Shown: positions 1 through 64,000, counted from the first letter of the stretch. The stretch is DNA of 64,000 nucleotides from Thermoplasmata archaeon (GCA_021817245.1 JAKAVQ010000010.1:2722-66721); one strand, 5' to 3'. The notes: generated by a model not told the origin, from the letters alone. Program-made: numbers and translations.

Positions 1-1717
1 AGAAGTTCAACATCTTTCCTTCCGCAACCGACGTGTTAAACGCGGGATGGCTTGGTGACGTGTAGTTCGCATACTTCCCCGGTTCCAAGCTCAGGATCTG
101 ATGCTCGCAGAACGTCGAGCTGTATACTGTGTCTTGCTCGTACAGGAACGGAACGTGCTTCGAAAAAAAGAGGGCCGCCCCAGTCCTCCCAGAACTCTGA
201 ATGCTGGAGTACTTTGAAGGGTTCGTGCAAGCATCAGAAGGTAGATTCTCCGCGTAGTTTGCCCAAGTAAAGTCTCTCGAACCGCCGGAGTAGATTGTGT
301 TGTTCTGAAGCAAATCTCCCAGGGTGACATTCTTCCATGCGTGTGACGGGTAGCTGTCGGTTCCGCACTGATCACTGGTGGCCGCCACCAATGCAAGGTA
401 GTTCGGCGCGGACGGATGACATGCCGCTTCGAACGACGAGGCTCCTTCATACGTATCGGCCAACCACTTCTCAGAAGGACCATGATCCATAACATAGGAT
501 CTGGGTTCATTCTCCATCACGATTACAACGACGTGCTGGATGCACGCCGGCTGACCGGAACCGCCGCACTGAAGCGGGTCGGTGAAGTTGAAAGACATGT
601 CAACAGAAGTGCCTTGGACTGTCAAGAAACCTGAGTTGCCCAGGTTCGGGTCGACGTAGTTCTCATCGCTCTCCTCCGATACATTCCAGTCGTACGTCCC
701 GTTCTGGATGAGCCAAGTGGAACCGGCTTTCCCGCACTGAGTGGCCTCTTCACTCTGGATGTCTTGGCACCATACAGTCCCGGAAGGAAGTCCAGTCTCT
801 GAGAACGTGACGGGATACTCTGTGGTGTAATCGACAGCACCGATCGCGATGATGTCCTCGATCCATGGCGCGCGGGAGGTGAGGGTCGCGTTCATCCAGA
901 CCGATTCCGCGGTCGAGTTATTGTTCGAATAGTACAACACCCCGGTCGTCACGTTCGTGCCCGTCACCGAGGAGTTCGTGGTGACTTGGTCGGCTAGGGC
1001 GGCCGGAGCCTGGGCGGTGAAGTTGTTCCAACTCCACGTGCCGATTCCGGCAAGGGCGAGATCATTGGCATGCACCGTCAAGTGCTCGTTCGGCGAGTTA
1101 CTATTCCCATGGATGATGTCCGCGACTTGATCTACGAACGGAACCGGGTTCCCACCATACGGATTCCCCCCGTTGACGTCCACGACATCGATCGCCGCAC
1201 TGTCGGTCGTCCCGCCGGTCAGCGTGACGTTGACGTCGGTGTTGGGACCTCCACTGACGTTCGTCGCCGCCCAGACCGAGAACCCGTGCGTTCCCCCATT
1301 GACGTAGTCGAGCAGATACGCCTCTTGGACGAACGTGTCGTTCGGCCCGTTCTCGACCGTCACGTTGTGGACGGTGGTCTTTCCGAACAGCTCGACAAAG
1401 ACGACCAGGGTGTCGGACGGGGCGACATCAAAGGGACCCGTGTCCCCCGACGTGTTCTCCGTGATGGTGAAATTGACGATTTGGGCGATGACTGGAAGGA
1501 CGTGGACCGAGGCGGTGGCGACGGTTAGGTTGGAGCTCCCGTTGGAGGGATTCGCGGCAATCTCCCCCACTCCGAGAGTCGCTGAGAGAGACCATGCGAG
1601 AATCGCGAAGAGAGTGACTGCGATGACCCAGAGCTTTCGGGTGTCGGGACTTCTCCCCTCCGCCCATACACCACCGCCCCGGGGTCGGGAATGAGGAGCG
1701 CGAAAGCATCCCCCCAT
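1..1717 (-). CDS. Secreted/surface phosphoesterase-family protein (acid phosphatase/phospholipase C-like), paralog of 2167..4575; runs off the left edge
   Basis: Missing from the ORF track because no stop lies in the window. Manual minus-strand translation from ATG 1717 is open to base 1: hydrophobic N-terminus (KLWVIAVTLFAILAWSL), DTLVVFVELFG, NGGNPYGGNP, GIGTWSWNNFTAQ, YPVTFSETGLPSGTVW, CIQHVVVIVMENE, CHPSAPNYLA, FSKHVPFLYE. Confidence 0.85.
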   Translation of the reverse strand, partial: MGGCFRAPHSRPRGGGVWAEGRSPDTRKLWVIAVTLFAILAWSLSATLGVGEIAANPSNGSSNLTVATASVHVLPVIAQIVNFTITENTSGDTGPFDVAPSDTLVVFVELFGKTTVHNVTVENGPNDTFVQEAYLLDYVNGGTHGFSVWAATNVSGGPNTDVNVTLTGGTTDSAAIDVVDVNGGNPYGGNPVPFVDQVADIIHGNSNSPNEHLTVHANDLALAGIGTWSWNNFTAQAPAALADQVTTNSSVTGTNVTTGVLYYSNNNSTAESVWMNATLTSRAPWIEDIIAIGAVDYTTEYPVTFSETGLPSGTVWCQDIQSEEATQCGKAGSTWLIQNGTYDWNVSEESDENYVDPNLGNSGFLTVQGTSVDMSFNFTDPLQCGGSGQPACIQHVVVIVMENEPRSYVMDHGPSEKWLADTYEGASSFEAACHPSAPNYLALVAATSDQCGTDSYPSHAWKNVTLGDLLQNNTIYSGGSRDFTWANYAENLPSDACTNPSKYSSIQSSGRTGAALFFSKHVPFLYEQDTVYSSTFCEHQILSLEPGKYANYTSPSHPAFNTSVAEGKMLNF

Positions 1718-2166
1718 GGGCGAATTGTCCCCGGATCGTCCTGCTGATACATGTATCTGCCGGTGCCCGTTTGCTGTCTGTCTTGCCAAGGCCTCACTGT
1801 CTACTCCCACTCGGCGAGACAACAGTAGGACTTCGTGCACACTCCCGGGGGAGCTCTCCGTCAGTAACTCCACCGTGAGGCTGAGCCCGAAGTGCTGGAT
1901 CACCGCTCATTCGCTTGTCCGGTGTCGGCCAATCGAGACGTTCGGAGGATTCTAATACCTGAATTCAGTTCTCGGTTTGAGCGGTGGATGCGGCCGTTGG
2001 CTGGCGTCCTGGTTCCTCTTTCTGCAGTGCTGTTTCCCGTGTGCTTGGGTCCTATATCGCGCAAAAGCGGTCCAAGTGGTCCATTCCATCCGAACAAGTG
2101 TAGACCTTCGTTCATCGGGTTGAGCGGATTCCCTGCAGCTACCGTGCAATCGCTCGGGGAGCCTCC

Positions 2167-4575
2167 ATGAAACGGAGAAATCCGGGAGCTCACACGAAGT
2201 GGCAAGCAGTCGCAATCGTCGTGGTCGCGGTCATCGCGTGGTCGACTACATCCCGACTCGACGGAACGACTTCCGGTGGGAATGGCGATGCCGGCACCCA
2301 TCTCTCGACGGCCTCTTCGACGGTTGCGGTAGTTCCTAACATTGCCCAGATCTTCAATTTCACTCTCACGGGGGCATCCTCAGGAGATTCAGGCGCCTAC
2401 GATGTAGCCCCGGCCGATACCCTCGTGGTTTTCGTCGAGCTATTTGGTCGTTCCACTGTCCAGAACGTCATCGTTGAGGACGGACCCAACGACACCTTCG
2501 TCCAACAGGCATACCAACTCCAGTATGCCAATGGCGGGACCCATGGGTTCGCGGTGTGGACCTGCGCCGACGTCGACGGAGGCCCCTATACTGACGTGAA
2601 TGTGACCCTCGCGGGAGGCACCACCTACAACGCTGCCGTAGAAGTGGTCGACGTGAACGGGGGGAATCCCTACGGAGGCAATCCGATTCCGTTCGTCGAT
2701 CAGGTCGCCGACACGGTCACCGGAGTGAATCGGTATCCCAACGAACACATCACCGCGCATGCGGACGACTTGGTCCTTGGCGGTATCGGGACCTGGAGCT
2801 GGAACAACTTCACGGCCCAAAGCCCAGCCAGCCTCGGTGACCAGGTCACGACCAACTCTTCTGGTGGCGGCATGAACGTAACGGCAGGAGTCCTTACCTA
2901 CACAAACCACAACTCCACCCAACAATCCGTCTGGATGAATGCCACGCTCACTTCCAGCGCCCCCTGGATCGAGTGCATCATCACGATCGGCGCGACGGAA
3001 TACACCCAAACGTTTCCGGTCACGTTCACTGAAACTGGATTGCCAGCAGGAACAACTTGGTGTCAGGGACTCACGGGCATGGTCTCTACGGTCGCGTGCG
3101 GGGCTTCCTCCCTGACAACCTACGTGATTAATGGGACGTACGAATGGAACATCTCCGTCGTGAGCAACGAAACGTGGTATGACCCCGTCCTCGGAGAAGA
3201 CGGCTACCTGACCGTTACCGGCACCTCCGCTCAGCTTGACTTCAATCTTGTGGACGGCTGCACATCACGTTGCATACAGCACGTCGTCGTTATCGTTTTC
3301 GAAAACGAAGCACTGTCGACTGTCAACAAGTACGGAACGTACGAAGACAATCTCTCAAGAAACTATGAAGGAGACCAACACTTCTACGCGCCCTGTCATC
3401 CCTCGGCTCCAGAGTACTTGGCGATGGTCTCCGCGACAACTGACCAGTGTCCATACGACGCGTATCCGGGAAGCAACCCGCCGTCGAGTGGGGGAGGAGT
3501 CTACAAGTCTTGGGAGAACATCACTCTCGGCGACCTGCTCCAAAATCACTCGACTTACAATTCGGGTGACAGGAACTACACGGGGAATTTCAATTGGAGC
3601 GTCTACGCCGAGAATCTGCCGATGTTTACAGGTTCTGGCACTTACCCCAACACGTGTACGAATCCATCACATTACGATAAGATAGTCGGTGGAACTTCCG
3701 GATTCTCCCTCTTCGCCTCAAAACACACCGGCTTCCTCTACGAAGATTCGATGGTTCACAATGCCTCGTTTTGCGAGAGCCACCTCTTCAGCGTAGAACC
3801 TGGCAAGTACGATTCGAGTCGCTTCTCGTTCAATCAGACAGTTGCGGATGGAAACATGACGAACCTCTCGTTCGTCATTCCCAACATGTGCGATGATGGG
3901 CACGACAATTGTTCGACGGCAACCAAGACGGTCACGGGCCCGAATGCCACATGCGACGGTTCTTCATGCGTCGCGAAGTCATCACCTTGGCAAGTCTCGC
4001 GTCAAGCCGATCCGTGGCTCAAGTGGTTTCTCGGCGACCTCTTGTTGTGTTCCGGGCCATATTCAAACAGTGTATCTCCAAGTGCGCACAGCAATTGTGA
4101 GAAGGAAATCCCACACACGTTGTTCCTGGTGACCTATGACGAGTCGGCTGGGACGAGTTACTCTGTTGGCATACCAAAGGCACAGGTCCCGGGCTATGCT
4201 AGCCATGCGTACAACAACTTTGCACTTTGCTTGTCCAAGACAAGCAACTCGAGGGTGGTCTGTGGAGGGTCGACTTACTTCACCGTAGTGTTCGGAAACA
4301 AGAGCCTGATGAAGGGACACGGCTCGAACTACTTGTATCCAACCGGGTTGTCACTTCCCGGACACAAGGATTTGAATACAACCGACTACGCCATCGTGGA
4401 CCTCGTCGAATGGCTTTTTGACCTCACAAACTTCGAGCATGCATACAACGTCTCAAAGAACAGTGGCAGCCTTGGGAAACTCAGTAATTCGGGTTGGCTC
4501 GATTCTCTTTGGTTCGACGACAAGCTCAATTTCAATCCAAGTCGGATTTTTGTGTTCAGTTCGAATGGTTACTAG
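2167..4575 (+). CDS. Secreted/surface phosphoesterase-family protein with N-terminal beta-rich domain and thermopsin-like repeat
   Basis: Signal/anchor peptide, FPVTFTETGLPAGTTW module, IQHVVVIVFENE, HPSAPEYLA, KHTGF, FVIPNMCDDGHD and LVTYDES phosphoesterase motifs. Many Cys and N-x-S/T sequons. Confidence 0.85.
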   Translation: MKRRNPGAHTKWQAVAIVVVAVIAWSTTSRLDGTTSGGNGDAGTHLSTASSTVAVVPNIAQIFNFTLTGASSGDSGAYDVAPADTLVVFVELFGRSTVQNVIVEDGPNDTFVQQAYQLQYANGGTHGFAVWTCADVDGGPYTDVNVTLAGGTTYNAAVEVVDVNGGNPYGGNPIPFVDQVADTVTGVNRYPNEHITAHADDLVLGGIGTWSWNNFTAQSPASLGDQVTTNSSGGGMNVTAGVLTYTNHNSTQQSVWMNATLTSSAPWIECIITIGATEYTQTFPVTFTETGLPAGTTWCQGLTGMVSTVACGASSLTTYVINGTYEWNISVVSNETWYDPVLGEDGYLTVTGTSAQLDFNLVDGCTSRCIQHVVVIVFENEALSTVNKYGTYEDNLSRNYEGDQHFYAPCHPSAPEYLAMVSATTDQCPYDAYPGSNPPSSGGGVYKSWENITLGDLLQNHSTYNSGDRNYTGNFNWSVYAENLPMFTGSGTYPNTCTNPSHYDKIVGGTSGFSLFASKHTGFLYEDSMVHNASFCESHLFSVEPGKYDSSRFSFNQTVADGNMTNLSFVIPNMCDDGHDNCSTATKTVTGPNATCDGSSCVAKSSPWQVSRQADPWLKWFLGDLLLCSGPYSNSVSPSAHSNCEKEIPHTLFLVTYDESAGTSYSVGIPKAQVPGYASHAYNNFALCLSKTSNSRVVCGGSTYFTVVFGNKSLMKGHGSNYLYPTGLSLPGHKDLNTTDYAIVDLVEWLFDLTNFEHAYNVSKNSGSLGKLSNSGWLDSLWFDDKLNFNPSRIFVFSSNGY

Positions 4576-4592
4576 CGGAGATCGGAGGTAGG

Positions 4593-5888
4593 ATGCCGAG
4601 GAAACTGTGCGCGTCAAACTCGTTGAGGGGCAGAGTACCACCCTGGCGACGGTTCAATGTCACCGTCGGTAGCGAAAGCGATCTCTCGATCGGTCAAGTC
4701 CGGGGGATTAGGGCTAACGAATCGCGAACTCGACCACCTTGCGTTGACGGTCACCCAGACAAGTCCCCATCCAAGTTGGTGTTCGTTGTCGCGATTGGAG
4801 TTGTGCTGACCGTCTTGCTGGGTGCTGTATCCGTTGGCTCAGTCGTGACATCGTCTGTGAGTGCACACTCCGCTGTCACACTATCTGCCACTCAGGTGCC
4901 GCGCCTCATTTCTTCGTGCCTCTCAAACGAATATGGTACGCTCGCCGCCGTGTTCAATCCTTCCAATGGCTATGTGTACGTGGCTGATGGGTACTCAGGA
5001 GTAGTAGTCGTCAAACCGCCCTGCACCTTCGTCAAGTCGATCCCAGCTCTCGTGAACCGAAGTGAGGGATTCGCGTTCGTTACAGGCGTCTCGTACGACC
5101 CCCTTACTCACGAAGTCGTGGCAGTAAGTCCCACAACCGAGGAGTCCGCCGGATTGACGTATGTCTGGGTCATCCACGGCACGACGTTGGCAAAGAAGGT
5201 GGATCTCGGCGATTCCCAGTTCGCATTTTCGGCTGCCTGGGACCCAGCGCTACTCGCGTTTCTGATCCCGAATTCGTGCTGCACCTACAGTTCGGGAGTC
5301 GACATTCTATACGTGACAGAAGTCAACGGTACGACGAGGGTCGCCGTAATCCTCAACGCCTTCGACCGAGGCAATCTTCCCCAGAGGGTCTTCGTCGCGG
5401 ATCGATATGTCTTCGCGATGGGAAACCGCGTGGACACGTTTAGCGACAGGACTCTGAACTATCTCGGTTCCTTCGACTTATCGGCGGCGCCGGGATGTGG
5501 CGGATGCGTCTCCATGGCGTGGGACCCTCTCAACCACACGGTGCTGGTGGGCCTTATGGCAACCTCCCCTTCGAAGGCTGTCTATTTCCTTGACGCAAAC
5601 TCGGTCGCTAGCCGGACGTTCACTTTTCGCAGCCTTCCAATCCATGACATCCTTAAGAACGGTGCAGGAGGTGTTGCGTTCTCCCCTGCTGATAACGATG
5701 TCTACATCACGGCGGCGGGCGGTAGTGACGTCTGGTTCCTGAGCACTTCAGGATTGCTCCAGCACATCTATCTGGGGACGAGCGCGGGCCTGGGAGGACT
5801 CGCGTACGATCCCGTCAGCCATGATATGTATGTCTGTGGCAGCGATCTCTATGGGGTCGGAGGTCTGCTGTACGTTCTAAGCCCCTAA
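4593..5888 (+). CDS. Membrane-anchored/secreted YncE-like beta-propeller protein
   Basis: Hydrophobic anchor followed by repeated (A/S)(Y/W/F)(D/N/S)PxxxxxYV blades (AVFNPSNGYVYVAD, SYDPLTHEV, AWDPLNHTVLV, AFSPADNDVYI, AYDPVSHDMYV). GGAGGT precedes ATG 4593; start uncertain. Confidence 0.75.
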   Translation: MPRKLCASNSLRGRVPPWRRFNVTVGSESDLSIGQVRGIRANESRTRPPCVDGHPDKSPSKLVFVVAIGVVLTVLLGAVSVGSVVTSSVSAHSAVTLSATQVPRLISSCLSNEYGTLAAVFNPSNGYVYVADGYSGVVVVKPPCTFVKSIPALVNRSEGFAFVTGVSYDPLTHEVVAVSPTTEESAGLTYVWVIHGTTLAKKVDLGDSQFAFSAAWDPALLAFLIPNSCCTYSSGVDILYVTEVNGTTRVAVILNAFDRGNLPQRVFVADRYVFAMGNRVDTFSDRTLNYLGSFDLSAAPGCGGCVSMAWDPLNHTVLVGLMATSPSKAVYFLDANSVASRTFTFRSLPIHDILKNGAGGVAFSPADNDVYITAAGGSDVWFLSTSGLLQHIYLGTSAGLGGLAYDPVSHDMYVCGSDLYGVGGLLYVLSP

Positions 5889-6348
5889 GTGCCGTATCTC
5901 AGGCTTTTCGACGCACCCCCCCGGGGTGGACCAGGAGGACGCCCTTGTTCGGTGGCGAAGCGCTCGTTAGGCGGTGTCAGGGGTTTCCCGGGTGACTAAC
6001 CCGACTCTCCGACGATTCGTAGCCAGGATTCGAACCACTGGCTTTTCGAATCCCAGCACGAGCGCCTTTCCCGACCGGCGACGCCGCTGGGTGGATCCGG
6101 ACACGTGGAGGGTCGGACCCGGCGCCGGAGGAGTGCATCGACTCGACCGCAGGATCGGAGGGGACGGCGAAGTCGTTGGTGAACCTCTTCTCGTGTTTCG
6201 AACGTCCCGAAGCAGGCCCCACCGAACCGGGCGCGCTCGGGATCGCCCGCGCTCGAATCCGAGTGGTGCCGGCACCAGTCTGCGGTCGTCTTCGCCCTAC
6301 TCTCATTCCCCTACTGGATTATATCGTGGGCATCCCGTCTCCCGCTCC

Positions 6349-6810
6349 ATGGGCACGGGGTCGCGCTCCCCCAGGGATCGGATGGTCCGCCACCAGTACT
6401 TCAGCCGCGCCGCGCCCGTGCGAGCCTTCGATGCGGTCACGAATCCCCGGATGCTCGTGAAGTGGCTGTCGAGCCGAGCCGAGATCACTCCGAAGAAGAC
6501 CGGCCCGTACCTCCTCGGATGGACCGGAGGGCCCACCCACACCGCAAGAATCCTCGAATTCGAACCCGGTAAGAGCATCGGGTTGACTTGGGCGTGGCCT
6601 GGCGTCTCGCTGCGCGGAACGGTCCTCCGGCTCTCCGTCGCGCCGGAGGACGACGGGTCGCTCCTCACGGTCGAGCACTCCGGTTTCGCCCGAATCGGGG
6701 AGTGGACCGATCTCTACGGCGGAGCGGAATGGGGCCGGACCTACTTTGCCATGAACTTGAAGTCAGTCCACGAGACGGGCCATGATCTTCGATCCGGGCA
6801 CGACGGGTGA
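6349..6810 (+). CDS. SRPBCC/AHSA1 (START-like) domain protein
   Basis: AAPVRAFDAVTNP..LVKWL, ILEFEPGKSIGLTW, LLTVEHSGF, NLKSVHE pattern. Start trimmed from the longer track ORF. Confidence 0.75.
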   Translation: MGTGSRSPRDRMVRHQYFSRAAPVRAFDAVTNPRMLVKWLSSRAEITPKKTGPYLLGWTGGPTHTARILEFEPGKSIGLTWAWPGVSLRGTVLRLSVAPEDDGSLLTVEHSGFARIGEWTDLYGGAEWGRTYFAMNLKSVHETGHDLRSGHDG

Positions 6811-6834
6811 GTCGTGGCGGAGGGGGAGGAAGAG

Positions 6835-7461
6835 ATGACTCGGAGAATCACGGCCAACCTGTACATGACCCTCGACGGTCGCGGCGAGTTCCCGAAGTAC
6901 CCGGGTTCGGATGTCGCCTCGGACGAGGCCGACGAGTTCTTCCGATCCTTTTGGACGAGCCGATACAAGGACGTCACCACGGTGGTCATGGGACGACGCT
7001 CGTTCGTCGGTCACCGGGATACCCACTCGCTTCGGGCGCGGAAACCGAACGACCCGAAGTTCATGTTCGAGTACTCCCGCTGGCTCGACCGCGTGGACAA
7101 GGTCTGCCTCAGTCGCACGCTCAAGGAGACCGGCTGGGAGAACTCTCGGCTGATGAAGGGCGACCTTTCGGCCATCGTGAGGCGACTGCTCCGAGAGAAG
7201 GGCGGCAACATCATCATCGAGGGAGGCCCCCGGTTGATCCAGGACGTCCTCCGACGCGACCTGGCGGACGATTATTGGCTCGTTCTGATGCCCGTCGTTT
7301 ACGGGCGGGGGCCCCGATACTGGGGGACGCTGAAGGAGCAGCGAACCTTGAAGCTCCTGTCGGCGAGCTCGCTCGAGTGGGGAGAAGTGCTGCTCCACTA
7401 CGCGAGCCGGGGGAGGGTGCCGGACTCGGACCGAGGACGGGCGACGCACCCTTCGGGGTAG
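6835..7461 (+). CDS. Dihydrofolate reductase/RibD C-terminal family protein
   Basis: YMTLDG, VVMGRRSF, KVCLSRTL, IIIEGGPRL, DDYWLVLMPVVYGRG. Confidence 0.85.
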   Translation: MTRRITANLYMTLDGRGEFPKYPGSDVASDEADEFFRSFWTSRYKDVTTVVMGRRSFVGHRDTHSLRARKPNDPKFMFEYSRWLDRVDKVCLSRTLKETGWENSRLMKGDLSAIVRRLLREKGGNIIIEGGPRLIQDVLRRDLADDYWLVLMPVVYGRGPRYWGTLKEQRTLKLLSASSLEWGEVLLHYASRGRVPDSDRGRATHPSG

Positions 7462-7872
7462 ACGGACCGGCCGGCGCTTCGACCGCACCCAGAACCTCTT
7501 GGGCCGGAGCGATGCCCTCTCGATACCGGGACAGGCCCCTATCCCGAGCGGTGGCGATGCAAACGGATGGGCGCGGCCGATTCGGGACACCCGTGGTTGG
7601 CCCGTTGTCCCGCGAGCCCAAGATCTCCGAGGCGGCACCTCGAGGAGCTGTCCGAGGAAACGGTTCGTTTCGTTCCCGCTGATGACGTTCCGATGCACGT
7701 CGAAGCACGATCCGCGGGTGAGCGGTACCTTCTCCCGCGCCCGCGGATCGGAGTCCGTGGCCGTCAGCGTTCCGGCGCCCCGGTACGATGAGCGTTCGCC
7801 TTGATCGGATCGCGAGCTTCGTCACGGACGGCCGGCCGGCGCCTAGTCGTGGAACGCTGCGCCCCACCGCGA

Positions 7873-9903
7873 TCACCGCGCGGTTCGCGAGACGGGTGGC
7901 GAGCCGGCTTCGGGCGCTCGGATGCCCCGGCGTGTCACGAGACCTATAACTCGGCTCGGGCCCTCGACGGAGACGACGGCGGCGACGTTCGTTCCCTGAC
8001 GCTCCATACGGCTGAGCGATTCGTCGGCCGGGAGGTCGGCCGGGAGAAGGAGTTCCACCGGCCGCACGAGGTCGAACATCCGTGTTTGCAAACTCTCGTT
8101 CGTCGGGACCTGGAGCAGGTCGCTCAGACGAACCGCTCCCAACCAAGCTCCCCCCTGCTCGACGGAAAGCACCGAACGTCCATTGGCCACCGCGAGGTCG
8201 ATCGCTTCGCGCACGCGCAGGGAGGGGGGCACGGGTTCGGACTCGTGTTTCGCGATCTCTCCGATCGGCGTCCCGGAAAGGAAGTAGCTTCGATACTCCT
8301 CTTGGTGCGCGGGGCTTTGGATGCGGCTCGGAAGCTGCTCGGAGTAGATGTGCGACCGGCCGGTAGCGACGTATGCCACGAAGATCGACAGCATCGCCGC
8401 GGGAAGGATCGTGTAAGTCCCCGCCATCTCGACCACCATGATCAGCACCCCCAGCGGCGCCTTCGAGATTCCGCCGAAGAATGACATCATCCCGACGATG
8501 GAGAAGACCGGTACGATGGTGAGCGGGACAAGGCCGGGCAGCAGGTTGTGAGAGATCCCTCCCACCACCGTTCCGAGGAACGCCCCCACGACCACGCTGG
8601 TCCCGAACAGGCCCGCGCTCCCCCCACTGCCAACCACGAACGACGTCATCACCATCCGGAGAAACACAGCGGCCAACAGAGTCGCGAGGATCATCGCGGA
8701 GAAATTCCCCGAGGAGAGCCGCCCGAGCATCACGGCTTGGACGAACCCGTACCCGACCGAAAGCGAAGAAAGGGAAGCGAAGTGCCCCTGCTCGGGCAAC
8801 AAGAAGTATGCTCCGAGGAAGATGCCCCCGGCAACGGCCGCCCCGGCCGCCGGCCGAACGACCGGGGGCCAGCGGCGCGAACCAAACCACGAGTCCGTCC
8901 GGTGGTACATCCAGGTAAAGAATATCCCTACGGCACCGCAGACGATCCCGAGACCCGCGTAGAGGGGTAGCCGAGCGGGGTCGAAGGCGTAGTTCGAGAG
9001 CGCGCTCGGCGTCGCAAACAGCGTATGGAAGCCGAAGATGGTGGAGTACACCGAGTAGGCCACCACCGACGCGATGATCGCAGGGACGAACACTTCGGGC
9101 TCGAAGTCGCCCGTGTAGAGGATCTCGGCCGAGTAGACCGCTCCGCCCAACGGGGCGCGGAAGATCGCTCCGATACCCGCACCCATACCGGTCGCCAGGG
9201 CGATGCGACGGTCCCTGTCGCCCAGGCCGAACAGATCCGACCAGATCGAACCGAAGCCACCCCCGATCTGAGACACCGGGCCCTCCCGCCCTCCACTTCC
9301 TCCGGTCCCCAGCGTGATGGCGCTCGCGATGGTCTTCAGAATCGGGACCCGGACCCGTACCTTGCCGGCGTTCTTGTGAAACGAACGGATGGTCGCGTCG
9401 GTCCCGTGACCCGCCACCTCGGGAGCCGCTCCCCGGACGATGATCCCCACCGCGAGACCGCCGATCACGAGCAGCGCTGGGACGACGAGTATCCGAGGGA
9501 ACGAACTCGACCACGTGAGCTGGGAGAGGGCGGCGGTGCCCTCCGACGGCAGCGTCAGTCCGGCCAGCTGAACCAGCAGCGTTCCGGTGAGGAGCCCGAT
9601 CAGGTAATAGAACAGCGCGGCGCCCAGCCCCGCGACGATCCCGATCGGAACGGCGATCACCACCCACCGAGCGAGGTCGCGATAGACGCCCGTCCAAGCG
9701 GTGGAGTGCGGGGCACTAACTCTCGGGAACCAGCGACGCCCGACCGCGGCGGTCCGAGGAGAGAGGCGGACGGATTCCGATGGGGGTCCGGGGGTGCCGG
9801 GAGGACGAGGGGTCGTCGTAGGCTCACTTCCGAAGACGCAACGGGAGACCCGAGACGTGGTAAGGGATTTGCGGGAGGTGGAGACCGCACCCTTCGGGGG
9901 CAC
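7873..9903 (-). CDS. ClC chloride channel/H+ antiporter with C-terminal CBS domains
   Basis: GHGTD, GGSGGREGP, GAIFRAPLGG, GGSAGLF, APLGVLIMVVEMAG; tandem CBS-like tail. Start may lie further downstream. Confidence 0.9.
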   Translation of the reverse strand: MPPKGAVSTSRKSLTTSRVSRCVFGSEPTTTPRPPGTPGPPSESVRLSPRTAAVGRRWFPRVSAPHSTAWTGVYRDLARWVVIAVPIGIVAGLGAALFYYLIGLLTGTLLVQLAGLTLPSEGTAALSQLTWSSSFPRILVVPALLVIGGLAVGIIVRGAAPEVAGHGTDATIRSFHKNAGKVRVRVPILKTIASAITLGTGGSGGREGPVSQIGGGFGSIWSDLFGLGDRDRRIALATGMGAGIGAIFRAPLGGAVYSAEILYTGDFEPEVFVPAIIASVVAYSVYSTIFGFHTLFATPSALSNYAFDPARLPLYAGLGIVCGAVGIFFTWMYHRTDSWFGSRRWPPVVRPAAGAAVAGGIFLGAYFLLPEQGHFASLSSLSVGYGFVQAVMLGRLSSGNFSAMILATLLAAVFLRMVMTSFVVGSGGSAGLFGTSVVVGAFLGTVVGGISHNLLPGLVPLTIVPVFSIVGMMSFFGGISKAPLGVLIMVVEMAGTYTILPAAMLSIFVAYVATGRSHIYSEQLPSRIQSPAHQEEYRSYFLSGTPIGEIAKHESEPVPPSLRVREAIDLAVANGRSVLSVEQGGAWLGAVRLSDLLQVPTNESLQTRMFDLVRPVELLLPADLPADESLSRMERQGTNVAAVVSVEGPSRVIGLVTRRGIRAPEAGSPPVSRTAR

Positions 9904-10211
9904 GCGGCCGCGCGTAAAGACCCGGCCGTCACGGCCGGATGAGGTCTGCGTTCCCCCGACGCCCGCGTCTCACGCGACGGGAATCCGAGGTCGGGCTGCA
10001 CGTGAAGTCCGGATCGACCGATCGTGGGGCTCTCGGCCCGGAACCCCCAGGCCCGGGTGCGCTCGGAGCTCCGGATGTGGCCGCGCGACGACCGCCTTCG
10101 CCCGGTCCGCCCCGGCGGCGACGGAGCGCAGGCGGCCCGACGCGCACCATGTCGAGCCGCCTTGACGAAAGTGGTAACCCGCGGCGGGCTCCTTGAGGAG
10201 CGAGGGAAACG

Positions 10212-10697
10212 ATGCGGGCGGCATTGGGGGCGGAAGCGGAACAACGGCCCGGGGTCGTGCGAGCGCTCGAATTGCTCTTGGCCGACGAATTCGTCTTGTA
10301 CACCAAGACCCGGAACTACCACTGGAACGTCGTCGGGCCGGGGTTCAGCGAACTTCACAAGTTCCTGGACGAACAGTACAACATGCTCAACGGCACGGTC
10401 GACGAGGTGGCGGAGCGGATCCGTGCTCTCGGTGGGTGGGCGATCGGAACGCTCCACGAGTTCGGGGAGAAGACCCGGCTCAAGGAATCCCCCGGACGGT
10501 TCCCCGGGGCGCGGACGATGCTCGAGAACCTCCTGCGGGACCACGAGACCGTGATCCGGGAGCTGCGGGACCTGACCGAGCAGTGCGCCCAGCAGTATCA
10601 CGACGGCGCGACCGAGGGGTTCCTCACGGAGCTGACCGTCCGCCACGAGAAGATGGCTTGGATGCTGCGCAGCCTGATCGCCCCGACGGTGCCGTAA
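10212..10697 (+). CDS. dps: Dps-family DNA-protection/ferritin-like protein
   Basis: LYTKTRNYHWNVVGPGFSELHKFLDEQY, DEVAERIRALGG, HEKMAWMLRS. Confidence 0.92.
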   Translation: MRAALGAEAEQRPGVVRALELLLADEFVLYTKTRNYHWNVVGPGFSELHKFLDEQYNMLNGTVDEVAERIRALGGWAIGTLHEFGEKTRLKESPGRFPGARTMLENLLRDHETVIRELRDLTEQCAQQYHDGATEGFLTELTVRHEKMAWMLRSLIAPTVP

Positions 10698-11503
10698 TCA
10701 ACGAACGGGGACCACGTCCGGCGGTCCGCCGGGGGAGGCCCGAGAGCACCTGTCAAGAGGGTACGCCCCGCGCCGCGGGTCCCCCGTCGGGAAGGGCCGG
10801 TCCGCCCGCACCCGAAGGACGGGGGATCGCGCCCTCCCTCCCGGCGGTCACCGGCGTCGCCACGTTGCCGGAAGGGCGGGGGGGGGCGCACGCTGCGTGC
10901 GCGTAGGGGATTCCCCCGGGTCCACGCAGCGGTCGGGCCCGTCTCCGGTGCGGTCGCGACGCCGATCGAGACGTTCGTGGGCCCCGGCGGGGTCTCGACC
11001 TGCCTTCTCGGACGCATCTCTTCTTCTCGGGAGCGAGCGTCCCGTACTCTTGCTCGGGCCCGAGCGCTCATGCCCCCGCGCTCGGTTCTCGACGCTCGGC
11101 CTGACGTGCATCGTTACCGCGGTACCGGTCGTAGCGTTCGCCTCGCACGGGCCACGGCTCCCGCTCACCGTGGTCCGGGCCACGGCCGTCGCCGAGACAC
11201 AGGCCCGCGAAGCTCCGGGCGTCGTCGCTTGGGACCGTCCGGGACATGGCCGCTCCCCGATGCTCGTGCCTTCGCTCGGTGCGAATCAAACCGGATCCGA
11301 CGGCGGATGGCGCTCACCGGAGCCGGTACTTAGGGCCGGGGCGCCGTGCAGCGCGACGGTCGGACGGTCGCCTCCGGGGCCACCTTTGGACCGCGCCGGA
11401 CGAGGTGTAATAGGGTCCGCCGGTGTAGGGACCCGATGCGTCGTCGGGCGCCCGCTCCCTCGGGTCCTGAGGGGTCTGACCCCTCGAAGGAGGCCCCGGA
11501 TCT

Positions 11504-12901
11504 TTGACCCTCCTTTCCCTGTCGGGCACCACCCTCATCCTCCTACTGCTCGGAGTGACACTGCTCGTCGGGTTCGGGGCGGACTGGCTCGCGACCCGAT
11601 TCCGGCTGCCCGACGTCCTCTGGCTGATCGGGCTCGGCCTGGTCGCCGGACCGGTCCTCGGCCTGCTGACGGCAAGCTCGCTCCTGTTCATCGCTCCGGT
11701 GCTGGGTACCGCCGCCCTCATCCTGATCCTCTTCGAAGCCGGGATCGACCTCCGGGTCTCGCTGATCCGACCGCTCGCGGGTTCGGCGCTCCTGTTCGCC
11801 GCCGCGAGCTACGCGGTCAGCACGGCGGTCCTCTTCGGGGTCAGCGACCTCGTCCTCTTCCCCGGGCACCTCGTCCTCTCCTTCCTTTTCGCGGCGTCGC
11901 TCGGCTGCAGCTCCGGGGCCGTGATCATCCCGCTCGCGGGGCGCCTGGGTCTCGTCGAGGGACTTCGGGGAATGATGCACCTCGACGGGGCGGTCGAGGA
12001 CGCGCTCGCGATCATCACCGTCACCACGCTCCTTGCCCTCGTGAGCCCCGCCTCGCCGTCCCTGGCCCTGAACCTCACGTTCTCGCTGATCTTACCCCTC
12101 CCGGTCGGGGTCGCGATCGGGTTCGCCGGCGGGCTCGTCTGGTTGCTCTTCCTCTACGGTTGGCAGGACCGCGCCTTCGCCGCGCTCGCCACGCTCGGCT
12201 TCCTGCTCGCGGTGTACTCGGTCGCCCAGGCGCTCGGTGGCTCGGGAATCCTCGCAGCGATCGTCTTCGGGGCCGTGCTCGGCAACGAGGCGGTCCTGCG
12301 CCGGTTCCTGCGCCGCTCGCGACCGTTCCGCATCTCGAACGACCTGCGAAAGGTTGAGGTCGAGATCGCGTTCGTCCTGCGCGCGTTCTTCCTGTTCCTC
12401 ATCGGGGTCCTCGCTCCGCTCTCGAACCCCGGCCTCGTGCCCGCCATCGCGATCGGCGGCCTCGTCCTCGTGCTCTTGGCCCTCCGCCGGGGGGTCTTCT
12501 CCGCCACGACGAACCCCCGGAAGGTCCCCCGGTCGTGGGCGAGCCCGGTCTCGGCCCTGTACGGTCGGGGTCTCACCTCCGCCGTCCTGCTCACGGTCGC
12601 CCTCGATCGGATTCCCCGGGTTTCCGAACTGTTCTTCCCCGGGCTGCTCGTCATCGTCGGCACGAACATCGCGATGACGGTCTGGCTGTTCGTCCAGCCC
12701 CCGGAGGCCGGGCGGGAGATCCCCGAGGCGAGCCGCGAGTGGGCCGCCGCCGCCACCGACCTGCTCTCGTTCGCCGAGAGCGGGGCCGGCCTCTTCTCTC
12801 CCCCTCCGCCGCTGCCCGCCGGACCTGCCCACGACCCCCGAACCGGCGGCACGTCTCCCCCGCCTCCCCTTCCGAAGGGCCGCGGGGACCGGGACCGGTA
12901 G
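11504..12901 (+). CDS. CPA1 (NhaP-like) cation:proton antiporter
   Basis: About 12 TM segments, LILILFEAGIDL, GAVEDALAI, LGGSGILA, GRGLTSAVL; TTG start. Confidence 0.85.
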   Translation: MTLLSLSGTTLILLLLGVTLLVGFGADWLATRFRLPDVLWLIGLGLVAGPVLGLLTASSLLFIAPVLGTAALILILFEAGIDLRVSLIRPLAGSALLFAAASYAVSTAVLFGVSDLVLFPGHLVLSFLFAASLGCSSGAVIIPLAGRLGLVEGLRGMMHLDGAVEDALAIITVTTLLALVSPASPSLALNLTFSLILPLPVGVAIGFAGGLVWLLFLYGWQDRAFAALATLGFLLAVYSVAQALGGSGILAAIVFGAVLGNEAVLRRFLRRSRPFRISNDLRKVEVEIAFVLRAFFLFLIGVLAPLSNPGLVPAIAIGGLVLVLLALRRGVFSATTNPRKVPRSWASPVSALYGRGLTSAVLLTVALDRIPRVSELFFPGLLVIVGTNIAMTVWLFVQPPEAGREIPEASREWAAAATDLLSFAESGAGLFSPPPPLPAGPAHDPRTGGTSPPPPLPKGRGDRDR

Positions 12902-12923
12902 GGCGGGGGGCCGCCCCGCCCGG

Positions 12924-14501
12924 CTACGGTGCCCGTCCGAGAGCGGCCTCGACCAGCCGACCGGGGAGCCCGGAGCCCGGCCGGTCCTCGCGGAGGAGGA
13001 CGAACAGCTCCACGACGGCGCCCGCGCGTTCCGAGCGGTCGGGTCCGCGCCGGGCGCGCTCGGCGAGGAGGGTCCCCTGCCGCAGTTCGGCCCACGCCCG
13101 GAGGACCGCCTTCGCGTCCGCCTCGCCGCCCGGCGCCTCGAGGGCCGCGAGCCGGCCGGTGAGGAACTCGCTCACGACCCCCTCCGCCTCGGCCGCGACC
13201 CGACGGGCCTCCTCACGCCACGACGCTTCGGGGTGGTAGCGCTCGATCGCTTCGCGTGCGTCGAGCGCCTGGAGGTTCGCGCCGCCCTCCCAGATCGGGG
13301 TCACGTGGGCGTCGCGCGCGAGCTTCGCGACCGGGAACTCCTCGAGGTACCCCGGTCCGCCGACAACCTCGAGCGCGAGCTCGGTGCCGCGGACCGCGGC
13401 CTCGGCGCAGACGAGCTTCGCCGCGTGCGTCGCGAGACGCAGACGATGGTAGTCGGCCGAGTAGCGCGGCCGCTCGTTCCCGACACGGTCGAAGAGATGG
13501 ACCGCGTCGAACGCGAGGAGCGACGCCGCGTCGGCCTCCACGGCCAGGGTGGCGAGGTCGGCGGCGAGGAGCGGATGGCCGGCGATCGGGCGACCGAAGG
13601 CGAATCGACGGCGCGCGTGGTCCCGGGCGAGCTCGAACGCGCGGTGAAGGACCGCGGCGCTGCCGACCGCGTTCGCGACGCGCGAGACGTTCAGCATCTC
13701 CATTACCGGCAGGACCCCGGCCTCGGTGGGTCCGAGCCGGTAGGCCTCGGTGCCGTCGAGGGAGACCTCGCCCGTCGGCACGGAGACCGTGCCGAGCTTC
13801 TCTTTCAGCCGGCGGACCCGCCAGTTCGGCCGGCCGTCCGGCCGTTGGGCCGGCGCGAAGAAGAGGCGGATGCCCCTCGTCCCTTCGGGAGCGCCTTCGG
13901 GCCGCGCGGTGAGCAGCGCAAAGCCGGCGCCGACGTTGCTACAGAAGTACTTCTCCCCCGTCAGCGCCCAGCGTCCGCCCGCGCCCTCCCGGGCGACGGT
14001 GAGGTTCGCGCCGAGGTCCGACCCTCCCTGGGCCTCGGTCGCCCACGTCGCGCCCTGCGCCCGTCCTCCCCCGGCGAGGAGAGGCGGCCCGAACCGCTCG
14101 CGAAGGCCCGGGTCGGCATACTTCGTGAACTCGAAGATCGTCGCCATCGTGACGGTCGCCGAGCAGGCGAGACCGACGTCCGCGACCTCGTGCAGGAGCG
14201 CGAAGCTGAACGCCCAGTCATGGCGACCCTCGACCGGCCCGGTCGCGACCCCGCTCGCGTACAGGCGGTCGAGCGCCCGGCGGTGGTCGCCCGAGAGACG
14301 GACCTCGTCGACCTCACGGCCCTCGATGTCGTAGCGGAGGAGGTACGGCCGGGAGCGTCGGTCGACGTCGATCGCGACCGTCTCGAGCTCCTCCCGGGCG
14401 ACCCGCCCGAATCCTTCGAGCGTCCCGACGAGCGTCGAACCGAGGTCGGCCGCGCGGAAGAGGCGATGCGCGTCCCGGGCGACGTCCGACGAGGTCGGCA
14501 C
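12924..14501 (-). CDS. Acyl-CoA dehydrogenase, AidB-like
   Basis: ATWATEAQGGSDLGA, GEKYFCSN, RLKEKLGTVSVPTGEV, MEMLNVSRV, GGPGYLEE, TPIWEGGAN. The track ORF is over-extended; probable GTG at 14501. Confidence 0.85.
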   Translation of the reverse strand: MPTSSDVARDAHRLFRAADLGSTLVGTLEGFGRVAREELETVAIDVDRRSRPYLLRYDIEGREVDEVRLSGDHRRALDRLYASGVATGPVEGRHDWAFSFALLHEVADVGLACSATVTMATIFEFTKYADPGLRERFGPPLLAGGGRAQGATWATEAQGGSDLGANLTVAREGAGGRWALTGEKYFCSNVGAGFALLTARPEGAPEGTRGIRLFFAPAQRPDGRPNWRVRRLKEKLGTVSVPTGEVSLDGTEAYRLGPTEAGVLPVMEMLNVSRVANAVGSAAVLHRAFELARDHARRRFAFGRPIAGHPLLAADLATLAVEADAASLLAFDAVHLFDRVGNERPRYSADYHRLRLATHAAKLVCAEAAVRGTELALEVVGGPGYLEEFPVAKLARDAHVTPIWEGGANLQALDAREAIERYHPEASWREEARRVAAEAEGVVSEFLTGRLAALEAPGGEADAKAVLRAWAELRQGTLLAERARRGPDRSERAGAVVELFVLLREDRPGSGLPGRLVEAALGRAP

Positions 14502-14539
14502 GGGCCCGAGAGAGGGGCGCGGACGGGAAAGCCTTCCGC

Positions 14540-15397
14540 TCAGAGGTCGGGGGTCCGTTCTCGCGACGCTCGGCGAGCGGGACCGCGCGGGATGCTCGAG
14601 AGCGTCCGGACGACCCGGCTCGCGTCCGCCCATCGGCGGAGGCGCGGCACGGAGGGGCCCACCTCGGACGCGAGCGCTCGCAGGCGACTCGGTTCCCAGC
14701 GGTGGAGTCCGGTGAAGAGGATCGGCGCCATCCCCGCACGACGCGCTCCGCGGACGTCGTAGACGAGGTCGCCGACGTGCACCGCGGCGTCCGCCGGTGC
14801 CTCGAGCTCCCTCAGGGCGGCCCGGAACGGCTCGGGTCGAGGTTTCGACCAGGGGTGCTCCGACGAGAGAACGACCGCGCGGAAGTAGGGTTCGAGCCCG
14901 GCGGCGTCGAGCAGGCGTCGGGCCCCGCAGGGGGTCTCGTGGAGCACGTTCGACACGATGCCGAGCGAGAGACCTTCGTCCCTCAGCTCCCCGAGCGCCT
15001 CGGTCGCCCCGTCGGCCACGCGTACGCGCGCTCCGAGAACGAGCGTGTCGAGCGCCTCGCCCACCGCCATCGCATCTACGGGCCTTCCGGTCCGTCGGGC
15101 GAGCCATCCCGCCTGAGCCCCGATCGCGGGTGCGCGACCCCGCGATTCCGCCCGGGACGCCCACCGTTGCATCCGTGCGACCCAACCGAGCGCGGCGGGA
15201 CGCCGGAGTCCCGCCGAAACGAGGGGTCGCGCCCAGATCGCCGCCCGTCCCGCCTCGAGGTCTCGCTGGTCGCGTGGCCGCAAGTAGAGCAGAGTGAACC
15301 ATACGTCCGCCGTGAGGGCCCGGATCCGACCGGGCCGCCGCGATGGCCGATCGCGGCCCGGGGCGGGTGTGCGGCGCGGCCGGGCCCGACGGGTCAT
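14540..15397 (-). CDS. HAD-superfamily hydrolase (subfamily IA)
   Basis: ADVWFTL, GIVSN, KPRPEPF, VHVGDLVYDVRGARRAGM. ATGA overlap with the upstream glycosyltransferase. Confidence 0.85.
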   Translation of the reverse strand: MTRRARPRRTPAPGRDRPSRRPGRIRALTADVWFTLLYLRPRDQRDLEAGRAAIWARPLVSAGLRRPAALGWVARMQRWASRAESRGRAPAIGAQAGWLARRTGRPVDAMAVGEALDTLVLGARVRVADGATEALGELRDEGLSLGIVSNVLHETPCGARRLLDAAGLEPYFRAVVLSSEHPWSKPRPEPFRAALRELEAPADAAVHVGDLVYDVRGARRAGMAPILFTGLHRWEPSRLRALASEVGPSVPRLRRWADASRVVRTLSSIPRGPARRASRERTPDL

Positions 15398-16848
15398 CTC
15401 AGCCGGTCGCCGAGGCCCCGGGTCGTCCGCAGGCCGCTCCACTCGTACCGCTGGATCGTCGCTTCGAAGATCTCCCGCAGCCGCGGCGCCGCGCGCCGCA
15501 CGAAGCATCGCCGCGCCGTCATCGCCCCGACCGAGCCCATCCGCTGCGCCTCCTCGGGGTGGGCGAGGAGCCGGCTGATGTGGCGGGCGAGCGTCGCGGC
15601 CGAGCCGGGCGGGACCGTCACGCCGTTCACCTCGTCGTCGACGAGCTCGGCGATGCCCGCGCCCCGGCTCACGATGATCGGGAGCTCGTGGCACCAGGCT
15701 TCGACGCCGACCAGGCCGAACCCCTCCCACGGGGCGGGATGGACGAAGACGTGGGCGGCACTGTAGGCGGTCTGCAGGTCGTCCGATCCCAGGGAACCGG
15801 TGAACACGACCGCGTCGTCGAGCCGTCGGGCGCGGACGAGCCGGCGCAGGTGAGCGTCCCACCGCACCGCCTTCGACTCGCGGATCGTGGGGTCGGAGGT
15901 TCGCGTCGAGAAGCTCCCTCCTCCGACGAGGACGAGCTTCGCGGTAGGGTGGTGGTGCCGCACCGTCTCGAACGCGGCGATCAGGAGGTCCTGACGCTTC
16001 ACCGGGTCCATCCGGCTCACGGAGAGCACGATCGGGTCGCCCGGGCCGATCCCGTAGCGTTCCCGGAACGCGGTCTGCTCGCTCGGGATCGCCGTGCGCT
16101 GCGTCGACGGGTCGAGGTATGGGTAGACCTGGAACGCGTGCCCTCGAAAGCCGGCCCGTATGAGCTCCTCGAGCCCGGCGCGGGTGCTGACGACGATCCC
16201 GTCGAACCCCTCCATCGACTTCACGAAGAACCGTCGGACCGGCTCGGGGTAGCCCTTCAAGTCGACGGGAATGTGCCACCGCAGAAGCGCCGGCGCGGCG
16301 GAACCGACCATGCCCCCAACGAGGACCTGCTGGAAGTCGTGGACGTAGACGAGGTCGAAATCCGAGATCCGCTCCAAAAGCCGCTCCGCGGTCCGGAAAT
16401 TGTACTCGATGAATGCGGTGTAGTCGGCGACCGGGAACCGGTACTCGAGCGGAGTGTGGAACGACCGCCAGATCGACTCCTTGAAGCGGGAGTACGCCGC
16501 GCGGGTCTCGGTCGCCAACGTCAGGGTCTCGAGCGTGTAGCCGTCGTCCGTCTCGACCTCAGGCGGGAGGTCGGGGTCGCCGAGCGCGACCCACCGGCTC
16601 TTCGGGGTCACCCACGAGCCCGACGCCTCCTTGAGCAGAGCGCGAACCATCGGAATCACTCCGCCGACGTTGAGCTCGTAGTCGATCCCCCTCTTCCAGC
16701 GGGCCCCCCGTCGCCGAGAGGCGCCGGGGAGCGCGTGGATCGGGGGCGTCTGGGTATTGATGCACAGCCGGATCACGTTCTGCCTCGACCTGCCTCTCCC
16801 CGAGAACGAATCGACCGAGGGGCCGCCCGTACGGGCCCGGACCCTCAA
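15394..16848 (-). CDS. GT4 glycosyltransferase, trehalose synthase TreT-like
   Basis: GGVIPMV, YVHDFQQ, RWHIP, VSRMDPVKRQD, EGFGLVGVEAW. Confidence 0.82.
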   Translation of the reverse strand: MRVRARTGGPSVDSFSGRGRSRQNVIRLCINTQTPPIHALPGASRRRGARWKRGIDYELNVGGVIPMVRALLKEASGSWVTPKSRWVALGDPDLPPEVETDDGYTLETLTLATETRAAYSRFKESIWRSFHTPLEYRFPVADYTAFIEYNFRTAERLLERISDFDLVYVHDFQQVLVGGMVGSAAPALLRWHIPVDLKGYPEPVRRFFVKSMEGFDGIVVSTRAGLEELIRAGFRGHAFQVYPYLDPSTQRTAIPSEQTAFRERYGIGPGDPIVLSVSRMDPVKRQDLLIAAFETVRHHHPTAKLVLVGGGSFSTRTSDPTIRESKAVRWDAHLRRLVRARRLDDAVVFTGSLGSDDLQTAYSAAHVFVHPAPWEGFGLVGVEAWCHELPIIVSRGAGIAELVDDEVNGVTVPPGSAATLARHISRLLAHPEEAQRMGSVGAMTARRCFVRRAAPRLREIFEATIQRYEWSGLRTTRGLGDRLR

Positions 16849-16986
16849 CCACCTTCCGGAGCGACGACCACGTCGCGACCCCCAGGACCTCCGAGCAGAA
16901 AAACGTCGCGAGGGCCGAGGAACGACCTAGGGCCCGGGCCGTCGTGCGTCGGGGCGAAATACTCCGTCCCGCTCGTGCGGCCGTCG

Positions 16987-17976
16987 ATGAGCACGCGCGA
17001 CCTCGCCAAAGCGTTCGACCTCGTCGCAACCGCGTACGACGCGACCCGGGAGCCGGCGGACCGCGCCACGATCGATGCGGTTGCAACGGTGCTGCGCGCC
17101 CGCGGCGCGCGCCGGCTCCTCGAGGTCGGGGTCGGGACGGGGCGGATCTCGCTCGCGTTCGCCGCGCGGGGATTCGAGCTCGTCGGCGCGGACGTTTCCC
17201 GGGGGATGCTCGCCCGGGCCCGGTCGAGGGGACTCGACCGCCTCGTCCGCGCCGTCGCCTCCCGGCTTCCGTTCCCTTCGCGCAGCTTTGACGCCGTTCT
17301 CTTCGTCCACGTGCTCCACCTCCTGGACGACCCTCGTCGGGCGCTCGAGGAAGCCGTACGGGTCGGCCGCCTCGGTGCGTTCGCTCTCCTGCGGCCCACG
17401 GACGGGCGCCGCGACCCCATCGAGGGCTCGGCGCTCGACCCCCGCCGCATCGTCTACGACCGGCTCGCCCGAGAGGGCTACCCCCGCCCGGGTCGAGGCC
17501 TCGGTCCGGGCCACCGGGAGCGTCGGCTCCTCGAGGAGGAGCCCCCGGACGAGCTCCTCGTTGTTGGGGAGGCGGACGTGACCCAGCCGCTCTCCCACCG
17601 CCTCGACCTGCTCGCGAAGGGAGCGAGCCGCCACGTCGTTGGGATCCCGCCCGACGTCCTCGCCCGGGCGGTCGCGGAGGCGCGCAAAGCGGTCGGCGAC
17701 CGGACCGTCCGATACCACCGGGTCGACGCGCTCGCGGTCTGGAACTCCTCGCTCGTCCCGGGACGTAGGGCGCGTTGCGGGCGGGGAGGTCGGCTCAGGT
17801 CGCGAACCGGTGCGCCATCACGTACGGGAGCACGCCGCCGGCGCGGTAGTAGTCGAGCTCGGTCGCCGATTGGATCCGGCACGTCACCGAGAACCGTTTC
17901 GTCGCTCCGTCCTCCCCGGTCGCCCCCACGTCGATCGTCCCGCCGGGGGCGAGGTCGGCCCCCGACGGGATCGTGA
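16987..17976 (+). CDS. Class I SAM-dependent methyltransferase
   Basis: MSTRDLAKAFD, LEVGVGTGRI, ADVSRGML, LPFPSRSFDAV, HVLHLL. The 3' end runs about 180 nt into the convergent aconitase gene. Confidence 0.8.
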   Translation: MSTRDLAKAFDLVATAYDATREPADRATIDAVATVLRARGARRLLEVGVGTGRISLAFAARGFELVGADVSRGMLARARSRGLDRLVRAVASRLPFPSRSFDAVLFVHVLHLLDDPRRALEEAVRVGRLGAFALLRPTDGRRDPIEGSALDPRRIVYDRLAREGYPRPGRGLGPGHRERRLLEEEPPDELLVVGEADVTQPLSHRLDLLAKGASRHVVGIPPDVLARAVAEARKAVGDRTVRYHRVDALAVWNSSLVPGRRARCGRGGRLRSRTGAPSRTGARRRRGSSRARSPIGSGTSPRTVSSLRPPRSPPRRSSRRGRGRPPTGS

Positions 17977-20551
17977 GGTCGAACGCTTCCCGGCCGGTGA
18001 GGCCGAGAGAGATCGCGTTCTCGCCCGGGCGGAAGGTGAGCGGGAGGACCCCCATCTCGACGAGATTGCTCCGGTGGATCCGCTCGAAACCCTCGGCGAT
18101 GACCGCGCCGACCCCGAGCAGGCGGGGTCCCTTCGCCGCCCAGTCGCGGGAGCTGCCCTGGCCGTAGCTCTTCCCCGCGAGGACGAGGAGCGGTACCCCC
18201 TCCGACCGGTACTTCTGCGCGGCGTCGAAGATCGTCATCGGCTCGAGCGACGGGAGGTGGAGGGTCAGTCCGCCTTCCTTCGGCGCCACGAGCCGGTTGC
18301 GAAGCCGCACGTTGGCGAACGTGCCGCGGATCATGACCTCGTGGTGGCCGCGGCGCGAACCGTAGGTGTTGAACTCCGAGCGGGGCACCGCGCGCGCCCG
18401 CAGGTAGGCGCCGGCGGGAGACTCCTCGGCGATCTCGCCGGCCGGCGAGATGTGGTCGGTCGAGACCTGGTCGCCGAGGACGGCGAGCGCCCGGGCCCTC
18501 GCGACGAGCCGGCCCCCCTGCGGGAGCCAGGGAGGGGGAAGGGAGAGGTACGGCGCCCCGGCGAGGTACGTCGAGTCGTGCGCCCAGGGATACCGCTCGC
18601 CCGACGGGACGCTCAGCGACTCCCAGTGCGCGTCGCCGACCTCGATCGACCGGTACTGCTCCCGGTACATCGCGGCGTCGAGGTTCGCCTCGACAATCCG
18701 CCGGATCTCCTCGGCGGACGGCCAGAGCTCCTTCAGCATCACCGCGGTCCCGTCGGGGCGCCGACCGAGGGGCTCCCGGGAGAGATCGAGGTCCATGCGA
18801 CCCGCGAGCGCGTACGCGACCACCAGCATCGGCGAGGCGAGGTAGTTCGCCCGCACGAGGTTGTGGATCCGGGCCTCGAAGTTGCGGTTGCCGCTCAGCA
18901 CCGCCGCGACGAACAGGTCGTTCTCGCGGACCTGGCGGTCAACGGCGGTCGGCAGCGGGCCCGAGTTGCCGATGCACGTCGTGCAGCCGTACCCTACGAC
19001 CTCGAACCCGAGGCGGTCGAGGTACGGCCGCAGGCCGGCGCGATCGAGGTAGGAGGTGACGACCTTCGAACCGGGGGCGAGCGAGGTCTTCACGTACGAC
19101 GGCACGCGCAATCCGAGCTCGACCGCGCGCTTCGCGATCAGCCCGGCGCCGACCATGACCGACGGGTTCGACGTGTTCGTGCAGCTCGTGATCGCGGCGA
19201 TCACCACCGCGCCGTCCTCGACGGGGCCGGAGGGGACCGACCCCCCCTCGGTCGGCCGGTCCCGTTCGCCGTCGAACGGTCGCAGCGGATCGTCCGAGGG
19301 ATACGGGCGGGAGGCGACGCTGTTCGAAGGACGGGGATGGGCGCTCCGGTAGGACGATAGCGCGGCGCGGAACGAGTCGGGGACCTGCGAGAGCGCGACC
19401 GCCTCCTCGGGATTCCTCGGCCCCGAAACGCTCGGAACGACCGTCCCGAGGTCGATCGAAAGCAGGTCGTCGTAGTCGATCGTCCCCGGCACGGGGGAGC
19501 CCCAGAGCCCCTGAGCCCGAGCGTACGCCTCCACTCTCGCCGCCACCGCCTCGGCTCGGCCCGTGCCCCGAAGGTAGGCGATCGTCGCCGAGTCGATCGG
19601 GAAGAGCGCGGCCGTGGCCCCGTACTCGGGGCACATGTTCGAGACCGTCGCGCGGTCCGGCACCGATAGGGCCGCAACTCCCGGGCCGAAGAACTCGACG
19701 AACTTGTCGACGACCCCCTTCGCCCGCAGGCGCCGGGTGACGGTGAGCACGAGGTCGGTGGCCGTCGCCCCTTCGGGCAACGCGCCCGTGAGCTCCACAC
19801 CGACCACGACGGGCGGCGCGAGGAAGTACGGCTCGCCGAGCATGACCGCTTCCGCTTCGATGCCGCCGACGCCCCATCCGAGCACCGAGACCCCGTTGAC
19901 CATCGTGGTGTGGGAATCGGTTCCGATGAGGGTGTCCGGGAACGCGACCGCCCCGCTGTCGGTCCCCCGGGTGACGACGACCGCCGAGAGGTACTCGAGA
20001 TTCACTTGGTGGCAGATCCCGTTGCCCGGCGGCACGATCCGCACGCCGCGGTAGGCGCCCTTGGCCCACCGAAGGAAGCGGTAGCGCTCGGCGTTGCGCT
20101 CGTACTCCCGGTCGAGATTGAGGGGAAGCGAGCGGACCGAGCCGAAGCTGTCGACCTGGACCGAATGGTCGATCACGAGGTCGACCGGGACGACGGGATT
20201 GATCCGGGCGGGGTCGATCCCGCGGGCGTGCGCCGCGTCCCTCAAGGTCGAAAGGTCGACCACGACGGGGATCCCGGTGAAATCCTGCAGCAGGACCCGC
20301 TCGGGGTAGTACGCGAGCTCGGCGTGCGGGTCGATCCGATCGCCGTTCGCGAGCGCGACCACGTCCTCGCGACGCGTCTGCCGGGGGTCGAAGTGCCGGG
20401 CGATGTTCTCCAGGAGGACCCGGACCGTGCGCGGCCGTCGCGCGAAGCGGGTGGGGTCGACCCCGGCCAGTCGCTCGACCCGGTACACGGTCACGGTCTC
20501 GTTTCCGAGCATCCGGGATTCGGCGAGGCCGAGCGGATCAGGGACGGTCAT
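17795..20551 (-). CDS. acnA: Aconitate hydratase A
   Basis: RVLLQDFTG, DLVIDHSVQVD, GICHQVNLEY, GTDSHTTM, AITSCTNTSNP, GCTTCIGNSG, SGNRNFEARI, TDHISPAG, YGQGSSRDWAAKG. Confidence 0.96.
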   Translation of the reverse strand: MTVPDPLGLAESRMLGNETVTVYRVERLAGVDPTRFARRPRTVRVLLENIARHFDPRQTRREDVVALANGDRIDPHAELAYYPERVLLQDFTGIPVVVDLSTLRDAAHARGIDPARINPVVPVDLVIDHSVQVDSFGSVRSLPLNLDREYERNAERYRFLRWAKGAYRGVRIVPPGNGICHQVNLEYLSAVVVTRGTDSGAVAFPDTLIGTDSHTTMVNGVSVLGWGVGGIEAEAVMLGEPYFLAPPVVVGVELTGALPEGATATDLVLTVTRRLRAKGVVDKFVEFFGPGVAALSVPDRATVSNMCPEYGATAALFPIDSATIAYLRGTGRAEAVAARVEAYARAQGLWGSPVPGTIDYDDLLSIDLGTVVPSVSGPRNPEEAVALSQVPDSFRAALSSYRSAHPRPSNSVASRPYPSDDPLRPFDGERDRPTEGGSVPSGPVEDGAVVIAAITSCTNTSNPSVMVGAGLIAKRAVELGLRVPSYVKTSLAPGSKVVTSYLDRAGLRPYLDRLGFEVVGYGCTTCIGNSGPLPTAVDRQVRENDLFVAAVLSGNRNFEARIHNLVRANYLASPMLVVAYALAGRMDLDLSREPLGRRPDGTAVMLKELWPSAEEIRRIVEANLDAAMYREQYRSIEVGDAHWESLSVPSGERYPWAHDSTYLAGAPYLSLPPPWLPQGGRLVARARALAVLGDQVSTDHISPAGEIAEESPAGAYLRARAVPRSEFNTYGSRRGHHEVMIRGTFANVRLRNRLVAPKEGGLTLHLPSLEPMTIFDAAQKYRSEGVPLLVLAGKSYGQGSSRDWAAKGPRLLGVGAVIAEGFERIHRSNLVEMGVLPLTFRPGENAISLGLTGREAFDLTIPSGADLAPGGTIDVGATGEDGATKRFSVTCRIQSATELDYYRAGGVLPYVMAHRFAT

Positions 20552-20649
20552 GCTCGAAGAGAGCGTCAAGGGTTTTTGGGCTCTTGCCCCCGCCGCGCTC
20601 GAGCCCCTCGGGCGCCGACTCGGTCGCTTGGCCTTCCGAGCGCCGACCT

Positions 20650-21618
20650 TCACCCGTCGAGGGGGATCGACCGGTCCCATCGAACGCCGCCCCGGTCCCC
20701 GGCGCTCAACGGCGCCGACCCGGCGCGACGGCGAAGCTCGGCGCGGTCGCCAGCGTCCGTCCGCACGACCACGAGCTCCTCCCGGCCGACGGACCCTGCG
20801 GTGACGACGGTCGCGGCGAGTCCCCCGGTGCCCACCGCTTCCCAGCGGAGGTCGGCCGCGTGCACGGCCTCGAGCCCGCGGGGCCCGGTCAGGACGTTGT
20901 AGCCGAGGAATCGCGCCGCCCGCTCCGAGCCGGGGCCCGCGTAGACCTCGGACGGGCGCCCGACGCGCTCGAGGCGGCCGTCGAAGAGGAGGCCCACGCG
21001 GTCGCCGAGGAACAATCCCTCCTCCCGGTCGTGCGTCACGTGGATCGCCGCGATGCCCCGCGTGCCGAGAACGCGCCGGAACTCCGCGCGGAGCTCCGCC
21101 TTGAGCTCGACGTCGATCGAGGCGAACGGCTCGTCGAGCAGGACGAGGCGAGGCCGGGCCGCCAGCGTCCGCGCGAGCGCCACGCGCTGACGCTCTCCCC
21201 CCGAAAGCTGGTCCGGCCGCCGGTCCTCGAACCCACCGAGCCGCAGCAAGCTCACGAGCTCGTCGACCTCTCGGTCGACCTCGGGCCGCGGTCGCCGGTG
21301 CAGCAGCGGAGCGTAGGCGATGTTCTCGTAGACGGTTCGGTGGGGGAAGAGGGCCGGGTCCTGGAACATCAGACCGATACCCCGTCGGTGGACGGGCCAC
21401 GCGCTCACATCGACGCCGCCGAGGACGACCCGGCCGCGGTCCGGGGGTTCGAGTCCGAGGACGGCGCGCAGGAGCGTGGTCTTTCCGCTCCCGTTCGGAC
21501 CGAGCAGGACGAAGAACTCCCCGTCCGCCACGGTCAGCGAGATGTCGCGCAGGACCGGCCGACCGTCCCACGACGACGAAAGCCCCGTCACCTGGAGAAG
21601 CGGCTCAGAGCTCGACAC
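20650..21618 (-). CDS. ABC transporter ATP-binding subunit (ThiQ-like)
   Basis: GPNGSGKT, LSGGERQR, LLDEPF, VTHDREE; in an operon with the permease and binding protein. Confidence 0.9.
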   Translation of the reverse strand: MSSSEPLLQVTGLSSSWDGRPVLRDISLTVADGEFFVLLGPNGSGKTTLLRAVLGLEPPDRGRVVLGGVDVSAWPVHRRGIGLMFQDPALFPHRTVYENIAYAPLLHRRPRPEVDREVDELVSLLRLGGFEDRRPDQLSGGERQRVALARTLAARPRLVLLDEPFASIDVELKAELRAEFRRVLGTRGIAAIHVTHDREEGLFLGDRVGLLFDGRLERVGRPSEVYAGPGSERAARFLGYNVLTGPRGLEAVHAADLRWEAVGTGGLAATVVTAGSVGREELVVVRTDAGDRAELRRRAGSAPLSAGDRGGVRWDRSIPLDG

Positions 21619-23227
21619 GTCGGCCTCCGACGGCGATCGCGAGGAAGACCGCGAGGCTGAGGAGCAACAAGAGCCCCGCCGCCGCGTCGGCGACCGCGAA
21701 GAGGCGGCTATCGGCGAGCTCGTAGAGCGCGACCGGGAGCGTGGTCAGCCGGGCCGTGACGAGGAAGTTGGTGGCGGTGAATTCCCCGAGGCCGAGCGCG
21801 AACGCGAAGAGGCCGGCGGTGGCGAGGCCGTCGCGCACCCGGGGAAGGTCCGCGTCGACGAACGCGACCCATCGGGACGCACCGAGCGCTTCGGCTCCCT
21901 CGCGGACCGACGGAGAGAGACCGGTGAGCGGGATCTCGATGCTCTGGAGCGCGAACGGGAGCGCGAGGATCGACTGGCTGACGATCACCAGGATCCACAC
22001 GTTCGGCGCCCCTCCGAGCAAGGGCCGCCAGAACTCGGCGAGCGCGACCGCGAGCACGACCGGCGAGAGCAGAAGGGGGACGAACAGCACGAGGCCGAGC
22101 GCGCCCGCCCGCGCGGGACGCCCCTGGACCGCGTACCCGAGCACGATCCCGAGGAGGAGGGCGACGACCGCGGCCCCCGTGGCGAAGAGGAGCGTGTTCG
22201 CGACCAGCCCGACCGCACTGACCCCGAGGCGCGCCGTCGTCGCGTCCGAGAAGAGGGCGACCCAGGCGCTCGCGGGTCCCCGGCTCCCGATCGGCGCGAG
22301 CGTGCGGTCGAGGACGGCCGCGAGGAGGACCACGACGCTCCCGAGGACGAGCGCGGTCTCGGCCGCGAGGGCGACGCCGACGACCGACCGCCCGGGGACG
22401 GAGCGCCGGCGCGGCCGGGCCCGGCCCGAGGCGCCGCGAAGGCGCCCGAGCAGCGCGAGGTAGGCGACCGTCGGAAGGAGGAAAAGCCCGACCATCGCGA
22501 GCGCGAGCGCGCCGGCGGCGGTCGGCTCGAGCGTGAGGGACGCGAGCGACCAGATCCGGGCCTCGACCGTGTAGCATCGGGGACCGCACAGGAGCAGGGG
22601 CGGCGCGAACGACAGCGACGAGAACAGGAACGTGAGCAGCCCTCCCGCGGCCGCGCCGACCCAGGTCGGGGCCGCCCATACGTCGACGTACGCGCGCCCC
22701 GGCGAACCGCCGAGCGAGGCGACTGTCTCCTCGAGGTCGCGCGGAGCGCTCTCGCCACCGGTCGAGGTGAAGAGGACGACGATCGGGACGTTGAAGGCGA
22801 GGTTCGCGACGACGATCGCGGGAAGGCCGGAACCGAACGTCCCGAACCACGGCACGGCCGACGAGAGCACCCCGTCCGCGCCGAACAGGTCGAGGACGCC
22901 GAAGACGACGATCAGGCTCGGGAGGAGGAACGGGACCAGGAGCAGCGAGCGCAGGATGTCCCGCCCGGGAAAGGCGTATCGGCCGAAGAAGACCCCGGCG
23001 GGGTACCCGAGCGCGACCGCGAGCAGCGCCGACAGGCCCCCCTGCTCGAGGGAGTTCTCGATCGACGCGACGTTGAGGGGGCTCGAAACGATGGCGACGA
23101 TCCCGCCGAGACCCCCGGCCGCCGCGGCGGTGCTCGCGAACAGGACGACCGCCGGCACGAGGGCGAACAGGACGACGAACGCGAGCGCCGGCGAGAGCGC
23201 GAGCATGTCGCGCCCGGAGATCCTCAT
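21605..23227 (-). CDS. thiP: ABC transporter permease (ThiP/FbpB-like, two BPD domains)
   Basis: Two EAA-like loops (LEETVASLGGS, REGAEALGASRW), many TM helices, ATGA coupling to thiB. Confidence 0.85.
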   Translation of the reverse strand: MRISGRDMLALSPALAFVVLFALVPAVVLFASTAAAAGGLGGIVAIVSSPLNVASIENSLEQGGLSALLAVALGYPAGVFFGRYAFPGRDILRSLLLVPFLLPSLIVVFGVLDLFGADGVLSSAVPWFGTFGSGLPAIVVANLAFNVPIVVLFTSTGGESAPRDLEETVASLGGSPGRAYVDVWAAPTWVGAAAGGLLTFLFSSLSFAPPLLLCGPRCYTVEARIWSLASLTLEPTAAGALALAMVGLFLLPTVAYLALLGRLRGASGRARPRRRSVPGRSVVGVALAAETALVLGSVVVLLAAVLDRTLAPIGSRGPASAWVALFSDATTARLGVSAVGLVANTLLFATGAAVVALLLGIVLGYAVQGRPARAGALGLVLFVPLLLSPVVLAVALAEFWRPLLGGAPNVWILVIVSQSILALPFALQSIEIPLTGLSPSVREGAEALGASRWVAFVDADLPRVRDGLATAGLFAFALGLGEFTATNFLVTARLTTLPVALYELADSRLFAVADAAAGLLLLLSLAVFLAIAVGGRRVEL

Positions 23228-24390
23228 GGCGGCAGGAGCTGGTTCGCGAGCTGCTCGTACGTCGCGACCCAACCCGGAAGGGAACCGGCGACCGCGTCCG
23301 GCGTCGTTAGGGCGTTCAGCGGAACGATCGTGGACGGCGGCACCGCGGCGCCGAAGACGGCCGGCAGAGGGATCGTCGCGTTCGCGGGGTATTCCCACTC
23401 GTTCGTCGGGATCTGGGCCTGGACGGCCCCGCTCAGGAACCACTGCTCGAACTCCTGGTCGAGGGTCAGGTGGCGGGAGCCGGCCACGATCCCGATCCCG
23501 TAGACCGTCCGCCAGCCGTACGCGGTGCCGTTCCACCAGCTCACGGTCGAGTTGAACTGACCGGCCTGCCCGTAGAAGGCGGCGTAGGCGGGGTCGGTCG
23601 AGTAGCTCACGACCATCCGGGGGTTCCCCGGGGGTGTCGAGAACTGGCCGAACGCGGTGCCCCAATCGGGCGCCGGCTTGTAGGCGAGGTGTGGGAGCAT
23701 GCTCGTCCAGAACGACGTCCAGTTCTCGTGGAGGACCTGGAGGTAGTATTCCACTTCCCAGACGAGGAACTCCTCGCCCGTGATGTCCGTGGTCGGGTCC
23801 TCGTAAAGGAACTGGGCCGCCCAGCTGGCGTTCGTCGCCAGCTCGGGGAAGCTCGCGGTGGCGACCGCGCCCCGGGTCGCCGCGTAGAACGACGCGTTGT
23901 AGTCGATCGCCAAGTATCCCCACTCGTACGGGACCGCTCCGAAGGCGGGGCTCAGCTCGCTCGCGAGCGCCGGCGACACGTTGGCGAGCTCGGGAGGGGC
24001 GTACGGGACGAGGAGATGGTGGGCCTCCGCCTGGGGGGCGGTGATCTCGTCGAGCCCGATCACGAGGTCCGCCGCGGGGGCGTTCGCCTGCTGGAGGAGC
24101 GTGTTCACCAGCGTTCCGCTCGGGTACTCCACGTCGATGCGCACGTGGTGGGCGCTCTCGAACGGCGCGAAGACGCTCTCGAACGCCGGCGTCCCGGCGC
24201 CCCCGAAAAGACTGGGGTAGGTGTAGACGACGAGCGTGGGTTCGCCGAGCACCGAGTTCACGTAGAGCGCAATGCCGACGCCGGCCAGGACGACAACGAC
24301 CGCCACGGCCGTGGTGGTCACCACGCGGCCGAGCCTCCCGGGCGCTCGCAGGCGTCGTGGCGGAGCCGGAGCGACGGGGGGTCCGGTCAT
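23224..24390 (-). CDS. thiB: Thiamine ABC transporter substrate-binding protein
   Basis: [59 protein letters not shown]; N-terminal TM anchor; TPP riboswitch upstream. Confidence 0.88.
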
Positions 24391-24431
24391 CCTCGACCGC
24401 GACCGGTCGAGAGTCCTCTCAAGGGCGGCAT

Positions 24432-24523
24432 CGCAATCCCTTCGCGGGCATTATCCCGTGCAGGTTCGTGGGGTCGACGGGACGCTGTCCCGTCCTCTCA
24501 GCCGGTGCCCAGCTCCCCCTGCG
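24432..24523 (-). ncRNA. TPP (thiamine pyrophosphate) riboswitch
   Basis: Minus strand reads CGCAGGGGGAGC..GGCTGAGAG-GACGGGAC/GTCCCGTC-GACCC-CACGAACCTG-CACGGGATAATGCCCGCGAAGGGATTGCG. This contains the conserved GCTGAGA, ACCC, AACCTG, GATAATGCC and GCGAAGGGA elements, with P1 CGCAG/TTGCG, directly upstream of thiB. Confidence 0.93.
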
Positions 24524-24622
24524 GGACCTCGGACGACCCGCCGGGAATTAAGGTTTGAGGCGGGCGCGGACGCGGGCCCACCGTCTTATAGACCTCCGCG
24601 ATTTTCCGGTTTGGACTTCTCA

Positions 24623-25570
24623 ATGGCCGACCTGATGGGAAAGCTCCGGTTCGGGACCGAGCTCGTGAAGCGCGGGTTCGCCCGCATGCAGCAGGGGGGC
24701 GTGATCATGGACGTCACGAACGCCGACCAGGCCGGGATCGCGGAGGAGGCCGGCGCTGTCGCCGTGATGGCGCTCGAGCGCGTCCCTTCCGATATCCGGG
24801 CGATGGGCGGCGTGGCCCGGATGGCCGACCCCCAGAAGATTCGCGAGATCCGGGAGCGGGTCTCGATACCGGTGATGGCGAAGTGCCGCATCGGCCACAC
24901 CGCCGAAGCGCAGATCCTTCAGGCCCTCGCGGTCGACATGATCGACGAGTCCGAGGTGCTGACGCCGGCCGACCCGTTCCAGCACGTCGACAAGAAGCCG
25001 TTCAAGGTCCCATTCGTCTGCGGCGCCCGCAACCTCGGCGAGGCGTTGCGGCGGATCGACGAAGGGGCCGCGATGATCCGGACGAAGGGCGAGGCGGGCA
25101 CCGGCAACGTCGTCGAGGCGGTGCGGCACATCCGCCAGATGAACTACGACATCCGCGAGGTCCTCGGTCTGAGCAAGAAGGACGTCGCCGCGTGGGCGAA
25201 GAAGGAGCGGGTCTCCGAGGCGACCGTCCTCGAGGTCCGCGAGCTGAAGCGCCTGCCCGTCGTCAATTTCGCGGCGGGCGGGATCGCGACACCGGCCGAC
25301 GCGGCGCTCTGTCGGGAGCTCGGGGTCGACGGCGTGTTCGTCGGCAGCGGGATCTTCAAGTCGCAGCATCCGATGAAGGTCGCCCGGGCGATCGTCGAGG
25401 CCTCGTTGCATTACGACGACCCCGACGTGCTCGCGCGAGTCTCGACCGGTCTCGGCGAGGCGATGCGCGGCCTCGACGTGGCGACCCTGCCCGCCGAGCA
25501 GCTGCTCCAAGGCCGGGAGTCGGAGCCGCTCGACTCGGGCGCGCGACGGCATCCCCCGACCGCGGCGTGA
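24623..25570 (+). CDS. pdxS: Pyridoxal 5'-phosphate synthase lyase subunit
   Basis: [69 protein letters not shown]. Confidence 0.97.
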
Positions 25571-25634
25571 CCCCTCGGACCCGACCGTGCCGTCCGCCGA
25601 TGAGCTGAAACCCGAGGGACGATAGTCCTCGACC

Positions 25635-26768
25635 GTGCGGATCGTCCAGGTCTCCCCGTTCTTCCACCCTCACGCCGGCGGGGTGGAGTCGCACGTCCGA
25701 GGGCTGGCCGGTGAATTCACCCGCGAGGGCCACGACGTCACCGTCGTGACGTCCCGCTACGACCGGCACCTTCCCGCGGAGGAGTCGTTCGAGGGGTACC
25801 GGATCCGGCGGTCGAGGACGCTCGGGATCGCGCTCAACACTCCGATCGATGTCGGCACGGGCCGACTCCTTCGGTCCCTCCCGGCGGACATCGTCCACCT
25901 CCACTATCCTCCGCCGCTCACGTCGTACTTCGCCACCCGTGCGCTCGCGGCGACGCGGGTCCCGATCTGCCTCACCTACCACTGCGACCTCTTCCTCGGA
26001 GGACTCGGCGGCCGGGCGCTCGCCGCCCTCTACCAGCGGGCGTTCCTGCCGCCGACCCTGCGCCGCGTCGACCGGATCGTCGTGCACACCCGCAGTTACG
26101 GGGACACGTCCGCCGTGCTGCGCGGGCGCACCCTCTCGGTCATCCCGTCGGTGGTCGACCTGGCCCGCTTCCGTCCCGGGCTCGACGCGAGCGCGCTCCG
26201 TGGCGACCTGAGGCTCGAGGGGAAGCGGGTGCTCGGCTTCACCGGGCGACTCGTTCCCCACAAGGGCGTCGACGTGATCCTCGAGGCGCTCTCGCTCCTC
26301 CCGAAGGATGTCGTGCTGCTCGTCGTCGGGGCCGGTCCGCGGCTGCCGAGCCTCATCGGCCACGCGCGCCGCCTCGGCGTCGAGGGCCGCGTTCGCTTCT
26401 GTCCCGCGGTCTCCGACGACGAGCTCCCCCGGTACCTCGCGCTCGCCGACGTCTTCGTCTTCCCGAGCCAGAACCGGCTCGAGGGGTTCGGCCTCGTCGT
26501 CGCCGAAGCGATGGCGGCCGGTCTGCCGGTCGTGATCGCCGACATGCCCGGGGTGCGCGAGGTCATCGAGCCCGGCACGGAGGGGCTGCTCACCGAACCG
26601 CTCCTCGCGCCGGACCTCGCTGAAAAGGTCCGCCGCCTCCTCGACCAGCCCGAACTCGCGCGGACGATGGGTGCGGCCGGGCGGCGACGGGCGGAGGCCC
26701 GCTACGGGCTCGCAACCGTCGCGCGCGAGCTCCTCACTCTTTACGAAGACCTGCGCGCAACTGGTTGA
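25635..26768 (+). CDS. GT4 glycosyltransferase
   Basis: HPHAGGVESHV, TGRLVPHKG, EGFGLVVAEAMAAGLPV. Confidence 0.9.
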   Translation: MRIVQVSPFFHPHAGGVESHVRGLAGEFTREGHDVTVVTSRYDRHLPAEESFEGYRIRRSRTLGIALNTPIDVGTGRLLRSLPADIVHLHYPPPLTSYFATRALAATRVPICLTYHCDLFLGGLGGRALAALYQRAFLPPTLRRVDRIVVHTRSYGDTSAVLRGRTLSVIPSVVDLARFRPGLDASALRGDLRLEGKRVLGFTGRLVPHKGVDVILEALSLLPKDVVLLVVGAGPRLPSLIGHARRLGVEGRVRFCPAVSDDELPRYLALADVFVFPSQNRLEGFGLVVAEAMAAGLPVVIADMPGVREVIEPGTEGLLTEPLLAPDLAEKVRRLLDQPELARTMGAAGRRRAEARYGLATVARELLTLYEDLRATG

Positions 26769-27576
26769 TCTGGACCTTGAGGCGCTCGGCCTCCGCGCCG
26801 GCCGCGCGCTTCCAGTCGGCACCCGAGGAGGCGTAGAGGATGCTGCGCGAGGCGTTGACGACCAGCGCGCGACCCCGCGCATCGACGCCTTCCCGCACGG
26901 CGGTCGAGAGCGAGCCTCCCTGGGCCCCGACGCCGGGGACGAGGATCGGGATCCCGTTGCCGAGCGCGGCGCGCGCGTGGCGGAACGCGTCCGAGAACGT
27001 CGCCCCGATGACCACCCCGAGGTTCCCGTGCGCGTGGGCGAGCCGTCGGACCTCGCCCACGACCGCAAGCCAGAGCGGCCCGCGGGGCGTGGGGATCTCC
27101 TGGAAGTCGAGCGCGCCCGGGTTCGACGAGTGGGCGACCACGAACGCACCGTGCGCGCTGTCGTCCAGGAACGGCTGGAGCGTTTCCCAGCCGAGCCAGG
27201 GAGTGAGCGTCACCGCGTCGAACCCCAGCGCCCGGAACGCCCCGTCGCGGTGCATGCGCATCACGTTCGGGATGTCGTTCGCCTTGAGGTCGAGGATTCG
27301 TAGGCGGGTCGGCCCGATCTTCTTCGGCAGCGACGCGAGGACCTCGATCCCCTTCGGGCCGTACTGGAGGTAAGCGCCGAGCTGCATCTTGTACGCAGCG
27401 GCGTGCGGGTACGTCGCCTGGAGGACCCCGCCGAGGAACCGCTCGAGCTGGGCTCGCGGCGCGAGCCGCTTGAGCGCCTTCGGCATCATCGCGGGGTCGG
27501 GGTCGAGCCCGACGCAGACGAGGGAGTTCCGGGCGGCGAGGATCCGGTCGACCTTTTGGTTGAACCTGAGCGCCAA
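26734..27576 (-). CDS. pyrF: Orotidine-5'-phosphate decarboxylase (subfamily 2)
   Basis: CVGLDP, ILDLKANDIPN (DxKxxDI), ILVPGVGAQGG, NASRSILYAS. Start is TTG 27576 or GTG/ATG near 27603. Confidence 0.92.
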   Translation of the reverse strand: MALRFNQKVDRILAARNSLVCVGLDPDPAMMPKALKRLAPRAQLERFLGGVLQATYPHAAAYKMQLGAYLQYGPKGIEVLASLPKKIGPTRLRILDLKANDIPNVMRMHRDGAFRALGFDAVTLTPWLGWETLQPFLDDSAHGAFVVAHSSNPGALDFQEIPTPRGPLWLAVVGEVRRLAHAHGNLGVVIGATFSDAFRHARAALGNGIPILVPGVGAQGGSLSTAVREGVDARGRALVVNASRSILYASSGADWKRAAGAEAERLKVQINQLRAGLRKE

Positions 27577-27725
27577 GTCGCTCGGGCATCGTGCGCGGGG
27601 CAAAAGGCTTGCCGCCGCACGGCCTCGGGGCCGGGGCGCGCGGGGCCGGCCCGCCGTTCATCGCCCGCGGGGGCCGCGGCAGCTTTATCGGTACCCGCCG
27701 TTCCTCGCGCTCGGTCCCGCGCGCG

Positions 27726-28892
27726 ATGGCTCCCGCCGAACCTTCCACGGCCCCTCCCGAGGTGCGACTGCGCGACCTCCGTGCCGAGACCTCTCCGGTC
27801 GAGCTGGTCGCCCGCGTCGTCTCGTTCGAACGACGGGAGATCACCCGCCAGTCCGACGGGAGCCGCCGGCCCCTCCTCTCGGGCCTCCTGAGCGACGGCA
27901 GCGCCACGGTCCGGTTCACCTGGTGGGACCCGCCCAAGGAGGGTATCGAGAGAGGCACCGTATTGAGGGCGGTCGGCGCCGAGGTCCGAGAGTTCCGCGG
28001 CAAGCCCGAGGTATCGTTCACCTGGCGGACCCGGGTCGGCCCGGCGAGCCCGGCCGAACTGCCGCGGATCGCAGCGGAGGACCTGCCCCGGAGGTCCGTT
28101 CGGGAGCTCGCCCCGCCCGACGAAGGGTTCCGGGTCGAGGTGCGCGTCGTCCGGGTCGCGCCTCGGTCGGTCACCGTCGGGGAGGAACGCCGCGTCGTCC
28201 ACGACGGGCTCGTGGCCGACCGGACCGGTGCGATCGCGCTCTCCGCGTGGAGCGACTTCGGACTGCGGCCGGGAGAGGCCGTCGACATCCTCGGGGCGTA
28301 CGTACGGACCTTCCGCAACCGGCCCCAGCTCGTCCTCGACGAACGGTCGACGGTCCTCCGCGTCGACGGCCGGGACCTTCCCGAGCCCGCCACCTTCCTC
28401 GCGTCGGCCCCCCGCACGATCGCCCGCGTGGAAGACGAAGGCGGGGGCGAGGCGGTGGCGGTCGAGGGGATTGTCGTGGGACTACTGCCCCCGAGCGGGC
28501 TTGTCTACCGGTGCCCGACGTGCCACCGGTCGGTCAAGAACGGCCTCTGCCGGGTCCACGGCACCGTGGACGGCCAGGCCGACCTGAGGGCCCGGATCGT
28601 CCTCGACGACGGGACGGGCGCCCTGACCGTGAACGCCGGGCGCGCCGACACCGAACGACTTTCGGGGATGACGCTCGAAGAGGCGCAGCGCCGTCTGCGC
28701 GAGCAACCCGACCCGACGCTCCTCGAGGAGCGGATCTTCGAGCACCTGTTCGGCCGCCGCCTGCGCGTCCGCGGCCTCGGCACGAAGGACGACTTCGGCG
28801 TTACCATCACCCCCGAGTCGATCGAGACGGTCGAGCTCGACCTTTCCTCCACGGCCGACGAGCTCTCCGCCCGCCTCGGGGGGAACCGATAG
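27726..28892 (+). CDS. Replication protein A (multi-OB-fold, Zn finger)
   Basis: Three OB folds (GLLSDGSATVRFTWW, GLVADRTGAIALSAW, RIVLDDGTG) and a CPTC..CRVH Zn motif. Confidence 0.88.
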   Translation: MAPAEPSTAPPEVRLRDLRAETSPVELVARVVSFERREITRQSDGSRRPLLSGLLSDGSATVRFTWWDPPKEGIERGTVLRAVGAEVREFRGKPEVSFTWRTRVGPASPAELPRIAAEDLPRRSVRELAPPDEGFRVEVRVVRVAPRSVTVGEERRVVHDGLVADRTGAIALSAWSDFGLRPGEAVDILGAYVRTFRNRPQLVLDERSTVLRVDGRDLPEPATFLASAPRTIARVEDEGGGEAVAVEGIVVGLLPPSGLVYRCPTCHRSVKNGLCRVHGTVDGQADLRARIVLDDGTGALTVNAGRADTERLSGMTLEEAQRRLREQPDPTLLEERIFEHLFGRRLRVRGLGTKDDFGVTITPESIETVELDLSSTADELSARLGGNR

Positions 28893-29812
28893 TGGCGTTG
28901 CGCGAACTGGCCTGGCGCGTGACGACCCGCGAGCTCGAGGGCTCGCTCGAGGAGGAGCCAGGCGAAGGAGAGCGCGCGGCGTCGTATCTTGTGAGCCCGT
29001 TCGGTGCGCGGATGAACCGCGTCCTCGTCGCGGGCACGCTTTCGCCGGCCGAGCCGATCGGTCGGGACGCTTCGCAGCCGTTCTGGCGCGCGCGCCTGAA
29101 CGACCCGACGGGCGCGGTGGCCGTCACCGCAGGGTCGTTCCAGCCCCGGGCGATGGCCGCCCTTCGCTCCTCGACCGCCCCGCGACCCGCGGTCGTGGTC
29201 GGCAAGGTCCACCTCTACCGGGGCCGGGACGGGGTCGGGTACGTCTCCGTGCGGGCGGAGGCGGTCCGTTTCGTCGGCGAAACGGACGAACGAGGGGTCC
29301 TCGCCGACGTCGTCCGCCAGACCCTCGACCGGCTCGACCTCGTCGACCGCCTCGCCGCCGAGCCCGACCTCTCCGACGAGACGCTCGCCGCCGAAGGCGT
29401 GCCGCGGGTCTGGGCCCGGGCGGCGCGCATCGCCCTTCGCCGCTACCCGAACGTCGACCGGCCCGGCTTCCGCGACGAGCTGCGCACGGCGATCCGTCGG
29501 GTCGCCGGCGACTCCGGGCCGATCGCCGCGCCGGAACCCCTTCCGCCGACCGTGACCGTCACGCGCACCCCACCTCCTCGAGCTCCGCCCCCCGCGCCTA
29601 CCGCCGCCGAGCGCGACGAGGAGGCGGTCTTCCTCGACCTGCTCGACGAGATCGCCGACGTCGCGGTCGACGGCTACGCCGACCTCAAAGAGCTCCTCGC
29701 CCGGGTCGGGGCCCGGGGAATCGCGGCGGTCCGTGCCGAGGCAATCCTCAATCGGCTCGAAGAGGAGGGCGTCCTCGAGGAGCCGATCGTCGGGAAGCTT
29801 CGCCGGGCCTGA
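28892..29812 (+). CDS. RPA-associated protein (OB fold plus C-terminal winged helix)
   Basis: LRELAWRV..REL, YLVSPFGARMNRVLVAG, RARLNDPTG, C-terminal LNRLEEEGVLEEP; coupled to the RPA stop codon. Confidence 0.85.
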   Translation: MALRELAWRVTTRELEGSLEEEPGEGERAASYLVSPFGARMNRVLVAGTLSPAEPIGRDASQPFWRARLNDPTGAVAVTAGSFQPRAMAALRSSTAPRPAVVVGKVHLYRGRDGVGYVSVRAEAVRFVGETDERGVLADVVRQTLDRLDLVDRLAAEPDLSDETLAAEGVPRVWARAARIALRRYPNVDRPGFRDELRTAIRRVAGDSGPIAAPEPLPPTVTVTRTPPPRAPPPAPTAAERDEEAVFLDLLDEIADVAVDGYADLKELLARVGARGIAAVRAEAILNRLEEEGVLEEPIVGKLRRA

Positions 29813-29947
29813 CCGACCCCTTGCCCGGACGAGGATTTATATCGCCCCCCGGCTCGGGGCTCGGGGGAATGAGGAACACCTGTCTCTCCGAACTCGTGAC
29901 GAGACCAGCGACACGCTGACCCCCAACCCGACCGCACGGTAAGACCC

Positions 29948-30868
29948 ATGGCGAACCCGAACCGGCCGTCCCTCCTTCTCCCCATCGTCCTGGTCGTCGT
30001 GGTGCTGGTCGCCGCGGGCGTGGGTACCGTGCTCCTCTACGAGCACAACAACGTGCGGCCCACGGCCCCCATCCGCGTCGTGCAGGTCGGGGACAACGTC
30101 ACCGTGAACTACATCGGCTACTTCGGGAGCGGACCCCAGGCGGGCCGGGTCTTCGACACCTCGATCTACTCGGTCGCGACGAACAACCTGACGTGGCCCA
30201 AGTCGCTCGAGTTCTCCTACCGCGGGAGCGCCGCCGCGTACTCCCCGCTCCCCGTACACGTCGGGCCGTCCGCGCCCCCGGGCGGATATGCGGTCGGCGG
30301 TCTCACGTTCTCGAGCGTCGTCCCGGGGTTCTGGCAGGGGCTCCTCGGCCTGCCGGTCAACACGAGCCAGACCGTCCCCGTGCCGCCGGACCTCGGCTAC
30401 GGGCCGGGGAACCCGGCGTGCCTCGTCCTCCGACCGCTGACGACCACCGTGCCGGTGACGGTGAACGTTCCGCCGGCGAACTTCACGAAGAGCTACCCGG
30501 GCACGAACGCGACCCCGGGGGTCGAGTTCGTCGACCCGACGTATGGGTGGAACGACCTTATCCTCTCCGCGAACGCCTCCGCGGTGGTCGTCGAGAACCT
30601 TCCATCGGTCGGCTGGACCGTGCCCGGTACCGGCTGGCCCGTCGTGGTGACGAACGTCACGACGACGACGATCACGGTCACGAACCGACTCGCGCTCTCC
30701 GACCAGGGTCTCGTCCTGGGCCAAGGCACCGCCCCGAGCGGCTGCTCCCAGTCGAAGTACATCGTCTCCGCCGTGGACCCCGCGGAAGGGACGTACACCC
30801 AGGACTTCAACCCCGAGGTCGACGGCCAGACGCTCGTCTTCGTCGTCAGCGTCTACGAGTTCTACTAG
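29948..30868 (+). CDS. Membrane-anchored FKBP-type peptidyl-prolyl isomerase
   Basis: N-terminal TM; GDNVTVNYIG, VFDTSI, VVPGFWQGLLG, VPPDLGYG, DFNPEVDGQTLVFVV. Confidence 0.85.
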   Translation: MANPNRPSLLLPIVLVVVVLVAAGVGTVLLYEHNNVRPTAPIRVVQVGDNVTVNYIGYFGSGPQAGRVFDTSIYSVATNNLTWPKSLEFSYRGSAAAYSPLPVHVGPSAPPGGYAVGGLTFSSVVPGFWQGLLGLPVNTSQTVPVPPDLGYGPGNPACLVLRPLTTTVPVTVNVPPANFTKSYPGTNATPGVEFVDPTYGWNDLILSANASAVVVENLPSVGWTVPGTGWPVVVTNVTTTTITVTNRLALSDQGLVLGQGTAPSGCSQSKYIVSAVDPAEGTYTQDFNPEVDGQTLVFVVSVYEFY

Positions 30869-30886
30869 GCCAGGACCGGCCCCGGC

Positions 30887-31792
30887 TCACGACGAGCCGC
30901 CGAGCGTGACCTTCCCGCGCTTCATCAGCTCGGCGAGCTGGGCCTCGGCGGCCGTGTCGAGGAGGTCCGCGTTCGGACCGCGGTGCCGCGTGAACTCGCG
31001 GAGCGTCTTGCGGCTCTCCTCGCGCCGGGCCCTCGCGGCCCCGACGAGGCGCCGGCCCTCCCGCTCGAGATCGGCGATCTCGCGGCCGAGCGCGTCGACC
31101 CGCGCCATGAGCTCGGCCCGCTCGCGTCCCTTCGCACGCATCTCGGCGACGAGCGCTCCCGCGCCCTCGAGCGTCTCGCGGATCTCGTCCATCCGCCGGT
31201 CGCGCGCCGTCCGGGCCTCGGCCATCGCGGCTCCGAGCGCGTCGACCTCCGCCCGGGCGGCCGCGACCGCGGCCTCGGCCTCCCGGCGCAGGCGTTCGTG
31301 CTCGGAGACGAGGCCGGCTCGGGCCTCGGCGACCTTGAGTTCCTGCGCCCGCTGGCGGAGGCGGGCGATCAGGGCGTTCTCCTCGTCGATCGGCACCGCG
31401 CGGGTCTGCTGGAGGAGTTCGAGCTGCGCGATCTCGCGCTTCAGATTCTCGGGGCGGACCCGTTCCCCCGGGTCGAACGTGAGCCGCAGCTCGCGCAAGT
31501 GGATCAGCGCCTCGTCGACCTTCGTCCGGGCGCGGTCGCGCTGCCCCTTGAGCTCGGCGGCCTTCCGGCCGAGCTCGCCGTGCTCCCGGTACAGCTTCTC
31601 GACCAGGTCCTGGGGGACCTGGCGACGGTCGTAGAGCGCCCGCTGTTCGGCGCCGAGCCGTTGGATCTCCGCGATCAGCGGCTGGCGCTGCCGGTGCAGG
31701 GCATCGAGGCGGGCATCGAGCGCGCGCAAACGGTTGCGGTCTTCCCGCTCGTCCCGCTCTTCCTGGTCGCTGAGGAACGGCCGGGGGGGCAC
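30887..31792 (-). CDS. Archaeal coiled-coil protein (COG1340-like)
   Basis: Heptad-rich; LKREIAQLELLQQT..PIDEENALI; ends MKRGKVTL. Confidence 0.75.
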   Translation of the reverse strand: MPPRPFLSDQEERDEREDRNRLRALDARLDALHRQRQPLIAEIQRLGAEQRALYDRRQVPQDLVEKLYREHGELGRKAAELKGQRDRARTKVDEALIHLRELRLTFDPGERVRPENLKREIAQLELLQQTRAVPIDEENALIARLRQRAQELKVAEARAGLVSEHERLRREAEAAVAAARAEVDALGAAMAEARTARDRRMDEIRETLEGAGALVAEMRAKGRERAELMARVDALGREIADLEREGRRLVGAARARREESRKTLREFTRHRGPNADLLDTAAEAQLAELMKRGKVTLGGSS

Positions 31793-31851
31793 GCCGGTGC
31801 GAAGGCGCCTGTCCCCACAAAAGGCCTTCTAGCGGACCGCAGACTCGACCC

Positions 31852-32451
31852 TTACGGCCTGCGGTCGCAGACGAACCAGAGGCGGGCGCCCCTCTCGTAG
31901 TGACGGGCGACGCGTACGAACCCCGCCCGGGTCAGGGTGTCGAGGGTGCGGGCCCGGAAGTAGCGGAACGGGGTGCGGTGGGGCCCTCCCCTCCAGACGC
32001 CGGGCGCGACCTCACGGCTGACGAGGGTCCTCGGATCCGTCGACGCCCGGACCGCGAACAGGTGGAGGCCCCCGGGGCGGAGCACCCGACGGACCTCCGC
32101 GAGCAACCGCGCCAGCTCCCGGTCCGGCAGCATCATGTAGAGCGCGTGGGCGCAGACGACGTCGAACGATCCCGACCGCCGCCGCTCGAGGGCGGCCCGC
32201 GCCTCCGCGAGCTCGAACGTGAGGTTCGACGGTGCGGGCGCGATCGCCCGAGCCCTCGCGATCGCGGGAGCCGCATGGTCGACGGCGTGCACTCGGAACC
32301 CGGCGTCGGCGAGGTAGCGCGCGTCGCGGCCGGGGCCGCAGCCGAGCTCGAGGATCCGCGCCCCCGGGCCCAACTTTCGGATCCTTGGGCCGATCCATCG
32401 TGCGAACCGGGACGGACGTCCCTCGAAGAGACCGGGAGTCCTCCGGTACAT
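31852..32451 (-). CDS. Class I SAM-dependent methyltransferase
   Basis: ILELGCGPGRDARYLA, SFDVV, VRRVLRPGG; start uncertain. Confidence 0.82.
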   Translation of the reverse strand: MYRRTPGLFEGRPSRFARWIGPRIRKLGPGARILELGCGPGRDARYLADAGFRVHAVDHAAPAIARARAIAPAPSNLTFELAEARAALERRRSGSFDVVCAHALYMMLPDRELARLLAEVRRVLRPGGLHLFAVRASTDPRTLVSREVAPGVWRGGPHRTPFRYFRARTLDTLTRAGFVRVARHYERGARLWFVCDRRP

Positions 32452-32492
32452 CGCCTCGGACGCCCGGCGACGGGCGGCCCGGGAGGGCCACC

Positions 32493-33236
32493 TCACGACC
32501 GAACGCGTCGTGGACGCCCCCGCGTCCGCCGGGCGGGACGTCCGACGAAATGGTGCGCGGCGAAAAGGGCCGCCGGCACCGCCGCATCGATGTTCACGAC
32601 CCCGATCGGGGCGCACGACTGCAGCATCGCGAGGAGCGCCGCCTCACCGGAACCGCCGCGTCCGTAGCCGACCGAGGTCGGCACCCCGACCACCGGCGAC
32701 CGGACGAGCCCGCTCACGACCGTGGGCAGCGCGCCCTCCCGGCCCGCGAAGACGAGGTAGATCGTGGGACGGTGGCGCTCGAGCTCGTCGAGGGCGCGGA
32801 GGAGCCGGTGCAGTCCGGCGACCCCCACGTCGTACGCCCGAACCACCCGGACGCCGAGCTCGACGAGCACCGCGCGGGCCTCCTCGGCGAGCGCGACGTC
32901 GCTCGTGCCGGCCGCAACGATCGCTGCGGTGCCGCCGAGGGGAGCCGACCCGAGGGGGCCCCGAAGCCGAACCAGGCGGCCCCCCGCGAGCTCGCGGACC
33001 GGGAGGCCCGCCCCGCGCGCGCGCGCGAGGACCCTCCGCTGCTCAGCGGTAGGGCGAGAGACGAGCGCGCCGTGGCCGCCGTCCGAGAGCGCCCGCAGGA
33101 TCCCGAGGAGGTGCTCGGGGCTCTTGCCTTCCGCGAGGACCACTTCGGGAAGGCCGACACGTCGCGCGCGGTCCCGGTCGAGCCTGGCGTACGCGCGAAC
33201 CCTCAACTCCCGCCCGCGAGCGCGACGCACCGTCAT
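32493..33236 (-). CDS. larB: LarB/NCAIR-mutase-like protein
   Basis: RLDRDRARRVGLPEVVLAEGK, AGTSDVALAEEA, YDVGVAGLHRL, AGREGALPTVV, VPTSVGYG, AMLQSC. Confidence 0.88.
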   Translation of the reverse strand: MTVRRARGRELRVRAYARLDRDRARRVGLPEVVLAEGKSPEHLLGILRALSDGGHGALVSRPTAEQRRVLARARGAGLPVRELAGGRLVRLRGPLGSAPLGGTAAIVAAGTSDVALAEEARAVLVELGVRVVRAYDVGVAGLHRLLRALDELERHRPTIYLVFAGREGALPTVVSGLVRSPVVGVPTSVGYGRGGSGEAALLAMLQSCAPIGVVNIDAAVPAALFAAHHFVGRPARRTRGRPRRVRS

Positions 33237-33300
33237 CGACGGACCCGCACGCACCCAAGCGTGATATAGCGGATGCCGGTGGCACGCCGACCCCCGGTAC

Positions 33301-34449
33301 ATGCCCGATTTCTCCCTGACCCCGGAGGAGGAAAGCCTGCGGGACCTCGCCCGGAAGTTCGCCCGCGGCGAGATGGCGCCGGTCGCGGCCGAATGCGACC
33401 GGTCCGGACGGTTCCCCGAGGAGGTCTACCGCAAGGCGCACGGGCTGGGGCTGATGAACCTCAACGTCCCGACCGAGTACGGGGGCAGCGGCCTCGGCGT
33501 CTTCGCCCAGTGCCTCATCGTCGAGGAGCTCGCGTACGCCTGTGGCGGCATGACCACCTCGATCATCGCGAACTGCCTCGCGCTCGAGCCGATCCTCCTC
33601 GGAGGCACGGCCGAGCAGAAGACCCGGATCCTGACGCCGTTCTGCGCCGACTACCGGTTCGCCGCGTTCTGCCTGACCGAGCCGAGCGGTGGGAGCGACG
33701 CCGGAGCGCTGCGGACGGTCGCCCGGCGGGACGGAGAGTCGTACGTCCTCGACGGGGAGAAGTGCTTCATCACGAACGGCCCCCACGCCGAGCTCTACAC
33801 GGTCTTCGCGACCGTCGACCCGAGCCTCCGCCACCGGGGGATCACGGCGTTCGTCGTCCCCCGCGCGACCGAGGGCGTGCTCCCGGGAAAGGACGAAGAG
33901 AAGATGGGCCACCGCGCCTCCTCGACCGGCACGATCCGCTTCGAGAAGGTCCGGGTCCCGGCGACCCAGCGCCTCGGTGGGGAAGGCGAGGGGTTCGCGC
34001 TCGCGATGCGCACCCTCGACCAGACCCGGACGCCGATCGGGGCCCTCGCGACGGGGATCGCCCAGGCGGCGCTCGACCACGCGGCGCGCTACGCGACCAA
34101 GCGCTACACCTTCGGCAAGCCGATCGCCGAGCACCAGGCGATCCAGATCAAGCTCGCGAACATGGCCCAGGCGATCCGCGCCGCCCGCCTGCTCACCTGG
34201 CACGCGGCGTGGACGATCGACCGCGGCGCGCGCGGCACGCTCGAGTCGTCGATCGCGAAGTGCTTCGCCTCCGACGCCGCGCTCCACGTTGCGGACGAGG
34301 CGATCCAGACGTTCGGCGGGTACGGGTACATGAAGGACTATCCCGTCGAGAAGCTCCTGCGCGACGCGAAGCTCACCCAGATCTACGAAGGCGCGAACGA
34401 GATCCAGCGGACCGTGATCGCCCGCGAGCTCCTCAAGTCGTACGACTGA
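33301..34449 (+). CDS. Acyl-CoA dehydrogenase
   Basis: [57 protein letters not shown]. Confidence 0.95.
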
Positions 34450-34461
34450 AGGGGGCGCTTC

Positions 34462-35244
34462 GTGGAGATCGTCGTCTGCGTCAAGCCGGTCCCCGAGAGT
34501 GAGACGCGCCTGAGGGTCTCGGCGGACGGGACTTCGCTCGACCCCGAGGCGGTGAAGTTCGTCCTCGCGGGGTACGACGAGTCGGCGGTCGAGCAGGCGC
34601 TCCTCCTCAAGGAGTCGCTCCCCGGTTCGAAGGTCCACGCCGTGTCGTTCGGGCCGGCGCCGCGCACCGAGGAGGTCCTGCGGGCCGCGATCGCGCTCGG
34701 CTGCGACCAGGCGACCTGGGTCGAGGCCCCTCCCGGGCCGGCCCCGGACCCGGTCGCGACCGGGAGGGCGCTCGCGCGGCCGATCTTCGCGATGCCGCAC
34801 GACCTCGTCCTCTGCGGGAAGCAGGCCGGCGACGACGAGGCCGGTCTCGTCGCGGCCGTGCTCGGCGAACTTCTTGGCGTGCCGGACGTGGGGTTCGTGG
34901 TCGACCTTCGGTTCGACGTGCCGAGCGGCCGGCTCCGGTTCCGACGGGCGACCGAGGGTGGCCTCGAGCTCTGGGAGGCCCCGACCCCGTGCGTGATCGG
35001 CCTCCAGCAGGCGTGGAACGACCCGCGCACGGCGAAGCTCCCCGCGATCCTCAAGTCCCGGCGGGTGGCGATCGCGAAGGTCCCGTACGCCCCCGAGGAT
35101 TCCTCGGCGCCCCGGAGCGTGGCCGAGAAGTTCGAACTTCCCCCGCCGCGGACGGGCGCCGCGATGATCGAGTACAAGACCCCGGCCGAGGCCGCGGCGA
35201 AGCTCGTCCGGGTACTGCGCGAGGAGGCGAAGGTCTTCCCGTGA
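34462..35244 (+). CDS. etfB: Electron transfer flavoprotein beta subunit
   Basis: [37 protein letters not shown]. Confidence 0.92.
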
Positions 35245-36227
35245 CGCCCACGGTCCTCGTGGTCGGCGAGTCGAGCGGCGGCCGCCTCGCCGGCGCCTCG
35301 CTCGAGGCGGCCGGCACCGCGCGCCGCCTCGCGGCGGGCGACGGGGAGGTCGTCGGCTTCCTCGCGGGCGCCGGAACCGGCGCGGCGGCCGCCGAGTTCG
35401 CCCGTTACGGCGTCGGACGGGTCCGGGTCGTCGACGACGCGCGGTTCGACGCCGCTCCCGCGGCGGCGACCGCCCACGCCGCGGCCGCCGCCGCGGACGC
35501 GGTCGGGGCGAAGTGGGTGGTCCTCGCCGGCACGACGTTCGGACGAGACCTCCTCGGCCGTCTCGCGACGCGCTGGAACGCCGCCGCCGCGAGCGGGGTG
35601 ACCGAGGTCGCGGGAGACGCCGAAGGGCTCACGGTGCGGCGGCCGGTCTTCGGGGGCCGGGCCACCGAGACCCGACGCCTCGTGGGCGACCGCGCCGCGG
35701 TGGCGCTGCGGCCGCACGCGTTCCCTTCCCCGGCCGAGGTGCCGGTCGCGCTCGCGATCGAGGCGGTCGGGGCCCCGGATATCCCCGCCGCCCTTTTCGG
35801 ACCGAAGCGCACCGCGGTCGAGACCGCGGGGGCGGGGTCGGGGCCGGGCCTCGCGGACGCGGCGATCGTCGTCTCGGGAGGGCGCGGCCTCCGGGCGCCC
35901 GAGAACTTCCGCCTGATCGACGAGCTCGCCGCCTCGCTCGGGGCGGCGGTCGGCGCCTCCCGGGCGGTCACCGACGCCGGATGGCGGCCCGCGTCGCTCC
36001 AGGTCGGCCAGACCGGGCGTGCCGTCTCCCCGCAGCTCTACATCGCGGTCGGGATCTCGGGCGCGATCCAGCACCTCGTCGGGATGGTGAGCTCGCGCGT
36101 GATCGTCGCGATCAACTCGGACGCGTCCGCCCCGATCTTCAAGGTCGCCGACTACGGGATCGCGGGGGACCTCTTCGAGATCGTGCCGGCGCTCACGGCC
36201 GAGGTCCGACGGGTCCGCGGGATCTAG
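35241..36227 (+). CDS. etfA: Electron transfer flavoprotein alpha subunit
   Basis: [59 protein letters not shown]; GTGA overlap with etfB. Confidence 0.93.
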
Positions 36228-36241
36228 ACGAGGGGGCGTCC

Positions 36242-37543
36242 CTAGACGCTCCGGACCACGTCCGACCCGTCCTTGAGGAGGCGGAAGAGGGAGATCCCGG
36301 ACTCCTTCTGCACCTCCCGGAGGAGGTGGCGGAGCGGACGCTTCGGACCGCCGGTCTCCGACATCATGGAGTGGAAGAGCGCGGTCGCGAACTTCGGGTA
36401 CGCCGTGTAGATCCGGGGATTCCACTTCACGTCGTCCATCCGCTCGAAGTCGCGGAAGTCGGGGAGCACTCCGCTCGCCTCCAGGCGGCGGTCGTACTCC
36501 GCAAGACGCGCGGCGGACGGATCGTTCGCGGCCTTCGCGGCGAGCGCCGTTTCGGCCGCGGCGAGGCCGGTGCGGACCGCGTAGTTCATTCCCTGGATCA
36601 CGAGCCCGTTCGAGAAGACGAACCCGGCGGCGTCCCCCGCGACCATCCAACCGTCACCGTGGAACGCCGCCGGACGGCTGGCCCACCCCGAGCTGATCAG
36701 CTTCGCCCCGTACTCGACGAGCTCGGCTCCGCGCAGGGTCCGCGCGATCGCCGGGTGGAGCTTGAACTGTTCGATCATCTCCGTCGAGTAGGTGTTCCGT
36801 CCGAAGAGCGACCGGAGGTTGATGATCAGCCCGAGCGAGATCGTGTCCCGGTTCGTGTAGAGGAATCCCCCCGCCATGACGCCGGGCGCGAAGATCCCGG
36901 TGACCCACTCCTCGGCGTGTCCCTCGCCCGGGCCGAGCTGGAACCGTTCCTCGATGACCGACGCGTCGAGCCGATAGACCTCCTTGACGCCGAGCTCGGT
37001 CGCCGTTCCCGAGAGGCGTGGGTTCGGCCGGATCGGGGTGCCGAGGGTGACCCGGGAGTTGGTCCCGTCCGCCACGATCGTGACGGGCGCCTTCATGGTC
37101 TCGCCGCCCTGGACCACGCCGCGCACGCGCGTCCCCTCCCAGTTCAACCGGTCGACCGGTACGGAGGTGACGACGGTCGCCCCCGCCTCCTCCGCCTTCC
37201 GGGCCAGCCAAGCGTCCGTGCGCGCGCGCAGGACGGAGTGGGCGACGAACGGCTCGCGTCGCCACCCCCCGTCCTCGTAGTCGAAGGCGAGGGAACGCTC
37301 GGGGGTCATGAGGCCGAAGCGCTTGCGCACGATGTGCCGCTCGACGGGCATATCGTGCCACCACCCCGGGACGATCGCGTCGAGGTCGTGGCCCCAGAGG
37401 ACGCCCCCCGAGAGGTTCTTCGCCCCCGCTTCCGCGCCGCGTTCGAGGAGGAGGACGTTCGCCCCACCCTGGGCGAGGCGGATCGCCGCAGAGCTGCCGG
37501 CGAGGCCGGCACCGACGACGATCGCGTCGAACTCGTCCGCCAT
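36242..37543 (-). CDS. fixC: FixC-like ETF:quinone oxidoreductase flavoprotein
   Basis: IVVGAGLAGS, ERGAEAGAKNLSGG, LGVKE, GGFLYTNRDTISLG, EYGAKLI, GDAAG. Confidence 0.88.
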   Translation of the reverse strand: MADEFDAIVVGAGLAGSSAAIRLAQGGANVLLLERGAEAGAKNLSGGVLWGHDLDAIVPGWWHDMPVERHIVRKRFGLMTPERSLAFDYEDGGWRREPFVAHSVLRARTDAWLARKAEEAGATVVTSVPVDRLNWEGTRVRGVVQGGETMKAPVTIVADGTNSRVTLGTPIRPNPRLSGTATELGVKEVYRLDASVIEERFQLGPGEGHAEEWVTGIFAPGVMAGGFLYTNRDTISLGLIINLRSLFGRNTYSTEMIEQFKLHPAIARTLRGAELVEYGAKLISSGWASRPAAFHGDGWMVAGDAAGFVFSNGLVIQGMNYAVRTGLAAAETALAAKAANDPSAARLAEYDRRLEASGVLPDFRDFERMDDVKWNPRIYTAYPKFATALFHSMMSETGGPKRPLRHLLREVQKESGISLFRLLKDGSDVVRSV

Positions 37544-37617
37544 GGGGAGTGCTCACGCACTCGGCCCGGCGCATTTAACGGTGCGCGGACCGGGCGCCCG
37601 TTCGGACGCCCCGTCCG

Positions 37618-38250
37618 TCAGCGGGGAGGTGGGTTGTTCCACACGACCGGACCCCGGGCGCTCTGGAGGTCGACCGTCGCGTTCTCGATGCGCTTCTGGA
37701 ACGTGAACGGCTTCGGCACGCCCTTCCAGTCCTCGTTGCCCAGGTGCTGGCCGCCTTCCGAGCTGACGCGGACCGTCCCGTAGCCAAGGAGCCGCCGGCC
37801 GGCCGTCTGGTGGACGTCCACCCCGCGGACCTGGAGGATGGGGATCTCGTCGAATTCGCGGCCGAGGATCCCGCGTTGGACGATCACCCGGCGACTCGTG
37901 ACCGCGTAGACGGTCGAGATCCACCGGAGATAGCGGACCAGGATCCAGAGGAGGCCGATCAGCGCGAGGAGACCGAAGAGGTACTCGATGTAGCGCGGGG
38001 CCGTCCCGAGTCGGGAGAGGGCGTCCGAGTAGGCCGCGATCTGTCCGAACCAGCCGTGGATCTTGGCGGCCGTCAGATAGGTGAGCGCTCCGAAGAGGAG
38101 GGTGAAGACGACCGGCCCGGGGAAGTAGAACAGACCCGTCGCGCGGGTCTCGTCGAGCAGAACCTCCTGGTCGGCGAGGTACGTCGCCTTGAGGAGCCGC
38201 GGCATCGACCGAGGGGAGGCGGGGGTGGCCATCGAGCGTTGTACGGGCAT
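37618..38250 (-). CDS. Membrane protein with bacterial PH (bPH_2) domain
   Basis: Two TMs, then YAVTSRRVIVQRGIL..EIPI..V.QT..RRLLGYGTV. Confidence 0.8.
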   Translation of the reverse strand: MPVQRSMATPASPRSMPRLLKATYLADQEVLLDETRATGLFYFPGPVVFTLLFGALTYLTAAKIHGWFGQIAAYSDALSRLGTAPRYIEYLFGLLALIGLLWILVRYLRWISTVYAVTSRRVIVQRGILGREFDEIPILQVRGVDVHQTAGRRLLGYGTVRVSSEGGQHLGNEDWKGVPKPFTFQKRIENATVDLQSARGPVVWNNPPPR

Positions 38251-38324
38251 CGCTCGGTCATAAGCCCTCGGCCCGAGCGGTCGCGGAGCTCCCCCCTTAT
38301 AATCCCCCTCCGTACGGGACGACC

Positions 38325-39176
38325 GTGGGGGTCACGGACTGCCACGTGCACATCAACCCGATCGCCGAGATGCGCCCGGACGCGCTCGGACTGCTCGCCG
38401 GCGTCGACCCCGCGAACGCCCGCCTCCTCGGCGATCCGACGGCGTTCCTCGAGTACCTCGATACGTGCGGGGTCGAACGTGCAGTGCTCGTGAACTACGT
38501 GGCTCCCGAGGTGATCGGGTACACGGAGGCGACGAACCGGTTCGTCGGGGAGTACGTCCGGGCCGACCCCGACCGCCTGATCGCGTGCGGAGGGATCCGT
38601 CCCGATCACCCGGACCCGGAACGCGAGGTCGACCGGCTCGTGAGCGAGTTCGGGATCCGGGCGATCAAGCTCCACCCTCCGCATCAGCTGTTCCGTCCGA
38701 ACGCGTACGTGGACGACCCGCGTTCGACCCTGCGAGCGCTCTACGCGGCGGCCGAGCGGCGGCGACTCCCCGTGATCTTCCATACCGGCACGTCGGTCTT
38801 CCCCCGGGCCCGCAACCGGTACTCGGACCCGCTCTACGTCGAGGACGTCGCCCTCGATTTCCCCGACCTCACGATCGTCCTCGCTCACGGGGGCCGGCCG
38901 ATATGGATGGAGACGGCCGTCTTTCTCGCCCGGCGGTTTCCGAACGTCTGGCTCGAACTCTCGGGTGTACCGCCGAACCGTCTCCTCGAGTACTTTCCCC
39001 AGCTTGCGCGGATCGCCGCGAAGACGCTCTTCGGGACCGACTGGCCGGGCCCCGGCGTTCGCGACCTCGGGGCGAACCTGCGCGCGTTCCGGGCCCTCCC
39101 GCTCGCGGAGGAGGCCGCCCGCCGTATCCTCGAGGAGAACCCGCTCGTCGTCTTTCCCCGCCGGGCGCCCTCTTGA
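38325..39176 (+). CDS. Amidohydrolase_2 family metallo-hydrolase
   Basis: DCHVH, IKLHP, VIFHTG, VLAHGG, LFGTDWP. Confidence 0.88.
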   Translation: MGVTDCHVHINPIAEMRPDALGLLAGVDPANARLLGDPTAFLEYLDTCGVERAVLVNYVAPEVIGYTEATNRFVGEYVRADPDRLIACGGIRPDHPDPEREVDRLVSEFGIRAIKLHPPHQLFRPNAYVDDPRSTLRALYAAAERRRLPVIFHTGTSVFPRARNRYSDPLYVEDVALDFPDLTIVLAHGGRPIWMETAVFLARRFPNVWLELSGVPPNRLLEYFPQLARIAAKTLFGTDWPGPGVRDLGANLRAFRALPLAEEAARRILEENPLVVFPRRAPS

Positions 39177-39201
39177 AATAGTCGGCACCGCTCGGCCGGC
39201 C

Positions 39202-39630
39202 GTGCCCGACACTCCCGACCCCCCCGCCGAGACGTCGACCCCTCCGGCCGGCGAGCGAGAGGTCGCGAGCGTCGAGGTCGTGGAGGGCGGCGAGGAGCTC
39301 GGGCGGCTTCCGTTGCCGCGGCGCAACCGGGGGGAAGTCTTCGGGATCGCGAACCAGCTCCTCGGCGCGGCCCGGATCCGCGTCATGTGCGAGGACAACG
39401 TCTCGCGGATGGGACGGATCACCGGGAAGATGAAGAAGAAGATGTGGATCCGCGAGGGGGACCTGCTCATCCTCCGGCCCTGGGGATTCCAGGAAGGGAA
39501 GGCCGATATCCTCTTCCGCTACAGCCGGACGCAGGCGCAGTACCTCGCCCGCCGCAGCCTTTTGCCGGCGTCGGTCAATGTTTTCGGAGGCTCCGAGGCC
39601 CCGGCGCCCGCCGGCGCCTCCGCCGCGTAG
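39202..39630 (+). CDS. eif1a: Translation initiation factor aIF-1A
   Basis: GEVFGIANQLLGAARIRVMCED, GRITGKMKKKMWIREGD, ADILFRYSRTQ. Confidence 0.93.
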   Translation: MPDTPDPPAETSTPPAGEREVASVEVVEGGEELGRLPLPRRNRGEVFGIANQLLGAARIRVMCEDNVSRMGRITGKMKKKMWIREGDLLILRPWGFQEGKADILFRYSRTQAQYLARRSLLPASVNVFGGSEAPAPAGASAA

Positions 39631-39641
39631 CCTCGGTACCG

Positions 39642-41144
39642 ATGTGGGCCGCCTCGCGCCGCGCGCTCTCCTCGGTGGAGATGGCCGTCATCGAGGAGAA
39701 CGCGGTCGCGCTCGGCGTCACGATCGATGCCCTGATGGAGAGCGCCGGTCGCGCCGTCGCCGAGGAGGTCGTGCGCCACCTTCCGCCGCCTCCGGCCCGG
39801 GTCGCGGTCGTCGCCGGCTCGGGCAACAACGGTGGGGACGGGACGTGCGCCACGTTCTACCTCCAGCAGTGGGGGTACTCGCCCGAGGTGTGGCTCGTTC
39901 ACCCTCCCTCGGAGATCCGCTCGCGCGCCGCGCGCCGATGCTTCGACCGGATCGAACACCGCTGTCCCGTGCACGTCCGCGTCCCGCGGCCGGAGGAGCT
40001 CGCGACCATGCCGCTCGTGGTTGACGCCCTCCTCGGCACGGGCCAGTCCGACCGGATGCGGTCTCCCGTCCGGGAAGCCGTCGAGGCGATCCGATCGAGC
40101 CGGGCCCCCGTCCTCTCGGTCGACCTCCCGACGGGCGTCGCCGACCCCGAGGGACTGCGGCCGTCGTGGACCGTGACGTTCACCACCGTGAAGGAGGAGA
40201 TCGCGCGCGGGAACGCGGGGCAGGTCGCCGTCCGGGAGATCGGGATCCCGCCCGACGCTTGGCGGCGGACCGGTCCGGGCGAGTTCCTCCTTTTCCGCGT
40301 GCCGAGCGGCACGTCCGACCGGGGCCGGACGGGCCGTCTGATCGTGGTGGGAGGGGGCCCGTACGCGGGCGCACCGGCCCTCGCCGGCCTCGCGGCGCTG
40401 CGCTCGGGGGCGGAGCGGGCGACGATCGTCGCTCCCCACGGCGCGAGCGAGTCGGTCCAATCGTTCAGCCCGAACCTCGTCGTCCGGGCGGTCGGCCTCG
40501 GACGCTTTCGCCCGAACGACGTTCCCGAGATCCTCGAGTTCGTGCGCGCGGCACCCCCCCGGGCGCTCGCGGTCGGCATGGGGGCGGGGGCGCATCCCGA
40601 GACGATCGAGGCGCTCCGCACGTTACTGCGGGAGCTCGTGGGAACCGTCCCGCTCGTCGTGGACGCCGACGCGCTCGCCGCGCTTCCCACGTCGCAGGAG
40701 ATCGCCGAGCGGCCGGCGTCGGCCGGCGTCGTCGCGACGCCCAACACGGGCGAGTTCGAGCGGGTCCTCGGCGGCGTCGCCACCGGCCCGCAGGAGCGGA
40801 CGAGCGCCGACGTCGCCCGCATCGCGTCGGAGCGCCGGCTCACGTTGCTCGTCAAGGGGCCGTCGGACCTGGGCTCGGATGGGGAGAGCTCGTTCGAGAA
40901 TGCGCACCACCACGCGGCGATGACGGTCGCCGGGGCGGGCGACGTGCTCGCCGGGGTGGTCGCGAGCCTGCTCGCCCAGGGACTCTCCCCGTTGCACGCC
41001 GCCCGCCTCGGCACGTACTGGACCGGCGAGGCCGGTCAGCGCGCGGCCGCACGCCGGGGGTTCGGGCTGCTCGCGACGGACGTCCTCGACGAACTGCCGG
41101 GGGCCTTGGTCGCGGGGCTCGAGCGGGTCCACCGCGCCGCGTAG
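39642..41144 (+). CDS. nnr: Bifunctional NAD(P)H-hydrate epimerase/dehydratase
   Basis: LMESAGRAVA, GSGNNGGDG, VDALLGTG, VDLPTG, GGGPYAGAP, VVDADAL, TPNTGEF, GAGDVLAG. Confidence 0.92.
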   Translation: MWAASRRALSSVEMAVIEENAVALGVTIDALMESAGRAVAEEVVRHLPPPPARVAVVAGSGNNGGDGTCATFYLQQWGYSPEVWLVHPPSEIRSRAARRCFDRIEHRCPVHVRVPRPEELATMPLVVDALLGTGQSDRMRSPVREAVEAIRSSRAPVLSVDLPTGVADPEGLRPSWTVTFTTVKEEIARGNAGQVAVREIGIPPDAWRRTGPGEFLLFRVPSGTSDRGRTGRLIVVGGGPYAGAPALAGLAALRSGAERATIVAPHGASESVQSFSPNLVVRAVGLGRFRPNDVPEILEFVRAAPPRALAVGMGAGAHPETIEALRTLLRELVGTVPLVVDADALAALPTSQEIAERPASAGVVATPNTGEFERVLGGVATGPQERTSADVARIASERRLTLLVKGPSDLGSDGESSFENAHHHAAMTVAGAGDVLAGVVASLLAQGLSPLHAARLGTYWTGEAGQRAAARRGFGLLATDVLDELPGALVAGLERVHRAA

Positions 41145-41565
41145 AACCGGGCCGCGCGCTCGGAAGGCGTCCGGCCCCCGGACCTCTCGGTCGAGGGGGT
41201 CGATGGGTGCGTCCGCCCGGGCTCGCGAGCGGAACGGGGACGGCCGGGGGCCCGACCAATGCCGGTCGGCGCGTGCCGACGCTCCGGTTCCGACTCGCCC
41301 GGGAGAGACCGCGGGGCACGTGCGCCGGGGCTCCTTCGAAACCGGGGACTCCGAGCGTGGCCGGTCGGCGAGGACGGTCTGCGGCGCATTCGCCCCGTTC
41401 TTCGTGGTCGTCCGAAGGCTCGGAGACGGGGCATCGCGCCACGTACGCGTCGGCCGGAACCGGCCCCTCGGGCCAGCCCCGTTCGCCCGCGAACGCCCCC
41501 GCGCAGGATGCGAGGGCGCCGACCGCGCGCGAGGAACGGACGCGCCCAGCCGGGGGATTCCACGT

Positions 41566-42219
41566 CTAGGCGTAGCGGACGCGGCCGCGGATCGCCTTCG
41601 CCCGCGCTCGGACGGCCGACTCGCCGCGAGGATTCCCTTCGGCGTACCCCTCATGGAACGATCGGACGAGCTGGTCGGCGTTCGAGTGAAGCGCACGGAG
41701 GTCCTCCTCGACCAGATGGAGGTCGATCCCGAGCTCCTCGACGCCCGGGTTGCGCGAGCCCATCGACAGGTCGAGGAAGGCGGGCGGCTGGAGGGGGCCG
41801 TTCGGGAACAGAACGTTCGAGCTCGTGAGGTCACCGTGGGCGATCGACCCGGCGTGCAGTCGTCCCAGCGCGAGGCCGAATCCGCGGACGGCCGCGACCA
41901 CGGAGGAAGCCGGGATCGCGGGGTCCTCGAGGAGCTGGCGGAGCGTCGGTCCCGGCAGCTCCTCGAGAATCAACCGGTGGCGAGGGAGGTCGATGTCGTA
42001 GACGATCGGGGTCCGCACGCCGAGGCGACGCGCGTCGACGAGGAGACGCGCCTCGGTACGGGTCCGCTCGCGCCTCAGCCGCTCGTCGAGCGCCTTCGGA
42101 CGGTACGATTTGAGGTCGCGCTCCTTGAGGAGGGCCGGGAACCCCCACCAGTCGACCCGACGGATCGTGGCTTCCGCGCCGCGAGAGAGCGGCCGCTCGG
42201 CGGCGGGGGGGTCGTCCAT
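41566..42219 (-). CDS. bud32: KEOPS complex kinase Bud32
   Basis: RGAEA, KERDLKSYRPKALDERLRRERTRTEARLL, HGDLTSSN, ends IRGRVRYA. Confidence 0.9.
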   Translation of the reverse strand: MDDPPAAERPLSRGAEATIRRVDWWGFPALLKERDLKSYRPKALDERLRRERTRTEARLLVDARRLGVRTPIVYDIDLPRHRLILEELPGPTLRQLLEDPAIPASSVVAAVRGFGLALGRLHAGSIAHGDLTSSNVLFPNGPLQPPAFLDLSMGSRNPGVEELGIDLHLVEEDLRALHSNADQLVRSFHEGYAEGNPRGESAVRARAKAIRGRVRYA

Positions 42220-42225
42220 CGGACC

Positions 42226-43101
42226 CTAGCGGCCCTTCCGGGCCTGAAGGATGCGGGCGATCGCCTCGCGCGCGAGGCGAGCCGCGAGCGCGCTCGTGTT
42301 GCCGTTGTCGTAGTGCGGGCTCACTTCCATGATGTCGAGTCCCGCGAGCCGGGGGGCCGCTTGGTCGATGACATACTTCACGTCGCGGGGGGTGAGGCCG
42401 AACGGCTCGGGGGTGCCGGTACCCCCCGCGTAGGCAGGGTCGATCGCGTCGATGTCGAGCGAGATGTAGATCCGCTCCGTCTTCAGCATGTTCAACGCTC
42501 GCTGGACGGACGCCGAGATCCCCTCCTTCGCGATCTCGTGGGCGGTAACGATGGACATCCCGATCGACCGGTTGTCGTCGACCTCCTCGTGCGACACCGA
42601 CCGGACCCCGAGGACGACGATGTTGCGCGCGCCGACCTTCTCGAGGATCCGGCGGGAGGAGCAGGCGTGGCTGCGCGCGTCGCCGAGGTAGCTCGCGCGG
42701 AAGTCCATGTGCGCGTCCAGGTAGAGGACCCCCAGGCTCGGCGCGCCGTCCGGATACGCCTCGACGACCGGCGGAGAGCACGCGTGGTCCCCGCCGAGGA
42801 CGATCGGAACCTTCTTCGCCGCGTAGATCGGACGGATCTCCTCGCGCAGCGCCCCGACCATATCGGCCGCGCTGCCGAACTCCTCGGTGTTTCCGAGGTC
42901 GTGGATCGGGGCGTCCGAGAGGTCGATGCCGGTCTCGAGGTCGTAGGACTCGAAGTTCCACGAGTGTGTCCGGATCGAATCCGGACCGAAGCGGGCGCCC
43001 GGCCGGAACGATGTCGTGCGGTCGAACGGGACCCCCACGATGACGAACTCGGCGTCCTCGAAAGAGGCCCGGGCGTCGGCGAACGTCGTCGGCCGCTGCA
43101 C
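42226..43101 (-). CDS. speB: Agmatinase
   Basis: GVPFDRTTSFRPGARFGP, LGGDHA, DAHMDFR, SLDIDAIDP, GTGTPEPFG, MEVSP. Confidence 0.92.
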   Translation of the reverse strand: MQRPTTFADARASFEDAEFVIVGVPFDRTTSFRPGARFGPDSIRTHSWNFESYDLETGIDLSDAPIHDLGNTEEFGSAADMVGALREEIRPIYAAKKVPIVLGGDHACSPPVVEAYPDGAPSLGVLYLDAHMDFRASYLGDARSHACSSRRILEKVGARNIVVLGVRSVSHEEVDDNRSIGMSIVTAHEIAKEGISASVQRALNMLKTERIYISLDIDAIDPAYAGGTGTPEPFGLTPRDVKYVIDQAAPRLAGLDIMEVSPHYDNGNTSALAARLAREAIARILQARKGR

Positions 43102-43150
43102 GACGGGGCGACAACCGTGCCCTATAAGAATCGGCGCCTGGCCGGCGAGG

Positions 43151-44338
43151 CTACGGCGGGCCGTTCGCGGCCGCCGGCGGTCGGTGGAGGCGACCCCGAA
43201 CGGTCGGCCCGCCGTAGACGAGCTGAAGGGCGACCAACGAGACCACGGTCACCCCGATCGCCATCGCGAGGAGCCCGGGGTACCCGCCGAACTCGATCGC
43301 GACCGCGCCGACGAGCGGTCCGAGGCTCCAGAGCGAGGAGTTGACGAGGGCGAAGACGCCCAGGTACTCCGCCCGGCGGTCGGCCGGAGCTATCCGGGCG
43401 ACCCAAGCGCTCATCGCCGGGTTGAGCCAAGAGATCCCCGCGCTGCGAACCGCCTGGGCGGGAACGACCTCCTCCCACGTCGTCGCGGCCAGGAAGATCC
43501 CATACGCGGCGAGGCTCAGGACCGTCCCGTACCAGATCCCGCGGATCTCGCCGAAACGGTCGACCAGCCGCCCGAGGGGGAGCGAAATGACGGCGGCGGT
43601 CAGCAGACCTCCGACGGCGACCAGGCTCACCTCGAAGCTGTTCGCGCCGAGGCCTGCGGCGAGGAAACCGTAGAACGTCGCCACCGCTCCGCTCCCGATC
43701 GAGCGGACCGACACCACGAGCGAGAACGACACGACGGGCTTGAGCTCGCTCAACGGGCGGCTCCGCGCGCGGGGGCGCTCGAGGCGGACGTCGGGGACGA
43801 GGAAGACCACCACGAGGAGCGTCCCGACCATGATCGCGACGACGAACGGGAAGAGCGCCTCGAGGCCGAACGCGAGCGTGACGACGCCGGCGACCAGAAA
43901 CCCCGCGACCCCACCCGCGTTCGACGTGGCGTTGAGGAGCCCGTACCCTTCGCCGCGTTCCTGGGTTCGGGTGAGGTCCGCGACGTACGCGGTGTAGGCC
44001 GGTCCCCCGATCGCGAGGAGGACGACGGCGGTGATGAAGAGCCCGCCGGCGAAGAGATACCCCGGAGCGAACGTGATCGCGAGGAAGACGGGGAGCGCGG
44101 CCGCCTCGCCGACCAGGAGGAACGGTCGCCGGCGACCCCACCGGTCGGAAAGGCGGCCGACCCAGGGGCCGATCAGGCTCGCGGGCAGCCAGCCGAGGGT
44201 GAGGATCGTCAGCGCGATCGGGAGGGTCGCCCCTTTCACCTCGACAAGGTACAGCGGCAGGAAGACGAGGAACAGGCCTCCGCGGTTGCTCGCGAGGAGC
44301 GAGTAGAGCGAGAGCGACAGGAGCTGGCGCGAAACCAT
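43151..44338 (-). CDS. MFS transporter
   Basis: About 12 TMs; motif A GRLSDRWGRRRP and its second copy GRLVDRFG. Confidence 0.9.
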   Translation of the reverse strand: MVSRQLLSLSLYSLLASNRGGLFLVFLPLYLVEVKGATLPIALTILTLGWLPASLIGPWVGRLSDRWGRRRPFLLVGEAAALPVFLAITFAPGYLFAGGLFITAVVLLAIGGPAYTAYVADLTRTQERGEGYGLLNATSNAGGVAGFLVAGVVTLAFGLEALFPFVVAIMVGTLLVVVFLVPDVRLERPRARSRPLSELKPVVSFSLVVSVRSIGSGAVATFYGFLAAGLGANSFEVSLVAVGGLLTAAVISLPLGRLVDRFGEIRGIWYGTVLSLAAYGIFLAATTWEEVVPAQAVRSAGISWLNPAMSAWVARIAPADRRAEYLGVFALVNSSLWSLGPLVGAVAIEFGGYPGLLAMAIGVTVVSLVALQLVYGGPTVRGRLHRPPAAANGPP

Positions 44339-44516
44339 GCGCGCGCGAGAAGGGCCGGCTACTTACGTCCAAGCGCCTCCGCACCGCCGGGACCTTCACA
44401 GACCCGAGGGGAGCGGTCGGGGATCCGACGAGGGTGAGGTCGCGCCGGTTCCGCCCCGAGAAAGGGCGGGGCGGGGGACGCATTAAGAGGGGGTATCCGC
44501 CTCTCCCCGACGGGAG

Positions 44517-45308
44517 ATGTCGATGGCCGAGGGAGAGAAGGTCGGACGCCGGAGCGAAGGGGGCGGCGTCGAGATCCTGGTGATGAAGAACCCGCCGGTG
44601 AACGCGCTGAGCACCGCGCTCCTCGCCGACCTCCGCCGCGAGGTCGAGGCGCTCGGAGCGGACGCGGAAGTACGGGCGGTGATCCTCACGGGCGACGGCC
44701 AGTACTTCAGCGCCGGGGCCGACCTCAAGGAGATGGCCACGATGGACCTCGCGAACGCCCCGGCGGTCGTCCGCCGCGGCCACGAGCTCTTCGGTCAGAT
44801 CGCGGGCCTCCCGGTCCCGGTGATTGCCGCGGTCAACGGCCTCGCGCTCGGCGGCGGCCTCGAGCTCGCGCTCGCCTGCGACCTCCGGGTCGCGGGCGAG
44901 TCGGCCAAGCTGGGGGCTCCCGAGGTCAACTACGGACTCATGCCGGCGTACGGCGGCACCCAGCGGCTGCCGCGGCTCGTCGGGGTCTCGAAGGCGAAGG
45001 AGCTCATCTTCACCGGGGCGATGATCTCGGCGGCGGAAGCGCTCAAGATCGGCCTCGTCAACAAGACCGTCCCGGCGGGCCAAGAGTTGCGCGCCGCTCG
45101 CGACCTCGCGCACACGATCGCCGAGCGCGCCCCCAAGGCCGTCCGGGCGGCCAAGCGATCGATCTCGGAGGGGATCCAGCTCCCGCTCGCCGAAGGGATC
45201 GAGGGGGAGGCGCGCCTCTTCGAGACCGAAGTGCTCCCGAGCCAGGACCTCGCCGAGGGTATCGTCGCCTTCGCCGAGCGCCGCCCGCCCAAGTTCCGGG
45301 GGGAGTGA
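44517..45308 (+). CDS. Enoyl-CoA hydratase/crotonase
   Basis: PPVNAL, FSAGADLKE, AVNGLALGGGLELALACD, PEVNYGLMPAYGGTQRL. Confidence 0.94.
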   Translation: MSMAEGEKVGRRSEGGGVEILVMKNPPVNALSTALLADLRREVEALGADAEVRAVILTGDGQYFSAGADLKEMATMDLANAPAVVRRGHELFGQIAGLPVPVIAAVNGLALGGGLELALACDLRVAGESAKLGAPEVNYGLMPAYGGTQRLPRLVGVSKAKELIFTGAMISAAEALKIGLVNKTVPAGQELRAARDLAHTIAERAPKAVRAAKRSISEGIQLPLAEGIEGEARLFETEVLPSQDLAEGIVAFAERRPPKFRGE

Positions 45309-46504
45309 CCGTGGCGATCGAGTTCTCGTTCACCGCCGACCAGGAGGCCTTCCGCGACGCGGTGCGCGCGTTCCTCGCGAAGGAGGTCGCCCCGGTCGTG
45401 GCCGAGATGGACGAAACGGAGGAGTTCCCGACCGCGACCGTGCGCCGGATGCAGGAGGAAGGATATTTCGGCGTCCCGATCCCCGAGGAGTACGGCGGGC
45501 TCGGCCTCGGGAAGGTCGGCTACTGCCTCTTCCTCGAAGAGCTCGGGAAGGTCGACGCCTCCCACGGCACGATCGTCGGGGCGCACACGTCCCTCGGCAC
45601 GACGCCGCTCCTCTCGTACGGGACCGAGGAGCAAAAGCAGCGTTGGCTCGTTCCCGCGGCGAAGGGCGAGAAGCTGCTCGCCTTCAGCCTGACCGAGCCC
45701 GGATCGGGCAGCGACTCCGGGGCGGTCCACACGGTCGCGGAAAAGCACGGCGACGGCTTCTCGATCACCGGCAACAAGATCTACGTGTCGAACGGTCGCG
45801 AAGCCGACACGGTCGTGCTGATGGCCGCGAACAACGTCTCGCTCGGCCCGAACGGCGGCGTGACGGCGTTCCTCGTCGACACGGACCTCCCCGGCTTCAA
45901 GGTCGGACGGTGCGAGAAGAAGATGGGCCTCCACGGCACGTCGACGGCGGAGCTGATCCTCGACCACGTCGAGGTCGGCCCGGACCGCGTCCTCGGCGAG
46001 GTCGGCAAAGGGTTCCACGTCGCGATGACCGCGCTCGACGTCGGCCGGGTCTCGCTCGGTGCCGCGTCGCTCGGTGGCATGCAGGCCGCTACCCAGCAGG
46101 CGGTCGACTTCTCGAAGAATCGCACCCAGTTCGGTCTTCCCATCAGCGAGTACGAGGCGATCCAGTTCAAGATCGCCGACATGGCGATGCGGATCTCGGC
46201 GCTCCGCTACCTCGTGTACCACGCCGCCGCGCGCCAGGACCGGATGGGCCCCGACCCGAAGTCGTGGAGCCGGCTCGAGCGGTACGACAAGACCCGAGAG
46301 GCGGCGACCGTGAAGTGCCTCGCGTCGGAGTGGGCGAGCGAGGTGATCGACGAGGCGCTCCAGATCCACGGCGGGCTCGGTTACATCCGCGGGACGCCGA
46401 TCGAGCGGGCGTACCGCGACGCCCGCATCAGCGAGATCTTCGAGGGGACCAACGAGATCCAGCGCCTCGTCGTCTCGCGCGACGTCCTCGGCCGGGGGCT
46501 CTAG
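45305..46504 (+). CDS. Acyl-CoA dehydrogenase
   Basis: FSLTEPGSGSD, KKMGLHGTST, QIHGGLGY, ERAYRDARISEIFEGTNEIQR. Confidence 0.94.
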   Translation: MTVAIEFSFTADQEAFRDAVRAFLAKEVAPVVAEMDETEEFPTATVRRMQEEGYFGVPIPEEYGGLGLGKVGYCLFLEELGKVDASHGTIVGAHTSLGTTPLLSYGTEEQKQRWLVPAAKGEKLLAFSLTEPGSGSDSGAVHTVAEKHGDGFSITGNKIYVSNGREADTVVLMAANNVSLGPNGGVTAFLVDTDLPGFKVGRCEKKMGLHGTSTAELILDHVEVGPDRVLGEVGKGFHVAMTALDVGRVSLGAASLGGMQAATQQAVDFSKNRTQFGLPISEYEAIQFKIADMAMRISALRYLVYHAAARQDRMGPDPKSWSRLERYDKTREAATVKCLASEWASEVIDEALQIHGGLGYIRGTPIERAYRDARISEIFEGTNEIQRLVVSRDVLGRGL

Positions 46505-46695
46505 GCTCCCGGGACCCCTCCCGTCCTTCCGCCGACGCGGGAGCGGCGCGCTCGCCGTCGTCCGGGATTCGGCGGCGGACGAGAGCCCACGGGGGACCCG
46601 GTTACCGCCGGGGCGAGGGCAGGAGATCGGGGCCCCGCCCGCGGAACGGGCCAAGAACGCGAGATGGGCCGAGCGGGCCGTCCCCGGGAGCCGGG

Positions 46696-48444
46696 TCACG
46701 CGCCGGTCCGGCGCGGCGGAGGGCGAGCCTCCGGTCGCTGCGCCTCGGAAGGACTCGACGGGTTCGAGGTCGGTTCGCGCAGCACCCGGCGCAGGACCTT
46801 CTGCACGCCGCTGCGCGGCAGACTGTCCCGGAACTCGACCGTCCGCGGCGCCTTATAGTGAGCGATCCGCTCGCGCACGAACGCGATCAGCTCCTCCGCC
46901 GTGACGGCCGCGCCGGGCTTCCGCACGACGAACGCTTTGACGACCTCGCCGTGCTCCTCGTCGGGGACCCCGATCGCGGCGGCGTCGGCCACCGCCGGGT
47001 GCTGGAAGAGGACCTCCTCGACCTCGCGCGGGTAGACCTTGAGGCCCGAGACGTTGATCATGTCCTTCTTGCGGTCGACGATGTACGCGTAGCCGTCCGC
47101 GTCGATCCGGGCGATATCGCCGGTGAGGAACCACCCGTCCTCGAGCACCGCGGCGGTCTCTTCGGGCTGGTGGTAGTAACCCAGCATCACCTGCGGCCCC
47201 CGGACGCTGAGCTCGCCGACCTCGTCGGGCCCGAGCACCCGGTGGGGGTCCTCCGGGTCGACGATCCGCTCCTCCGTGTTCGGCAGCGGCAGTCCGATCG
47301 ACCCGGCCCGACGCTCGCCGGCGACCGGGTTCACGTGCGTCGCCGGCGAAGTCTCGGAGAGCCCGTACCCCTCGACCAGGCTCGCCCCGGTCAGCGCCTC
47401 GAACCGCCGCGCGACCTCGAGGGGCAGCGGGGCCGACCCGCTGAGGCAGAACTTGATCGAGTGGATCCGGAAGCTGGCGACGTCCGGCTGCTGGTTGAAC
47501 GCCTGGTAGAGCGCGGGGACGCCGGGGAACTGCGTCGGGCGGTACCGGTCGATCAGCCGGAGAAGTTCCCGGATCTCGGGCCGGGTCTGGATGACGACGG
47601 TCGCCCCGTCGGCGAGGCCCATCAGCATCCCGACCGTGAGGCCGTAGATGTGGAAGAACGGGATCGCGGCGACGAGGGTCTCGGACCCCGAGATCCGGGT
47701 CGTGTTCCACGTGTTCGCCTGCGTTACGTTGGCGACGAGGTTGCGGTGGCTCAGCATCGCCGCTTTCGGTCGGCCGGTCGTTCCTCCCGTGTACTGGAGG
47801 ACGGCCACGGTGGTCGAGGGAGCGGCCCGGTAGAGGGGAGGGGCTCCCGGCGTCCGGAGGGCCGCCCTCAGCGGACGGATCGACGGACCCTCCGGGAAGG
47901 CGGTCGGCATCCGCTGCCGGCGGAGCACGCGATTGACGAACGGGCGGGCGTACCAGGGATAGAGGTCGCGCAACCGGCCGACGTACGCGACCGGCACCTC
48001 GTGCTCCGAGCGCACCTTCGCCAGGTTCGGGTAGAGGATCTCGAGCGTCACGATCGCCTTCGGCTCGGAGTCGCGGAGGAGCCGCACAAGGTCCTGCCCG
48101 ATGTAGAGGGGGCTCACCTGGACCGCGATCGCGCCGAGCCTGAGGATCCCGAAGAGCGCGATGGGGTAGGCGGGGCAGTTCGGCAAGTAGATCGCGACGC
48201 GGTCCCCCGGGCCGATCCCGTCCCGAGCGAGCGCCGCCGCGAACCCTTCGCTCTCCCGCCAGAAGCGACGGTAGGTCCAGGTGGCTCCGTAGTAGACGAG
48301 CGCCGTCCGGTCGCCCCACTTCTCAGCGCTCTCGGCGACGAGCTCGGTGAGCATGCGGTCCGGGATCTCGATCCGCGGAGGCACTCCGGCCGGGTAGCGC
48401 CGGACCCACACCGGTGGCACTTCCGGGGTCGGCGAGCTGGCCAT
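46696..48444 (-). CDS. fadD: Long-chain-fatty-acid--CoA ligase
   Basis: LQYTGGTTGRPK, EGYGLSETSP, GPQVMLGY, TGDIA, DRKKDMI, VYPREVEE, LPRSGVQK. Confidence 0.92.
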   Translation of the reverse strand: MASSPTPEVPPVWVRRYPAGVPPRIEIPDRMLTELVAESAEKWGDRTALVYYGATWTYRRFWRESEGFAAALARDGIGPGDRVAIYLPNCPAYPIALFGILRLGAIAVQVSPLYIGQDLVRLLRDSEPKAIVTLEILYPNLAKVRSEHEVPVAYVGRLRDLYPWYARPFVNRVLRRQRMPTAFPEGPSIRPLRAALRTPGAPPLYRAAPSTTVAVLQYTGGTTGRPKAAMLSHRNLVANVTQANTWNTTRISGSETLVAAIPFFHIYGLTVGMLMGLADGATVVIQTRPEIRELLRLIDRYRPTQFPGVPALYQAFNQQPDVASFRIHSIKFCLSGSAPLPLEVARRFEALTGASLVEGYGLSETSPATHVNPVAGERRAGSIGLPLPNTEERIVDPEDPHRVLGPDEVGELSVRGPQVMLGYYHQPEETAAVLEDGWFLTGDIARIDADGYAYIVDRKKDMINVSGLKVYPREVEEVLFQHPAVADAAAIGVPDEEHGEVVKAFVVRKPGAAVTAEELIAFVRERIAHYKAPRTVEFRDSLPRSGVQKVLRRVLREPTSNPSSPSEAQRPEARPPPRRTGA

Positions 48445-48450
48445 CCGTTC

Positions 48451-48861
48451 CTACCCCGTCGCGGTCGGCCCGGGGTCCTTGGCGAATTGCACGCCCGGCT
48501 TATAACTCGGTACGAACCGGACGCGCTCGCCGATCGACAGGTCCGCCTCGCGCCGCACGGCCGGCATCCATCCGGTGACGCGGCCGCCGCCGTCGAGCTC
48601 GACGACGACGTAGGCGTACGGCGCATCGTTGAGAAACTCGTCGCCCGGCACGCTGAGAACGGTGAACGCGGCGACCTTCCCGGTCGGTGCGAGCTCGGTC
48701 TCGACGAGGTCGGCCGCCCCGCACCGGGAGCACGCGAGCCCCCAGGTCGCGGTGACGAGCCCGCACGCCGGGCAGCGGAACCCCCTCAGCTTCCCCGCGT
48801 CCTCGTAGGCGTGGACGAACTCGTCGATCGTGTGCGGCGCGGACGGTAGCGGTTCGGACAT
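48451..48861 (-). CDS. DUF35/ChsH2-like Zn-ribbon OB-fold protein
   Basis: RCPACG..ACSRCG, GKVAAFT, PYAYVVVEL; directly downstream of the thiolase. Confidence 0.88.
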   Translation of the reverse strand: MSEPLPSAPHTIDEFVHAYEDAGKLRGFRCPACGLVTATWGLACSRCGAADLVETELAPTGKVAAFTVLSVPGDEFLNDAPYAYVVVELDGGGRVTGWMPAVRREADLSIGERVRFVPSYKPGVQFAKDPGPTATG

Positions 48862-48879
48862 GGTGGATCCCCCCTCGGT

Positions 48880-50034
48880 CTAACGGCGGGCGAAGATGTG
48901 GACGGAGCACGAGCCGCCCGTTGCGCCGACGTTGTGGGCGAGGGCGGTCTCGGTCTTCGGCACCTCTCGGCCCTTCGCGAGGCCGTTCACCTGCTCGAAG
49001 ATCTCCACGACCTGGCTCGCCCCAGTCGCGCTCACCGGATGGCCCTTCGCTTTGAGACCACCGGACGAGTTCACCGGGAGCGAGCCGTCCCGGGTGGTCG
49101 TCCCTTCTTGGGCGGCCGACGCCGCCGAACCCTTCGGGAAGAACCCGAGGTCCTCCAGCGCGAGCACCTCGGCGATCGTGAAACAATCGTGGACCTCGAG
49201 GAAGTCGATGTCCTTCGGCTCCATCTTGGCCTGACGGAACGCTTTCGCGGCCGCGGTCCGGGTCGCCGGGAGGCCCAGAAGGTCGGGTCGGTCCTGCATG
49301 TCGGTGACCGAGCCCGAGCGCGCGCTCGCCCGAACGACCAACGGCTCGGTCACGGGCGACTTCATCACGTCCTTCGCGGCCACGACGACCGCCGCGGCGC
49401 CGTCGGAGAACGGGCAGCAGTCGTAGAGGCGCAGGGGGGTCGCGATCATCGGCGAGGCGAGGTACGTGGCCATCGAGATCTCCTTCTGGAAGTGGGCGTG
49501 GGGGTTCCGGGCCGCGTTCGCGTGGTTCTTCACCGCGATTGCGCCGAACATCTCGTCCTTGGTCGGGAACGCCTGGCGGTACGCGCTCGCGAGGGTCGCA
49601 TACAGGCCGGGGAACGTCGCACCGTTCTTCGTTTCGAACGCGTAGTCCGCGGCGATCGCGAAGTAGCTCGTCGCCGACAGCGTGTCCATGTGCGAGAGCT
49701 TCTCGGCGCCGACGACGAGCGCGGCGTCGATGAACCCACCCGCGACCTGGACGAACGCCTCGTGGAGCGCAGCGCTCGACGAGGAGCACGCCGATTCAAG
49801 CGTGACGGACGGGACGTCGGGGATCCCGAGGCCGTTGTTGATGAGCGGGCCGACGTGCGCCTGGTGCTCGGAGATCCCGAACGCGTTCGCGACGAACGTG
49901 TAGCCGATGTCCTTCGGTGCGAGCCCGGCCTGACGGATCGCCTGCAGGGAGACCCGGGTGGCCGCCTCGCGGCCGGTCTCGCTCATCTTCCCGAAGCGAT
50001 TCGAGGCCGCCCCCACCACCCACGTCTCGCGCAT
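48880..50034 (-). CDS. Archaeal-type (SCP2-like) thiolase
   Basis: ESACSSS, KNHANAARNP, DCCPFSDGAAA, EVHDCFTIAE, SGGLKAKGHPVSATG, HNVG. Confidence 0.92.
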   Translation of the reverse strand: MRETWVVGAASNRFGKMSETGREAATRVSLQAIRQAGLAPKDIGYTFVANAFGISEHQAHVGPLINNGLGIPDVPSVTLESACSSSSAALHEAFVQVAGGFIDAALVVGAEKLSHMDTLSATSYFAIAADYAFETKNGATFPGLYATLASAYRQAFPTKDEMFGAIAVKNHANAARNPHAHFQKEISMATYLASPMIATPLRLYDCCPFSDGAAAVVVAAKDVMKSPVTEPLVVRASARSGSVTDMQDRPDLLGLPATRTAAAKAFRQAKMEPKDIDFLEVHDCFTIAEVLALEDLGFFPKGSAASAAQEGTTTRDGSLPVNSSGGLKAKGHPVSATGASQVVEIFEQVNGLAKGREVPKTETALAHNVGATGGSCSVHIFARR

Positions 50035-50076
50035 GGTGCTCCGGTGCGACCTAGGACTGGGGCGGGTTTAACGCTG

Positions 50077-50397
50077 CTACCTCCGACCCGGGTCCGGAAC
50101 GCTCCCCGAGGGGAGTCGCGCGTCCGGGGGGGAGGCGGGGAGGTCGAGGAGCCCGCGAAGTCGGGCGAACGAGTGCTCGGCGAGCGCGAGGTCCGGGGTC
50201 TTGAACAGAAGCCGTCCGCTCTGGCCGATCGTCACGTCGACCTCGAGGGCCGCGATCAACATTACCCGCGCGTCCACGAACTCGACGCCGGCCGCCGTGA
50301 GTCTTCGCCGAGCTTCGGAAAGGTCGAGCGGTCGCGGTGGGTCGGGAACTGCTTCGAACCCACCGCGGTTCGAGCAGAGGGTAAGCGTGCGGTACAC
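50077..50397 (-). CDS. Small hypothetical alpha/beta protein
   Basis: LCSNRGGFEAVP..LDL..VTIGQSGRLLFKT; genome-typical codon usage; start uncertain. Confidence 0.6.
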   Translation of the reverse strand: MYRTLTLCSNRGGFEAVPDPPRPLDLSEARRRLTAAGVEFVDARVMLIAALEVDVTIGQSGRLLFKTPDLALAEHSFARLRGLLDLPASPPDARLPSGSVPDPGRR

Positions 50398-50592
50398 GGG
50401 TCGATCCCTTCCGCTCGAGGCACCTCGGGCTCTTGGGGGTTGTCGTCCCCTCATCGGCGCGAGTCGGTACGATCGGCGAGGGTCCGCGACCCCGATACAG
50501 CCCGCCCGAGTTCCGCCGGCCGAACGGGACGCTACCCCGACCGCGGGTCGGCGAGAGCCGGGAAGGAGTTCGGGCCGGGACCGTCGGAGCGC

Positions 50593-51207
50593 TCAGCGGG
50601 CCATCGGGGCACCACACTTCGCACAGAACATGGCGCCCGGCGCGTTCGGCGAACCGCACGACGAGCAGAACTTCTGGCCCGGCGTCGCCGGCGCCGCACC
50701 CGTCACCGCCGCCGGGGGGGCGACCGGGGCACCCGCGTAGGCAGCGCCGCCCGACATCTGGTTTCGTTGCCAGCTGATCAGCGGGTCGAACTTCAGGTAG
50801 GCGATGAGCAGGAGGATGCCGAGGAGGATCCCGCCGATGATGAACCCGAGGATCATCCACACCAGGGTCTTCGACTTGGCGGACTCGTACTGGTGCTGGT
50901 TGACGAGTCCCTCGATCTCCTTCATCTTGAGGTAGATGATGACGTCGACCACCCCCCAGATCACGACGAAGAACGGGAAGATGAGCAGGCCTCCGAGAGC
51001 CCCGCCGCAGTAGAGCCCGACCGTGGAGGTACACGCCGCGTACGCGGCGTAGACCACGGCCACGTACGCGATCCCGCCGATGAACAGGAGGATCCCGAAG
51101 ATGACCGCGAGGATCCGCACGATGTGGAGCATCGAGCGGACCGACTGAGCTTCGGGTGGTTCCATACCGGCGGGTGCCGGGGCACCGGCGTACGGTTGAT
51201 ATCCCAT
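50593..51207 (-). CDS. Membrane protein with C-terminal zinc ribbon
   Basis: 3-4 TMs, Pro/Ala linker, KFCSSCGSPNAPGAMFCAKCG. Confidence 0.82.
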   Translation of the reverse strand: MGYQPYAGAPAPAGMEPPEAQSVRSMLHIVRILAVIFGILLFIGGIAYVAVVYAAYAACTSTVGLYCGGALGGLLIFPFFVVIWGVVDVIIYLKMKEIEGLVNQHQYESAKSKTLVWMILGFIIGGILLGILLLIAYLKFDPLISWQRNQMSGGAAYAGAPVAPPAAVTGAAPATPGQKFCSSCGSPNAPGAMFCAKCGAPMAR

Positions 51208-51384
51208 GTTACTGCGCTCTCCGCCGAGAGGGAACATGACCCTGTTGATAGACCCTTCGTTCGCTGCAGGAATCATCCGCCTCGGCGCGGCCCCGGCGTC
51301 CGACCGCTCCGGGGCGATCGGAGCGCGTTGGGAACCCTCGGCCGGGACCGCACGGTCCGGAAAGGGCGGCGCCCCTCTCCGGGC

Positions 51385-52011
51385 TCAGAGCTGGACCGCC
51401 CGACGCACGCAGTCGTCGATGATCCCGTCGACGTCGACCTTCTCCTCTTCGCGGAGAATCTGCAGCAGGTTCGAACGAGTCGCCGGCCGGTCGGGGACCG
51501 CCTGGCAACAGACCCCCGGGCGCGTCGAGATCCCGTAGGTGCCGATCTCCTTCGCCACGCGCTCGATCTCGTGCTTGTCGAACCCGATAAGCGGGCGGAC
51601 GATCGGCAGGCGTACGGCGGCGGTCGCCTGGCGCATGTTCGAGAGGGTCTGGGACGCGACCTGGCCGAGCGCCTCCCCGGTCGCGAGGAACGTGCCGTTC
51701 TCCCGCTCGGCGATCCGCTCGGCCGAGCGCCACATGAAGCGTCGACACAGCACGCACCCCACGTGCCGCTCGGTGTTCCGCATCAGGGTCACTTGAGTCG
51801 AGCCGTGCGGGACCACGTACAGCGGGATCGGCTGGCGGTAGCGCTCCCGCAGGACGGTGAGGTGATCGACGACTTTCTCAAGGGGGGTGTCGTCGGTGAA
51901 CGGTCGGTTGTCCATGTGGACGGCGAACAACTCGTGGCCCTGCCGAAGGAGGTAGTGGAGTGCGACGGGAGAGTCGATCCCGCCGCTCATCAGCATCACT
52001 CCCCGCGCCAT
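51385..52011 (-). CDS. ThiI-like PP-loop sulfurtransferase, catalytic domain only
   Basis: MSGGIDSPVA, CVLCRRFM, TGEALGQVASQTLSN, RPLIGFDKHEI, KEIGTY, CC. Starts at the PP-loop, with no THUMP domain. Confidence 0.85.
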   Translation of the reverse strand: MARGVMLMSGGIDSPVALHYLLRQGHELFAVHMDNRPFTDDTPLEKVVDHLTVLRERYRQPIPLYVVPHGSTQVTLMRNTERHVGCVLCRRFMWRSAERIAERENGTFLATGEALGQVASQTLSNMRQATAAVRLPIVRPLIGFDKHEIERVAKEIGTYGISTRPGVCCQAVPDRPATRSNLLQILREEEKVDVDGIIDDCVRRAVQL

Positions 52012-52257
52012 CAGGGGGGACGGAGCCGGCGGCCGGTATTAAGGTGTGTCTTCCGCCCTCCCCCGCGCCCCCGGAGCGGTCGGGTCGCGGGCGCCAGGCC
52101 TCCCCGTTGTCCCGCGCGCCGGGGCGGCGTCCGATACACCCCGCGCAGCACCTGCGAGCGTGCCTCCGCCCGGATCGGTCCGGGACCGGGGTCGCGAGCG
52201 CGACGCCCGCGAGATGTGCCGGACCCAAGGTAAATACCCGCGCGCGTCGTCCGGACG

Positions 52258-53067
52258 ATGGCCGAGGAAGCCGCTCCGCCGGTCGATCTCTTTGCCCGCG
52301 ACGAAGGCCACGGTCCCACGGTCGTTCTGTTGCACGGCATCGGCTCGAACCACACGGTCTGGAACGGCGTCCTGCCGCTCCTCGTCCCGGAGTTCCGCGT
52401 GGTCGCCCCCGACCTGCGCGGGCACGGACGCACCTCCGCTCCGCCCGGTTCGAGCTACACGTTCTCCGAGCTTGCCGAGGATGTCCGTCGGCTCCTCGAG
52501 GGCCGCAAGATCGATGCCGCCCACCTGGTCGGATTGAGCGGGGGCGCTCTCCTCGCGCTCCGCATCGCGCTCGACCGGCCCGAGCGACTGCGCAGCCTCA
52601 CGATGGTGAGCGGGGCCGCGTACACGGATGCCCACACCCGCTCGGTCTCCCAGCGGTGGACCGAAACGTACGCGAAGGAGGGCCGCGACCCGTTCGCACT
52701 TCGCCTGCTCAAGGACCTCTATTACCCCGACTGGATCGAGGCGCACCTCGACTTCGCCGACCAGCTGCGCGCCCAGGTGAAGCGCCAGGACTTCGGGCCG
52801 GCGGTCCGCTGGGCCCGCTCCATGGAGACGTTTGACGAGCGTCCGAGGATCGCCTCCCTCCGGTTGCCGACGCTGATCGTCCAGGCGATGGACGACGACG
52901 TGGTCGATGCCTCCCATGGTCGCATCCTGCGCCAGTCGATCGCCGGCGCGAAGATCCGGATCCTCGCCGAGACCGGCCACATGGTCCCCGTCGAGCGTCC
53001 GAAAGAGACCGCGGAGGCGATCGCCGCGTTCGTCCGTCAGGTGGAGTCCCCGTCCACTCCCGGTTAG
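52258..53067 (+). CDS. Alpha/beta hydrolase
   Basis: LLHGIG, DLRGHG, GLSGGA nucleophile elbow, ETGHM. Confidence 0.9.
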   Translation: MAEEAAPPVDLFARDEGHGPTVVLLHGIGSNHTVWNGVLPLLVPEFRVVAPDLRGHGRTSAPPGSSYTFSELAEDVRRLLEGRKIDAAHLVGLSGGALLALRIALDRPERLRSLTMVSGAAYTDAHTRSVSQRWTETYAKEGRDPFALRLLKDLYYPDWIEAHLDFADQLRAQVKRQDFGPAVRWARSMETFDERPRIASLRLPTLIVQAMDDDVVDASHGRILRQSIAGAKIRILAETGHMVPVERPKETAEAIAAFVRQVESPSTPG

Positions 53068-53121
53068 CTAACGGGCGGCCGGCCGCCCGGTTTATCTGTC
53101 GGTCGGAGTATTCGTCCGTCG

Positions 53122-53295
53122 ATGGCCGAGGACCCGGCGACGTCCCTCGAGGCCCGGCTGGAAGCCCTGGACCGTGAGCTCCGGGAGCTGCGGGCGCGGG
53201 TCCTCGCGCTCGAGCGACTGATGGGCAGCGGCGGGGAACACCCGTCGGACCAGACCACCGTGCGGCAGAAGGTCGCCTACGACTGGCAGGCGTGA
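53122..53295 (+). CDS. 57-aa small protein with coiled-coil N-terminus
   Basis: Manual translation MAEDPATSLEARLEALDRELRELRARVLALERLMGSGGEHPSDQTTVRQKVAYDWQA*. Stop overlaps the Nudix start (GTGA); TTTATC lies about 30 nt upstream. Confidence 0.7.
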   Translation: MAEDPATSLEARLEALDRELRELRARVLALERLMGSGGEHPSDQTTVRQKVAYDWQA

Positions 53296-53936
53296 ACGTG
53301 GCCGACCCGTTGCACCTCGAGCCCGGGGCCGCACCACGGGAACTGGACGCCCTGCTCGACCGCTTTCCCGCCGTTCGGCCCCCGGCCTCGATCGCCGGTG
53401 CGGCGGTCACGATCGTGCTCCGGGACGACCGCAATGAGGTCGAGACGTTGCTCATCGAGCGCGCGTCGAACCCCCGGGACCCTGCGTCGGGGCACGTCGC
53501 GTTCCCCGGCGGAGGTGTCGAGGAGAGCGACCGTTCGCTCGCTACGACCGCCCTCCGCGAGCTCGAAGAGGAGGTCGGTCTGGGGCCGGACGACCTCGCG
53601 GGGCCACCGCGGTTCGTGGGCACGCTCTACGCGGCCCGGTTCCGCCTCGAGGTCGGAGTCTTCGCGGCGCGCCTCGGATCCGGCGCGCGTCCCCCGACCG
53701 CCCGGAGCCCGGACGAGGTCGCCCAAGTCTTCTGGCTCCCTCGGTCGGCGCTCGCCTCTACGCGCGAGGTCCCCCGGGAGACCGGGCTCGGGCCGGCCAC
53801 CGTCCGAGCGACCGTTTTCGACGGCCACGTCCTCTGGGGGTTCACCCGCCGCGTCCTGCGCCGGTTCTTCGAGCTTCCGGCGGAGGAAGAGTGGATCGGG
53901 TCCGGGCTCGACGGTTACCGGTCCGGCCTGTCGTAA
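53292..53936 (+). CDS. Nudix hydrolase, CoA pyrophosphatase-like
   Basis: LLIERA..DPASGHVAFPGG..ATTALRELEEEVG, VLWGFT. Confidence 0.9.
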   Translation: MNVADPLHLEPGAAPRELDALLDRFPAVRPPASIAGAAVTIVLRDDRNEVETLLIERASNPRDPASGHVAFPGGGVEESDRSLATTALRELEEEVGLGPDDLAGPPRFVGTLYAARFRLEVGVFAARLGSGARPPTARSPDEVAQVFWLPRSALASTREVPRETGLGPATVRATVFDGHVLWGFTRRVLRRFFELPAEEEWIGSGLDGYRSGLS

Positions 53937-54010
53937 TCGCAAGCCTTCGACGGCGGTCGCCGCCCCGTTCGGCTTCGGGGCCGGAGGGCGCGCGGACGGT
54001 CGCACGATGG

Positions 54011-54030
54011 TTTAAATACCTCCTTAAATA
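54011..54030 (+). promoter_or_regulatory. Tandem TATA-like boxes upstream of tbp
   Basis: TTTAAATA (54011-54018) and CTTAAATA (54023-54030) in GC-rich surroundings, 22-41 nt before the start. Confidence 0.65.
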
Positions 54031-54051
54031 GTTCGGCGGCGAGGGATTACC

Positions 54052-54600
54052 TTGGTCAAGATCCGCATCGAGAACGTCGTCGCGTCGACCTCGCTCGGGG
54101 ATGAACTCGACCTCCAGTCGATCGCGCTCGGCCTCGACGGGGCCGAGTACGAGCCCGAGCAGTTCCCGGGGCTCATCTACCGACTCAAGCAGCCGAAGAC
54201 CGCGATCCTCCTCTTCCGGTCGGGCAAGGTCGTCTGCACCGGCGCGAAGAGCATGCACGAGGTCGAGGAATCGATCCGCACGGTCGCCGGCCAGATCAAG
54301 AAGGGCGGCCAGAAGATCAACATGCACCCGAAGATCGAGGTGCAGAACATCGTCGCGAGCTCGGACCTCGAGAGCGAGATCAACCTCAATGCGATCGCGG
54401 TCACTCTGGGACTCGACCGGGTCGAATACGAGCCCGAGCAGTTCCCCGGCCTCGTCTGCCGTATCGACGAGCCCCGGGTCGTGGTCCTCCTCTTCGGGAG
54501 CGGCAAGCTCGTATGCACGGGCGCGCGCAAGCCGTCCGACGTCGAGGTCGCGGTCAAGAAGATCACGAAGGAGCTCCAGGGCGCGGGCCTCCTTCGCTAG
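54052..54600 (+). CDS. tbp: TATA-box-binding protein
   Basis: Two direct repeats: IENVVAS..YEPEQFPGLIYR..LLFRSGKVVCTGAK and VQNIVAS..YEPEQFPGLV..LLFGSGKLVCTGAR. Confidence 0.97.
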   Translation: MVKIRIENVVASTSLGDELDLQSIALGLDGAEYEPEQFPGLIYRLKQPKTAILLFRSGKVVCTGAKSMHEVEESIRTVAGQIKKGGQKINMHPKIEVQNIVASSDLESEINLNAIAVTLGLDRVEYEPEQFPGLVCRIDEPRVVVLLFGSGKLVCTGARKPSDVEVAVKKITKELQGAGLLR

Positions 54601-54622
54601 CGCGCGTCCGCGAGCTCGCGGC

Positions 54623-55498
54623 GTGGCGCTTCCTCCCGGCCTGCCGGTCGTCGACCACCACTGCCACCTGTCGCCGTCCGGAGAAGGGGTCGAGGCGGCC
54701 CGCCGGTTCCGCGCGGCGGGAGGGACCCACCTCTTCCTCGCGACCCAGAACTACTCCGGGAAGGTTCCGAGGTCCCTCGGGGAGTACCGGGACCAGTTCG
54801 AGACCACCGAGGCGCTGGCGCGGCGCGTGGCCGAGGGCGCCCGGGTGGTCGTGTATCCCGTCGTCGCCCCGTACCCGGTCGACCTCGTCGGCGCGGCGGA
54901 GTCGCTCGGCATCGGTCCGGCCCTCGAGCTCCACCGCTCGGCGATCGACCTCGCCGGCGAGTGGGTGCGCGAGCGTCGCGCCGTGGCGCTCGGCGAGGTC
55001 GGCCGGCCGCACTTCGCGGTGCCGCCCGATATTGCCGACGCGGCGACGCAGGCGTTCCGCCACGCCCTCGAGGTCGCGCGGGAGTCCCACTGCCCGGTCG
55101 TCGTGCACTCCGCCGACCTCGACGCCGGCGGCTACCTCGATCTCGCCACGGCGGCCGCGAGGGCCGGCGTCGACGCGCGACGGGTGGTGAAGCATTATGC
55201 ACGCCACCGCATCGCGCCCGCCGAGCGGGCCTCCGTGACGCCTTCGTTCCTGGCGCGCCGCGACCTCGTCCGAGAAGTTCTCCACGACCCGGCCCCCTGG
55301 TTCCTCGAGACCGACTTCCTCGACGATCCGAGCCGCCCGGGCGCCGTCCTCGACCTGGCGACCGTCCCGCGACGCGCGAACCAGATCGCGTCGAGCGTGC
55401 CGGGCGATATCGACCGTCTCTACGTGCCGTTCGTCGAGGCCGTCGAGCAGGTCTACGGCTTCCGGCCCGAGGCCCCGGCTCGAGAGGGGAGCCCGTGA
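54623..55498 (+). CDS. TatD-related metal-dependent hydrolase
   Basis: DHHCHL, ALGEVGRPHF, VVVHS, VVKHYA, ETDFLDDPSRPGAVL. Confidence 0.88.
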   Translation: MALPPGLPVVDHHCHLSPSGEGVEAARRFRAAGGTHLFLATQNYSGKVPRSLGEYRDQFETTEALARRVAEGARVVVYPVVAPYPVDLVGAAESLGIGPALELHRSAIDLAGEWVRERRAVALGEVGRPHFAVPPDIADAATQAFRHALEVARESHCPVVVHSADLDAGGYLDLATAAARAGVDARRVVKHYARHRIAPAERASVTPSFLARRDLVREVLHDPAPWFLETDFLDDPSRPGAVLDLATVPRRANQIASSVPGDIDRLYVPFVEAVEQVYGFRPEAPAREGSP

Positions 55499-56133
55499 GC
55501 GCGCGCCGGCGGAGCCCCGGACTCCTTGTCGCCATCGAGGGGGTCGACGGGACCGGCAAGTCGACGCTCGTGAACGCTCTGGCCCGAGCCTTGCGCCGGC
55601 GGGGATGGTCGGTGGCCACCCGCCGCGAACCCGCCGACTCGAACCTGGGCGCGCTCGCCCAACGCGTCGGCCGGGACGATCCGTGGAGCGGGGCGGTCTA
55701 CTTTACCCTCGACCGGCACCTCGCCCGGCCCTCGCTCGAGCACGACCTCGCCCGTCACGACCTCGTTCTGAGCGACCGCTCGTTCTACTCGACCCTCGCC
55801 TACCAGGGGAGCGAACTGTCCGTGCCGCAGCGACGCCGCCTCGCCGCGCTCCAGAGGTCGGCGACGTGCGCGCCCGACCGTGTGATCCTTCTCGACCTCG
55901 CCGCGTCCGCGGCCCTCGAGCGCGTCCGGGGACGTCGGCGGGTCCGTGGCCCGCTCGAGGAGCTCCGGACCCTCGAGCGCGTTGCCCGAGCGTACCGGGC
56001 GCTCGCCCGGACGCATCACTGGATCGTGCTCGACGCCCGCGCCCCCGCCTCCGGTCTCGTTCGCGAAGCGCTCGGCCGGCTCGAGCTCCCGCCGTCGTCG
56101 CGGGGCCGGGGTCGACGTCGGCCGCGAGCGTGA
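55495..56133 (+). CDS. tmk: Thymidylate kinase
   Basis: AIEGVDGTGKST, REP, SDRSFYSTLAYQG, PDRVILLD. Confidence 0.92.
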   Translation: MSARRRSPGLLVAIEGVDGTGKSTLVNALARALRRRGWSVATRREPADSNLGALAQRVGRDDPWSGAVYFTLDRHLARPSLEHDLARHDLVLSDRSFYSTLAYQGSELSVPQRRRLAALQRSATCAPDRVILLDLAASAALERVRGRRRVRGPLEELRTLERVARAYRALARTHHWIVLDARAPASGLVREALGRLELPPSSRGRGRRRPRA

Positions 56134-56134
56134 T

Positions 56135-57322
56135 ATGGGCCATCGGGGTCCCGCCGTGCGTCCGGAGGGCCCCGTGAACCGCATCCTCGTCAAGGAAGAG
56201 ACGCTCGACGCGTCGTACCTTCCGGGCCGGCTCGTTCGACGCGAGAAGGAGCTCGACCTCACGTCGCGACGCTTTCGCGAGGCGCTCGGGAAGGGGCTCC
56301 CGTACCACCTCCTCCTGACGGGAGGCGTCGGGAGCGGCAAGACCGCGCTCGCCCGACGCCTCGGCCAGGACCTCGAGCGCGGCGGCCGCCTCGGCGGGTT
56401 CCCGGTGAAGACGGCGTACGTGAACTGCTGGCGGCGCGCCAGCGACCGGACGGTGATGCTCGACCTTTTGCGGAGCGTTCACGTCTCACTTCCCGACCGG
56501 GGGTACAGCTTGAGCGAGATGCTCGACGTCTTCGAGCAGGGGATCCGCCGAAACCCCCAGCACCTCGTCATCGAGCTCGACGAGGCGTCGAGCCTGGTCC
56601 GCCAGGAGACAAAGCTCGTCTACCTTCTCTCTCGGGCGCAGGAGGTCGGGCTCGGCTCGATCTCGCTTCTCCTGATCGCGGTCGAAGACCTGTTTCCGTT
56701 CCTCGACCCCGCGAGCCGGTCGAGCTTTGGCGTAACGCACCGGCTGTCGCTCGCCCCGTACGACCGGGCGGCGCTCGCGGAGATCCTCGCCTCGCGCGCC
56801 GAGCTCGCCTTGCGACCGGGCAGCTTCGACCGTGACGTCCTCGACCAGATCGCTCGGATCGCCGAGGCGAACGGCGACGCTCGCTTCGCGCTCGAGCTCC
56901 TCGCGGGCGCCGCGCACGCGGCGGAGGACGACGGGGACAACGCGATCGCGTCCGAGCACGTGCGGCGCGCCAAAGGCTCGCTCCTGCCGACCGTTTCCGA
57001 AACGCAGCTCGACTCGCTCTCGACGAACGAACTCGGCGTCCTCCTTTCGCTCTCCCGCACGCTGAAGGGCCGGGGCAGCTCGACCACGAGCCAGAAACTG
57101 AGGGCGAACCACACGACGCTCCTCGAGGAGCTCCGGGCTCCGGCGATGAGCCGCACGACCTTCTGGAGGACGCTCAAGGAGCTCGAGCGGGACGGCCTCG
57201 TCTCGCTCGAAGCGGGTGAAACCGGGGAGTCGAGCAAGGTCGCCATGGACGAGCTGCCGGCGAGCTACCTCACGACCCTGCTCGAGGAGCGCCTGGGACG
57301 AGGCCGGGCGAGTAAACGCTAA
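56135..57322 (+). CDS. cdc6: Orc1/Cdc6 family AAA+ ATPase
   Basis: LDASYLPGRLVRREKE, GGVGSGKT, YVNCW, IELDEA, PYDRAALAEILASR, GDARFALELL, C-terminal winged helix. Confidence 0.88.
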   Translation: MGHRGPAVRPEGPVNRILVKEETLDASYLPGRLVRREKELDLTSRRFREALGKGLPYHLLLTGGVGSGKTALARRLGQDLERGGRLGGFPVKTAYVNCWRRASDRTVMLDLLRSVHVSLPDRGYSLSEMLDVFEQGIRRNPQHLVIELDEASSLVRQETKLVYLLSRAQEVGLGSISLLLIAVEDLFPFLDPASRSSFGVTHRLSLAPYDRAALAEILASRAELALRPGSFDRDVLDQIARIAEANGDARFALELLAGAAHAAEDDGDNAIASEHVRRAKGSLLPTVSETQLDSLSTNELGVLLSLSRTLKGRGSSTTSQKLRANHTTLLEELRAPAMSRTTFWRTLKELERDGLVSLEAGETGESSKVAMDELPASYLTTLLEERLGRGRASKR

Positions 57323-57346
57323 ACCGCCGACCCCCGTCCGCCGGGC

Positions 57347-58255
57347 GTGGCGACTTCGGTGGCTCCCGCCGGGGAGCTCGAACGGCTCCCGCCGTGGATA
57401 CGCGTCCGCCCGCCCCGGGGGGCCGCGTATCCCGAGGTGCGGGGCCTGCTCGACGAGCTTGCGCTGGGGACCGTCTGCCGGGAGGCGCGGTGCCCGAATC
57501 TCCCCGAATGCTGGTCCGCGGGCGCGGCGACCCTTATGCTCCTCGGAACGGACTGCACGCGTCGCTGCGGGTTCTGCGCCGTTTCGACCCGCTGGCCGAA
57601 GGGCGTGGTGGACGGGACCGAACCCGCCCGGGTCGCCGAGGCCGTACGACGCTGGGGCCTGCGGTACGTGGTCCTCACCCAGGTGTGCCGGGACGACCTC
57701 GAGGACGGCGGCGCGGGGCTCCTCGCCGAGACGGTCCGGCGGATCCGCGTCGCGTCCCCCGGGACGCGGGTGGAGCTTCTGATCGGCGACCTCGGTGGAC
57801 GCCCGGAGCCGCTCGAGACCCTCTGGTCGAGCCCGCCGGACGTCCTCGCGCACAACCTCGAGACCACGCGCGAGCTCTCGGGCCGCGTCCGCGACCGGCG
57901 CGCGGGGTACGACCGGTCGCTCGGCGTGCTCGCGGCGGCCCGTCGCACCGGCCCCTCGCACTTGGTCGTCAAGAGCTCGGTCATGCTCGGACTCGGCGAG
58001 ACCGAAGAGGGGCTGCGCGCCGCCTTCGAGGACCTGCGGCGCGCCGGCGTCGACCTCCTCACGCTCGGCCAGTACTTGCGGCCCGGGCCCGGCCACGTTC
58101 CGGTCGCCCGGTACGTACCTCCCGAGGAGTTCGAACGGTGGAAGGCGGCCGCGCTCGCCCTCGGCTTCGAGGGCGTCGAGGCGGGACCCCTCGTGCGGAG
58201 CTCCTACCGGGCCGAGGAGCTCTACCGTCGGGCGCGAGTCGCCCGGGGAGGCTAG
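57347..58255 (+). CDS. lipA: Lipoyl synthase
   Basis: CREARCPNLPEC (CX4CX5C), CTRRCGFC, AHNLET, TLGQYLRP, GPLVRSSY. Confidence 0.95.
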   Translation: MATSVAPAGELERLPPWIRVRPPRGAAYPEVRGLLDELALGTVCREARCPNLPECWSAGAATLMLLGTDCTRRCGFCAVSTRWPKGVVDGTEPARVAEAVRRWGLRYVVLTQVCRDDLEDGGAGLLAETVRRIRVASPGTRVELLIGDLGGRPEPLETLWSSPPDVLAHNLETTRELSGRVRDRRAGYDRSLGVLAAARRTGPSHLVVKSSVMLGLGETEEGLRAAFEDLRRAGVDLLTLGQYLRPGPGHVPVARYVPPEEFERWKAAALALGFEGVEAGPLVRSSYRAEELYRRARVARGG

Positions 58256-58258
58256 CCC

Positions 58259-58624
58259 GTGGCGAAGAAGGTCCGGCGCAAGCTCGAGGAGGAAGAGGCC
58301 GCCGCGTTCGAGTTCCCGGTGTTCGACGAGGTCGCCTTCGTCTCGAAGGAGTTCGAGCTGATGGGCGCCTACCTCGTGGCGGTCGCGATCGCGGTCCTCC
58401 TCGGGGTCTTCGCGTGGGCGGCGACGGTCGCCGCGGGGCTCTCCTGGTTCCCGTTCCCGATCGGGATCGCGGTCATCGCGCTCAGCCCGTACCTCATCCG
58501 CCGCCTGCGCACGAGCGCCCTCACCTACACGAAGGGCGACTGGGCCGGGCTCATCATGCTCGAGTTCTTCGGATTCCTCGCGCTCTGGTTCGTGCTCCTC
58601 GACATCTCGCCGCACGCGATCTAG
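58259..58624 (+). CDS. Small membrane protein (3 TM), hypothetical
   Basis: FEFPVFDEVAFVSKE followed by three hydrophobic helices. Confidence 0.75.
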   Translation: MAKKVRRKLEEEEAAAFEFPVFDEVAFVSKEFELMGAYLVAVAIAVLLGVFAWAATVAAGLSWFPFPIGIAVIALSPYLIRRLRTSALTYTKGDWAGLIMLEFFGFLALWFVLLDISPHAI

Positions 58625-60039
58625 CGCGGCGGAAGCCAGGGAAGCCGCTTGTCGAACAGTTCGCCGAGCGCCTCGGCGAGCGACGGGAGGTCCTCCGTGT
58701 CGCCGAGCGCGCGCACTTCGATGCGGGAGGGGTCGCGCGGCGTCAGGTCCTTTCCGAGCGCGAGACGCGGACGCGCGGCCTCCACTACCGACTCGACCGA
58801 GCGCTCCTTGCGCGCGGTCTCGACGCCGAAGCTCCCGTCCTCGCGCACGTACGGCCCCTGAAGCACCCGCGCTCCGGCTCCGGCCCACTTCGCGAGGAAG
58901 TCGCCGGCGCGGTCGATCCCCGGCGGCGGGCCGGACCGCAGCTGCACGGCCGGGCGGTCGGCGTGCGCCACCTCGAGGACCACGTGGACGCGCTCGGCGT
59001 CGAGCGCGGTCGTCACACCGAGTACGACGAACTCCGCCCGCGCGAGCGTCTCCGCGACCGCTCGCGCCGCCTTGCGGACCTGCGGGTAGAGGGTGTCGTC
59101 CACGACCTCGGCCGGACGGGGCAGCGACACGACCGTGACGTGGGTGCCGCGCTCGGCGAGGTGGCGAAGGGCCTCGGCGCGCGAATGCATCGACGGCCGG
59201 CGGACGTCGAACCACGACTCCGCGGGGCGGTCGAGGTACGCGGCTGCCGCCGCGATGACGAGCCCCAGGTTGCGGCGCGAGAGGGCGGTCGCGACGTTGC
59301 GGTTCGGGTCGACCGGATCGGCGAGGACGAGCGCGACGTCCTCCGGGAGGCGAGGGGGCTCGCGGCCGGGCTCCGCGAGCCGGACGGGGACCGGCCAGTG
59401 GCGAGCCGCGGCGAGCAGCCGACGCAACGACCCGAACCGGAGCACGAGCAGCTCCACGAGGTATCCCGAGAACCCCTCGGTCCGAGCCTCGGAACCGTAG
59501 ACGCCGAGGTGGTCGAGGAACCGCTTCGTGAGGCGGACCTCCCGGACGACCTCGGGGGTCTCCCGCGCGGCGAGCCACGCTTGGTGGAACGGGGTCCGGT
59601 CGACGGCCGAGAGCGGACGGGACGGGTCGGTGACGGCGAACCCGGGCACGGCATCGACCCGGAACCCTTCGAACGTCCCGCGCAGGTACGGGTGCTCGGC
59701 GTACCGCGTCTCGGGGTCGGCGAGCACCGCTCGTCCGAGGGCGAGGCCCTCCTCGCGCAGCCGCTCCCGCGGAAGGTCGGACGGGAACAGGAGGAAGAGG
59801 TCGACGTCGAGCCGGTCGGCCAGGAACGTACCGCGCGCGGCACTCCCCGCCACGAGCGCGCGAACGAGCGGACTCGAACGCGCCCTCGCCGCCTCCTCGA
59901 CTCGCCGGACGAGCTCGGTCCGAACCTCGGCGACCCGTTCGAGGAGCGCGGGCGACGGCGCGAGCCGCCTCGCCGCGGCCGCTTCCACGCGGTCTGCCTC
60001 GGCCGCCGTGTCGACGGACGGGTCCGCCCGGGACGTCAT
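58621..60039 (-). CDS. cca: Class I CCA tRNA nucleotidyltransferase
   Basis: GSAARGTFL..DVDLF, YAEHPY, VDAVP, SAVDRTPFH, VYGSE..GFSGYLVELL, DPVDPNRNVA. Confidence 0.94.
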   Translation of the reverse strand: MTSRADPSVDTAAEADRVEAAAARRLAPSPALLERVAEVRTELVRRVEEAARARSSPLVRALVAGSAARGTFLADRLDVDLFLLFPSDLPRERLREEGLALGRAVLADPETRYAEHPYLRGTFEGFRVDAVPGFAVTDPSRPLSAVDRTPFHQAWLAARETPEVVREVRLTKRFLDHLGVYGSEARTEGFSGYLVELLVLRFGSLRRLLAAARHWPVPVRLAEPGREPPRLPEDVALVLADPVDPNRNVATALSRRNLGLVIAAAAAYLDRPAESWFDVRRPSMHSRAEALRHLAERGTHVTVVSLPRPAEVVDDTLYPQVRKAARAVAETLARAEFVVLGVTTALDAERVHVVLEVAHADRPAVQLRSGPPPGIDRAGDFLAKWAGAGARVLQGPYVREDGSFGVETARKERSVESVVEAARPRLALGKDLTPRDPSRIEVRALGDTEDLPSLAEALGELFDKRLPWLPPR

Positions 60040-60145
60040 CGATACGGGCCGGACGGTTCGAAAGAGATGAACCTTCGCGTCGAACCCGTGGGCGGCCCGG
60101 GCACTGTTATCGGGGTCGGCGCCGTCTCGGCGGTCGGAGGCCACG

Positions 60146-61210
60146 ATGGTCGGGGTCGGGCATCCGGCCACTCTCTACGAACCGCTCGGGGGCGGTAAGG
60201 TCCGGTGCACTGCGTGTGCCCGGTACTGCACGATCCCGAGCGGCTCGCACGGGTTCTGCTTCGTCCGCAAGAACGTGAACGGGCGGCTCGTCCTCCTGAG
60301 CTACGGGAGGGCCTCCGCGGTCCAGGTCGACCCGATCGAGAAGAAGCCGCTAGCGCACTTCCGCCCGGGCGCCCGGGTCTACTCGATCGGCACCGTCGGC
60401 TGCAACTGGCGCTGCCAGTACTGCCAGAACGCCGAGATCTCCCAGGAGCGGGAGGTGGTCGGCCGGCCGCTCTCTCCTTCGGCCGCGGTCCGGGGCGCAC
60501 TCGGGTACGGATGCGAGGGCGTCACGTTCACGTACAACGAGCCGACGATCTTCGCCGAGTACGCGCTCGACGTGATGCGCGAAGCGTGCGCGGCCGGACT
60601 GTTCTCGACCTTCGTGACGAACGGCTACATGACGCCCGAGGCGGTCGAGGCGCTCGGGCCTCACCTGGACGCGGTGAGCGTCGACTTCAAGGGGAGCGGG
60701 GAAGCCGGGTTCCTGCGCAAGTACATCGCCGCGAAAGGCCCCGAGCCGATCTTCGATTCTGCCGTCGGGCTGAAGAGACGGGGGGTCCACGTGGAGGTCA
60801 CCGACCTGATCGTCCCCGATGTCGGGGACTCGGTCGCGGCGACGCGAACGCTCGCGCGCTTCGTCGTCGACGAGCTCGGCGCGTCCACGCCGTTCCATCT
60901 CCTCAGGTTCCACCCCGACTACAAGATGATGGGGTTTCCGTCGACACCGGTCGCGACCCTCGAGAGACTGCACGCGGTGGCGGCGGGAGAGGGGCTCGAG
61001 TACGTCTACCTCGGGAACGTCTGGGGGCACCCGCTCGAGCACACGTACTGCCCGAAGTGCGGCGACATCGCGGTCGAGCGCTACGGCTTCACGATCCGTT
61101 CGTGGAACCTCGACGCGGAGAACCGCTGCCGCCTCTGCGGTCACCGCCTACCGTTCGTCGGGCGCTTGTCCGAGCGGTACGAGCCGACGTTCGCGACCCC
61201 TGTGGCCTAG
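60146..61210 (+). CDS. amrS: AmmeMemoRadiSam-type radical SAM enzyme (PFL-activase-like)
   Basis: CTACARYC..GFCFVR, DPIEKKPL, GCNWRCQYCQN, FTYNEP, RFHPDYK, YVYLGNV, TYCPKC. Confidence 0.9.
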   Translation: MVGVGHPATLYEPLGGGKVRCTACARYCTIPSGSHGFCFVRKNVNGRLVLLSYGRASAVQVDPIEKKPLAHFRPGARVYSIGTVGCNWRCQYCQNAEISQEREVVGRPLSPSAAVRGALGYGCEGVTFTYNEPTIFAEYALDVMREACAAGLFSTFVTNGYMTPEAVEALGPHLDAVSVDFKGSGEAGFLRKYIAAKGPEPIFDSAVGLKRRGVHVEVTDLIVPDVGDSVAATRTLARFVVDELGASTPFHLLRFHPDYKMMGFPSTPVATLERLHAVAAGEGLEYVYLGNVWGHPLEHTYCPKCGDIAVERYGFTIRSWNLDAENRCRLCGHRLPFVGRLSERYEPTFATPVA

Positions 61211-62018
61211 CCTCGTCGGTCCGGGTCCGGCGCGATGGGGGCCGGCGGACGACCGCCTCGACGACGAGGTGAAGCGGTATCTCCGCGATGAGCGGTCCCT
61301 GCGGGCTGTTCGCGACGAGCTCGGGAGCGGGCGTCGGCTCCTCGATCCTCGCGATCGCGAGCCCCGCGTCCCGCAGGATCCGAGAGTAGGTCGAGAGGGT
61401 CCGGTGGTAGCTGCGCGTGTACCCGACTTCGGACGGGGAGATCGGCCACGGTACGCGGACCGAGCGCTCGTCGCGATAGAGCCGGACCTTCCGCCAGATC
61501 TGGTCGCGAAAGACCCCGTCCCCCTGCCGCGACCGCTCCACGATCCAGGCGGACCGGTCGTCGAGGTCGAAGCACGGGTGGGCCACGGAGAAGACGAACC
61601 GTCCTACGGCGTCGAGGACCCGCGCCACCTCTCGAACCGCGCCCGCCGCGTCCTCGATATCGAGGAGCGCCATGTTCGCCACGACGAGGTCGAACGACCG
61701 GTCCGCGATCCCCGAGAGGCGGCTCGCGTCCCGTCGGAGGAATCGGGCGCCTGTCCGCGAGGCCGCTTCCCGTCGTCGGGCGTGAGCCAGCGACCGGGAC
61801 GAGAGGTCGACCCCCAGGGCGACCGCCGCGCCCTCGCGCGCCCAGCGTCGCGTCAGGTAGCCGTTCCCGCACGCGAGGTCGAGCACACGGAGCCCCCGCA
61901 CGGGCCCGACGACGTCGAGCAGGGTCGGGTCGATGAGCGCTCGATGCCAGAGGTCGCCGTCCTCCCCCATCCGCTCGTCGCGCCACCGCGCCATCGCGTC
62001 CCAACCTTCGCGCGTCAT
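61089..62018 (-). CDS. Class I SAM-dependent methyltransferase
   Basis: VLDLACGNGY, GVDLS, SFDLVVANMAL, GRFVFSVAHPCF, YHRTLSTY. The C-terminal tail overlaps the amrS 3' end. Confidence 0.88.
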   Translation of the reverse strand: MTREGWDAMARWRDERMGEDGDLWHRALIDPTLLDVVGPVRGLRVLDLACGNGYLTRRWAREGAAVALGVDLSSRSLAHARRREAASRTGARFLRRDASRLSGIADRSFDLVVANMALLDIEDAAGAVREVARVLDAVGRFVFSVAHPCFDLDDRSAWIVERSRQGDGVFRDQIWRKVRLYRDERSVRVPWPISPSEVGYTRSYHRTLSTYSRILRDAGLAIARIEEPTPAPELVANSPQGPLIAEIPLHLVVEAVVRRPPSRRTRTDEARPQGSRTSARTARTSARRTVGGDRRGGSGSPRRGSTNGS

Positions 62019-62138
62019 CGCTGCCGCCGAACGGGCGGGCCCCAAAGTCGTTTCGCCGCCCCGTTCGGCGAAACCGTTTGCCCTCCCTTCACCTTCATAG
62101 TCCCCGGCGGCTCGGTCCGACGGTCGTCCGGAGCGCAC

Positions 62139-62879
62139 GTGACCCAGCGTTCACTTTCAAAGCCCTCCCGTTCCCCGCGGCCGGTCCGAGCTCCGGCACC
62201 TCCCCTCATCGAGGTCGAGGTCGACCTCGACCGTTCGGACGACCGCCTCCGGACGCTGCTCGTCGGGCACGGCGTCCGCTCGCGCCTCACGGCGTGCCGC
62301 CCCCTCGGCTCGGGCCGCAAGGCGCGCCTCGTGCGCTGGGTCGACCTCGAGGCTCCTCCGGTCGACCTCGATCGATTGGTCGAGGCGCTCGAAGCCTCGG
62401 CCGACCCCCACTCGGTGTCGGTCTCCACCGACGGGAGCGACCGGGCCATGCTGCGGCTCGCGCAGGCCCTACCGGAGTTCTGCGCGGCGGTCTTCACATC
62501 GGGGGGCGCGTGCGTGACCTGCCCGATGCTCCACGGCGCGGACGGGGACGGCTCGACCCGGGCCCGGGTCCTCGTGCCCCGGAACGGCGAAGCGAGCCGG
62601 TTCGCCCGCGAGCTCGCCCGCCGCCGCCTCGGACCGGCCTCGATCCAGCGCACGGGGCCGTACCGGCCGCGGGCGAAGCTGACCGCCCGACAGGAGGCGG
62701 CGCTCCGCGCAGCGTTCGAGCTCGGGTTCTTCGCCTATCCCCGGCGCTCGGATCTCTCCGCGGTCGCCCGCCGGCTCGGCGTCGGCCGCTCGGCTACTCT
62801 CGAGCTCCTGCGCCGGGCAATATCCGAGCTCGCGGCCCGTCGGTACGACTCGCCGGATCCCACGCGGGACCGGCTTTAG
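62139..62879 (+). CDS. HTH_10 (bacterio-opsin activator-like) transcriptional regulator
   Basis: C-terminal LTARQEAALRAAFELGFFAYPRRSDLSAVARRLGVGRSATLELLRRA; N-terminal domain with CVTC. Confidence 0.85.
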   Translation: MTQRSLSKPSRSPRPVRAPAPPLIEVEVDLDRSDDRLRTLLVGHGVRSRLTACRPLGSGRKARLVRWVDLEAPPVDLDRLVEALEASADPHSVSVSTDGSDRAMLRLAQALPEFCAAVFTSGGACVTCPMLHGADGDGSTRARVLVPRNGEASRFARELARRRLGPASIQRTGPYRPRAKLTARQEAALRAAFELGFFAYPRRSDLSAVARRLGVGRSATLELLRRAISELAARRYDSPDPTRDRL

Positions 62880-63265
62880 GCGCCGAGGACGGACGCCCGC
62901 ATCGGAGCGGTCTCCGCCGGAGTCTCGGACGGGAGCCCGGGCGCGCGAGGGGCGGAGGCGCGGGATGGGGGAAGCGACAGGGTCGCCCGGGCGGCGCCGG
63001 ATTTCGCGCTCTCCATCAGCTCCCGGAAGAGACGGTCGACCAACTCGGGGGGCACGCCGGATTCGAGGGCCCACCGGCGCGCCCGGTCGACCACCCGGCG
63101 CTCCTGGGCCGTGTCGCTGACGTCGCCCCCCAAGCTCGTGCGGGTCCGGATGGCGCGTTGGGCGACCCTCAGGCGCGTCGCGACGAGCCGGATCAGGAGG
63201 TGGTCCAACCGGGCGATCTCCTCGCGCAGCTCGTCGAGGGACGGGGGGTACGCGGCCGAAGGCAT
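62876..63265 (-). CDS. Stand-alone AroQ chorismate mutase
   Basis: SLDELREEIARLDHLLIRLVATRLRVAQRAIRTR..VSDTAQERRVV..LFRELMESAK. Probable ATG at 63265; the track ORF is over-extended. Confidence 0.82.
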   Translation of the reverse strand: MPSAAYPPSLDELREEIARLDHLLIRLVATRLRVAQRAIRTRTSLGGDVSDTAQERRVVDRARRWALESGVPPELVDRLFRELMESAKSGAARATLSLPPSRASAPRAPGLPSETPAETAPMRASVLGA

Positions 63266-63303
63266 TGCGGAGAAAGGTAGGGTCCGGCACGGAAGTCTCC
63301 TCA

Positions 63304-63319
63304 CCCGCACCGGTGCGGG
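63304..63319. promoter_or_regulatory. Perfect 16-bp palindrome in the chorismate mutase/U32 divergent spacer
   Basis: CCCGCACCGGTGCGGG is self-complementary, and the flanking CTCCT/AGGAG extend the stem with a 2-nt bulge. Confidence 0.55.
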
Positions 63320-63355
63320 AGGAGGCTCTTGTTTGGCCTCCGTTGATAGCGGAAG

Positions 63356-64000
63356 ATGGAACTTGTCCTCGCCTCGAACTTCGACGACCGCCTCGTGCGG
63401 GACACCGCCGACCTCCCGATCGCTGCGTTCTTCGGCGGCTATCCGATCCAGCTGACCGGCGCGGGGCGACCTCCCCGGATCCTCCCCGCGATCGGTCCCG
63501 AGCGGTTCCGGGAGCACGTGGCGGCGATCCACCGTCACGGTCGCGACTTCTACGCCACGCTCAACAGCAACGACCTCGGACTGCACGAGTACCGACCCGG
63601 CTACATCGATGCGTTCCTCTCCGAGGTCGGCCACCTCCTCGACCTCGGCGTCGACGGACTCGTCATCGCGCTCCCGGCGCTTATCGAGGCCGTCCGCACG
63701 GCGTGGCCCGACGTGCCGATCTCCGTCTCGACGTTCGCGCGCATCCGGACGGTGACCCAGGCCGAGTACTTCCTCAAGCTCGGCGCTCGCACGATCATCC
63801 TCGAAGAGGCGAACCGGGACTTCAAGCTCATCCGCGGCCTCGTGCGCCTCGGGGCCGAGGTCGAGATCCTCGTGAACCAGACCTGCCTCCCCTCGTGTCC
63901 GTACCGCGGCCACCACCTGAACACGAGCTCGCTCGCGTCGCAGCCCGGCGCCGCCTGTCCGGCGTTCGAGTACCCGATCCTCGAGTGTGGGGTGGAGTAC
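63356..64000 (+). CDS. Peptidase U32-family Fe-S protein (prephenate-dependent hydroxylase-like), truncated by the window edge
   Basis: Not in the track. Manual translation: MELVLASNFDD..GAGRP..FYATLNS..DLGVDGLVIA..ISVSTFARI..LGARTIILEEANRDFKLI..VEILVNQTCLPSCPYRGHH..LEC. Confidence 0.85.
   Translation, partial: MELVLASNFDDRLVRDTADLPIAAFFGGYPIQLTGAGRPPRILPAIGPERFREHVAAIHRHGRDFYATLNSNDLGLHEYRPGYIDAFLSEVGHLLDLGVDGLVIALPALIEAVRTAWPDVPISVSTFARIRTVTQAEYFLKLGARTIILEEANRDFKLIRGLVRLGAEVEILVNQTCLPSCPYRGHHLNTSSLASQPGAACPAFEYPILECGVEY

Follow-up and report, generated by a model that had tools for sequence, protein, structure and literature searches.

Organization and conservation of the locus

At the end of the window, the stretch of 64,000 nt that was analysed, a gene of the U32 family and a chorismate mutase (CM) gene of AroQ type lie head-to-head. 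The U32 gene starts with the ATG at 63356 on the plus strand. The first 215 of its 396 amino acids are encoded in the window (63356..64000), and the gene continues to L001:4546, corresponding to window position 64546 (L001:3356-4546). The CM gene (62876..63265, minus strand, 129 aa) starts with the ATG at 63265, and both start codons are separated by a divergent control region of 90 nt (63266..63355) containing the perfect 16-bp palindrome CCCGCACCGGTGCGGG (63304..63319). Behind the CM gene follows the gene of an HTH_10 regulator (62139..62879, plus strand, 246 aa); in this genome both genes are convergent and their stop codons overlap by 4 nt. A gene of a class I SAM methyltransferase is located at 61089..62018 on the minus strand. 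The earlier note had described the U32 reading frame at 63356..>64000, about 90 bp from the CM gene, with the regulator and the methyltransferase as neighbours. This arrangement was confirmed, and both motifs named there, ISVSTFA and LVNQTCLPSCP..H..C, are present in the U32 translation.

The linkage of CM and U32 genes was examined in relatives, and it proved to be conserved. CM was divergently adjacent to U32 in 39 of 42 U32 loci, and after two further loci were added in 40 of the 43 assessable ones; the exceptions are L157, L175 and L183. In all 17 U32-bearing genomes among 61 searched, the opposite strand carries a match to CM_2, at a distance of about 130 nt from where U32 begins. The HTH_10 gene adjoins CM in 34 of 42 loci (19 co-directional with CM, 15 convergent). 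Hence, the reservation that the regulator might be an unrelated neighbour does not apply. The trio occurs in differing flanking contexts in the loci compared. These counts come from related genomes, and the loci are non-independent observations. In a low-GC sister clade none of four loci had CM beside U32; in genus g21 the two genes are unlinked, yet one CM is retained in all four genomes. The spread is patchy, with the cassette in 16 of 36 same-genus and 33 of 59 same-family genomes. In general, the pairing of CM and U32 is not due to chance, the three genes are inherited together, and regulator, CM and U32 constitute a conserved three-gene cassette of high-GC Thermoplasmata archaea.

The methyltransferase, formerly regarded as a possible member of the module, has to be removed from it. 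Its gene was present in none of 11 relatives' loci of 15-20 kb, and it is a genome-specific insertion, unrelated to the cassette.

Chorismate mutase and prephenate metabolism

The CM matches Pfam CM_2 (PF01817) with 56.2 bits (cut-off 27) over profile positions 1-76 of 80. The helical CM_2 domain comprises residues ~10-90 and is followed by a Pro/Ala-rich tail. All NCBIfam CM equivalogs scored below their cut-offs, the best being TIGR01791 (archaeal CM) with 49.4 versus 66.95 bits. An alignment of 23 U32-linked CMs shows no variation at R14, D21, R31, Q54 and E55 and hardly any at D51, R61 and K88. The active site of the E. coli CM comprises R11, R28, K39, D48, E52, S84 and Q88. R14, R31, R42, D51 and E55 are conserved counterparts here, with Arg or Lys at position 42 across the family, whereas the positions of S84 and Q88 are not conserved. 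An equivalent of Gln88 was not found in the alignment; the nearly invariant K88 lies one turn earlier.

Best matches among solved structures were mycobacterial intracellular CMs. The Rv0948c type has the CM_2 domain, the helical core of about 90 residues and the aligned Arg, Arg, Arg/Lys, Asp and Glu in common with the cassette CM. It differs in the C-terminal tail, which is Pro/Ala-rich and variable in the cassette CM, and in the partner: DAHP synthase for the mycobacterial CM, the gene of a U32 enzyme here.

The description of the CM as lone was correct, since the genome (2.31 Mb, 92.9% complete) contains no further CM_2 match. Chorismate synthase is encoded together with aroD-aroE and trpEDFBA on another contig, C9. 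Searches of this genome for prephenate dehydratase (PDT), prephenate dehydrogenase (PDH, searched as PDH_N) and an AroH-type CM (CM_1) gave no match, though at a completeness of 92.9% a PDT or PDH may have been missed. PDT was also found in none of 36 same-genus and none of 10 same-order genomes. The objection that this might be the only CM and serve phenylalanine and tyrosine synthesis is thus right about the single CM, while the PDT or PDH to use its product was not detected in the 92.9%-complete genome. A separate housekeeping CM was not found in this genome; tyrosine-making relatives possess a further one as a CM-prephenate dehydrogenase fusion. Across the 61 genomes, the small stand-alone CM beside U32 was restricted to U32-bearing ones. 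Three CM matches were obtained for 20 same-genus genomes without U32 (G006, G026, G030); that of G006 is a CM-PDH fusion, that of G030 is below the cut-off, and G026 was left out of the examination.

A meaningless adjacency, with CM as housekeeping mutase and U32 as a protease or an unrelated enzyme sharing a promoter region, would agree with the single CM of this genome and with the database names of the family, 'collagenase-like PrtC protease' and 'U32 family peptidase'. It is highly improbable in view of the divergent CM at 40 of 43 loci in varied contexts, the confinement of the small CM to U32-bearing genomes, the unique palindrome common to both genes (see below) and the prephenate-consuming enzymes not found in this genome.

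The U32 protein

The protein is the single U32-family match of the 2.31-Mb genome. Pfam Peptidase_U32 (PF01136) was detected with 40.6 bits (cut-off 22.4), covering only profile positions 8-66 of 233. The AlphaFold2 model (mean pLDDT 82.8) resembles most closely, among solved structures, the U32 protein Mk0906 (5d88; TM 0.70 on the target, E 2.9e-8), and the protein is predicted to have the TIM-barrel fold of the U32 family.

Seven cysteines, C177, C181, C211, C333, C338, C341 and C344, do not vary among the homologues compared (22 close, 40 distant). Their pattern is C-X3-C-X29-C (177-211) plus C-X4-C-X2-C-X2-C (333-344). The canonical motif of Fe-S U32 hydroxylases consists of four cysteines, CX6CX15CX3/4C (PMC6747719; PMC11574389). 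This motif is missing; C177 alone aligns, to C169 of UbiU. Concerning the cysteine set demanded by the earlier note, the canonical one is lacking and seven other invariant cysteines are present. Given these residues, the protein may plausibly carry a [4Fe-4S] cluster.

The earlier note had proposed a tree with RlhA, TrhP, UbiU and UbiV. The four E. coli enzymes share a branch from which the protein is excluded, and the relationship is not close. The NCBIfam model of TrhP (NF011996) matched with 30 bits at a cut-off of 534 (E 2.2e-7, residues 51-150 only), and UbiU (NF047963) and UbiV (NF047965, NF011991) gave no match at E <= 0.01. As controls, E. coli TrhP reached 875 bits on its own model, UbiU 559.9 and UbiV 363-440, and the E. 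coli proteins matched each other's models at 139-190 bits. An assignment as UbiU, UbiV, TrhP or RlhA was rejected from the equivalog scores and the tree position. The protein is instead a member of a deep subfamily, bacterial for the most part, that is marked by the seven invariant cysteines.

RlhA and TrhP depend genetically on prephenate, and RlhA has a DUF3656 domain after the U32 domain (PMC5727448 and, for TrhP, PMC6599085). A role as RNA hydroxylase of their kind (ho5U34 in tRNA for TrhP, ho5C2501 in 23S rRNA for RlhA) with its own prephenate supply would be in line with RNA being the target of two of three characterised U32 functions. Furthermore, the TrhP model was the sole useful NCBIfam match, and in the profile comparison TrhP (probability 97.5%) exceeded UbiU (82.8%). 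Both profile alignments, like the Pfam match, are confined to the N-terminal third to half of the chain. We nevertheless regard this role as unlikely. The TrhP score is far below the cut-off, the tree separates the protein from the E. coli enzymes, and a second Pfam domain, including DUF3656, was not detected at E <= 0.01, so an extra C-terminal domain of the RlhA type is absent. A patchy accessory distribution and a dedicated regulator would be unusual for an RNA-modification enzyme, and the nearest well-annotated homologues outside Thermoplasmata belong to a UbiD-UbiA-UbiE cluster. In E. coli, prephenate for TrhP and RlhA comes from the housekeeping enzymes PheA and TyrA and not from a dedicated CM.

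Regulator and control region

The regulator contains a C-terminal HTH_10 domain (PF04967, 56.4 bits, cut-off 23.1). GTG at 62139 is the sole start codon that fits, and the gene ends at 62879. The BAT domain (PF15915) scored below the cut-off (16.7 versus 25.8 bits). Thus, the protein resembles Bat-type archaeal regulators in the HTH_10 domain and in a weak BAT-like middle region. Across 34 aligned homologues its cysteines C53, C115, C125 and C128 (C-X61-C-X9-C-X2-C) are invariant, apart from one that is kept in 33. Haloarchaeal HTH_10 homologues share 34% identity and are encoded divergently from presumed target operons, e.g. paaABCDE. In contrast, the four cysteines are confined to the Thermoplasmata proteins, and only the first is aligned in a Haloferax homologue. 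NarO and DmsR are haloarchaeal four-cysteine regulators of anaerobic respiration; a sequence link between them and the cassette regulator was not found.

The palindrome, a candidate operator for this regulator, is centred midway between the genes, the distance to the ATG being 44 nt for U32 and about 46 nt for CM. The element of 14-16 bp has one match in the window (0.08 expected), and the 2.31-Mb genome contains the exact 14-mer a single time. In all 34 loci analysed, an element like CC[GT][CT]ACCGGT[GA][CA]GG precedes the U32 start codon, with its centre 42-48 nt away. No other part of the spacer is as well conserved: per-column information averages 1.47 bits in the 14 palindrome columns and 0.33 in the other spacer columns. 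Further peaks were observed at -19/-18 and +15/+17 from the centre. The half-sites covary in several loci (CCGC/GCGG 18, CCGT/ACGG 3, CCTC/GAGG 2 and CCTT/AAGG 1 of 34 loci) and are asymmetric in 10 of 34. L157, a second U32 copy without CM, keeps the palindrome. The U32 and CM genes thus have a common central palindromic site in a divergent promoter region. In addition, each of the two genes has a short conserved block containing A/T about 28 nt before its start codon; these two blocks are probably TATA-like elements.

Instead of a DNA operator for the HTH_10 protein, the palindrome might form an RNA hairpin in the 5' leader, as an attenuator or the site of another factor. It folds as part of a longer helix, with 6 bp in its stem and 4 nt in its loop, and several half-site changes are compensatory. 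This explanation is distinctly improbable, since the 90-nt spacer shows no unusual folding (z = -1.48; equalled or surpassed by 14 of 200 shuffles), no Rfam family matches, and the half-sites are asymmetric in part of the loci. Moreover, the A/T blocks, if TATA boxes, would imply that transcription of both genes starts downstream of the palindrome, and a DNA-binding regulator is conserved beside it.

Proposed function

On balance, the locus is probably a co-regulated, prephenate-fed cassette for O2-independent hydroxylation by an Fe-S enzyme. CM would convert chorismate, otherwise made for tryptophan here, into prephenate for the U32 enzyme. The latter, a presumed cysteine-ligated iron-sulfur TIM-barrel protein, would use prephenate as oxygen donor for a hydroxylation without O2 and release phenylpyruvate, as proposed for UbiU-UbiV (PMC10990095, which names prephenate as oxygen donor). 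The four-cysteine regulator would bind the palindrome as a dimer and switch both genes together, its trigger probably being the redox, oxygen or metal state. The cassette suggests a built-in supply line for oxygen-free U32 hydroxylation, a chemistry so far studied in bacteria only.

Alternatively, prephenate could be the substrate and not the oxygen donor. CM and U32 would then lead from chorismate by a non-canonical route to phenylpyruvate or a different prephenate-derived product, replacing the missing PDT for phenylalanine or starting a small prephenate-derived metabolite. The PDT gap in this genome and its relatives, the PDH not found here, the phenylpyruvate released in the proposed U32 reaction (PMC10990095) and the limitation of the cassette to two enzymes besides the regulator are consistent with this route. 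It is rather improbable, however. The cassette occurs in only part of the genus and family, and cassette-free genomes also lack PDT, so the cassette does not track the PDT gap. Distant seven-cysteine members are located with UbiD, UbiA and UbiE, with B12-radical SAM enzymes or with fatty-acid genes, and none with amino-acid genes in the loci compared. Seven cysteines and a dedicated regulator would also exceed the needs of a simple dehydratase-decarboxylase.

For the preferred hydroxylation cassette, a small aromatic or prenylated quinone-type molecule is a tentative candidate as substrate. An RNA base seems less likely still, and the remaining probability falls to something else. Similarities to UbiU-UbiV, the O2-independent enzymes of E. 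coli ubiquinone synthesis, comprise the U32 TIM-barrel family, the first cluster-binding cysteine (C169 of UbiU, C177 here), and the accessory, patchily distributed genes. Some distant seven-cysteine members have two canonical U32 genes as neighbours within UbiD-UbiA-UbiE clusters. Differences are the heterodimer of UbiU-UbiV versus one U32 gene in this genome, the UbiT/SCP2 partner, not seen beside the cassette U32, and the cysteine pattern, CX6CX16CX38C in UbiU-UbiV versus C-X3-C-X29-C plus C-X4-C-X2-C-X2-C. Furthermore, the cassette U32 has its own CM and regulator and an archaeal host. Outside the cassette-bearing group the association has recurred independently, but seldom: a stand-alone CM_2 gene was detected within 2.5-4.5 kb of the U32 gene at only 4 of 80 distant seven-cysteine loci, three of them deltaproteobacterial and one nanoarchaeal.

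Gene order of the locus

The window (G000:C16:2722-66721) belongs to a draft archaeal genome (G000) of 2.31 Mb with ~70% G+C, which is 92.9% complete with 4% contamination. The earlier note had placed a U32-family open reading frame head-to-head with a chorismate mutase (CM) about 90 bp away, next to an HTH regulator and a methyltransferase. This layout was correct throughout, as follows from the gene order in the window and from the completion of the U32 reading frame with the contig beyond it. An AmmeMemoRadiSam-type radical SAM gene (60146-61210, + strand; TIGR04337, 324 bits against a cut-off of 220), which is syntenic in three relatives, is followed by a class I SAM methyltransferase (61089-62018, - strand; Methyltransf_11/25), the HTH_10 regulator (62139-62879, + strand) and the AroQ-type CM (62876-63265, - strand). 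A divergent spacer of 90 nt, between 63265 and 63356, separates the CM from the U32 gene, which starts at 63356 (+ strand). Retrieval of the DNA past 64000, proposed in the same note, extended this gene to the window-equivalent position 64546 (396 aa). It is followed by a convergent gene for a polytopic membrane protein of 483 aa (L001:4789-6240, - strand, on the contig stretch with the window end), for which no Pfam or NCBIfam family was found. Between 61000 and 64000 no RNA family of Rfam was matched.

Three public DNA runs of one study covered most of the stretch from regulator to U32 gene (L001:2100-4600), with 0.86-0.96 of the sampled words. They are labelled mine drainage metagenome and may include the source sample; hence they are not independent evidence for a habitat.

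Conservation of the CM-U32 pair in relatives

With the U32 protein and the CM_2 model 61 related genomes were searched. The distribution of the U32 gene was patchy: besides G000, 16 of 36 genomes of the genus carried it, and among the 24 genomes from other genera a single weak match was obtained (E 6.4e-6, 28% identity). All 17 genomes with the U32 gene have a CM_2 match on the opposite strand, ~130 nt away from the U32 start. When the search was widened to 401 genomes of the class, close U32 homologues were obtained in 33 of 59 other same-family genomes (six genera) and homologues with 35-38% identity in 4 of the 43 genomes from one further family; the remaining 298 genomes gave none.

Using an HMM built from the linked CMs, a divergent CM was detected in 39 of 42 U32 loci. 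After addition of two further loci the count was 40 of 43 assessable loci; L167 was set aside, because this locus begins at a contig end and its upstream side is missing. The adjacency, for which the earlier note had left conservation to be checked, is retained in relatives. Without genome G019 (locus L016), which is flagged as unpublished, the counts become 16/16 genomes and 38/41 loci. Three loci have no divergent CM. One of them, L157, is the second U32 copy of a genome whose other copy, L182, has the CM. The other two, L175 and L183, belong to two genomes of the genus g21; L175 has a PCNA-like gene upstream instead. Exactly one unlinked CM is kept in all four genomes of this genus.

In 20-kb comparisons of 11 relatives' loci, only regulator, CM and U32 gene were common to all. 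The regulator was found by tblastn in 11/11 loci and the CM in 10/11; in the eleventh, L060, the CM was detected by the Pfam model. The wider synteny of the window (Orc1, LipA, CCA enzyme, radical SAM gene) is kept in three relatives, and the others have different surroundings. Within flanks of 1.5 kb the regulator adjoins the CM in 34 of 42 loci, some of the misses being truncated, with 19 genes co-directional with the CM and 15 convergent. Judged by this gene order, the trio of regulator, CM and U32 gene is conserved and the regulator belongs to the CM-U32 unit. The observation of the earlier note was confirmed and its interpretation partly supported, with the regulator counted in the module and the methyltransferase left out of it.

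For the methyltransferase no tblastn match (E <= 1e-5) was obtained in 15-20 kb of the 11 relatives' loci, and it was rejected as a member of the module. The three syntenic relatives have the AmmeMemoRadiSam gene and the regulator side by side, with no methyltransferase between them. The gene was present in G000 alone and looks like a local insertion. Its best NCBIfam match is the MenG/UbiE subfamily (55 bits, far under the cut-off), and, as listed, ~120 nt of its open reading frame are shared with the 3' end of the radical SAM frame. The 483-aa membrane protein, conserved beside the cassette in 0/11 relatives' loci, was rejected as well.

Two further observations were made on these loci. In two genomes (L020/L024 of G025, L021/L023 of G010) the U32 match is split across two reading frames, possibly by a frameshift or an assembly error, with CM and regulator intact. 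In several U32-linked CMs of relatives (L057, L058, L062, L162, L165, L168) the C-terminus is extended by a conserved stretch, ..VVTVLL..(about 20 aa)..L(V/I)(A/S/P)VP.., which is absent from the CM of the window and could be a docking tail.

A palindrome between the divergent genes

For 34 of 42 loci an alignment was made of the 160 nt that precede the U32 start; L016, the truncated or split loci and the three loci without divergent CM were left out. A single dominant conserved block was found, CC[G/T][C/T]ACCGGT[G/A][C/A]GG, centred 42-48 nt before the U32 start. Its flanks, CC and GG, are the same in 34/34 loci, and the ACCGGT core is exact in 32/34. The 14 columns of the palindrome carry 1.47 bits of information on average, the remaining columns of the spacer 0.33 bits. 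In several lineages the half-sites co-vary (CCGC/GCGG 18, CCGT/ACGG 3, CCTC/GAGG 2, CCTT/AAGG 1), and 10 loci are asymmetric. In the window the element is a perfect 16-mer, CCCGCACCGGTGCGGG (63304-63319), whose centre is separated from the ATG codons of the U32 gene and the CM by 44 nt and ~46 nt, respectively. The 14-mer has a single copy in the window, where 0.08 copies would be expected, and a single copy in the whole genome. The U32 copy without CM, L157, retains the palindrome at the same distance; in the g21 loci it was not found. By position and copy number, CM and U32 gene share a centrally placed, genome-unique palindrome.

Two further small conserved blocks containing A/T lie ~28 nt upstream of each start codon. 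They may be TATA-like elements of two divergent promoters with a short leader or none; read in this way, the palindrome would be placed just upstream of both. An RNA element was rejected, as Rfam gave no match between 61000 and 64000 and the predicted RNA fold of the 90-nt spacer was not unusual.

A search of the genome for a regulon gave only two degenerate matches to the palindrome. The first lies inside an open reading frame. The second, CCGCACCGGTACGG (G000:C26:125853-125866), is intergenic, downstream of a DsrE-like gene and with its centre 117 nt upstream of a TusA-like gene; as this spacing differs from that of the cassette, it is probably a chance match. Both were taken as chance, and other copies of the palindrome were rejected as a guide to a regulon.

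The HTH_10 regulator

Four cysteines, C-X61-C-X9-C-X2-C in the numbering of the window protein, are invariant in 34 regulator homologues, except that one of the four is conserved in 33/34. This pattern makes a cysteine-based sensor of redox state, oxygen or metal a reasonable prediction. The nearest homologues in a plasmid collection are haloarchaeal HTH_10 proteins. The one inspected is divergent from paaABCDE and has an aligned cysteine at the first of the four positions only. In this comparison no sequence link to the four-cysteine haloarchaeal regulators (NarO) was found.

Chorismate and prephenate metabolism

The earlier note had stated as the case against its reading that this CM might be the only one of the genome and serve phenylalanine and tyrosine synthesis. 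The first part holds: a single CM_2 match was obtained in G000, and no AroH-type CM was found in the 92.9% complete draft. The second part does not. Neither prephenate dehydratase nor prephenate dehydrogenase was found in this draft with searches that matched 14/14 control genomes, and the dehydratase was found in 0/36 same-genus and 0/10 same-order genomes. Contig C9 carries chorismate synthase, an aroD-aroE fusion, aspartate-semialdehyde dehydrogenase, aspartate kinase and trpE, D, F, B and A; chorismate is thus visibly made for tryptophan. Several relatives have a second CM, and the two examined are fusions of CM and prephenate dehydrogenase (PDH_N matches in relatives are weak, 28.6-33.8 bits with a cut-off of 26.5). 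This fusion is a housekeeping tyrosine enzyme separate from the U32-linked CM. On gene content, a stand-alone CM is tied to the U32 gene in genomes where the dehydratase was not found. Some relatives alone have the dehydrogenase, and there it is fused to a separate CM. In G000 the U32 enzyme is the sole thing seen for the CM to serve.

The U32 protein

The Pfam U32 match is confined to the first quarter of the profile. An AlphaFold2 model from 22 homologues (pLDDT 82.8, pTM 0.84) had the solved U32 protein Mk0906 (5d88) as best fold match. In profile comparison the N-terminal 140-150 residues matched E. coli TrhP with a probability of 97.5% and UbiU with 82.8%, and C177 aligned with UbiU C169, a demonstrated cluster ligand. 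The full cysteine set, which the earlier note had made a condition of its reading, is not present in the canonical form. CX6CX15CX3/4C is replaced by C177-X3-C181-X29-C211 and a C-terminal C333-X4-C338-X2-C341-X2-C344, and all seven cysteines are invariant in 22 close (63-84% identity) and 40 distant homologues (about 30% identity). By these comparisons the protein has a U32 fold with seven invariant cysteines.

On the NCBIfam TrhP model it scored 30 bits (cut-off 534) and the UbiU and UbiV models were not matched by it; the four E. coli U32 proteins cross-match each other's models at 139-190 bits. In a quick maximum-likelihood tree of 54 rows (a tree was also proposed in the earlier note), all 50 seven-cysteine proteins are split from the four E. 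coli enzymes by a long branch (SH-aLRT 97); outside the N-terminal half this tree is weak, since the E. coli rows lack homology in that part. High-GC Thermoplasmata group in one clade (100), and its sister holds the low-GC Thermoplasmata. The isoelectric point gave no hint for or against an RNA substrate.

Proposed function

For UbiU-UbiV, prephenate is the oxygen donor, and the proposed reaction frees phenylpyruvate (PMC10990095). RlhA and TrhP genetically require prephenate (PMC5727448, PMC6599085). The evidence that prephenate acts as organic oxygen donor for U32 proteins comes from genetic and isotope-labelling work with E. coli and B. subtilis. According to PMC10990095, direct hydroxylase activity of U32 proteins is undemonstrated, in vitro assays are awaited and most subfamilies are uncharacterised. 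A CM-U32 gene pairing is not mentioned in passages of PMC10990095, PMC5727448 and PMC6599085, whose supplementary files may contain neighbourhood data.

On balance, we regard the trio as probably a prephenate-fed hydroxylase cassette. The CM would feed the U32 enzyme, which would be an Fe-S, O2-independent hydroxylase, and the regulator would bind the palindrome and sense the redox state. From the interpretation in the earlier note, the CM-U32 unit is borne out by the 40/43 loci and the common palindrome; the methyltransferase and the canonical cysteines are not part of it. By analogy, the cassette would work like the UbiU-UbiV/TrhP/RlhA class, yet it fails the equivalog scores, the cysteine motif and the accessory domains of this class. 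We file it as a separate U32 subfamily which in archaea has a regulator of its own and a private supply of the oxygen donor.

The cassette gives independent support, of a purely genomic kind, for extending the U32-prephenate link to a very distant subfamily and to archaea. Evolution would have wired a private CM to a U32 enzyme in organisms without other visible use of prephenate. It may also serve as a minimal two-enzyme system for reconstituting this chemistry, and the four-cysteine HTH_10 protein with the palindrome offers a ready regulatory hypothesis.

The wider seven-cysteine family

In an exhaustive profile-free search 1417 cluster representatives were obtained with E <= 0.001 and 244 with E <= 1e-30. 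The new signature consists of seven cysteines, invariant in the 40 homologues with ~30% identity; the wider family comprises at least 244 representatives at the stricter threshold. The hosts of 80 named loci, drawn by search from 13 sequences, are mostly anaerobic bacteria (Bacillota, Dehalococcoidia, Syntrophaceae, other Thermodesulfobacteriota, Nitrospirota) and few archaea. The commonest neighbour is a B12-binding radical SAM protein with DUF4070 (32/80 loci), usually directly downstream. It has ~500 aa (L097, L114, L118, L121, L140, L144 and 26 further loci of anaerobic bacteria) and forms with the seven-cysteine U32 protein a conserved two-enzyme pair which could be tied to no described pathway; in some loci CCG/LUD-domain Fe-S proteins and UbiE come next. 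Other recurrent neighbours are an AMP-dependent ligase (20 loci), a UbiE-type methyltransferase (7 loci) and fatty-acid synthesis genes.

At locus L075 a cluster of UbiD, UbiA, AP_endonuc_2, GFO/IDH/MocA oxidoreductase, U32, U32-like, seven-cysteine U32, UbiE and Rce1-like genes was assigned by Pfam. By clustering, L073 and L079 of the same MAG lineage have most of these genes in common. This quinone-type biosynthetic cluster with three U32 paralogues is a candidate for an O2-independent quinone pathway. The family contexts, all from outside the Thermoplasmata clade, lean towards lipophilic aromatic substrates.

A broader proposal, which we consider rather improbable as a whole, makes the seven-cysteine U32 proteins a third, so far unstudied functional class of anaerobic hydroxylases that depend on prephenate. 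Their substrates would be lipophilic aromatics, e.g. quinone precursors, and in high-GC Thermoplasmata they would occur as a redox-switched oxygen-donor cassette. The packaging in high-GC Thermoplasmata would then be self-sufficient, with a cysteine sensor turning on the enzyme and its private prephenate source from one palindrome. The CM may dock on the U32 enzyme and hand over the labile donor, and the by-product phenylpyruvate may feed phenylalanine in these archaea lacking the dehydratase.

G000 carries UbiA and UbiD in one operon, from which a second HTH_10 gene diverges (G000:C24:163026-166120; L200:7026-10119), and it has a full-length UbiE. MqnA/D were not found in this genome, and its only chorismate-binding enzyme is in the trp operon. 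UbiD is present in 31/36 same-genus genomes with or without U32; therefore its co-occurrence neither supports nor excludes a quinone substrate.

The context of the low-GC sister clade, a metallo-beta-lactamase-fold gene and a radical SAM gene, gave no lead on function. A stand-alone CM_2 gene within 2.5-4.5 kb was detected in 4/80 loci, a result that is no more than suggestive. In L096, from a Nanoarchaeota MAG, two tandem U32 genes follow a radical SAM/SPASM gene, with a stand-alone CM_2 4.2 kb upstream.
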